Position numbers and translations under genes: made by a program. This document shows positions 1 to 34,646 of a stretch of 34,646 nt of DNA, piece by piece. The stretch lies in the IMG/VR virus record IMGVR_UViG_3300042393_000897, positions 1 to 34,646 of that record, one strand, 5' to 3'. Below the pieces are notes generated by a model. The model saw nothing but the letters and a program-made list of their open reading frames with translations, ran no database searches and was not told where the DNA came from. Origin of the DNA: a virus (taxonomy: Duplodnaviria > Caudoviricetes). How positions within the stretch are numbered: the first letter of the stretch is position 1; each line of letters opens with the position of its first letter.

Positions 1-21
1 AGCAGTGCTTGCCTCCACCAT

Positions 22-130
22 GGCAGCACACCTACCCACCACCAGGGCAGCACACCTACCCACCACCAGGGCAGCACACCTACCCACCACCAGGGCAGCA
101 CACCTACCCACCACCAGGGCACCACACCTA
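22..130. repeat. 24-bp tandem repeat (GGCAGCACACCTACCCACCACCAG) x4 plus a partial fifth copy
   Basis: Identical units at 22-45, 46-69, 70-93 and 94-117; degenerate partial copy at 118-130; no spacers. Confidence 0.97.
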
Positions 131-234
131 ATGAATGCCGATTAACCCGGGTTCATACAGGCGAGGCCGTGCAGATCGAATGCCGATTTATCCCAACTCA
201 CAACAGCAGCGGCCAACGGCTACCAGGTCGCTCT

Positions 235-283
235 GGGTCCCTCCCTGGGAAACCGGGCTACCGGGGGCGGCGCCGAGCCCGGT
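235..283 (+). other. Putative lambda-like cos site (cosQ + cosN)
   Basis: GGGTCCC at 235-241 (lambda cosQ is GGGTCCT). GGGCGGCGCCGA at 265-276 matches lambda GGGCGGCGACCT at 9/12 and lies 23 nt downstream, the lambda spacing. Flanking inverted repeat ACCGGGCT/AGCCCGGT. The phage encodes a gpA-type terminase. Confidence 0.7.
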
Positions 284-323
284 ATTCGAGAAGTTTCATC
301 CGCTCCCATGGGCACCCCACAGC

Positions 324-336
324 TAAATTGCTGATT
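324..336 (-). promoter_or_regulatory. IHF-binding consensus next to cos
   Basis: Minus strand reads AATCAGCAATTTA, matching WATCARNNNNTTR; position is analogous to the IHF site in lambda cosB. Confidence 0.55.
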
Positions 337-390
337 CATAAGGGGTTTCACGAACGGCGTTTTTTCGGAATTCAGCTTTAGGCGCCTCTA

Positions 391-547
391 GCACGCGAAT
401 GACGTGCTTCAGCCGTTCATGTTGCACGCGAGTGACGTGCTTCACGGCAGATGTTGTTGCACGGGAGTGACGTGCCACAACAGGCAAAAAGAACCCGGCA
501 TAAGCCGGGCTAAAGAGGGTTTCGGTTGTTACACGTCAGTGACGTGC
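391..547. repeat. Four 17-bp palindromic sites GCACG-N7-CGTGC (candidate protein-binding / cosB-like R sites)
   Basis: GCACGCGAATGACGTGC 391-407, GCACGCGAGTGACGTGC 424-440, GCACGGGAGTGACGTGC 459-475, ACACGTCAGTGACGTGC 531-547. Confidence 0.85.
486..509 (-). terminator. Intrinsic terminator ending the leftward operon
   Basis: Stem CCCGGC-ATAA-GCCGGG with an A-rich run on its left (U-tract on the minus strand). Confidence 0.7.
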
Positions 548-549
548 GG

Positions 550-690
550 CTAAGATTTGTGGAGTAGAAAATTGAGTTTCCCGATTAGGCAAATCCAATC
601 GCCGTTGCCATCCCGGACGGTTTGCTGAAGAGGTTTGGCAGAATCACACGCCCATGCGAAACGACCTCGCTTCCACCAGTACCAACGCAT
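550..690 (-). CDS. Small hypothetical protein (46 aa, MRWYWWKRGRFAW...)
   Basis: Read by hand, below the ORF-track cutoff. ATG is 1 nt after the HU stop and the ORF ends just before the terminator. Confidence 0.45.
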   Translation of the reverse strand: MRWYWWKRGRFAWACDSAKPLQQTVRDGNGDWICLIGKLNFLLHKS

Positions 691-691
691 C

Positions 692-964
692 TCAGTTCAC
701 CGCTTCCAGCAACTTGCTGCCGGCCTTGAATTTCACGGTGGTCTTCGCCGGCACGTCGATGTCTTTCCCGGTTTGAGGGCTGCGCATCGTGCGGGCTGCT
801 CGGACCACTGAGCTGAAGCTGCCGAAGCCGACGATCCGTACTTCGTTGCCGTTGGACAGCTCGGTGACCAGGCCCTGCAGAACGGCGTCGACGGTACGCG
901 CAGCGTCTGCTTTGCTGCAGCAGGTTTGATCGGCAATCGTGTTGATCAGGTTTTGCTTGGACAT
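692..964 (-). CDS. HU/IHF-family histone-like DNA-binding protein
   Basis: 90 aa with MSKQNLI..., GFGSF, RAARTMRSPQTGKDIDVPA, KFKAGSKL (HU signature); GGAG RBS. Confidence 0.95.
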   Translation of the reverse strand: MSKQNLINTIADQTCCSKADAARTVDAVLQGLVTELSNGNEVRIVGFGSFSSVVRAARTMRSPQTGKDIDVPAKTTVKFKAGSKLLEAVN

Positions 965-1000
965 GGTGTTTCTCCGTTGGGGATGTTGCGGGTTGATTGA

Positions 1001-1138
1001 TTAGCGGCTCAGCAATGTACCTATCGCGTAGTAGGTTATTACCATCGAGACCAGTTGCAGGAGGATCGGGGATTTCATGTTGCAGAGTCCGACAACCCCC
1101 GCGCAGGTTATGGCAATTCCCGTGTGCATTTTGCTCAT
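1001..1138 (-). CDS. Small hydrophobic membrane protein (45 aa)
   Basis: MSKMHTGIAITCAGVVGLCNMKSPILLQLVSMVITYYAIGTLLSR; ATGA overlap with the upstream gene's stop; two hydrophobic segments. Confidence 0.55.
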   Translation of the reverse strand: MSKMHTGIAITCAGVVGLCNMKSPILLQLVSMVITYYAIGTLLSR

Positions 1139-1437
1139 TTGGCGACGTGGAGCGGATCGAGGCGTCGCCCGAGCCAGAGGCCGGCCCCGGCATACTGGTG
1201 AGCCTTGTTGAGGATTGCTGAGCGACCGGCGTTGGACATCAACACCACACCCTTGCGAGTACGCTTGTCGGCAGCATCCTGAATGCGCTCAGCCTGGATC
1301 GGGTCTGCCGGATTGCGCAAAGCCTTGCCGGTTGGGCGCCGGGCAGCACGCGGAACAAAGCGTTCTCCCACTATGGAACCTGAGAACATCGAGGCCAGCG
1401 CCATCATCGTGCTGGTCAGTTTGCTTTTGGTAATCAT
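1135..1437 (-). CDS. Hypothetical phage protein
   Basis: 100-aa ORF with GGAG RBS; the upstream sequence GTGTTTCTCCGTT is shared with the HU gene. Confidence 0.75.
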   Translation of the reverse strand: MITKSKLTSTMMALASMFSGSIVGERFVPRAARRPTGKALRNPADPIQAERIQDAADKRTRKGVVLMSNAGRSAILNKAHQYAGAGLWLGRRLDPLHVAK

Positions 1438-1465
1438 GGTGTTTCTCCGTTACTTGGGTTGGTGT

Positions 1466-1684
1466 TCAAATCAGTTCATCAAATTCGTCAGCTTCAGGCT
1501 CGGGATTGGCCAATTCGGCACCCTCCGGTTTGCTGTACAGCTCAATTTCGTTGCGACCTTCACGCTCGAGCACATCGCCCAGCAACTGGGACCCTTCGTG
1601 CCACTGGAAGACCGCAACTTGGAAGTTCCCCTTGCCCTGGCTGATCTTGGTGCTCAGCAGCTTGGCCAGCTCGATGACGGTCAT
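1466..1684 (-). CDS. Hypothetical protein ending ...ADEFDELI
   Basis: 72 aa, translationally coupled to the upstream gene. Confidence 0.7.
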   Translation of the reverse strand: MTVIELAKLLSTKISQGKGNFQVAVFQWHEGSQLLGDVLEREGRNEIELYSKPEGAELANPEPEADEFDELI

Positions 1685-2115
1685 CAGATAAAATCGTCAA
1701 AGTCACCCAACTCGGGGGTAACCGGATCGACGAATGAGTTGCCGTAAAGGACCGCTTGGAAAAGTGCGATGCGATCGTTTTTCTGCATCAAATTTAGCCG
1801 CTTTGCTACGCAGGTGGCCGCTAGGAATCGGCGGTGGAACTCAGCGTCCTGCGTGATGATCAGGTTCAGATCACGCAGGCTGAATGACTGGAACGTCCCC
1901 TTTCCGCCGAGGTGATCTGCTGGGTCGCAAACCTCGCTCCCGTCAATCCCAAACCCCTGGTCGAGCAGCTCGTTAAACAGGCCGTTTTGCTCGGGGGTGA
2001 TCAGGATCAAAACGTCCTGATCGGTATCGGTAGGAGCTGGGCAACAGGTGGTCCGACTACCGACCAGCGTCAGGCTGACAACCTTGCTCCGCAGACTCCC
2101 AATCAAACTATCCAT
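1684..2115 (-). CDS. Putative Pol-beta-superfamily nucleotidyltransferase-like protein
   Basis: hGS-x10-DxD pattern (LVGSRTTCCPAPTDTDQDVLI); start chosen at MDSLIG after a GAGAGGG RBS. Confidence 0.6.
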   Translation of the reverse strand: MDSLIGSLRSKVVSLTLVGSRTTCCPAPTDTDQDVLILITPEQNGLFNELLDQGFGIDGSEVCDPADHLGGKGTFQSFSLRDLNLIITQDAEFHRRFLAATCVAKRLNLMQKNDRIALFQAVLYGNSFVDPVTPELGDFDDFI

Positions 2116-2221
2116 CTCAAATACCCTCTCTGAACCCACTTTCTGGCCCCGCTGAGGGGCCGCCATTCAATTTTCTCGCTCCACCCCTGATCACCCTACA
2201 GGGTGGGCCGGCACAGACCCC

Positions 2222-2473
2222 TTAAACGCGGCTGTAGACGGCATCGAACTTTTTGACACTGCGACGGGTGATCACGGCAACCGGGCGAACGTAGACCACG
2301 GGAGGTGTCCGGCGAGTCATCGGCACCGTGCAGCCCATCATCGCGTCCAGATCGGTAGCTGCAGCCAGCGCTTTGGCGTGCCGGTGGGTTATCTCGCCGT
2401 CGGGCAATGCCCAGCCGCCGGTGGCGTGAACCGGGATTGTTGCGTTCCCAAAGCGAATGTCTTGCTGCTCCAT
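2222..2473 (-). CDS. Hypothetical phage protein, first gene of the leftward operon
   Basis: 83 aa with GAGGG RBS; TTGACA on the minus strand at 2562-2567 upstream. Confidence 0.7.
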   Translation of the reverse strand: MEQQDIRFGNATIPVHATGGWALPDGEITHRHAKALAAATDLDAMMGCTVPMTRRTPPVVYVRPVAVITRRSVKKFDAVYSRV

Positions 2474-2562
2474 CGGTTTTCCCTCGTTGCGGTAGGTGGT
2501 GCGCCGCTATCCTGTTGACGAAGCGGTTCGTGGTGCGCAGTTTGGCTCCACGTTACTGTGTT

Positions 2563-2579
2563 GTCAACTGTCAGTTGAA
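2563..2579. promoter_or_regulatory. 17-bp palindromic operator-like site overlapping a leftward -35
   Basis: GTCAAC-TGTCA-GTTGAA, the exact reverse complement of the site at 7072-7088. Confidence 0.75.
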
Positions 2580-2598
2580 TAGTAATCGAGAGGTTGAA

Positions 2599-2949
2599 AT
2601 GAAAATTCTTGCTGGAGCACTGGCAATCCTGCTGCTGGCCACCGGATTCATGGGTTGGCGGCTCAAGGTTGCTTGGGAGGATGTGGCCACAGCCCGCGGG
2701 GATGCCCAGCAGGCGCAACAGGTCGCGGGGGAGCAGCGCCAGCAGGCCGAACTGCTCAACCAACGCCTGGTGACCCTGGACAGCACCCTGAAGCTCGTTG
2801 CCGCCGGCACACAGGCCAACAGCGAGCAACTGGATCAAACCGTCGACGCAATCGACGCAATCGGAAAAACCGAAGGAGTTCCCCATGACCAAAGTGTTCT
2901 GTGCCTTGACGTTCGCGTGCCTGTTCAGCTCGATGAGCGGCTGCGCTGA
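2599..2949 (+). CDS. Inner-membrane spanin (Rz-like)
   Basis: N-terminal TM helix (MKILAGALAILLLATGFMGWRLK), Q/A-rich coiled coil, C-terminal Cys; overlaps a lipoprotein gene. Confidence 0.8.
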   Translation: MKILAGALAILLLATGFMGWRLKVAWEDVATARGDAQQAQQVAGEQRQQAELLNQRLVTLDSTLKLVAAGTQANSEQLDQTVDAIDAIGKTEGVPHDQSVLCLDVRVPVQLDERLR

Positions 2950-3196
2950 TCAGACCGTGATCACCAAGACCGAGTACCGCCAAGTCTACGTCCCGGAGAG
3001 TCTGCTGCTGGACTGCCACGTTCCGCAGTGGCAACCCGGAGGGTCGTACCGTGATCTCGCCGTGCTGGCGGTGAAGCGCAAGACCGCTCTGGATGACTGC
3101 AACCTTCGGATGGGTGCCGCCCGGCGCTATCAGGCGGAAATTCGGGCTTCCGAGGCAAACCTAATGACTAATCCTTCCGGTGAGAGAAGTCATTAG
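2885..3196 (+). CDS. Outer-membrane lipoprotein spanin (Rz1-like)
   Basis: Signal peptide with lipobox-like MSGC; P..LLLDC..P and ALDDCN motifs; overlaps the 3' end of the i-spanin. Confidence 0.8.
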   Translation: MTKVFCALTFACLFSSMSGCADQTVITKTEYRQVYVPESLLLDCHVPQWQPGGSYRDLAVLAVKRKTALDDCNLRMGAARRYQAEIRASEANLMTNPSGERSH

Positions 3197-3476
3197 GAAA
3201 GTCATTAGGAAAAATTGTCTTATAAATCATACCCTTACCCTTAAACCTAATTACTAATTACTACTAATGACTAATAATGAGTCTTATACATGAGCGCGCA
3301 TTTTTGTGATGACGCACCCGGTGTGATGACGACGTGATGACACATCACACATTACGCACACATATAGTAGAGTTGTTTCATATTATGTGATTAGTAATTA
3401 GGTTCTGCTCTAAGTCCATGATTTATAAGGAGAATTTTACTAATGTGAACCTAATGACTTCCAACAACGTATTAGG
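3158..3476. other. Probable replication origin: AT-rich symmetric iteron region
   Basis: Repeated CTAAT(G/T)AC units in both orientations. CTTATAAATCAT-N13-AACCTAATTACTAAT (3219-3258) is mirrored at 3390-3429. Central GTGATGAC repeats. Lies directly downstream of the primase-helicase. Confidence 0.7.
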
Positions 3477-3589
3477 TGAACTCCGATTTTTCCGATTTCG
3501 CAGAAAAAGGCAGACAAAAAGAAGCCGCCCTAAGGCGGCCTGAATTCCGATTTTTCCGATTTCGACTGAATTCCGATTTTTCCGATTTC
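3477..3589. repeat. Three 23-bp direct repeats TGAA(C/T)TCCGATTTTTCCGATTTC
   Basis: Copies at 3477-3499, 3541-3563 and 3567-3589. Confidence 0.92.
3516..3539 (-). terminator. Intrinsic terminator for primase-helicase
   Basis: GCCGCC-CTAA-GGCGGC stem with an A-rich run on its left. Confidence 0.7.
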
Positions 3590-6419
3590 AGCGTTTTTTG
3601 CGAATCGGGATCACGTTGTCCATCAGTCCGTCCAAATCATCCAACTCTTCGTGTTGCTCGATCGCCCTTGTGACCCTTTCACGCGCAATTTCCGTCAAAC
3701 GATAGTCACTGGTCAGCAAACCGAGGTCCTGTGTCCAGATGCTGAGGCACCGTGTTTGCCCCCCAATCCAGAAAGTGGTCGCTTTGGCCTTCACAAAACC
3801 GAACGGTTTTAGGAAGTTGGCCACTGCCCGGCTGCGCAGAGCGGGTGCCATATCCTTGCGATCGAGCACGGTGCGGAAGCTGTTCCACACCAACAACTCG
3901 GGTGTGATGGTAGGGTCATCGCGGCTGTCCAGCATGCTCTCCAGCAGTTGACGTTCGTCGCTCTTACCGTCCTCGGCCATGATCTGTTTGAAGATGGTGT
4001 CCGGTGCGCGACCCTGCGGGTCGTAGTTGTCGCTGAACTTGTACTTGGCGAAGGCTTCGACGAACTGCCCCGGACGGCTGTGAATGTGGTCCCACAGGTC
4101 GCGGGTGTAGATGCGACCCTCAGCGGCCAGCAGGTCGCGGTGCCATGCTTTAACCTCGGCGTTGGTGCGGAAGCGGGTGAACAGCACCAGATAGCGGCTG
4201 TTGTCTTCCTCGAGCGGCAGGCAGTCCTCGAAGTTGGTGGTCAGGTACAGGTTGCAGAAGTTCATCACCCGCTCGGTGTCGCGGTTCATGCGGCGGATCG
4301 GGATCACGCCGTTGGTGATCACCGGCTTCAGCTTGTTCAGCACTTCGTGCGCGTCCTTACCCGGCATGCGAATTTCTTCCATCACGCAGAACAGGCGCTC
4401 GTGAGCCCAGCCGTTGAATTTTTCCTTCAACTGGTCGGTGCCGATCAGGCTACAGTTGTGGGCGCCGACTAGGCCGGTGACCAGATCGCTGATCATGGTT
4501 TTACCTTCGTTCTCCGACCCCTTGATCAGCAGCGCGTACTTCAGTTTCTTCTCCGGGAACAGCACGCAGTGAGCGATAAAGTCCATCACCATGGCCCGGT
4601 GTTTCTTCTCCGGGAACAGGTCGGTCAGCAGGCGTTTTAGCAGCTTGACCCCCTCGTTGCCTTTGTAGCCGCCGCTGGCCACAACACCCGGGCGGAACGA
4701 ATTGACGAACAACTGACCCTCGTCCTCAAACAGTGCCGGTTTACCGGGGTAGAAGCGGCTCTTGTATGGCTTAGGGATGTCGAACACGGACAGTGCTGCG
4801 TCCGCCGGCTGGATGATGCTCATGCCGGTGTTGGTCAGGCCGAAGCGCTCGCCCGCCTCGACAGCCAGTAGACCGTTGAAGCCTTCCCGAGGAAGGGTCT
4901 CCTGAGTGTCCATGTTGAGGAACTTGTTCTCGGCGGCCAGGTACACCCAAGGCTTCATCCAAGCGGGTAGTTCTTCACCCTTCGCTTGATCACGCAGGTT
5001 CTCGAAAGTCGGCGCCAGCATCTTCCGGGCGGTGGCCTTGGTGATCTTCTCACCGGTCAGCTCGGTGAACTTCTTCTGCACGTCGGCCGACACCAAGTCA
5101 CGGTGCAGCTCGCGGAAATCTGAGGTTGGGAATGCCCGGATGATCTCTAGCCGGCGGTCGAGGTCGTCCAAACTGGTGGCCTTGGCGATGCTCAGGCGCA
5201 CGCGGCGCAGCACCAGCTCGATCGAAGCGCCTTTCTTGGTGGCAACCGGGTCGCCGATCAGCTCGTCGACTTCACCCTCATCTTCGTCGTCGAAATCGTC
5301 ACCCAGCGCATCGAGCGCATCGAGCATGCTGCGGTTCTTCTCTTCGGCGATCTCAGCTTCGACCTCGGCCAACATCTCGCGCACTTCTTTGCGCTCGAGC
5401 ATGAAATCACTCATCGCCAAGTAGGATGGCCACTCCACCGGCGACAGGTTGTCGGTGTCGTAGTCGTCGTCGAGCTGGCGGAACAGGTGGATGCGCCCCA
5501 AGTCGAAGGTGTTGTGCTGGCCAACCGCCGCATCGGAGCCGTGATCGGAGTGAATGAAGGCGTCGTCGTAGACCCGGACACTCGGTGCGCCGGTGGAACC
5601 TGCCGGGAAGTAGCGATCGCCGGAGGCGCTGTACACGTCGCCCAAGAACTCTTCGATGAAGTCATACGGCGTGAACGCCCGGTGCACAGCTGCGATGATC
5701 GGCGCCTGGGTCTTCTTGTCCTCCGGGTGAGTCATCTTGCGACCCGGGACATAAACGCTGACGTTCTCTTTGGCTTTGCGCGGCCAACTGCTGGCGTCGT
5801 CGTCCGGGTATTTGGCCAAGGCCACGTCCGGGTTGAAGAATGTCCCATCGACGGAGGTGAAGTGGTAACCCTGATCGGCGCTGACTGACGGAAAGTACAT
5901 GCCCTGTGCGGGTGTGTAGCTCTCGCGGGCCACGGCGGTCATAGACTCGTCCAGCATCTCAGCTAAGTAGCGCGCCACGGGCTCGTATTCAGCCGGAGTG
6001 ACCTCGCGGGACAGCGGCAGCAGGATACGCATCTTCGGCGCGTCGTCCGTGTGCGAACGGGTGCTGTGGATCAGGTAGGTCATGCCTTGGAACGCCGGCA
6101 GCGTGCCCAGCATCTCAAAATCGTCCCACACCGACTGGCAGTGGTCGTCCAGATCGAGGTTGACGATTGAGCGGGAGGCCAGACTGTCGTCCTTACGGCG
6201 ACCGTCGTTGCAGCGACCGCCGAAGAACAGGCCGGTGTTCTTGCTGTGTGCCCGATCCTTCGGCAGCATCGACTGATACTGGGCGCTGGTGATCTTCCGG
6301 CGGGTTGGTTCACGGAATAGGTCGACGATTTCGGACCAGCTCGACTCGCGTGTTTCAATTACGCCCCGGTCGGCTGCTGTGGTGCGTCCGTAAACGAGGT
6401 TGCGATCTTCGATGCTCAT
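3588..6419 (-). CDS. Primase-helicase (AEP-type primase N-terminus + DUF5906/SF3-type NTPase)
   Basis: LDLD and HSTRSH primase motifs; Walker A GSENEGKT; VMEEI Walker B; YLTTN motif C. Confidence 0.9.
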   Translation of the reverse strand: MSIEDRNLVYGRTTAADRGVIETRESSWSEIVDLFREPTRRKITSAQYQSMLPKDRAHSKNTGLFFGGRCNDGRRKDDSLASRSIVNLDLDDHCQSVWDDFEMLGTLPAFQGMTYLIHSTRSHTDDAPKMRILLPLSREVTPAEYEPVARYLAEMLDESMTAVARESYTPAQGMYFPSVSADQGYHFTSVDGTFFNPDVALAKYPDDDASSWPRKAKENVSVYVPGRKMTHPEDKKTQAPIIAAVHRAFTPYDFIEEFLGDVYSASGDRYFPAGSTGAPSVRVYDDAFIHSDHGSDAAVGQHNTFDLGRIHLFRQLDDDYDTDNLSPVEWPSYLAMSDFMLERKEVREMLAEVEAEIAEEKNRSMLDALDALGDDFDDEDEGEVDELIGDPVATKKGASIELVLRRVRLSIAKATSLDDLDRRLEIIRAFPTSDFRELHRDLVSADVQKKFTELTGEKITKATARKMLAPTFENLRDQAKGEELPAWMKPWVYLAAENKFLNMDTQETLPREGFNGLLAVEAGERFGLTNTGMSIIQPADAALSVFDIPKPYKSRFYPGKPALFEDEGQLFVNSFRPGVVASGGYKGNEGVKLLKRLLTDLFPEKKHRAMVMDFIAHCVLFPEKKLKYALLIKGSENEGKTMISDLVTGLVGAHNCSLIGTDQLKEKFNGWAHERLFCVMEEIRMPGKDAHEVLNKLKPVITNGVIPIRRMNRDTERVMNFCNLYLTTNFEDCLPLEEDNSRYLVLFTRFRTNAEVKAWHRDLLAAEGRIYTRDLWDHIHSRPGQFVEAFAKYKFSDNYDPQGRAPDTIFKQIMAEDGKSDERQLLESMLDSRDDPTITPELLVWNSFRTVLDRKDMAPALRSRAVANFLKPFGFVKAKATTFWIGGQTRCLSIWTQDLGLLTSDYRLTEIARERVTRAIEQHEELDDLDGLMDNVIPIRKKR

Positions 6420-6628
6420 GCAGCACTCCCTTGCTTGGTGGTTACCGGGTCGAGCAACTGCAGCTTGAGCAGCTTGAGCAGGGAGTCCGGGATTGAGGGG
6501 CCGTGTTCAGACCTCCACATGCGGACGGTCTTCGGCTTGCGTTCGAGTAATTTTGCGACATCGGCGATGCGTAGCTGGTTGGCGGACATGATGTCCTTCA
6601 GCTCGATCGTATTGGGTAGAGGTGCCAC
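6416..6628 (-). CDS. Small HTH DNA-binding protein
   Basis: IADVAKLLERKPKTVRMW helix-turn-helix; ATGA overlap with primase. Confidence 0.75.
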   Translation of the reverse strand: MAPLPNTIELKDIMSANQLRIADVAKLLERKPKTVRMWRSEHGPSIPDSLLKLLKLQLLDPVTTKQGSAA

Positions 6629-6658
6629 AGCGACTTCCTTATGTGTCCTAGTTATAGG

Positions 6659-6722
6659 ACAAGGTTACGCTTGTGCAGAGGGGGAGTGCAACAGCCGGCT
6701 GAAATGACAACCGACTGTTGAA
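6659..6722 (-). promoter_or_regulatory. Leftward promoter with two operator-like 17-mers
   Basis: Minus strand TTGCAC-N18-TAACCT; sites TGCAAC-AGCCG-GCTGAA (6687-6703) and GACAAC-CGACT-GTTGAA (6706-6722). Confidence 0.5.
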
Positions 6723-6968
6723 TCAGAAAACGAAGGGGTGGAACTCGGAGATAGCTACAGAGCAACCGGGAAGCGCGACAATTTTTGTCACGAATTTTGG
6801 CGGAATCTTTTTTTCTTCGATCCAGCGATAGACGTACTGGTGACTGATGCCCAGTGCCTTTGCCAGCGCGGGGATGCTTCGAGTGCCCTTCTCGTTTGGA
6901 GGGCACGCCTTCAGGAGTAGGTCGTGCAGCTCGCCCAGCTCCTTATAGCGGCTTGGTTCGTTGCTCAT
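6723..6968 (-). CDS. Cro-like HTH protein
   Basis: SIPALAKALGISHQYVYRWIEEKKIP; divergent from the replication operon. Confidence 0.8.
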   Translation of the reverse strand: MSNEPSRYKELGELHDLLLKACPPNEKGTRSIPALAKALGISHQYVYRWIEEKKIPPKFVTKIVALPGCSVAISEFHPFVF

Positions 6969-7071
6969 TTTGGGTGCCGTTCATCTGTTTGTGGAATTGC
7001 TGCCATCATAGTTATCTGTATGAAAATCGCGCAACCGATATTTGCGACACGAAGCAACACGCAGAATAATT

Positions 7072-7114
7072 TTCAACTGACAGTTGACAACTCAAGTCGT
7101 GGTGAGGCTAAATT
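7072..7114 (+). promoter_or_regulatory. Rightward promoter with overlapping 17-bp palindrome
   Basis: TTCAAC-TGACA-GTTGAC (7072-7088) overlaps TTGACA (7084-7089); TAAATT at 7109-7114 (19-nt spacer, longer than usual). Confidence 0.6.
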
Positions 7115-7165
7115 CGTCCCACGCCGACCAACACGGTTCGGAAAACGCCAACACTGGAGAACACG

Positions 7166-7816
7166 ATGGACTTGAAACTTACGATTGCACTTAACCCGGA
7201 AGCACTTTCCGCCATTCACGACTTGACCGCAGCGATTCGCTCGATCGGCGGCGCGGGTCAAACCGCAGCCACAGCGATCAATGTGCTGGGTGCCGCTGCC
7301 GAAGAATCCAAGGGCACTACTGCTGACGAGGGTCCGTTCTTCTGGGCCGACGAGAGCACCGGCTTCTTCGGTGAAGCCCCTAGCCTGGCGGCCTACAACA
7401 AGCTGAAGAAGAAAGACGCAGGCGTGTACCGCATCACCGACAGCATCCACGCCAGCAAGGTTGAAGCGCTGCGTGAGAAAAACGAAGCCGATGCTGCTGC
7501 CAAAAAAGCTGCCGACGCTAAAAAGGTCGCCGACAAGAAGCCCGCAGCCAAGTCCAACGATGACGCTCCGACTGTCGAAGACCTGATCGCGGTGTTCTCG
7601 GCCTACCTGCCGAAGGACCTCGATGCTGCCGAGCGCAAAGTGCGCCACGGCTTCGTCAAACCGTTGCTCGAGCGCTTCGGTGCGGCCAAGGCCAGCGAAC
7701 TGGCTGAAGAGCATCGTGCTCTGGCGATCAACCTCGTCCAGCGCAAGATGGCGGGCGACGACATCGACCCTGCTGACGCTGAGTTTGAAGCGATCGACGA
7801 AGACGGTCTGGTCTAA
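7166..7816 (+). CDS. Hypothetical Ala/Lys-rich protein of the replication operon
   Basis: 216 aa, GGAG RBS, typical position upstream of DUF2800. Confidence 0.85.
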   Translation: MDLKLTIALNPEALSAIHDLTAAIRSIGGAGQTAATAINVLGAAAEESKGTTADEGPFFWADESTGFFGEAPSLAAYNKLKKKDAGVYRITDSIHASKVEALREKNEADAAAKKAADAKKVADKKPAAKSNDDAPTVEDLIAVFSAYLPKDLDAAERKVRHGFVKPLLERFGAAKASELAEEHRALAINLVQRKMAGDDIDPADAEFEAIDEDGLV

Positions 7817-7857
7817 GTCACTGGCGGGAGCCTTCGGGCTCCCCACTGGAGAACGAT

Positions 7858-9087
7858 GTGTCTGAACACCACCGATTGAGCCCTTCTGATGCAGACGGTT
7901 GGATGGTTTGCGCTGGCAAGCCCCGCATGGAGGAACGGTTCCCAAACGAATCGTCCGAGTTCTCCAGCGAAGGTACTGCTGCGCATACCCTGCGCGAACG
8001 CTGCCTGACGACGGGACGTGATGTGCAGGAGTTCGTCGGCGACACTATTGAAGCTGACGAACTGTTCTTCGAGGTGACTCAGGATTGGGTGACTTGGCTT
8101 CAGCCCGGCATCGACCGCATTCGTGAGGCCAAAGGTTTCACTTGGACGTTCGAGTACCGGACTGAGATGGACCCTTGGATTCCCGGCGGCTTCGGCACCC
8201 TGGACGCCGGCGGCATCTCTGCCGACCTGATTGTCATTGACGATCTCAAATTTGGCCGGGGCATCGCTGTCGACGCTGTGCAGAACAAGCAGCTTATGAT
8301 TTATGCACTCGGTTTTTGGATGAACTACGCCCGTCACAAGACCAAGGCGAAGAACTTCCTGTTGCGCATTGATCAGCCGCGTGTCGTTGGCGGCGGGACC
8401 GAGTGGGAAGTGACGCTGGACGAGCTGCTGATCTTCGCTGAGCAGGTTGCTGCCGCTGCGATCGCCACCCTCGAACCTGACGCGCCGCTGCAACCGAGTG
8501 TGAAGGGCTGCCAGTTCTGCCGGGCTGCCAAGAACACTGCCTGCTACGCGCTGGACCAGTTCTGCTTGGACCTGATGGGCCTGAACCTCGAACACCTGGA
8601 TGCCCTGCGCACCAAGGAGCCTGACTTGACCACTTATGACCAGCTGACGCCTGAGCGGCGCAGCTACCTGCTGAAGCACACTGCGCTGATCCGCGGTTGG
8701 ATTGCCAACTTCCATTCGGTTGCGTTGGACGATGCGATCAAGGGTCTGCCCGTTCCCGGATTCAAGGCTGTTGCGACTCTGGGTGATCGGAGCTGGCTTA
8801 GCGAGGAACAGGCTGAAGATTTCTGGAAAGGCAAGCTGACGGCCAAAGAGATGTACAGCCAGAAGCTGAAGTCTCCCGCCCAGATGGAAGCGGTCGCCGG
8901 CACTCGCAACTGGACGAAAGCCCAGGAGCTGATTCACCGCCCTGAAGGCAAGCCTGCGCTGGTGCCTGTCACTGACAAACGGGATGCACTTATCCCACTG
9001 CTGGACCTGCTGGATGATCTACCTGACGACGACCGGGATGTCCTGGCCGCCGACCCAACTGTCGAAGAATTCGACGATCTGATTTGA
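7858..9087 (+). CDS. DUF2800 Cas4/RecB-like PD-(D/E)XK exonuclease
   Basis: HHRLSPS...W..C, EGTAAH, FGTLD, IDDLKFG, QLMIYALG, CQFCRA. Confidence 0.9.
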   Translation: MSEHHRLSPSDADGWMVCAGKPRMEERFPNESSEFSSEGTAAHTLRERCLTTGRDVQEFVGDTIEADELFFEVTQDWVTWLQPGIDRIREAKGFTWTFEYRTEMDPWIPGGFGTLDAGGISADLIVIDDLKFGRGIAVDAVQNKQLMIYALGFWMNYARHKTKAKNFLLRIDQPRVVGGGTEWEVTLDELLIFAEQVAAAAIATLEPDAPLQPSVKGCQFCRAAKNTACYALDQFCLDLMGLNLEHLDALRTKEPDLTTYDQLTPERRSYLLKHTALIRGWIANFHSVALDDAIKGLPVPGFKAVATLGDRSWLSEEQAEDFWKGKLTAKEMYSQKLKSPAQMEAVAGTRNWTKAQELIHRPEGKPALVPVTDKRDALIPLLDLLDDLPDDDRDVLAADPTVEEFDDLI

Positions 9088-9104
9088 CCCCGGAGTAATT
9101 GAAA

Positions 9105-9695
9105 ATGGCCGAAGCACGCCCTGATGTAGTTGTTCTTCAAGCAGTCCGCCTGTCCTTCCCGAAACTGTGGAAGGCCGAAGCGTCGACCCCGGACAGCGCG
9201 CCCAAGTTCGGCGCCAGCTTCCTGATCGACCCGACGACCGACACCGGCAAGGCGAACATCAAAAAGATCGAAGCTGCGATCAAGCACATCAAAACCAAGA
9301 CTTGGCAGGAAAAGGCCGAGAAGATTTACAACAACATCGAGGACAAGCGTAAGGCTTACCGCGATGGCGACAGCGCCACCAACGCAGAAGGTGACGTGTA
9401 TTCGGGCTACGAGGACATGATGTATGTGTCCGCCAGTAACCGTAAGCGTCCGCAGGTGCTGAACCGCGACAAAACCCCGTTGACCGAAGAAGACGGCGTG
9501 ATCTACGGCGGCTGCTATGTGGATGCCGTGGTCAGCTTCTACGCTGTGACCAAGAAAGAGCAGGGCGGCAACGGTCTGTTTGCCACGATTGAAGTTGTCC
9601 GCTTCCGTAAGGACGGCGAAGCCTTCGGTGCTGGTGCCGTGGACGCAGACGACTACCTCGAAGACTTGGACGACGATGACGACGACATGATCTAA
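9105..9695 (+). CDS. DUF2815 single-stranded DNA-binding protein
   Basis: VRLSFPKLW, IYGGCYVDA, KDGEAFG motifs and an acidic tail. Confidence 0.9.
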   Translation: MAEARPDVVVLQAVRLSFPKLWKAEASTPDSAPKFGASFLIDPTTDTGKANIKKIEAAIKHIKTKTWQEKAEKIYNNIEDKRKAYRDGDSATNAEGDVYSGYEDMMYVSASNRKRPQVLNRDKTPLTEEDGVIYGGCYVDAVVSFYAVTKKEQGGNGLFATIEVVRFRKDGEAFGAGAVDADDYLEDLDDDDDDMI

Positions 9696-9712
9696 CGGTC
9701 GGCAGAATGGAT

Positions 9713-9741
9713 AAAGGGCGCTTCGGTGCCCTTTTTCTTTT
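9713..9741 (+). terminator. Intrinsic terminator after SSB
   Basis: AAAGGGCGC-TTCG-GTGCCCTTT followed by TTCTTTT. Confidence 0.85.
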
Positions 9742-9796
9742 CAACCATTTGTGGAATAATCCACGAACATTTGAACTATCGACTTGAGCTGAGTAT

Positions 9797-10909
9797 ATGA
9801 AACCCAAGAAGAAGGTCGTCCTCGACGTAGAATGTTACAAGAATTACTTCATGGTCGGCGTCAAGAACATCGAGACCGGCAAGGTGCTGAACTTCGAGCT
9901 GTATGATGGCTGCTCGATGGACCTGCAGACCCTGGATAAAGTCATCCGCCAGTGCCAGGTGATCACCTTCAACGGCAACAGCTACGACATGCCGATGGTC
10001 ACGTTGGCCTTGTCTGGCGCCAGCACCATAATGCTGAAGAAGGTCAGCGACCAGATCATCACGCGCAACCTGAAGCCCTGGAACTTCGAGCGGGCCTATG
10101 GCGTGCGCATCCCCAAGATTGATCACGTCGACCTGATCGAGGTGGCCCCAGGTCAGGCCAGCCTGAAAATCTACGCCGGCCGGGTGCACGCGCTGAAGAT
10201 GCAGGACCTGCCGATCGAGCCGGATGCGCTGATCACCGATGACGTTCGCCCCATCATGGTCTCCTACAACAACATCGGCGACCTGCCGGCCACCATCGCG
10301 CTGCACGCCGCCCTGATCCCGCAGATCGAGCTGCGCGAACGGATGTCGAAGGAATACGGGATTGACCTGCGCTCGAAGTCGGACGCCCAGATCGCCGAGA
10401 CCGTGATCAAGGCCCAGCTCGAGAACCTGACCGGCATAAAGCCCGAGCGGCCAGAAGTGCCCGAGGGCACCACCTTCAAATACAAGGTGCCGGCGTTCCT
10501 GAGCTACACCACCGACACCATGAAAGAGGTGCTGGAGATGGTCCGCAACGCCGACTTCGTGGTGACCGACACCGGCGGGATCAAGATGCCAGATGAGCTG
10601 GCCAACGCCAACGTGGTGATCGGCAACTCGGTCTTCCGCATGGGCATCGGTGGGCTGCACTCCAGCGAAAGCTCCGTCTTCCACATTGCCGACGACGACA
10701 CCCTGCTGCTCGACCGCGACGTGGCCAGCTACTACCCGGCCATCATCCTGGGTCAGGGCCTGTACCCGAGCCACCTCGGCCCCGACTTCCTGACCGTGTA
10801 TCGGAAGATTGTTCAACAGCGCCTCGCTGCGAAGGCCCGCGCAGATGTGCTTCGCGCAGAGATTTCCAAAATAAAAGCCCGCATCAAGGAGCTTGAAAAT
10901 GGCCAATAA
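9797..10909 (+). CDS. Family B DNA polymerase, N-terminal subunit (3'-5' exonuclease + motif A)
   Basis: Exo I LDVECY, Exo II TFNGNSYD, motif A DVASYYP; ends in the fingers helix RLAAK plus a coiled-coil extension. Confidence 0.9.
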   Translation: MKPKKKVVLDVECYKNYFMVGVKNIETGKVLNFELYDGCSMDLQTLDKVIRQCQVITFNGNSYDMPMVTLALSGASTIMLKKVSDQIITRNLKPWNFERAYGVRIPKIDHVDLIEVAPGQASLKIYAGRVHALKMQDLPIEPDALITDDVRPIMVSYNNIGDLPATIALHAALIPQIELRERMSKEYGIDLRSKSDAQIAETVIKAQLENLTGIKPERPEVPEGTTFKYKVPAFLSYTTDTMKEVLEMVRNADFVVTDTGGIKMPDELANANVVIGNSVFRMGIGGLHSSESSVFHIADDDTLLLDRDVASYYPAIILGQGLYPSHLGPDFLTVYRKIVQQRLAAKARADVLRAEISKIKARIKELENGQ

Positions 10910-11570
10910 AGAATATCACCCACGAGGCGTGCCAATTGGGGACTTCGCTGCTAGGCAGCACCCTTTGTATGCCACATGGGCGGCAATGCGTGATCGTTGT
11001 TTGAACCAAAACTCCCCAAACTACGAGAACTACGGTGGTCGCGGCATCGCCATCTGCGATCGTTGGGATCATTTTCGGTTTTTTGTTGTGGACATGGGTC
11101 TCAAGCCGGAACGATCGCTCACCATTGAACGTATCAAAAACGACCTTGGTTATGGCCCTGACAATTGCAGGTGGGATACCCGCTCCAATCAGTGTGTTAA
11201 CCGCCGAAAATTCCGAAACAACACGAGCGGTGAAACGGGCATCGTGGCGGTTCGTGGCGGTCGATTCTCGGCGCAATTCGACTATATGCACGAACGCTTT
11301 CAGGTTGGTCGCTTTTCCACGTTAGAAGATGCCACCTCTGCTCGTTGCGCCTTCGTGGAACTCTTCTTCACTGACCGGGAGCTGGCGATTGCGTCTTTAC
11401 CGAAGCAACCCGCTCGCTTCGATTCCACAACCGGGGTTCGCGGCATCACTCCGCACGCCGATGGTGGGTTTATTGTTCGTGTTACTGAGGATGGTGTTCG
11501 TCGCTATCTTGGATATTTCAAAGAATTTTCGGAGGCAGTAGATGAGCGAGCTAAATTCCTTACACGCTGA
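10899..11570 (+). mobile_element. Free-standing HNH homing endonuclease with two AP2-like DNA-binding repeats, inserted within the polymerase gene
   Basis: YATWAAMRDRC...YGGRGI..CDRW...IERIKNDLGYGPDNCRW...NRR; AP2-like repeats (NTSGETGI...VGRFSTLEDA; STTGVRGI...LGYFKEFSEA); overlaps both polymerase halves. Confidence 0.9.
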
Positions 11571-12537
11571 GTTGGCGAAGCTAGAGCTTGAACTTATTGG
11601 TGTTGCAGCTGAGCGCGACGGAAAAAAAGTGGCGATCAATGGTAGCTTCGGAAAGCTGGGCTCCAAGTGGTCAACCCTGTACTCCCCGGACCTGATGATC
11701 CAGGTGACGATCACCGGCCAGCTGGCGCTGCTGATGTTCATCGAGGCGCTGGAGGAAGCCGGCATTCCGGTGGTCAGCGCCAACACAGACGGTGTGGTGT
11801 TCAAGTGCCCAGCCTCCCGCCGGCCCGACGTGGACGCGATCGTGGCCACTTGGGAGAAGGCGACGGGCTTCGAGACTGAGGAAACCCGGTACAAGGCGCT
11901 CTACAGCCGTGACGTGAACAACTACATCGCCATCAAACCCGACGGCAAGATCAAGCTGAAGGGGGCCTATGCGCAGGCCGGGCTGCAGAAGAACCCGACC
12001 AACGAGATCGCGGTCGAGGCGGCGGTCAAGTACCTTTCCCAAGGTGTTCCGGTAGAAGAGACTGTCGGCAATTGTGGCGACCTGACCAAGTTCGTCACGG
12101 TGCGTCAGGTGCAGGGCGGCGCCATTCAGGGCTACAGCGACTTTAACTCGAAGGCCAAGGTCGCCGAGAAGCTGGCGTGCCTGACCCGCAACGGCTGGTC
12201 GGAGTGGCCGCAGAAGGGTACGTGGACCAACGACGACTTCACGCTGTCGATGAGCCGTGAGGACGCCTACAAGCACTGCGGGAAAGTGCGCGACCCCGTG
12301 TATCTGGGCAAGGCGATCCGCTGGTACTACGGCATCGGCGAGACCCGCGACATCCGCTACAAGATTAACAACAACGCTGTTCCTCGCTCCCGCGGCGCCG
12401 TCCCGGTGATGAACCTACCGGATGAGCTGCCCAGCGACCTGAACTTCGACTGGTATGTCCGGGAAGCCTTCTCCATCCTGCGCGATGTCGGGCACCCGAA
12501 GTTCCAGTACCACGACCAGTTTGAAGACCTAATTTAA
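11542..12537 (+). CDS. Family B DNA polymerase, C-terminal subunit (motifs B, C, thumb)
   Basis: Motif B KVAINGSFGK, TITGQ, motif C SANTDG, RDVNNY, KLKG; own GGAGG RBS at 11531-11535. Confidence 0.9.
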   Translation: MSELNSLHAELAKLELELIGVAAERDGKKVAINGSFGKLGSKWSTLYSPDLMIQVTITGQLALLMFIEALEEAGIPVVSANTDGVVFKCPASRRPDVDAIVATWEKATGFETEETRYKALYSRDVNNYIAIKPDGKIKLKGAYAQAGLQKNPTNEIAVEAAVKYLSQGVPVEETVGNCGDLTKFVTVRQVQGGAIQGYSDFNSKAKVAEKLACLTRNGWSEWPQKGTWTNDDFTLSMSREDAYKHCGKVRDPVYLGKAIRWYYGIGETRDIRYKINNNAVPRSRGAVPVMNLPDELPSDLNFDWYVREAFSILRDVGHPKFQYHDQFEDLI

Positions 12538-12553
12538 ATAACAGGAGAGAGTT

Positions 12554-13504
12554 GTGGCTAAAGAGAAAATGTTCGTCAGCTTCAGCGGTGGCCGAACTTC
12601 TGCCTATATGTCTTGGTGGCTGAAAGCAAATATGAGTGATAAATACGAATTTGTATTTCTATTTGCCAATACTGGCCAAGAACATGAAGAAACTTTAAAG
12701 TTCGTGCAGCGTTGTGACGAGGCGTTCGCTCTAAACTTGGTTTGGGTTGAAGCTAAAGTCCATCACGGCGAACGTAGAGGGACCACTCACAAAATTGTCG
12801 ACTTTAATAGCGCCTGTCGTAAGGGTGCACCTTTTGAGGAAATGATCAAGAAATACGGCATACCGAACACCTCGTACCCTCACTGCACACGCGAACTCAA
12901 GTTAAACCCTATGTATTCTTTCATCAATGAGGTTTGGCCTGAGAGAGACTACTTGGTTGCTGTTGGTATTCGATCGGATGAGCAGAAGCGCCGTCGAAAG
13001 GATGCTGAAAAGGCAAAAATTGTTTACCCGCTGATGGATTGGAACCCTGTCGACAAGCAGGATGTGAACAGTTGGTGGGAAGAGCAATCTTTCAATCTTC
13101 AACTTGAAGAGTATGAAGGCAACTGCGTTTGGTGCTGGAAGAAAACTGACCGGAAGCACTTTCTCAATTTGTCCAGAAACGTGACTAGATACGCATTTCC
13201 TGACCGGATGGAGCAACTATATGGTCAGTCTGGATCGGGAGATCAATCTCGCGTCTTCTTTCGTCAAAATCGCTCAACTCGCAACTTGATCGGGCAATTG
13301 CAGCTTATGAATCCTGATACGAGGATGGGTTCTCGTGACGATGAGGACGCAGGTTGCTCGGAAAGCTGTGAAGCCTTTGGTGCAGTTGAGTGCGGCGGAG
13401 TTGAGTGCGGCGGTTGCGATCTCATAGGGACACTGCGCTCTAGCGGGGAAGGCGACTCCCACATTGTTGACTACGACGCCATGGCCCTCGACCCACTCAT
13501 TTGA
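12554..13504 (+). CDS. PAPS-reductase-family (PP-loop) protein
   Basis: VSFSGGRTS PP-loop, ANTGQEH, CTRELK, GIRSDE..R, GNCVWCWKK; more AT-rich than its neighbours. Confidence 0.85.
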   Translation: MAKEKMFVSFSGGRTSAYMSWWLKANMSDKYEFVFLFANTGQEHEETLKFVQRCDEAFALNLVWVEAKVHHGERRGTTHKIVDFNSACRKGAPFEEMIKKYGIPNTSYPHCTRELKLNPMYSFINEVWPERDYLVAVGIRSDEQKRRRKDAEKAKIVYPLMDWNPVDKQDVNSWWEEQSFNLQLEEYEGNCVWCWKKTDRKHFLNLSRNVTRYAFPDRMEQLYGQSGSGDQSRVFFRQNRSTRNLIGQLQLMNPDTRMGSRDDEDAGCSESCEAFGAVECGGVECGGCDLIGTLRSSGEGDSHIVDYDAMALDPLI

Positions 13505-13538
13505 CTCATGTTTCAACTACTTACGGAAATTTCTACCA

Positions 13539-13820
13539 ATGATTGAAGCGCCAATTGAAGACTGGGCATGTGATGAGGCCGAGAAAGCCGGCTGGCTGGT
13601 TCGTAAACTCAAATGGGTAGGACGCCGGAGCGGTTGCGACCGCTTCTTCGCCAAAGACGGCCGCGTGCTGCTGATCGAGTTCAAGCGCCCAGGCGGCAAG
13701 CCAAACCCTGGCCAGGAGCGCGAGATTGCTCGCCTACAGGCCGCTGGCGTCGAGGTGCATGTGGTGGACAACCCACTGGCCGCTTTGCGCATACTGGAGG
13801 TGGTCTATGCGCCCGTATAG
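13539..13820 (+). CDS. VRR-NUC domain nuclease
   Basis: E..IE, GCDR, IEFKRPGGKP..GQ motif; directly upstream of the SNF2 helicase. Confidence 0.9.
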   Translation: MIEAPIEDWACDEAEKAGWLVRKLKWVGRRSGCDRFFAKDGRVLLIEFKRPGGKPNPGQEREIARLQAAGVEVHVVDNPLAALRILEVVYAPV

Positions 13821-15276
13821 TGATCTGCGTGAAATCCAGCACGTCGCAATTGAGCGGGCGTGCACTCAACCTGAGCTGATGCTCGGCCTGCAGATGGGCT
13901 TCGGGAAATCCATCATCACCCTGAGCGCGCTTCGCCGGCTGCTCGACACCTTCCAGGTCAGCCATGTGCTGGTGATCGCCCCGCTGCTGGTGGCCGAGGA
14001 AGTCTGGCCAGGCGAGATCGAGGCGTGGGAGCACACCAGCGTGTTGGACTACGAGGTGTTGACCGGGCCGCCTGACCGCCGGGAACAGCGCGCCCGTCGC
14101 CTTCCAGAGATCAGCATCGTCAACACTGAGAACGTCACTTGGTTGGTGGACTTCTGGGGCGATGACTGGCCCTACGATTGCCTGGTTATCGACGAGATTT
14201 CCCGGTTCAAGAACCCCTCGAAGAAGACCAAGCCGACCAAGGTGGCCATCCAGAAGATCGTCGACGAGACGCTGCGTTCGCTGCCAAAGGGGACGCTGCC
14301 CGAGGACGCCGAGCTGGCCGTGGCCAAAGCCGTGAAGAAGGCTCAGCGCAACCCAACCCGCTTCGGCGCCCTGTGCAAGGTGCGCAAGCAGATTGATCGC
14401 GTGATCGGGTTGACCGGCACTATGGCGCCCAACGGCCTGCTGGACATCTGGAGTCAGTTCTACCTACTGGATCAGGGTCAGCGGCTGGGCAGCACGTTCA
14501 ACGCCTTCCGCACCCGCTGGTTCGAGAGCGACTACATGGGGTTCAAATACTCAATCCGCTCGGGATCGTTCGAGCAGATCGTGGAACGAATCAAGGACAT
14601 CACCGTCAGCATGAAGACTGAGGACTATGCGGACATGCCGCCGGTGCTCCATAACGTCCTGAAGGTGCGACTTCCAAAAAAAGTGATGGACCAATACCGG
14701 AAATTTGAGAAGACCTTACTGCTTGAGGAACACGACATCGAGGCGGTGAACAATGGGGTGCTGACGGGCAAACTTCTCCAATTGGCGAACGGGTCAGTCT
14801 ATGACGAAAACGGGGACGCGATCGAGGTCCACAGCCTGAAGATGGATGCACTGGATCGGGTGATCGAAGAGGCTGCTGGGGCTCCGGTTTTGGTGGCCTA
14901 CAGCTACCAGTTCGATCTGGAAAAACTGCGCAAAAAATACCCACATGCTGAAGTTGTAGGCGAAGCGCCCAATCTGCAAAAGCGCTGGAACAACAAGGAA
15001 ATCTCGATCCTGCTGGCCCATCCGCAGTCGGCAGGCCATGGCTTAAATTTGCAGTACGGCGGCCACGTCACCGTCTGGTACGGATTGTGCTGGAGTCTGG
15101 AGTATTACCAGCAGCTGAACAAACGCCTACACCGCCCGGGGCAGACCGAGACGGTAATCATCCACCACATCGTCGCGGAGGGTACGGTAGACGACCGTGT
15201 GATGGCTGTTTTGCCGGAGAAGGATGCGACTCAAAATGCCCTGGTTGAGGCCACCCTCTACCGTCCGGGTGCATAA
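13807..15276 (+). CDS. SNF2-family (SF2) helicase
   Basis: MGFGKS Walker A, IDEIS, GLTGT, SAGHGLNLQ, QLNKRLHRPGQ. Confidence 0.92.
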   Translation: MRPYSDLREIQHVAIERACTQPELMLGLQMGFGKSIITLSALRRLLDTFQVSHVLVIAPLLVAEEVWPGEIEAWEHTSVLDYEVLTGPPDRREQRARRLPEISIVNTENVTWLVDFWGDDWPYDCLVIDEISRFKNPSKKTKPTKVAIQKIVDETLRSLPKGTLPEDAELAVAKAVKKAQRNPTRFGALCKVRKQIDRVIGLTGTMAPNGLLDIWSQFYLLDQGQRLGSTFNAFRTRWFESDYMGFKYSIRSGSFEQIVERIKDITVSMKTEDYADMPPVLHNVLKVRLPKKVMDQYRKFEKTLLLEEHDIEAVNNGVLTGKLLQLANGSVYDENGDAIEVHSLKMDALDRVIEEAAGAPVLVAYSYQFDLEKLRKKYPHAEVVGEAPNLQKRWNNKEISILLAHPQSAGHGLNLQYGGHVTVWYGLCWSLEYYQQLNKRLHRPGQTETVIIHHIVAEGTVDDRVMAVLPEKDATQNALVEATLYRPGA

Positions 15277-15323
15277 TTTGCATAGCTGCCGGGCTTGACT
15301 CGAACAGATCACCCAAATACCCA

Positions 15324-15340
15324 TTCAACAATCAGTTGAA
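15324..15340. promoter_or_regulatory. Perfect TTCAAC-N5-GTTGAA operator-like site upstream of the repressor
   Basis: TTCAAC-AATCA-GTTGAA lies between TTGACT (15295-15300) and the AGGAG RBS. Confidence 0.75.
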
Positions 15341-15357
15341 ATTAACAGGAGATTGGA

Positions 15358-16020
15358 TTGGGTGACAAAGGCTTTGCGAAGCGGCTGAACACGGCCTGCG
15401 ACGGGCATCCTCATATTCCCCCGTATGGGTTTGGCAGGCAGACTTGGATCAAGGAAAAGCTCGACGTAAGTCACGAAGCTGTCCGCAAATGGTTCACCGG
15501 CGAGTCCCGTCCTCGCCCGGTCAAAATGAAAGACCTCTCTCGAGCACTTGAGGTCGATGAGGCTTGGTTGGCGCTGGGTATCGCGCCAGACATGCACCCC
15601 AACGAACGGCGCGCACGCAACATCGCAGCCGAAGGTGCCGTACACACGGCTATGGGACTGGTTCAGATGAACGGTGGGCATTGCGCCTTCCCTGACGATC
15701 GTGACCCACGGGCAGCATTCGTCGACTTCTACGCGATCATCCGCGGTCAGCAGATGGCCTTCCATATCAGCCTTGCGCAGCAGATCAGCGAAGGGCAGTA
15801 CAAGTTCGTGATCCCCCGAGAGTTCGACCAGTGCACGATCGTCGGACTCATCCACGTTTTCCCGCTCAGGGTTCACGCGATACGGATGAACTTCGACCTG
15901 ATCGAAAGGCATAAGGTCAGGCGTGGTGGTTACTTCGAGGTGACCGTGAGTAAACGTGATAGTGAGTATTTCACCGGGTCGGACAGCTGGCCCCGCATGC
16001 ACAACCTGAACAACTTCTAA
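15358..16020 (+). CDS. XRE/HTH transcriptional regulator, probable immunity repressor
   Basis: VSHEAVRKWFTGESRPR...LSRALEVDEAWLALG HTH; TTG start with AGGAG RBS. Confidence 0.75.
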   Translation: MGDKGFAKRLNTACDGHPHIPPYGFGRQTWIKEKLDVSHEAVRKWFTGESRPRPVKMKDLSRALEVDEAWLALGIAPDMHPNERRARNIAAEGAVHTAMGLVQMNGGHCAFPDDRDPRAAFVDFYAIIRGQQMAFHISLAQQISEGQYKFVIPREFDQCTIVGLIHVFPLRVHAIRMNFDLIERHKVRRGGYFEVTVSKRDSEYFTGSDSWPRMHNLNNF

Positions 16021-16026
16021 GAGGCC

Positions 16027-16251
16027 ATGATGGAATGTCCGTGGGTCGCCTTGCGCGACGTGGTGAAGCTATTCGGCGTCACCTATGAGACTGCCAAGAA
16101 CCGCATTTACGCAGAGAACTTCCCGGTGCCAGTGCGCCGGGAGGGCAAGCTGTTGGTCGTCGACAAGGCTGTGCTGGAACGATACTTTGAGGAACGACGC
16201 GCTGCCGATATGGCGCGTTTTTCTTTGCTCAGCGATTCAACTAAGAGGTGA
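16027..16251 (+). CDS. AlpA/excisionase-like winged-helix protein
   Basis: LRDVVKLFGVTYETAKNRI..ENFPVPVRREGK; close to the integrase. Confidence 0.7.
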   Translation: MMECPWVALRDVVKLFGVTYETAKNRIYAENFPVPVRREGKLLVVDKAVLERYFEERRAADMARFSLLSDSTKR

Positions 16252-16259
16252 AAATTCAA

Positions 16260-16889
16260 ATGAACATTGAACAGTTCCGTAAGGCCGCAAACCTCACGGG
16301 CGCACTGGCCGAACGCTGGTTCGCTGAGATGGCCGAAACGATGGATGAGTTCGGGATCAACACTCCAAAGCGCCAAGCAGCCTTCATCGCGCAGATCGGC
16401 ACCGAGTCGGCGGGGTTCACCCGGCTGTCCGAGTCGTTCAACTATTCGGTCGAGGGTTTGGTGGCCACGTTCCCCAAGCGGATCACTCTGGTGCAGGCCG
16501 GCGCACTTGGCCGTAAGCCCGGTGAGAAGTCTGTCCCGCTGGATCGCCAGGCTGAAATTGCCAACCTGATCTACGGCGGCCGCTACGGCAACGACCGGGA
16601 CGACGGCTGGCGGTTCCGTGGCCGCGGCCTCAAGCAAGTGACCTTCCGCGACAACTACCTCCCCTGCGGGGAAGCGCTGGGGCTCGATCTGATCGCTTCC
16701 CCCGATCTACTGCTGGTCGACATCAACGCGGCTCGCTCGGCCGGCTGGTTCTGGGAGGCCAACGGCTGCAATGACTACGCGGACGTGAACGACATCGAAG
16801 GGCTCACGCGCCGTATAAACGGCGGGCTTAACGGTTTGGCTGACCGTAAGTTGCGCTGGACAACTGCGCGTTTGGCTTTGGGTGCCTAA
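16260..16889 (+). CDS. Glycoside hydrolase family 19 endolysin
   Basis: AAFIAQIGTESAGF..LSE, DGWRFRGRGLKQVT, SAGWFW, TRRINGGLNGLADR. Confidence 0.92.
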   Translation: MNIEQFRKAANLTGALAERWFAEMAETMDEFGINTPKRQAAFIAQIGTESAGFTRLSESFNYSVEGLVATFPKRITLVQAGALGRKPGEKSVPLDRQAEIANLIYGGRYGNDRDDGWRFRGRGLKQVTFRDNYLPCGEALGLDLIASPDLLLVDINAARSAGWFWEANGCNDYADVNDIEGLTRRINGGLNGLADRKLRWTTARLALGA

Positions 16890-16892
16890 AGA

Positions 16893-16934
16893 TTCAACTG
16901 ACAGTTGCAGATGCAATCGGGGGTGGGTTACACT
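16893..16934 (+). promoter_or_regulatory. Promoter with overlapping 17-bp palindrome, driving the intergenic RNA candidate
   Basis: TTCAAC-TGACA-GTTGCA (16893-16909); TTGCAG-N18-TACACT. Confidence 0.65.
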
Positions 16935-16939
16935 CGCCC

Positions 16940-17335
16940 TCGACAGCCGGAAAGACGGTCCCGTAGCGCAATGCGGGTTATGAAGCCCTGATGTCAGTCA
17001 GGGGTGATGTGCAGACTGACCCGTGCACCTCGAAAGAGGCTGCATCAACCAAACTCGAAATTAGACACTTGGGGGTTGGTGGTTCCATGACAGCCGGAAA
17101 GACGGCCCAGCAACCTCGAAAGAGGCTGCATCGGACTGAGCCATTGCACGGAGCGCGCTCCCCCAGCGCCGTAGCCGTGATGACGGTGGTTCAGCCCGAT
17201 GCAGATGTGGATTAGGAGCGTCCCGTAACTTCAGTGGCCACTGAATGGGAGGCGGACTGCCCAGAGCAACCCGGTGGAACAAGTGCTCGGATTCTGGATT
17301 CCAATTGTGGCCAGCCCACCTTCTGCGTCAACCCT
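16940..17335 (+). ncRNA. Candidate structured non-coding RNA
   Basis: Two copies each of GACAGCCGGAAAGACGG and ACCTCGAAAGAGGCTGCATC; long stem 17126-17204; no convincing ORF; promoter upstream. Confidence 0.55.
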
Positions 17336-18322
17336 TCACGCCACATCCCGATGCAAACTCTCCGGCTTCAGGTGGGTGTACCGCCTGAGCATCCGCCAGT
17401 CAGTGTGGCCTGAAACGATCGCCACCTGCTCGACGCCGTACCCGCGTTCAAAGAGCCTCGATATTCCCTCGTGACGTAAGTCGTGCCAACGCAGGTCCTC
17501 GAACCCGGCACGAATGGTGGCCCTGTGCCATGCGGCGCTGATCGAGTTTGGATCGTAGGGGAATATCTCGGGCTTCCACTTCATCTGCCGCTTGGCGATC
17601 TCGAAGGTCTCACCCAGCAGCGGCACGGTCTGGTGGTTGCCGCGTTTCTTCTTCGGGTGCTTGCGGTCGCGGATCACCACGGTTCGATTGGTCATGTTCA
17701 GGTCGGACCACTGGATTCGCACCACCTCACTCAGGCGCATGGCGCTGCCCACGGCAAAGGCTATCAGGTCGTCCATCGGCAGGCTCGACTGCATGCTGTC
17801 CAGCACCTGCTCAATCTCGTCGTCGCTGATTCTTCGATCTCGCTCGATTGAGCGGCCGATCAGCCCCATTGAAGTCATGCCCTTGCGGCCGCGGTTCCAT
17901 TCGTCCCAGTTGGGTCGCACGCCCCAGAAGGTGTCAGCGGTTCGCAGCACCAGCCCGAGGAAGATGAACTTCTGCGCCAGCGTGCTCGGCGCCACGGTGT
18001 GCCCTTTGGCGAAGCCCAGCATCCAGCTGGCGTCCAGCTCGGAGACCTTGGTGCCGCTCACCTTGCGCTTGAGCGTCCGCATGGTGGCGGTGTGCGACCG
18101 CTGCATGGGCTTGATTGGTAGAATTTCGTCGATGTAGCGCTGGATCAGCACACCGAAGTCCGGGTCTTCCTTGACGAACTTGCCCTGCTCCAGCTCAGCC
18201 TCACGCTCGCGCACCCATCGCTCGGCCAGCACTTTCTTGCTAAAGGAGGCGGACAGCGGCTTGCGACCCGCCATCCTGATCTGAGCGCGCCAGTTATCCC
18301 CGCGCTTGACGATGGTGGCCAT
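17336..18322 (-). CDS. int: Tyrosine recombinase, dusA-associated integrase type
   Basis: MRLSE (catalytic R), RDRKHP, HDLRH, SGH..WRMLRRY; the adjacent att site encodes a DusA-like N-terminal motif. Confidence 0.93.
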   Translation of the reverse strand: MATIVKRGDNWRAQIRMAGRKPLSASFSKKVLAERWVREREAELEQGKFVKEDPDFGVLIQRYIDEILPIKPMQRSHTATMRTLKRKVSGTKVSELDASWMLGFAKGHTVAPSTLAQKFIFLGLVLRTADTFWGVRPNWDEWNRGRKGMTSMGLIGRSIERDRRISDDEIEQVLDSMQSSLPMDDLIAFAVGSAMRLSEVVRIQWSDLNMTNRTVVIRDRKHPKKKRGNHQTVPLLGETFEIAKRQMKWKPEIFPYDPNSISAAWHRATIRAGFEDLRWHDLRHEGISRLFERGYGVEQVAIVSGHTDWRMLRRYTHLKPESLHRDVA

Positions 18323-18332
18323 GTTCTCTGTC

Positions 18333-18626
18333 CGTTCTTTTTGGTGCAGTTGACGCGGCGTGCGTGGTGCAGTTGGTGGTGCAGTTGTAAAATGACGGTT
18401 CGAGGAAGTAGAGGTTTTTCAATGGCTTGGCAAACGTCGGAAGTGATACAGAATGGCGCTTCGTGCGGGACACTGCACCAGCCAAAAGCCGAGCAACTTC
18501 AACGGGTTGTGAGTGATTGGAGGTTCTGTACGGCCCCCATGATCGACTGGACAGATTGAAAATAAGTCATTGAAATTGCTTATGAATTTCCTTGTAGAAG
18601 GGCGATGGTGCAAATTTGGTGCAGTT
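18333..18626 (+). mobile_element. attP-1 (dusA-targeting) with arm sites and replacement dusA 5' end
   Basis: Core GCCCCCATGATCGACTGGACA at 18533-18553, in frame WRFCTAPMIDWTD (DusA consensus is like RFSVAPMMDWTD). TGGTGCA arm repeats at 18342, 18365, 18377, inverted at ~18474, and at 18606, 18617. IHF-like sites present. Confidence 0.88.
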
Positions 18627-18704
18627 GAAGCTGAGCATTTAGACCCACAGAGCAGAATTTTTTAATACGTCGTGCCATAGTCCGCCCGTTGGGTGGGGGT
18701 GGTG

Positions 18705-19580
18705 ATGGCTTACTGGTGGGTATCGCAAAACAAGACCCATTCGCATGAGCGCGAAGGCGGTTATCTCTGGGCACCGAAGCGAAACTCAGACGGCGTGGAG
18801 TTTCACCACTGGACGAACATGACTCTCGTTCGACCAGGGGACGTGATTTTCTCCTATGCCGAGCAGGCCATCGGAGCTGTTGGGGTCGCAACTTCGGCAG
18901 CCTACGATGCGCCACAGCCAGCAGAGTTCCGCGAGACATGGGACGCCGATGGTAGGCGCGTCGATGTGACGTACCGCGAGGTCGCGCCGGCCGTACCGCT
19001 GAATACCTTTGTCGAAGAACTGGTGGGCTTATTGCCTGACCGCTACTCGCCAATCACGCGAACCAAGACCGGCGTCCAGGGCTACCTCTTCGGCATCCCT
19101 CCGAAGGCAGGCCAATTCATCTCAGAGCGGTTGGCCGTTGTTATTCCGGTTGAAGAGATTGTCGAGGACACCCTTAAGCGGGTGATACCGGACAAGACGA
19201 CCCGCGATGCCCTGGTGAAGGCGAGGGTGGGCCAAGGGAGATGGCGCGATGACCTACTTCGCTTTTGGTCAGGTCGATGCGCGGTCACGGGTCTTCAGGT
19301 TGAGAAGCTGTTGCGTGCTTCGCACATCAAACCCTGGCGTGACTCCGACAACCAGGAACGACTCGATGTTTTCAACGGGCTGCTCTTTGGTGCCAGCTAC
19401 GACGCAGCGTTCGACGCAGGTCTGATCAGCTTTGATAGCGAGGGTAAGATCATCATCTCGGATCGCCTGCCAGCCGGTCAGTTAGACGCGGCTGGTATCA
19501 AGACGGATGCTGTACTGAAGTCGCTCGATGACAAACACCGCGGCTATCTGAACCACCACCGCGACAGCGTGTTCCGTTAG
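18705..19580 (+). CDS. PUA/EVE-like + HNH endonuclease, putative modification-dependent (type IV) restriction enzyme
   Basis: N-terminal YWWVSQ...GYLWAP...VRPGDVIFSY; C-terminal ARVGQGRWR, CAVTG, ASHIKPW, NGLL, FDAGLISF. Confidence 0.8.
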   Translation: MAYWWVSQNKTHSHEREGGYLWAPKRNSDGVEFHHWTNMTLVRPGDVIFSYAEQAIGAVGVATSAAYDAPQPAEFRETWDADGRRVDVTYREVAPAVPLNTFVEELVGLLPDRYSPITRTKTGVQGYLFGIPPKAGQFISERLAVVIPVEEIVEDTLKRVIPDKTTRDALVKARVGQGRWRDDLLRFWSGRCAVTGLQVEKLLRASHIKPWRDSDNQERLDVFNGLLFGASYDAAFDAGLISFDSEGKIIISDRLPAGQLDAAGIKTDAVLKSLDDKHRGYLNHHRDSVFR

Positions 19581-20588
19581 TCAGCCGATCAACTCAGCGA
19601 CCATCGCTTCCCAGTCAGAGTTGCTAACCGATCGGTTATCGTTGACAGGCACAGGTGCTGCGCGGCCAACAATGGCTAATACCCGGCTCGGGACAAGACT
19701 TGCATAATCGGGGTTCAGCTCACAGAGAACTGCACTCCGCTCGTTTTTTATTGCCACGCCAGCAGTGGTGCCGCTGCCGCCAAACGGATCGAGGACAGTG
19801 CCGCCGACCGGGCAACCGGCCAAGATGCACGGCTCGATCAGGTCAGGTGGGAAGGTGGCGAAGTGCGCACCTTTGAATGGCTTGGTGCTGACTGACCAGA
19901 CGCTACGGCGGTTGCGTTTCCCGTCTTCTACACGCTCCCTATCGCTACTACGCCCCAGCTGGTGTTCTGCGCTCTTCCCGCTGTTGAACTTGGAGCCTGC
20001 CGCACCTTTCACAGCGTCTTCCTTGACCGCCTCGCCGTCGAAGTAATAACGCGGCGACTTGCTCAGAAGGAAAATGTACTCGTGCGCCTTGGTGCAGCGG
20101 TCGCGCACGCTCTCCGGCATCGGGTTCGGCTTGTGCCAGATGATGTCCTGGCGAAGATACCAGCCGTCAGCTTGGAGCGCGAAGGCCACGCGCCAAGGGA
20201 TGCCGATCAAGTCTTTGACCTTGATCCCGTCGCCGCCGGCAAATCCCTTAACCTTGTGCTGCTCGGAGACGTTTTTCCTGCCTTGCCGTTGCGAGGATTC
20301 ACCGAGCTTAGTGTGGCCTCCAGTACTCGCGTAGCTGTCGCCCAAGTTCAGCCAAAGTGTTCCGTCATCGCGCAGCACGCGGCGTACTTCGCGGAACACG
20401 GAAACAAGCGCTGCGACGAACTCGTCAGGCGTCGGCTCCAGTCCGATCTGCCCATCGACTCCATAGTCACGCAGGCCGAAGTACGGTGGGCTAGTGACGC
20501 AGCAGTGCACGGATTGGTTTGGCATCTTGCGCATCGACTCGACGCAGTCGCCGACAAAAATTTCGTACTTCGGTTCTGTGGTTGACAT
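19581..20588 (-). CDS. N6A/N4C DNA methyltransferase (beta class)
   Basis: Motif IV TSPPY precedes motif I VLDPFGGSGTT; DIIWHKPNPMPES and HFATFP. Confidence 0.93.
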   Translation of the reverse strand: MSTTEPKYEIFVGDCVESMRKMPNQSVHCCVTSPPYFGLRDYGVDGQIGLEPTPDEFVAALVSVFREVRRVLRDDGTLWLNLGDSYASTGGHTKLGESSQRQGRKNVSEQHKVKGFAGGDGIKVKDLIGIPWRVAFALQADGWYLRQDIIWHKPNPMPESVRDRCTKAHEYIFLLSKSPRYYFDGEAVKEDAVKGAAGSKFNSGKSAEHQLGRSSDRERVEDGKRNRRSVWSVSTKPFKGAHFATFPPDLIEPCILAGCPVGGTVLDPFGGSGTTAGVAIKNERSAVLCELNPDYASLVPSRVLAIVGRAAPVPVNDNRSVSNSDWEAMVAELIG

Positions 20589-20643
20589 ACCCTTTCCTGT
20601 TGGGGCGATTAGCTCGGCTTTCATTGTACAAAATTGCCTCTAG

Positions 20644-20668
20644 TATATTCAACTATTTGTTGAATATA
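20644..20668. promoter_or_regulatory. Extended perfect palindrome upstream of the methyltransferase
   Basis: TATATTCAAC-TATTT-GTTGAATATA. Confidence 0.75.
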
Positions 20669-20762
20669 AAATCATCTGTTCCTGAAATTACTTACCATCA
20701 CACCCACGATTCAGCCAGAACACTCTCGATCATCTTCGACCACAAAAAGGCAGGCCACCTTT

Positions 20763-21067
20763 TGTTCTTTCTGGTGCAGTGGAAACTTGGCTGTTGGTGC
20801 AGTTGCTGGTGCAAGCGGAAAATGCCCCCGAGTCGAATCTCAATGGTTTCAAATGGTTAGGAGTGTTAGAGAGTTGTCCAAAAAATGGGCATTGTGCATC
20901 GTGTTTTTGCGTGCTGCACCAGCCAAAAGATAAGGAATTTCAATTGGTTAGTGACGCTTGGCGCTTCTGTTGTGCCCCCATGATCGACTGGACATACCCG
21001 ATTTTTAGCGTTGTTTTTCCACAATAAAAAAGCCCCTTTCGGGGCTTGGTGTAAATTTGGTGCAGTT
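20763..21067 (+). mobile_element. attP-2, a second complete dusA-type att site
   Basis: Identical 21-bp core at 20974-20994, in frame WRFCCAPMIDWT; arm repeats at 20772, 20795, 20807, inverted at ~20915, and at 21047, 21058. Confidence 0.85.
21026..21047 (-). terminator. Intrinsic terminator of the leftward accessory operon, embedded in the attP-2 right arm
   Basis: AAAAAAGCCCC-TTTC-GGGGCTT. Confidence 0.8.
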
Positions 21068-21089
21068 AGGGTTTGCCATTCTCGGGCAT

Positions 21090-21248
21090 TTATCGCCACC
21101 TGTTCGATTTGTTGGCTTTGCGCTGGCCTTTGCCGTGCGGCACGTTGTTGTAGTTTCTGCCGGTAGACGGCGCAACACACTGAGCCAGCGACATGCCTGA
21201 ATGTGCCAGCGACAGCATTATTGCCGACGCCATTAATTTACGGCTCAT
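21090..21248 (-). CDS. Small basic hypothetical protein (52 aa)
   Basis: MSRKLMASAIML...; ATGA overlap with the upstream gene. Confidence 0.6.
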   Translation of the reverse strand: MSRKLMASAIMLSLAHSGMSLAQCVAPSTGRNYNNVPHGKGQRKANKSNRWR

Positions 21249-21541
21249 TCTGCGCACCCCGCAGCTTTGGCGCGGGATTTGGCGCAGCGCGCCCACCCTA
21301 GCCAAAGGACTTGGACTTGGGGAACCGCGTATACCTCACGTAGCCCGGGTTCTCTTGAGACATCGTAGCCCCGACTGCCCATATCAGCCTCAAACAACTC
21401 CCGCTCCTTCGCCTCGTCAAACGCATGGCTTGCTAGGTGGTCGGCGTGCAGGACGTAATCCCCATAGGCAACAACCTCCATTGATTGCTGCGCAGAATGG
21501 TAAGACTGTGCAATTTCATACCGCTTAATTGGCGCGCTCAT
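21245..21541 (-). CDS. Hypothetical phage protein
   Basis: 98 aa, coupled starts and stops; ERELFE...W.GW module typical of phage early proteins. Confidence 0.7.
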   Translation of the reverse strand: MSAPIKRYEIAQSYHSAQQSMEVVAYGDYVLHADHLASHAFDEAKERELFEADMGSRGYDVSREPGLREVYAVPQVQVLWLGWARCAKSRAKAAGCAE

Positions 21542-21963
21542 TGGCTGTCTCCTTTTGGCGCAGGCGCTGCGGCTAGCCAGTCGCAGATGCGTTCTGCTAG
21601 ATCTCCAGCACCCATCTTATTGCTTCCGTCGATACCACGGATAAAATTAGACAAATCGTCAACGGCCGGCACGACCATTGCGCGGGGCTGCAAGGCGCTG
21701 ACGATGCGGCTATCTCGGCCCGTGCACGCCTCTAGCACACGGAGAGCGCGCTCGTTAGCTTCGTCAGCAGTTTTCTGTGCTGATAGCGCTCTGTTTAGCG
21801 AATCGTCTGCACGGCGCATTACCCATTCCCTGTCATCAGGAATAGGGGCGGGCGTGGCGAGTAGCGGCCGCAACTGGTCGCACAGGCCGAATATCTGCGC
21901 TTTTGCTAGGCGGTCTATCGCTCGCTCAAGCAACTCCCGATCTACCAGCACTTGGTTATTCAT
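21538..21963 (-). CDS. Hypothetical mosaic phage early protein
   Basis: Overlaps both neighbours; VLVDRELLER and FIRGIDGSNKMGAGDLAE modules. Confidence 0.7.
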   Translation of the reverse strand: MNNQVLVDRELLERAIDRLAKAQIFGLCDQLRPLLATPAPIPDDREWVMRRADDSLNRALSAQKTADEANERALRVLEACTGRDSRIVSALQPRAMVVPAVDDLSNFIRGIDGSNKMGAGDLAERICDWLAAAPAPKGDSQ

Positions 21964-22648
21964 CTTGGCCACCTTCTTGGTCGGCAGCGTTTAGGATTGC
22001 GAGCAAGTCTTCACCCTGCTGGCTAATTTCCCACATCGCCGGGCTGCGCTGTTGACGAATTAACAGGCCAAGCTGAGTAAGCAAATCGAGCCAATGGCGC
22101 CCAACGTCGGTCGCCTGCCCATCAGAAAAGCATGCCTCAACTCGCTTTAACTCACAGATCACCTTTTCTGCAAACGCTGGCAGCTCAGGCATCACCACTC
22201 GCGGCTTGGCTGCTGGGGCGGCGTAGATGGGGGCAAGGTGCTCATACGGAGTGTCATCACGCCATTGTGCAAAGTGATCTACACCAATGCTCAGATAAGT
22301 GCCGTCCCAAGCAACTTCATCCCGGAGACGGAGTAAGTCTTTTTTGTTTATATACCCGACCGGCACCTGTTCGCGCAGAGCGGCGAGTTCTTCAGCGAGT
22401 AGGCGTATCGTTGTTGGCGCGTCAACACATGCGTACCCGGCGATGTTGGACTGCTCCATTGCGGCGTCGTACCACCCCTTAACATCAGCGAGTTTTAAGC
22501 TGAGATGTTCGATTTCATGGGCCATCGCCAGCACCAGACCATCTCCGACTAGATCGCGCCAACGTTCGCCGTTTCGCAGCGCGTGGAAATCGGCCCCGTT
22601 GTCGTGGATGACCGTGTACTTGCCACCTTCTAGTTCGATTCTCGTCAT
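21956..22648 (-). CDS. Hypothetical mosaic phage early protein
   Basis: 230 aa, GAGGA RBS, first gene of the leftward operon. Confidence 0.75.
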   Translation of the reverse strand: MTRIELEGGKYTVIHDNGADFHALRNGERWRDLVGDGLVLAMAHEIEHLSLKLADVKGWYDAAMEQSNIAGYACVDAPTTIRLLAEELAALREQVPVGYINKKDLLRLRDEVAWDGTYLSIGVDHFAQWRDDTPYEHLAPIYAAPAAKPRVVMPELPAFAEKVICELKRVEACFSDGQATDVGRHWLDLLTQLGLLIRQQRSPAMWEISQQGEDLLAILNAADQEGGQDE

Positions 22649-22802
22649 TTTCCAAATTCCTCAGTGGTTGTTCGTGTAACCGGATGGTACACCCGCCTGC
22701 AGATACTATTCAACTATTTGTAGAATACTTGACGGATAATTCGCTTAGTAGTTGAACACTAACCTCTTGTCCGGGCAACATAGCCAACCGGAGGATTCAT
22801 CT

Positions 22803-23501
22803 GTGACCAAACCAATCAGCAAGCCCCGCACCCGAGCCAAACCACCGGCCCGCAAAGCGCCAGCACCGAAGCCCAAGGCTGCACCGCTCGAAGAAGACGA
22901 CCTGATCGGAGGCAACCCCGAAGACGATGAGGTGATTACCGACGACTTGGCCGAGGTGTACGGCGGGGTGAGTGCGCATTGGCTGGCCCAGATGTTCGGC
23001 GCCGACAAAAACACGATCAAAAAGAAGCTGGCATCCTCGGGCATCGAGATTGTGGGTCGGCGAAACGGCGGCCCCCTCTACCGCCTGAAGGACGCTGCCG
23101 CCTACCTGGTCACGCCGAAGGTCGATCTGGTCAGCTACATCAAGAGTCTGCGGCCGAACGATCTGCCGCCGATGTTGAACGACGCCTACTGGGGCTCGAT
23201 GCTGAAGCGCCAGAGGTGGGAAGAGAACGCCGGTGATCTGTGGCGCACCGCCGATGTGCTCGAGGTGCTGGGCGACCTGAATCTGGCCTTCCGCACCACC
23301 GTGAACCTGTGGGTCGAAGAGGTTGACCGGATCAACAGCCTGACCGCCGAGCAGCGCGTCACGATCAGCCAGAACGCCGACAAGCTGCTCGATCAGGTCT
23401 ACGAGATGCTGGTCGAACTGCCGGCCAAACGCAAAACGTCGAACACCTCGGTCGAGGATGGGACGATGCCCGATGGTGACGAGACGGGGGCTGGTGAGTG
23501 A
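22803..23501 (+). CDS. Terminase small subunit (Chi-like, DUF1441-type)
   Basis: HTH (SAHWLAQMFGADKNTIKKKL) and E..AGDLWRT; directly upstream of TerL; GTG start after GGAGG. Confidence 0.85.
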   Translation: MTKPISKPRTRAKPPARKAPAPKPKAAPLEEDDLIGGNPEDDEVITDDLAEVYGGVSAHWLAQMFGADKNTIKKKLASSGIEIVGRRNGGPLYRLKDAAAYLVTPKVDLVSYIKSLRPNDLPPMLNDAYWGSMLKRQRWEENAGDLWRTADVLEVLGDLNLAFRTTVNLWVEEVDRINSLTAEQRVTISQNADKLLDQVYEMLVELPAKRKTSNTSVEDGTMPDGDETGAGE

Positions 23502-25636
23502 GGTTCCTGACCCTTGAGCAGTTGATCGCAGCCACGGCCAGTGGTGTCCGCCCACCCGAACGTCTGACGGTTGCCGAGGCAGCCGAGAAGTACCGCTATC
23601 TGAATAACCCCGGAAGCTACGTCGGCTATTGGGACAACTCCATCGCCCCTTACCTCGTCGAGCCCATGGAGACGCTGAGTAGCACTGACTACCTCGGCAT
23701 GATCTTCGCCGGCCCCGCAAGGTGCGGCAAATCGGACATGTTTTTCAACTGGCTGACGCACACGGCCATCTGTGATCCAGCCGACATGATGCACGTCCTG
23801 ATGACCATGAACGTGGCACGGGATTGGAGCCAGAAGGACCTACGGCGGGCATTCCGTCACTCCAAGGAACTGGGTAAGACGGTGGCCCCCGGCCGCCACA
23901 ACCAGAGCACCCACGACATTCGCTTCCTGAGCGGCATGCACCTGCTGGTCAAGTGGCCAACGATCACCGAGCTTTCGGGTAAGACGGTTGGGCGCAACTG
24001 GATCAGCGACTACGACCGCATCCCCGAGTCGATCGACGGTGAGGGTAACGCCTACGACTTGACGGCCAAGCGGGCCACCACCTTCCGGCGCAACGGCATG
24101 ACCGTGGCCGAGTCCAGCCCAGGCTTCGAGATCGAGGACCCGAAGTGGGTTGCCCGGACGAAGCACGAAGCGCCACCCACTCGCGGCATCTTGGCGCTCT
24201 ACAACCGTGGCGACCGCCGGCGCTGGTACTGGCGCTGCCCGCATTGCGTGACCCCGTTCGAGCCCGACTTCAACCTGCTGCAATACCCGGACAGCGCGGA
24301 TCACGTTGAGGCGGCCGAGGCTGCTGTGATGGCCTGCCCACACTGCGGCGGCATCATCTGGCACGACGGCGAGCACGGTGTACCCGGCAAGAATGAGCTG
24401 AACCAGATCGACTTGGGTAACGCCAACTGGGTGCGCGACGGTCAGATTTGGACGCCTCGCCAAGCACTCGAAGCCAACAACCGGGGCGTCATCGAAGGCA
24501 CCCCCTACCGTTCCGACCAGGCCAGCTTCTGGCTGAAGGGGCCGGCGGCCTCGTTCACCAACTGGCGCGACTTGGTGCTGAAGTACCTCAAGGCTGACGA
24601 AGAATATGAACGCACAGGTAGTCAAGAGTCGCTGAAGACCACCGTCAACACCGACCAAGGTCTGCCGTTCAAGCCTCGTGGGATGGACGAGGGTCGCAAC
24701 TGGGAGGACGTGAAGTCCTTGGCCAGCGATCTCGGCATCCGCGTGGTGCCGCTGGGCGTGCGTTTCCTGCTGGCCCTGATCGACGTGCAGGCGGGCCGCT
24801 TCGAGGTCCAGATCGTCGGCGTTGGGGTCGGTGGCGACATGACGGTCGTCGACCGCTTCGCAATCAAGAAGTCTGCCCGGCTGGATGAAGACGGTGAGCG
24901 CGAGCGCGTGAAGCCCGCCACCTATCTCGAGGATTGGCACCTGCTGATCGAACATGTGATCCTGAAGTCCTATCCGCTGGGCGACGGCTCCGGCCGGCAC
25001 ATGCCGATCAGGATGGCGGGCTGCGACTCAGGTGGTGCTGCAGACAAGAAGAACGACAGCTCGACGACCAAGGTAGCCTACGAGTTCTGGCGTGCGCTGC
25101 GCGACTCGGACGGCACCAAATTCCCAACCGGGCTACACAACCGCTTCCGCCTGCTGAAGGGTTCGAGCAACAAGTCGGCTCCGCGGGTGCAGCTAAACTA
25201 CCCCGACAGCGAACGTCGTGACCGGACGGCTGGCGCCCGCGGTGAAATCCCGGTGCTGATGATCAACACCACGGCCCTGAAGGATCAGCTCAACAGCCTT
25301 TTGGATCGCAGAACCCCAGGACACGGCAAGATCAACTTCCCCAACTGGCTGCCCGATGAGTTCTGGCAGGAGATGGTGGCAGAGGTCAGGACGAGCGATG
25401 GCTGGGACAAGATCAGCCCAAGGAACGAGGCTTGGGACTTGCTGGTCTACGCGATCGCCATCTCGCTGCACCGACCGATCAAGATCGAGCACATGGACTG
25501 GGAAGATTGCCCGGGTTGGGCGGCCGAGTGGGACGATAATGATCTTGTATTCAACCCCACGTTGAAAAGTAATCCCAACGCTGGACCCAAGGTGAAAGAG
25601 ATGACATTGGAAGAATTGGCTCAGGCTTTAACCTGA
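23498..25636 (+). CDS. Terminase large subunit, lambda gpA family
   Basis: PPERLTVAE, PARCGKS Walker A, ESSP, CPHC x2, IDVQ, CDSGG, RNEAWDLLVY. Confidence 0.95.
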   Translation: MRFLTLEQLIAATASGVRPPERLTVAEAAEKYRYLNNPGSYVGYWDNSIAPYLVEPMETLSSTDYLGMIFAGPARCGKSDMFFNWLTHTAICDPADMMHVLMTMNVARDWSQKDLRRAFRHSKELGKTVAPGRHNQSTHDIRFLSGMHLLVKWPTITELSGKTVGRNWISDYDRIPESIDGEGNAYDLTAKRATTFRRNGMTVAESSPGFEIEDPKWVARTKHEAPPTRGILALYNRGDRRRWYWRCPHCVTPFEPDFNLLQYPDSADHVEAAEAAVMACPHCGGIIWHDGEHGVPGKNELNQIDLGNANWVRDGQIWTPRQALEANNRGVIEGTPYRSDQASFWLKGPAASFTNWRDLVLKYLKADEEYERTGSQESLKTTVNTDQGLPFKPRGMDEGRNWEDVKSLASDLGIRVVPLGVRFLLALIDVQAGRFEVQIVGVGVGGDMTVVDRFAIKKSARLDEDGERERVKPATYLEDWHLLIEHVILKSYPLGDGSGRHMPIRMAGCDSGGAADKKNDSSTTKVAYEFWRALRDSDGTKFPTGLHNRFRLLKGSSNKSAPRVQLNYPDSERRDRTAGARGEIPVLMINTTALKDQLNSLLDRRTPGHGKINFPNWLPDEFWQEMVAEVRTSDGWDKISPRNEAWDLLVYAIAISLHRPIKIEHMDWEDCPGWAAEWDDNDLVFNPTLKSNPNAGPKVKEMTLEELAQALT

Positions 25637-25720
25637 GTTTCAACTTTCAGTTTGATATGCCGCTTTCGGTTGATATACGATTCATCGGAATTTCTCTGAT
25701 TTCATTCTGGAACCGCCGAC

Positions 25721-25936
25721 ATGGCTGACCTCGCAACCCGTCTTGCCGAAGCCGAGCAGGCTTACCACGACCTGATGACGGGTCAGTCTGCCGCTGAGCT
25801 GCGCGACAGCAACGGCGAGTTAATTCGTTTTACGCCGGCTAACGCCGCCCGTTTGCTGGGCTACATCGCTGGCCTGAAGCAACAGCTCGGCCTGATCACG
25901 CCCGGTTCCATGTCGCCCGGGAGGGCCTGGTTCTGA
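25721..25936 (+). CDS. Head-tail joining protein, gpW-like
   Basis: RLAEAEQAYHDLMTG...F..AN...L..YI..L; lies between TerL and portal. Confidence 0.9.
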   Translation: MADLATRLAEAEQAYHDLMTGQSAAELRDSNGELIRFTPANAARLLGYIAGLKQQLGLITPGSMSPGRAWF

Positions 25937-27609
25937 TGGAAGTTATCCAAGAGCCTTACGTTGACCCACTGATAGGCGCCGTGCCGCACAAAGAATTGGC
26001 TATGGGCGGCGCCTATCAGGCTGCCGACCGTTACTCCAATGAACTGGCCATGTGGTCCCCGCCGCTGCAGTCCGCTGACATGGACCTGCTGCCGGGCAAA
26101 ACCATCATGGACGCTCGTGTGCGGGACACCCTGCGCAACGATGCCTATGTGCAGAACGGCGCCCAAATCCAGAAGGACAACATCGTCGGCGAGATGTTCT
26201 TGCTGAACGCCAAGCCGAACTGGAAGGTGTTGGGTCTCGATGAAGTCTGGGCTGAAGAGTTTCAGGAAGAGGTCGAAGCCAAGTTCACCCTGTACGCCGA
26301 GTCGATCCGCAACTTCCCCGACGCCTCTCGCAAGAGCACGCTGACCGGGCTGGTGCGTCTGGCTGTCGGTGTGCACGCGATGGCCGGCGAAGTGTTGGCC
26401 TCGGTCGAATGGATGCGCAACGGCTACCGCCCGTTCTCCACGGCGATGCAGTTGATTGACCTCGATCGCCTGAGCAACCCGAACGGTGAGATGGACACGC
26501 CCCTGCTGCGTGGCGGTGTGGTCCGCGATCGCTTCGGCGCACCTCAGGGCTACTGGATTCGTCAGGCGCACCCGCACGATTTCAACGACCCGGAAGGCTA
26601 CACTTGGAAGTATGTGCCGGCCACCCGGGGTCAGGTCACCGGCAACGCGGGTTGGGATCGTCCACAGATGATCCACATCATCGACCAGCTCCGTCCCGAC
26701 CAGACCCGCGGCATCTCGGCAATGGTCTCCGCGCTCAAAGAAATGCGGATGACCAAGAAGTTCCGCGACGTGGTGTTGCAGTCGGCTGTGCTCAACGCGA
26801 CCTACGCGGCCAGCATCGAATCTGACATGCCCGCTGACGTTGCCCTAGCTCAGGCCGGCGGCGGCGACTTCAACGCTGTGGCCAAGTACGGCACCTCCTA
26901 CTTGGGTGAGGTGGCCAAGTACACCGGCAGCGCTCGCAACTTCCAAATCGACGGCGTGAAGATTCCGGTCTTCTACCCGGGCACCAAGATGAAGCTGCAG
27001 AACGCCGGCACTCCCGGCGGCGTGGGTTCCGATTTCGAGGCGTCCATGCTGCGTTACATCGCGGCAACCCTCGGCGTGAGCTACGAGCAGCTGAGCAAGG
27101 ATTACAGCAAGGCCAACTACAGCAACCTCCGGGCTGCACTGGCAGATACCGATCGCCGGATGCGCGTGCAGAAGCGTCAGGTGGCCGATCGTTTCGCCAC
27201 CACCTTCTACCGCCTGTGGCTGGAAGAGGCGTTGAACGCCGGCCAGATCACCTCGATGCCGAAGAAGTCCCCCAACTGGTACGACGGTCTGAATCAGGAA
27301 GCCTACAGCGCCTGTGATTGGATCGGCGCCAGCATGGGTCAGATCGACGAGCTGAAGGAAACCCAGGCGGCCGTGCTGCGCGTCAACAACGGTCTGTCCA
27401 CCCGGGAGGGCGAATTGGCCCGCCTCGGCAAGGATTGGCGCGTCGTCTTCCGTCAGTTGGCCCGTGAGAAGAAACTCGCGGAGTCCGAGGGTCTGGAGTT
27501 CGGCGCCGACAAGAGCAGCCAGAACATGATGAACGCGGCCAGTGGCACTCCAAGCGGCACCGGCGACAAACCACGCAGCGCCGATAAAGAGGAAACCACC
27601 GATGAGTAA
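25936..27609 (+). CDS. Portal protein, lambda family
   Basis: ARVRDTLRND, RPDQTRGIS, LGVSYEQLSKDYSKANYSNLR, IDELKE. Confidence 0.95.
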   Translation: MEVIQEPYVDPLIGAVPHKELAMGGAYQAADRYSNELAMWSPPLQSADMDLLPGKTIMDARVRDTLRNDAYVQNGAQIQKDNIVGEMFLLNAKPNWKVLGLDEVWAEEFQEEVEAKFTLYAESIRNFPDASRKSTLTGLVRLAVGVHAMAGEVLASVEWMRNGYRPFSTAMQLIDLDRLSNPNGEMDTPLLRGGVVRDRFGAPQGYWIRQAHPHDFNDPEGYTWKYVPATRGQVTGNAGWDRPQMIHIIDQLRPDQTRGISAMVSALKEMRMTKKFRDVVLQSAVLNATYAASIESDMPADVALAQAGGGDFNAVAKYGTSYLGEVAKYTGSARNFQIDGVKIPVFYPGTKMKLQNAGTPGGVGSDFEASMLRYIAATLGVSYEQLSKDYSKANYSNLRAALADTDRRMRVQKRQVADRFATTFYRLWLEEALNAGQITSMPKKSPNWYDGLNQEAYSACDWIGASMGQIDELKETQAAVLRVNNGLSTREGELARLGKDWRVVFRQLAREKKLAESEGLEFGADKSSQNMMNAASGTPSGTGDKPRSADKEETTDE

Positions 27610-28882
27610 CCTGTTGGCTGCTCGTTTTGCCAATGCCCCCGTGATGATGGGTCTCGAGAAAGCTGAGTGGTTGAGCAGCTGTCTTGCCTCGGTCAACGCG
27701 GAAATGGCTAACGTCGCCGCGATGGAGGCTACTCAGCCTGCGATGATGCAGGACGACTACTGGCCTCAGTCCGATAGCTGGATGGCGCGCTACCGCCCGT
27801 ACATCGTCAGCAACGGCACTCTACTGATCCCAATCAAGGGTGTGCTGCTGCACGACTTCGGCTACCAGCTCTACGACTACGCCACTGGTTACGTTTACAT
27901 CCAGAAGGCGTTCGAGCGCGGCATGACCGACCTTAACGTCCAACGGATCGCAATGGTGCTGTCGTCGGGTGGCGGTGAAGTTGCAGGCTGCTTCGACGCT
28001 GTAGACCGTGTGTTTGCGATGCGCGGCGACAAGCCAATCCAAGCATTCGTCAACGAATACGCATACTCGGCAGCATACGCATGGGCGTCGGTTGCCGACA
28101 AGATCACCATGACCCGGACTGCCGGCGTGGGCAGTGTCGGCGTGGTCACCTCGCACATGAACGCTAGCGGCGCGATCGAAAAGGCCGGCTACGAGATGAC
28201 CTTCGTATTCGCCGGCGACCACAAAGTCGACGGTAACGGTTATCAAGCATTACCCGAAGCCGTCAAAAACAGGATGCAAGTACGCATCGACGGCCTGTAC
28301 GATATTTTCACATCAACGACGGCCCGTAACTTAGGGATCGACGAGCAGATTGTCCGAGATACTGAAGCGCTGACGTATAGTGCAGATGAAGCGGTCGCTC
28401 TGGGGTTCGCTCACGAAGTCCGGTCTTTCGATGAAGCACTGGCCGCCTTCTCCGGCGGTCTGTCACCAACCGCAGGAGAAGAAACGATGAGCGAAGCAAC
28501 CCAGACCCCCGAGGCCGCCCAGGCTGGTCTGGATGCGGCTCGCGCCGAGGGCCGGAAAGAAGGTGCTCTGGCCGAGCGTGAACGCATCCAGGGTATCCAA
28601 GGCTGCGAAGAAGCTGCTGACCGCAGTGACCTCGCTATCCACCTTTCGATGAACACTGAACTCTCGGTTGACGCGGCGAAGGGCATTCTTGCCAACTCGC
28701 CAAAGCAAGCGAAAGAGCAGGTCCAAGAAGCTCCCGCAGCTCAGGGTGCAGATTTCCGCGCCGCGATGGAGAACAACAACCCTGAACTCAACGCTGAAGG
28801 TGGCGACACAACTACCCAGTTGTCCGCCGGCGACCAGCTGATCGCTGACTATCAAGCCGCTACTGGCTTCGGGAGCAAATAA
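27602..28882 (+). CDS. Prohead protease (S49 family) fused to scaffold
   Basis: SSGGGEV, AYSAAY, VGSVGV, AGDHKVDGN; AERERI..I scaffold tail. Confidence 0.93.
   Translation: MSNLLAARFANAPVMMGLEKAEWLSSCLASVNAEMANVAAMEATQPAMMQDDYWPQSDSWMARYRPYIVSNGTLLIPIKGVLLHDFGYQLYDYATGYVYIQKAFERGMTDLNVQRIAMVLSSGGGEVAGCFDAVDRVFAMRGDKPIQAFVNEYAYSAAYAWASVADKITMTRTAGVGSVGVVTSHMNASGAIEKAGYEMTFVFAGDHKVDGNGYQALPEAVKNRMQVRIDGLYDIFTSTTARNLGIDEQIVRDTEALTYSADEAVALGFAHEVRSFDEALAAFSGGLSPTAGEETMSEATQTPEAAQAGLDAARAEGRKEGALAERERIQGIQGCEEAADRSDLAIHLSMNTELSVDAAKGILANSPKQAKEQVQEAPAAQGADFRAAMENNNPELNAEGGDTTTQLSAGDQLIADYQAATGFGSK
28487..28882 (+). CDS. Nested in-frame scaffolding protein (Nu3-like)
   Basis: Internal AGGAG RBS before ATG (MSEATQ...), as in lambda C/Nu3. 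Confidence 0.65.
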   Translation: MSEATQTPEAAQAGLDAARAEGRKEGALAERERIQGIQGCEEAADRSDLAIHLSMNTELSVDAAKGILANSPKQAKEQVQEAPAAQGADFRAAMENNNPELNAEGGDTTTQLSAGDQLIADYQAATGFGSK

Positions 28883-28884
28883 GC

Positions 28885-29298
28885 ATGGCGAACATTCCTT
28901 ACTCAGAGTACGGCTTGGCCGAACTCAACACCGACAGCTTCTCGCAAGTCGAGCTGATGTCTGGCGACACTCCTGCGATCGTCACCGATTACGGTATCAT
29001 CGGCGGCTCACTGAACGTCGCTGGCATCCCGGCGTGGACTCCGGTCTTCGTTGATCCGGCCACTCGTGCGATCAGCTTGGCTGTTCACGGCACCACTGCC
29101 CCGAACGCCATCACCGTTGCCGCTACCCCGGCAGGCGTGGCTTCCACCTCGTCCGTCCCGGTCTACAAGGCTGGTTCCTTCAACATCCGTGCGCTGAACT
29201 GGCCTGCCAGTTACGACCTGGATTCCGAGCGCTTCTCTGCTTTTGCAGCAGCTGCCGGCACCCAGATTTTCGTCAAGCTGCCGTACAACGTCGCCTAA
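28885..29298 (+). CDS. Head decoration protein (gpD-like)
   Basis: VPVYKAGSFNIRALNWP; lies between protease and capsid. Confidence 0.88.
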   Translation: MANIPYSEYGLAELNTDSFSQVELMSGDTPAIVTDYGIIGGSLNVAGIPAWTPVFVDPATRAISLAVHGTTAPNAITVAATPAGVASTSSVPVYKAGSFNIRALNWPASYDLDSERFSAFAAAAGTQIFVKLPYNVA

Positions 29299-29316
29299 TT
29301 TAGGGAGCTGTCAAAT

Positions 29317-30369
29317 ATGACCATCACCATCAATCAGTACGACACCAGCACTCTGCTGGGGCTGTACAAAGAAGTGCCGGCAGTTAGCACTTACTTCCGA
29401 TCGCTCGGTTTCCAGAGCGTGATGACTTTCGAGGACGAGTACATCGACTTCGAGAAAATCCGCGAAGGTCGCAAGTTGGCCCCGCTGGTAATCCCGACTG
29501 TTCAGGGTCGTCCGGTTTACGCCGAAGCCAGCACCACCACTCGCATGAAAGCGGCTTACCTCAAGCCGAAGGACCCGATCAGTCCGGGTCGTGCGATCAA
29601 GCGTCGTCCGGGCGAGAATATGTTCGCTCCGAACACCATGTCCCCCGGCGCCCGCTTCAACGCGATCATCGGTGACATCCTGCGTGTTCACCGCGAGACC
29701 ATTGACCGTCGTGAAGAGTGGATGGCCTCTCAGGCGTTCATCACCGGCAAGCTGACCTTGGAAGGTCCAGACTACCCGACTCGCATCGTCGACTTCGGCC
29801 GTGCTGCCAACCACACCGTCAACCTGACTGGCGCTGCGCGCTGGAACCAAGCCGGTGTGAACATCATGGATGACCTGCAGGTCTACATCGACCGCGTGCG
29901 TCGTGCTCCGTTCGGTGGTCCGGTCAACCGTCTCACCGTTGGTGCGAACGTGATCGGCGTGATGCTGAAGAACGACTCTGTTCTCAAGCAGCTGGACACT
30001 CAGGTGCGCGGCACCAGTGCTGACCTGAACACCGGCCTGCGCGCTGGCGAGTATGTCGAGTACATCGGCAAGCTCGGTCCGAACTTGGAACTGTGGGTCA
30101 ACAGCGACTTCTACGAGTTGGCTGACGGTACTGCCGTTCCGTTCTTGGACCCGGACACCATCGTACTTAGCGGCCCGAACATCATGGGTGTTCGCTGCTT
30201 CGGTGCGATCTTGGACGAATCGGCTGGTTTCCGCGCACTTCCGGTATTCCCGAAAATGTGGAGCAACCAAGACCCGTCGGCCACTTTCGTGATGTCGCAG
30301 TCCGCGCCGCTGACCGTTCCGGTCAACCCCAACAACACGCTGTCGGCCAAGGTGCTGAACGCAGCCTAA
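29317..30369 (+). CDS. Major capsid protein (lambda gpE family)
   Basis: LAPLVIP, AYLKPK, RREEWMA, VDFGR, DPS..FVMSQSAPL. Confidence 0.95.
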   Translation: MTITINQYDTSTLLGLYKEVPAVSTYFRSLGFQSVMTFEDEYIDFEKIREGRKLAPLVIPTVQGRPVYAEASTTTRMKAAYLKPKDPISPGRAIKRRPGENMFAPNTMSPGARFNAIIGDILRVHRETIDRREEWMASQAFITGKLTLEGPDYPTRIVDFGRAANHTVNLTGAARWNQAGVNIMDDLQVYIDRVRRAPFGGPVNRLTVGANVIGVMLKNDSVLKQLDTQVRGTSADLNTGLRAGEYVEYIGKLGPNLELWVNSDFYELADGTAVPFLDPDTIVLSGPNIMGVRCFGAILDESAGFRALPVFPKMWSNQDPSATFVMSQSAPLTVPVNPNNTLSAKVLNAA

Positions 30370-30382
30370 CAGTGACGAAGCA

Positions 30383-30407
30383 GGCGGCCTCCGGGCCGCT
30401 TCGCTTT
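30383..30407 (+). terminator. Hairpin / possible terminator after capsid
   Basis: GCGGCC-TCCG-GGCCGC followed by an interrupted T tract. Confidence 0.5.
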
Positions 30408-30423
30408 CCACCAGGAGTTGAGC

Positions 30424-30726
30424 ATGAAACATCTGATTGCGATTCACGAAGTTGTCTGTGACGACGAGAACGGCAAGTCGGTGGCAGTTGCCCCGGGCAA
30501 AGCCTTCTCGGTGTCCGATGAAGTGGCAGCCCTGCTTCTCGAGGCTGGCGCCGCCAAGTCCGACGACGCTCCCGTTTCCGTGCAGGGCGAAGAAGTCGTT
30601 CTGTCCAAGCTGAACAAGGCCCAGCTGTTGGCCCTGGCTGAAGACCGCAAGGTTGCCGTTGATCCCGAAGCGACCAAGGCCGTGATTATCGCTGCCCTGG
30701 AAGCCGCTGAAGACTCGATCATCTGA
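30424..30726 (+). CDS. Post-capsid protein (gpFI-like position) with a C-terminal helix-extension-helix
   Basis: LSKLNKAQLLALAEDRKV...ATKAVIIAAL. Confidence 0.75.
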   Translation: MKHLIAIHEVVCDDENGKSVAVAPGKAFSVSDEVAALLLEAGAAKSDDAPVSVQGEEVVLSKLNKAQLLALAEDRKVAVDPEATKAVIIAALEAAEDSII

Positions 30727-31130
30727 TGGCCACCTTCCGTGAGGTGAAGCGTAAAGCTCGCTCCCAGCTGCACCAGCGGCTGGCTGAGCCTGCGCTTTAT
30801 CTCACGGACCCCATCGCCTCACCCGTTGGTATCACGGTACGCCTGCACCTCGACTTCAGTCAGGTAGGCGAGCTTCTGCGCGGCGGCTTTGCCGACCGAC
30901 AAGAGATGACACCCCAAATTATTTTCCTGGGCTCCCAGATTGTCCCGGTGCGAAACGGCATCGTGGTCACCAAGGATTTGGGTGCCTGGTTCGTCGACAA
31001 CACGCTTCCTGCCAACGACATCACGATCGCGGCAGAAGTGGTGCGCATCACCCCCGGTCAAGCCACTGGCTACGGCTGGGACCCTCTGCTGCCCTATATG
31101 GGCCTCCCTGCCCCAGGAGCTATCGTATGA
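30726..31130 (+). CDS. Head-tail joining protein (gpFII-like)
   Basis: FREVKRKARSQLH N-terminus; synteny. Confidence 0.7.
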   Translation: MATFREVKRKARSQLHQRLAEPALYLTDPIASPVGITVRLHLDFSQVGELLRGGFADRQEMTPQIIFLGSQIVPVRNGIVVTKDLGAWFVDNTLPANDITIAAEVVRITPGQATGYGWDPLLPYMGLPAPGAIV

Positions 31131-31396
31131 CCGCAATCCTCACCAACCAGACCACCTCGGGCAGTTCTGCCAACCAGACGGCAACCGGCGCAGTGACAAT
31201 CACTGCTGGCGGCATTTTCAACGGTGGCAGTGTGGTCATCGAGACCAGCCCTGACGGTTTACCATGGACTCCTGTGGCTTGGTTCGATCAACCCGGTGGG
31301 CAAATCTTGGACTTCACCTCGGGGACTATCTATCGGGCCACCGTAGTGGTGCGTAACGGCGACTCGATCAGCGTGTCTGCTGTCCCGAGGGTTTGA
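31127..31396 (+). CDS. Small beta-rich putative virion protein
   Basis: 89 aa, G.F.GGSVVIE.SPDG..W motif; coupled to both neighbours. Confidence 0.7.
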   Translation: MTAILTNQTTSGSSANQTATGAVTITAGGIFNGGSVVIETSPDGLPWTPVAWFDQPGGQILDFTSGTIYRATVVVRNGDSISVSAVPRV

Positions 31397-31398
31397 TT

Positions 31399-33438
31399 AT
31401 GATGGGTCGCCAGCTCTGCCGTCCGCTAGCTAAGCCCCTGTCGCGTGCAATCACTCAGGTTTCTGCTGGAGGAGGGTCAAGCGCGCCGGTATATCCACCG
31501 AAGGCCTTCTATTTTAATGACTTCAACGCCATCACCAACGCAACAAAACTGCGCGATTTGCCGGGGTGGGCGGCGTATAACTCGGTTGGCTCAGTGGCGG
31601 CAGCACGCGACCTATGGCAAGTGCAGACGAACGCTATACAGCGAATCAGTGGCACTGACTCTGCGGTTCAGCCGGGCACGTTCGTCGTTGGTCGAGATAC
31701 TGGGTCGGATAACCACACGGTCAAATGCAAGCTGGTTGCGCTTCCGGGGTCTGGTGGCCTGCTAAACATTGTCGTCGGGGCGACGGCCGAAAATAACTCG
31801 ATCTATTTACGGTGCGCAAATGCTGCCGGAGTGATGCAAAGCTTTATCATCGCTCGTAATGTCGGCGGCACGCTCACAACGCTGCTGACCCAAGCCCCAA
31901 GTACAAGCCAGCTCGGGCGCGCCCTGCTTGTTGGCGATGAGCTTGAGTTGCAAATAGTGGACCGGGCCGTGCATCTGTTCGTAAACGGGTTGCGGATAAC
32001 GCCCTCCGCCGGAGTTAACATTGACGCGGGGACAGCTTTCGTTAAGGGTAGTATTTGCGGCTTTGGCACCGGGCAAGGCGCTACTTATGATGACGTGTAC
32101 GTCGCCCAGCTGGCGGGGTCAGTGGCTATCGTTGATACGCCTATTTTCTGGCCGGGGGAACTTCTGAGTGGCCGCGAGGTGCCGCTTACTGGGTCTTACA
32201 CTGGTGATGTGCAGGCGCTTGACTATCAAGTGGTCAACGCGGCGACGGGAGCGGTAGTTAAAGACTGGTCCCGGTGCGCGGCCCCGGTAATCGCATCAGG
32301 TTCTTGGCTCGCTTCTGTCTTTGTCCCTATGTGCGACAACGCCGTAAACCCGAAAGTTAGGGTTAAGGTTCGGGCCGCAAACGACACTGACGTTAAAGCC
32401 CCATCAACGATTACAGCGGTTGGGTTGGGCGCAACAAGCTACGGGCAGAGCAACTCTCACTACCGAGGTATCCCCGGATCTACGGTTTACCCAGTCAACG
32501 GCAATACCTACACATGGTCGCTGTCCGCCGAAAGCAAGTGGAAAGGGGGTGCCGCCACCACGCTTGAACGCTCACAGTTGTGGGCGCTACAGTTGTCGGA
32601 GGCGCTTGGAGTACCTGTCGGCATTTGCATAGCGGGCGTCAGTTCTCGCACAATTTCCAGCCTTGTCACTACTGAGTGGGCCGGAACAAAAGCGGTCTTC
32701 GACACGGCGGGTATTACTGGCTTTAGCTACTCGACCCTGTGGACGCAAGGAGAGGCGGAATCCGCGCAAGCGGTTGCATTTAACGTCGCAGCCTACCGTG
32801 CTAATTTTGACACCTTGCTCGGGCTGCTCGAAGAGGTGAGCATCTCGCCAACACCAAGCGTGGGCATTTGCGTTATCGGCAAAAACTCGGGCACTCACGT
32901 TTCAGGGTCAGTATTTGGCGCTGCAAACTGGTCTGCCGCCCGCCAGTGCCTATTTGAACTGACGGACAAGCCGAATGTTCATGTCGCAACCGGTCTATTT
33001 GACGCGACAATGGCCGACACCCTGCATTATGTATCCGACGCCTATGTCGAGAACGGCCGCCGCGCTGGCTTGTCTATGCGTAAGGCACTTGGTTATGGCG
33101 GCTACGATGGCCGTGGCCCGCTAATTACAGGCGCGTCGCGTGTTGGTGCAGTCGTCACGCTGCCGGTTGACCTTAACGGCGCTGCGTCGATTGCTGGCAC
33201 TGGCTTGACCCACTACGAAGTGAGTGCGGACAACTTCACCACCATCTTGCCGGCAGTTTCGACAGCGGTGGTTGGCAGCAATATCGTTATCACACTGGCC
33301 GCCGATCCGGGCGCAGCAGTTAAGGTGCGCAGCTTCTACGGCATGAACTTCACAAGCCCGACCTACGCAGTGGGCACCTACGCAGACGGTACAACCATTC
33401 CGACCGAGCCAATTTATTCTGCTCTTAGTGCGCTGTAA
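31399..33438 (+). CDS. Putative virion-associated SGNH/SASA carbohydrate O-acetylesterase
   Basis: GQSN (block I), WTQGEAE (block III), DTLH (DxxH); beta-rich N-terminal domains. Confidence 0.75.
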   Translation: MMGRQLCRPLAKPLSRAITQVSAGGGSSAPVYPPKAFYFNDFNAITNATKLRDLPGWAAYNSVGSVAAARDLWQVQTNAIQRISGTDSAVQPGTFVVGRDTGSDNHTVKCKLVALPGSGGLLNIVVGATAENNSIYLRCANAAGVMQSFIIARNVGGTLTTLLTQAPSTSQLGRALLVGDELELQIVDRAVHLFVNGLRITPSAGVNIDAGTAFVKGSICGFGTGQGATYDDVYVAQLAGSVAIVDTPIFWPGELLSGREVPLTGSYTGDVQALDYQVVNAATGAVVKDWSRCAAPVIASGSWLASVFVPMCDNAVNPKVRVKVRAANDTDVKAPSTITAVGLGATSYGQSNSHYRGIPGSTVYPVNGNTYTWSLSAESKWKGGAATTLERSQLWALQLSEALGVPVGICIAGVSSRTISSLVTTEWAGTKAVFDTAGITGFSYSTLWTQGEAESAQAVAFNVAAYRANFDTLLGLLEEVSISPTPSVGICVIGKNSGTHVSGSVFGAANWSAARQCLFELTDKPNVHVATGLFDATMADTLHYVSDAYVENGRRAGLSMRKALGYGGYDGRGPLITGASRVGAVVTLPVDLNGAASIAGTGLTHYEVSADNFTTILPAVSTAVVGSNIVITLAADPGAAVKVRSFYGMNFTSPTYAVGTYADGTTIPTEPIYSALSAL

Positions 33439-33441
33439 GCC

Positions 33442-34023
33442 ATGAGCAACGACTATGTGATTGCCGTCGAGGGCCTCGCTGATCTGCGGGACATCGACAA
33501 CTTGGACGAAGCGATCGTCGTTGCTGCCCGGCAGGCGATCAACAAGGCTGCCGATCGTGGTCGCACCCGCGCAGACCGGGAGATTCGACAACAGGTTAAC
33601 TTCCCCGCCCGCTACCTGAGTGAACGCCTGAAGGTTAGTCGGCGGGCCTCGGGCAGATCGCTGGAAGCGTCCATCACCGGCAGGGACCGCCCAACCTCAC
33701 TGGCTCGATTTGCGAAGAACAAGAGCGCCAGCGCTGCCCGCGCAAAGGGTGGTGTGTCGGTGCAGGTTTCCCCCGGCGAGACCAAGTTTATGAAGGGCGC
33801 CTTCCTGATGCAGCTACGCGGTGGCAACACCGGGCTGGCCATCCGGTTGAAAGAAGGCGATTCCGTTCGCAACAAGAAGTACATGACCAAGGTGGGTAAG
33901 GGCCTGTATCTTCTCTATGGCCCAAGTGTTAGCCAGGTTTTTCGTTCCGTCGCTGAAGAGCAGACGGTGCCCGAGACTGCTGATTTTCTGGAACAAGAGT
34001 TCCTTCGACTGCTGGATTTGTGA
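33442..34023 (+). CDS. Tail completion protein (gpZ-like)
   Basis: AARQAINK, RPTSLARF, GAFL, LYGPSVSQVF. Confidence 0.8.
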   Translation: MSNDYVIAVEGLADLRDIDNLDEAIVVAARQAINKAADRGRTRADREIRQQVNFPARYLSERLKVSRRASGRSLEASITGRDRPTSLARFAKNKSASAARAKGGVSVQVSPGETKFMKGAFLMQLRGGNTGLAIRLKEGDSVRNKKYMTKVGKGLYLLYGPSVSQVFRSVAEEQTVPETADFLEQEFLRLLDL

Positions 34024-34034
34024 GGTAGAGCTGG

Positions 34035-34526
34035 ATGTCTGACCCTTTCCGCCTGCGGGTACTGCAATCGCTGACCACTGTTTTGGAAGGCATTACGCCT
34101 GCCAATGGTTACACGCACGACCTAACCGGGCGGGTATTTCGCGGCAGGGATATCTTCGGCGAGGACGATCCGGTGCCGATGGTCTGCATCTTGGAAGCCG
34201 TCGAAGAGAAGCCTCAACTCGCATCCCCTCAGTCCAGCGGCGAGTCTGCTGGCCCTTGGGAGCTACAGATTCAGGGCTTCGTTGAAGACGACCGCATGAA
34301 CCCAACCGATCCCGCGCACCGGCTGATGGCTGAAGTTAAAAAGCGCCTGATCGAAGAACGCACTCGCGAACGTCAACGCAACATCCTCGGGATGGGCGGG
34401 CGCATTACTGAGCTAAAAATCAGCCACGGAGTAGTTCGCCCAGCCGATGAGATTTCGGGAAAGGCATACTTCTGGTTGAGATTAACCCTGGGACTGGTAG
34501 AGAATCTGCTGGACCCCTACACCTGA
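34035..34526 (+). CDS. Tail terminator protein (gpU-like position)
   Basis: ITPANGY..DL..RVFRGR..FG; directly upstream of the tail tube gene. Confidence 0.75.
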   Translation: MSDPFRLRVLQSLTTVLEGITPANGYTHDLTGRVFRGRDIFGEDDPVPMVCILEAVEEKPQLASPQSSGESAGPWELQIQGFVEDDRMNPTDPAHRLMAEVKKRLIEERTRERQRNILGMGGRITELKISHGVVRPADEISGKAYFWLRLTLGLVENLLDPYT

Positions 34527-34572
34527 CCCGGGGTTTCAACCTGTGGCAGCATTTTCAACAATGAGGTGAAAC

Positions 34573-34646
34573 ATGGCTAACAACTACACCCTTGGTCGTG
34601 GGGAGGTGCACTTCGGTCAATTCAAGCCGACGACCCAAATCCCACG
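34573..34646 (+). CDS. Major tail (tube) protein, 5' partial
   Basis: GAGGTG RBS; MANNYTLGRGEVHF N-terminus resembles Chi-like tail tube proteins; runs off the window. Confidence 0.75.
   Translation, partial: MANNYTLGRGEVHFGQFKPTTQIP

Follow-up and report, generated by a model that had tools for sequence, protein, structure and literature searches.

A phage family-B DNA polymerase gene split at the fingertip by an overlapping HNH gene, with tails that probably prolong both finger helices

Introduction

How might a DNA polymerase be put back together when its gene is interrupted by a nuclease gene and neither an intron nor an intein is there to rejoin it? The question is raised by a 34,646-nt stretch of DNA from a virus of the Caudoviricetes (IMG/VR record IMGVR_UViG_3300042393_000897; hereafter the window), for which the original prediction was that a mobile cassette had invaded an essential gene without splicing and brought its own zipper to rebuild the enzyme. 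How the halves of nuclease-split enzymes assemble has been described as an open structure-function question (PMC2988022).

Here, we define the boundaries, distribution and rival readings of this split in the polymerase family phrog_1252, and propose how the two halves may come together.

Results

The locus consists of three ORFs, Pol-N, an HNH gene and Pol-C, each in another frame and with successive overlaps of 11 nt and 29 nt (Table 1), and therefore zero non-coding bases separate the polymerase halves. Pol-N and Pol-C match phrog_1252 end to end (profile positions 51-402 and 398-654) and have the exonuclease motifs, motifs A, B and C and the PolB fold of a family-B polymerase; the AlphaFold model of L177, a relative with fused halves, resembles solved PolB structures (E 4e-10). 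Identity to the intact homologues L160 and L336 is 67-68% for Pol-N and 65-67% for Pol-C. In addition to sequencing run X2, a possible source of the record, contigs from run X5 cover the Pol-C start and the junction of Pol-N with the HNH gene, and those from run X6 cover both split junctions, each with 0 differences, so the split is not an assembly error. We thereby confirm a phrog_1252 polymerase split at the fingertip by an overlapping HNH gene. The original prediction had recognized both the halving in the fingers and the absence of room for an intron core, and both readings stand.

Table 1. Coordinates of features at the split polymerase locus (window positions)
Feature	Position	Strand	Details
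Pol-N	9797-10909	+	370 aa; ORF, PHROG match
Pol-N 3'-5' exonuclease motifs	DVECY 9824; FNGNSYD 9968	+	sequence
Pol-N palm motif A	Asp308 at 10718	+	sequence
Pol-N first finger helix	RLAAK 10820-10834	+	sequence
Cassette left arm (Pol-N C-terminal tail)	10835-10909	+	24 aa; also encodes HNH RBS and start
HNH RBS AAGGAG	10886-10891	+	Lys-Glu codons of N tail; 7 nt upstream of HNH ATG
HNH gene	10899-11570	+	223 aa counted from ATG
Pol-C RBS GGAGG	11531-11535	+	in final helix of HNH gene; 6 nt upstream of Pol-C ATG
Pol-C	11542-12537	+	331 aa; ORF, PHROG match
Cassette right arm (Pol-C N-terminal tail)	11542-11625	+	28 aa; net charge -3
Pol-C motif B	KVAINGSFGK 11626-11655	+	sequence; motif-B Lys at 11626
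Pol-C motif C	ANTDG 11779-11793	+	sequence; thumb also within Pol-C

Judged from its sequence, the product of the central gene is a free-standing putative endonuclease with two AP2-like repeats. It matches the PHROGs HNH endonuclease family (E 1e-42) and is 43-49% identical to the same-site HNH genes of five other split loci. A Pfam search of the window nuclease returned no HNH or AP2 match, and the relative L576 has an AP2 match below the Pfam cut-off (E 6e-4); of the earlier HNH-AP2 label, the HNH part thus has the PHROGs match and the AP2 part this sub-cut-off match in L576. The window protein may be inactive because it has Lys for the Asp that most relatives carry in the ERIDN word. At the fingertip site the nuclease is HNH-AP2 in some loci and GIY-YIG in others, and GIY-YIG relatives of the fingertip nucleases reside in group I introns in PolB motif A. 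General HNH relatives had this polymerase within 2.5 kb in 0 of 141 loci, and a search by HNH therefore gave no enrichment for split loci.

We examined the tails that flank the nuclease. The Pol-N tail of the window is hydrophobic at +6, +10, +13, +17 and +20 (core L/I/I/I/L) and carries a net charge of +2, and the Pol-C tail is hydrophobic at -25, -22, -18, -15 and -11 from the motif-B Lys (core L/L/L/L/L). The heptads and the basic and acidic characters originally ascribed to the two tails are thus borne out, with the Pol-N tail one residue shorter than the 25 first counted. The initial 10 codons of the Pol-C tail overprint the HNH 3' end, and its final codons substitute for the parental beginning of the motif-B helix. 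GC3 falls from 532/611 in the polymerase body to 16/35 in those tail codons that do not overlap the HNH ORF (Fisher p 3e-8); the HNH gene has 110/216, similar to the tails (p 0.59). Tail codon usage is therefore nuclease-like and foreign to the polymerase gene, in keeping with the AT-rich extensions initially noticed.

The hydrophobic pattern recurs across the family. Aligning 83 N tails and 58 C tails by register, we found 95-99% of N tails hydrophobic at +6/+10/+13/+17, core positions that were taken from the data after pre-chosen ones proved one residue off (0.05 hydrophobic), and 90-98% of C tails hydrophobic at -11/-15/-18/-22. The N and C patterns mirror each other with r 0.96 at one offset and at most 0.25 at 8 others. 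Net charge is positive in 58/83 N tails and negative in 37/58 C tails; in L083 the N tail is neutral and the C tail basic. Partner tails at 12 loci gave no signal of charge complementarity at e/g positions (0 vs shuffled -1.5 +/- 5.0). Four N proteins without a heptad tail at their end were excluded from the set and look like frameshifted intact genes.

Translation signals point to separate initiation of Pol-C. As had been noted from the start, the window Pol-C has its own GGAGG inside the HNH gene; among 13 split loci examined, 12 have an ATG or GTG 27-28 codons upstream of motif B, and 9 have an SD-like word ahead of the Pol-C start. Of the best 120 short homologues, 52 are stand-alone Pol-C proteins (the window Pol-C is one of them), and 47 of these 52 begin 27-28 residues ahead of the motif-B Lys. 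No RBS-hiding hairpin was found upstream of the window HNH or Pol-C start (z 0.3 and 0.8), and no promoter excess was found. Hairpins lie upstream of the nuclease in L093 (z -3.1) and L341 (z -2.4) and, weakly, in L083 (z -1.6).

Fourteen further contigs, two of which are near-identical, are split at the same site as the window. Eight carry a full HNH gene, 2 an HNH remnant and 3 a GIY-YIG gene (counted as L083, L093 and L094), with the L005/L028/L596 contig belonging among the HNH type. Heptad tails are present at every readable end of the split loci, HNH-type and GIY-YIG-type tails share register and length, and the frame offset between the polymerase halves varies among loci. The alignment to uninterrupted homologues that had been suggested defined the cassette edges in three near-identical split/intact pairs (L028/L030, L083/L079 and L341/L038), in which the cassette takes the place of ~5-7 finger-loop codons. 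On a 327-row tree, 38 changes of split state are required, and the closest intact relatives of the window are short-fingered. Because split alleles have near-identical short-finger intact counterparts, tail-nuclease-tail acts as a mobile unit; together with the foreign tail codons and the tails conserved in register, this sustains the claim of a mobile cassette.

Further traces of mobility and retention accompany the split. In L083, a divergent tract running from motif A to the insertion site holds 28/60 mismatches against a background of 65/780. Both halves show dN/dS of 0.08-0.21 in 4/4 pairs, a value that includes the intact branch. In L240 and L007 the nuclease has decayed and the tails are kept. 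A free-standing nuclease gene hence interrupts an essential ORF that relatives have in one piece, the in-frame C- and N-terminal extensions belong to the element by GC3 and by the pair boundaries, and one site has been occupied repeatedly, with nuclease decay, swap and re-fusion. We found no nuclease-free split allele among loci with DNA, no cassette-free joint in the 4 sequencing runs examined (of 18), and no recognizable split allele of a cultured phage among the matches listed (25-45 per search, of hundreds).

Sequence inspection revealed no intron, intein or bypass signature. A split intein has an N part of ~100 aa starting with Cys or Ser and a C part ending in His-Asn. The window tails, at 24 and 28 aa, are too short and have no such ends, and the halves have no Pfam intein match; we therefore rejected a fractured split-intein gene, in agreement with the original reading that intein termini are missing. 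A group I intron was likewise rejected: its S and R words occur in 8/8 motif-A intron control loci, an intact S core occurs in 0/9 fingertip inserts, and the window offers no non-coding base. Rfam gave nothing relevant on the window and split loci, but at gathering level it detected 0/8 likely motif-A introns, and a further Rfam search found only 1/3 likely introns. Its silence on the window is consequently weak, and we relied on the S/R motif test with controls.

Some intact homologues do have long fingers, the very observation named in advance as one that would speak against acquired tails. Longer fingers occur in 32/297 intact loci in one survey and in 75/136, mostly one clade, in another, and a clade of ~46 loci has 27-aa fingers whose ends resemble split alleles. 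Among distinct fingers of 70+, only 7/15 retain 5 of 6 core positions. In P0122, L093-type tails are naturally fused in frame, and the AlphaFold model of the naturally fused L177 (mean pLDDT 93.5) folds helices 60-95 and 101-135 into a hairpin; a single-sequence model of P0122 (pLDDT 37.8) was left out of the evidence. In part, then, the refuting observation is made; the best-resolved of the long-finger intact genes look like re-fusions after nuclease loss and not like ancestors.

Taken together, the polymerase is probably a two-subunit enzyme in which the tails likely extend the two finger helices and pair with each other as an antiparallel coiled coil. We infer the antiparallel pairing from the mirrored heptads, the predicted hairpin of the fused form and a weak complex prediction. 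When the two subunits were modelled together, as originally proposed, Pol-N 270-370 with Pol-C 1-150 scored 0.59 vs 0.00 for the best control, which lends weak support: scores of up to 0.60 at the mark comprise only 18 solved pairs and both mismatches, the mark itself being reached by 116/157 solved and 2/215 mismatched pairs. Runs agreed on at least 98% of contacts with partner pLDDT of at least 79, and likeness to solved PolB structures may account for the score.

In the mechanism we propose, tail A, nuclease and tail B together replace the short-loop codons, as seen in near-identical genes with and without this unit. Pol-N would stop at its own stop codon and Pol-C initiate at the RBS within the nuclease gene, with neither RNA nor protein splicing joining the halves. 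Tail positions +6/+10/+13/+17/+20 would then pack on -11/-15/-18/-22/-25 in place of the covalent loop, which would keep the RxxAK and motif-B helices moving together, and the native palm interface would probably supply much of the binding between halves. To spread, the nuclease would cut intact alleles close to the site, the HNH enzyme probably near motif B and the GIY-YIG enzyme probably at motif A, and repair would copy the cassette along with the altered target codons. Nuclease swap, decay with the split retained, or deletion to a fused long-finger gene could follow; each of these states is seen, and their order is our suggestion.

Discussion

The main competing account of the assembly is that contacts native to the palm and fingers hold the halves together, with the tails as optional stabilizers or mainly carriers of translation signals. 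Pfu PolB cut near the fingertip without tails is fully active (PMC3061061), and the tails of Aeh1 NrdA are dispensable for binding of its two fragments (PMC3045599), so the halves may be joined mainly by something other than the tails; moreover, each tail encodes SD or start signals, and partner tails show no charge covariation. We nonetheless consider this account unlikely, as the mirrored hydrophobic core is 95-99% conserved in tails that are otherwise little alike, and beyond the overlapped codons too, and the tails persist after nuclease decay (L240, L007) and alongside another nuclease family. That the two genes are dead halves or an assembly error is scarcely credible. At 58% completeness the record may miss a second polymerase, but every catalytic motif is intact, the junctions were recovered in other sequencing runs, dozens of independent split proteins exist and dN/dS does not exceed 0.21.

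Two further readings are highly improbable. The insert could be removed or skipped at the RNA level, by an overprinted group I intron or ribosomal bypass, to give one long-finger chain, as would suit the intron-borne GIY-YIG relatives in PolB motif A, the fused long-finger ORFs that look viable and the insensitivity of Rfam at these loci. Against it stand the window's lack of space for non-coding sequence, the S core missing in 9/9 inserts and present in 8/8 intron controls, the consistently placed start codons (12/13 loci) with their SD-like words (9), and the frame offsets that differ by locus. Alternatively, a long-finger ancestor had both helices, the nuclease inserted at the tip and the split was inherited vertically. 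Intact long and medium fingers exist, including the ~46 loci with 27-aa fingers, but the distance between split and short-finger alleles is 0.02-0.13 substitutions per site, placing all split alleles in one clade is rejected (p-AU 3e-94, on 34 rows picked after the tree was seen) and the codon usage of the tails is unlike that of the host gene. The long-finger ancestor is thus largely refuted for the present-day spread and could still hold for the first origin of the tails.

The principle of such splits is already published for Aeh1 mobE/nrdA, T4 mobA/topoisomerase and fingertip-split gp43; added here are another polymerase family as target, the predicted geometry of the zipper and how widely the split occurs. 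The precedents pointed to originally were apt but understated. In Aeh1, the HNH gene mobE splits the essential nrdA into nrdA-a and nrdA-b without intron or intein, the AT-rich element tails are basic in the N-terminal fragment and acidic in the C-terminal one, and the nuclease overlaps the downstream gene, all as here; the element-derived tails were shown to be essential, for a higher-order dimer rather than for fragment binding (Crona et al. 2011, PMC3045599). By contrast, the tails of the present locus are predicted to pair mutually within one enzyme, and the phrog_1252 element is widespread with two nuclease families.

The whole life cycle of the MobA element has been described (bioRxiv 10.1101/2022.08.31.505936). 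It sits at a fixed site of the essential T4 topoisomerase II large subunit ORF (genes 39/60) as C-terminal extension, HNH gene and N-terminal extension (also PMC11461880). Like the phrog_1252 element, it has near-identical parental alleles, replaces the target stretch, and shows nuclease decay and a tail-retaining secondary fusion; it swaps its nuclease to GIY-YIG or VSR, and GIY-YIG variants occur here as well. The two differ in target (topoisomerase versus PolB fingertip), in tail length (~44 aa versus ~24 + 28 aa) and in the bypass cassette, present in MobA and absent here. Our tails are mirrored heptads continuing two host helices; the main text of the MobA preprint does not use the word 'coiled'.

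Bicistronic gp43 (43A/43B) in the T4-like phages 25, 31, 44RR, 65 and 133 is likewise a family-B polymerase split in the fingertip, in phage 25 with the GIY-YIG gene seg43(25) between cistrons, and gp43 halves co-purify and are active (PMC2988022, PMC3061061, PMC2677866). T4 fingers are already long, and the position of the cut varies; in phrog_1252, element-borne tails take the place of a short loop at one fixed register, and gp43 belongs to another PolB family than phrog_1252 (Achromobacter phage AchV4; Nipuna-, Nonag- and Septima3-like siphophages). Genes fractured by split inteins also have appended element parts around an exchangeable free-standing nuclease (Dassa et al. 2009, PMC2677866), but the window locus has no intein and covalent re-ligation is not expected. 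Our literature search, from which subscription papers were mostly absent, found no account of a fingertip split in phrog_1252 polymerases; supplements to the MobA preprint or to the Petrov papers may hold related cases.

The split phrog_1252 polymerases make assembly of the halves testable in a monomeric enzyme whose predicted zipper is simple, with near-identical intact, split, decayed and re-fused alleles as natural controls; their tails form a natural library of ~80 short predicted antiparallel helix pairs. Splice-free splitting of an essential replication gene is suggested to be common in uncultured phages, and if so, a pair of short 'polymerase fragments' on either side of an HNH gene is no reason to annotate a pseudogene. 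Visits by the element also offer an origin for part of the variation in PolB finger length. More speculatively, and with more doubt than conviction, the tail pair may itself be the persistent element: a transferable two-helix protein splint that has recruited HNH-AP2 or intron-derived GIY-YIG nucleases over dozens of invasions and is required for coupling the finger helices in nucleotide selection. If true, it would be a non-splicing counterpart of introns and inteins, and the long fingers of intact phrog_1252 polymerases would be fossils of its visits.

A polymerase encoded in two reading frames

The window's virus record (34.6 kb, 58% complete) encodes an exonuclease, SSB, polymerase, helicase, terminase, portal and capsid module in a gene order shared with Achromobacter phage AchV4 and Serratia phage JS26. 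In both phages the polymerase is one ORF, whereas here it occupies two, which together carry the complete set of catalytic motifs. Pol-N extends 24 residues beyond RLAAK (the N tail) and Pol-C starts 28 residues upstream of the motif-B Lys (the C tail), while RLAAK and this Lys lie 11 residues apart in intact genes. The ribosome-binding sites of the HNH gene and Pol-C are located where the original prediction had stated or implied. Junction-spanning contigs from sequencing runs X5 and X6 showed 0 differences from the window; run X2 contains the entire stretch and may itself be the window's source. Elsewhere in the record, a PAPS-reductase-family gene that has no counterpart at the equivalent place in the AchV4 and JS26 records is perhaps a DNA-modification moron.

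Features of the window and of the loci compared with it (L numbers)
Feature	Locus	Position	Remarks
Terminator-like hairpin and T run	window	9713-9734	between SSB gene and polymerase; no sigma-70 consensus match in the AT-rich spacer that follows
Pol-N	window	9797-10909	phrog_1252 match, part preceding the Pol-C match
HNH gene	window	10899-11570	overlaps Pol-N by 11 nt and Pol-C by 29 nt
Pol-C	window	11542-12537	phrog_1252 match, consecutive to the Pol-N part
Thumb-region insertion, ~55 aa	window	~12125-12295	Pol-C residues ~195-250; common to L160 and L336, missing in most homologues
PAPS-reductase-family gene	window	12554-13504	AT-rich (39-49% GC); after polymerase, before small gene preceding helicase
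Terminase large subunit ORF, 712 aa	window	23498-25636	internal stretches match PHROGs separately; possible insertion
ORF, 681 aa	window	31393-33438	downstream of head genes; no PHROG match
HNH with AP2-like repeats in gap	window, L028, L166, L298, L318, L341, L541, L576, L577		
HNH remnant in gap	L240, L007		nuclease core gone, both ends kept
GIY-YIG in gap	L083, L093, L094		
Extra free-standing HNH genes downstream of polymerase	L083; L063; L079	4967-5680; 6112-6600; 7688-8335	at split and intact loci
Motif-A intron loci	L483, L487, L489, L490, L493, L494, L496, L501	about 2150-3290	S/R words; Rfam Intron_gpI match in L489, E 4.5e-9
Motif-A GIY-YIG nuclease in two pieces	L495, L502		
Hairpin over nuclease ribosome-binding site	L093; L341; L083	5055-5110; 1150-1205; 3140-3190	z -3.1; -2.4; -1.6

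Split alleles are widespread

The split polymerase with its nuclease cassette is a real and widespread member of an already described type. Among 399 sequences in a first screen, 322 had motif B: 297 were intact (265 with short fingers, 32 longer), 11 were split, including the window, and 14 were unassigned, of which one (L007) proved split by inspection and the remaining 13 intact or cut off. In a second set of 159 loci, motif B was present in 147, of which 136 were intact, 4 split (3 of them new) and 7 unassigned. In every split locus with DNA, a nuclease gene or remnant fills the gap. Stand-alone Pol-C proteins accounted for 52 of the best 120 among 886 short homologues, starting 28 residues before the motif-B Lys in 40 cases and 27 in 7, and 88 of 124 proteins from further searches end past motif A without motif B; because the searches favoured short forms by design, neither these counts nor those of N tails give a frequency.

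The tails belong to the inserted element

Third-position GC separates the tails from the polymerase, in keeping with the AT-richer, HNH-like look noted in the original prediction: of polymerase-body codons 532/611 end in G or C, as against 16/35 of the tail codons not shared with the HNH ORF (p 3e-8) and 110/216 of the HNH codons. The tails are part of the insert. Tail GC3 was lowered in 6/8 other split loci; at L093 and L318 the whole locus is AT-rich and the comparison uninformative. Short fingers are seen in the closest intact relatives identified, L160 and the Stutzerimonas stutzeri prophage L336, which are 65-68% identical. The DNA of three split/intact pairs is nearly the same (for L028/L030, 53-60 matches in each 60-nt bin), and alignment to these uninterrupted homologues placed the cassette boundaries: tail-nuclease-tail stands in for ~5-7 loop codons.

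At the sequence level the fingertip inserts carry no splicing signature. An intact group I S core was found in 0/9 inserts by a motif test that detected S and R words in 8/8 motif-A intron loci, Rfam gave no match in a search that caught 1/3 intron controls, and intein ends were absent at the insert. An ATG or GTG lies 27-28 codons upstream of the motif-B Lys in 12/13 loci, with an SD-like word in 9.

Recurrent split alleles and divergence at the insertion site

A FastTree tree was built from 327 Pol-C regions (60 split), leaving out tail and motif B; on it the split state requires 38 changes and forms 41 pure clades, counted without a shuffle baseline. In a 34-row subset, picked after the tree had been seen, a single split clade was rejected (p-AU 3e-94) and the window was sister to L160 and L336 (SH-aLRT 97). 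Divergence between split and intact alleles clusters next to the insertion site: in the GIY-YIG-type locus L083 a divergent tract spans the region between motif A and the insert (28/60 vs 65/780), and motif B diverged in L341 (8/33, p 0.001) and L083 (7/33, p 0.02), with L028 at the border of significance (p 0.054). A Leu precedes the motif-B Lys in 180/197 short intact sequences vs 10/58 split ones, a contrast that is partly lineage because one intact clade likewise lacks it. Both halves have dN/dS of 0.08-0.21 (intact branch included).

Relatives of the GIY-YIG nucleases reside in group I introns interrupting motif A of other PolB genes, which suggests that the cassette acquired a nuclease that had targeted the polymerase gene before. 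Other phages with related genes include Flavobacterium phages Fpv1 and Fpv2. The hairpins at L093, L341 and L083 are comparable to the one described over the ribosome-binding site of mobE; none covers this site in the window, whose nuclease start and Pol-N stop overlap.

Tails are predicted to form an antiparallel coil

The N-tail set combined the 88 proteins with 9 loci (97 rows). Of these, 10 rows were removed (7 that looked frameshifted, misparsed or intact, 1 that was shifted and 2 that were duplicates); collapsing identical tails then left 83. After RLAAK, the N tails carry hydrophobic residues at +6, +10, +13 and +17 (95-99%) and at +20 (61%), core positions defined post hoc since those initially chosen were one residue off. 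C tails (n = 58) are hydrophobic at -11, -15, -18 and -22 before the motif-B Lys (90-98%) and at -25 (56%), with core hydrophobicity of 0.88, whereas 1000 shuffles reached at most 0.37. At a single offset the patterns of N and C tails are mirror images (r 0.96; other offsets at most 0.25), as predicted for a-d' layering in an antiparallel two-helix coil; in this layout the tails terminate at the same level. N tails are net basic in 58/83 and C tails net acidic in 37/58; in e/g charge pairing, true partners were no better matched than shuffled ones.

In the AlphaFold model of L177, which naturally unites both tails in a single chain (alignment of 92 rows, mean pLDDT 93.5), the fold is PolB and each tail extends its finger helix without a break, giving helices 60-95 and 101-135 with a 5-residue turn between them. 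The predicted complex of the window's two halves scored 0.59 vs 0.00 for the best control (contact agreement at least 98%, partner pLDDT at least 79). The mark for such scores was reached by 116/157 solved and 2/215 mismatched pairs; just 18 solved pairs, plus both mismatches, were at the mark but no higher than 0.60. The prediction lends weak support to pairing of the halves, and likeness to solved PolB may explain the score.

Long fingers in intact polymerases

Uninterrupted homologues that already carry both long helices would speak against the original prediction, and some intact polymerases with long fingers partly do so. The single protein record P0122 is an in-frame fusion of L093-type tails and could be an assembly artefact. 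The finger of L054, whose nearest relative L053 is short, has a 7-residue word in common with the L341 C tail, and 5/6 core positions are kept in 7/15 distinct fingers of 70+. These are best read as re-fusions. A clade of 46 loci with 27-residue fingers fits re-fusion less neatly, as do several other extensions, which could represent scars that have eroded or fingers that lengthened independently. An intact PolB clade (L513-L572) has 23-27-residue fingers ending in Gly-Gly like many split Pol-C tails and is possibly an old eroded re-fusion. A first origin of tails from a long-finger ancestor is conceivable.

Mechanism and relation to known systems

We consider it probable that the polymerase works as two proteins held by native binding and an element-supplied coil, with the nuclease spreading the unit. 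Pol-N and Pol-C would be made separately and bind via native palm and finger surfaces, the cut loop would be clamped by a three-heptad antiparallel coil, and the nuclease would cut intact alleles. The weakest step is the need for the coil: tail-less Pfu polymerase divided close to the finger tip performs like the wild-type enzyme (PMC3061061), and NrdA tails are essential for activity, dispensable for fragment binding (PMC3045599).

Crona et al. (PMC3045599) describe AT-rich, oppositely charged tails derived from the element and predicted others. A MobA preprint (bioRxiv 10.1101/2022.08.31.505936) describes recurrent insertion, substitution of the target sequence, nucleases that decay or are swapped, and secondary fusions, and fingertip-split gp43 with GIY-YIG is reported second-hand (PMC2988022, PMC3061061, PMC2677866). 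We found no published account of a split in the phrog_1252 family in a literature search of incomplete coverage. The split of this polymerase by a tail-bearing nuclease cassette is new, and its principle is already known from NrdA, MobA and gp43.
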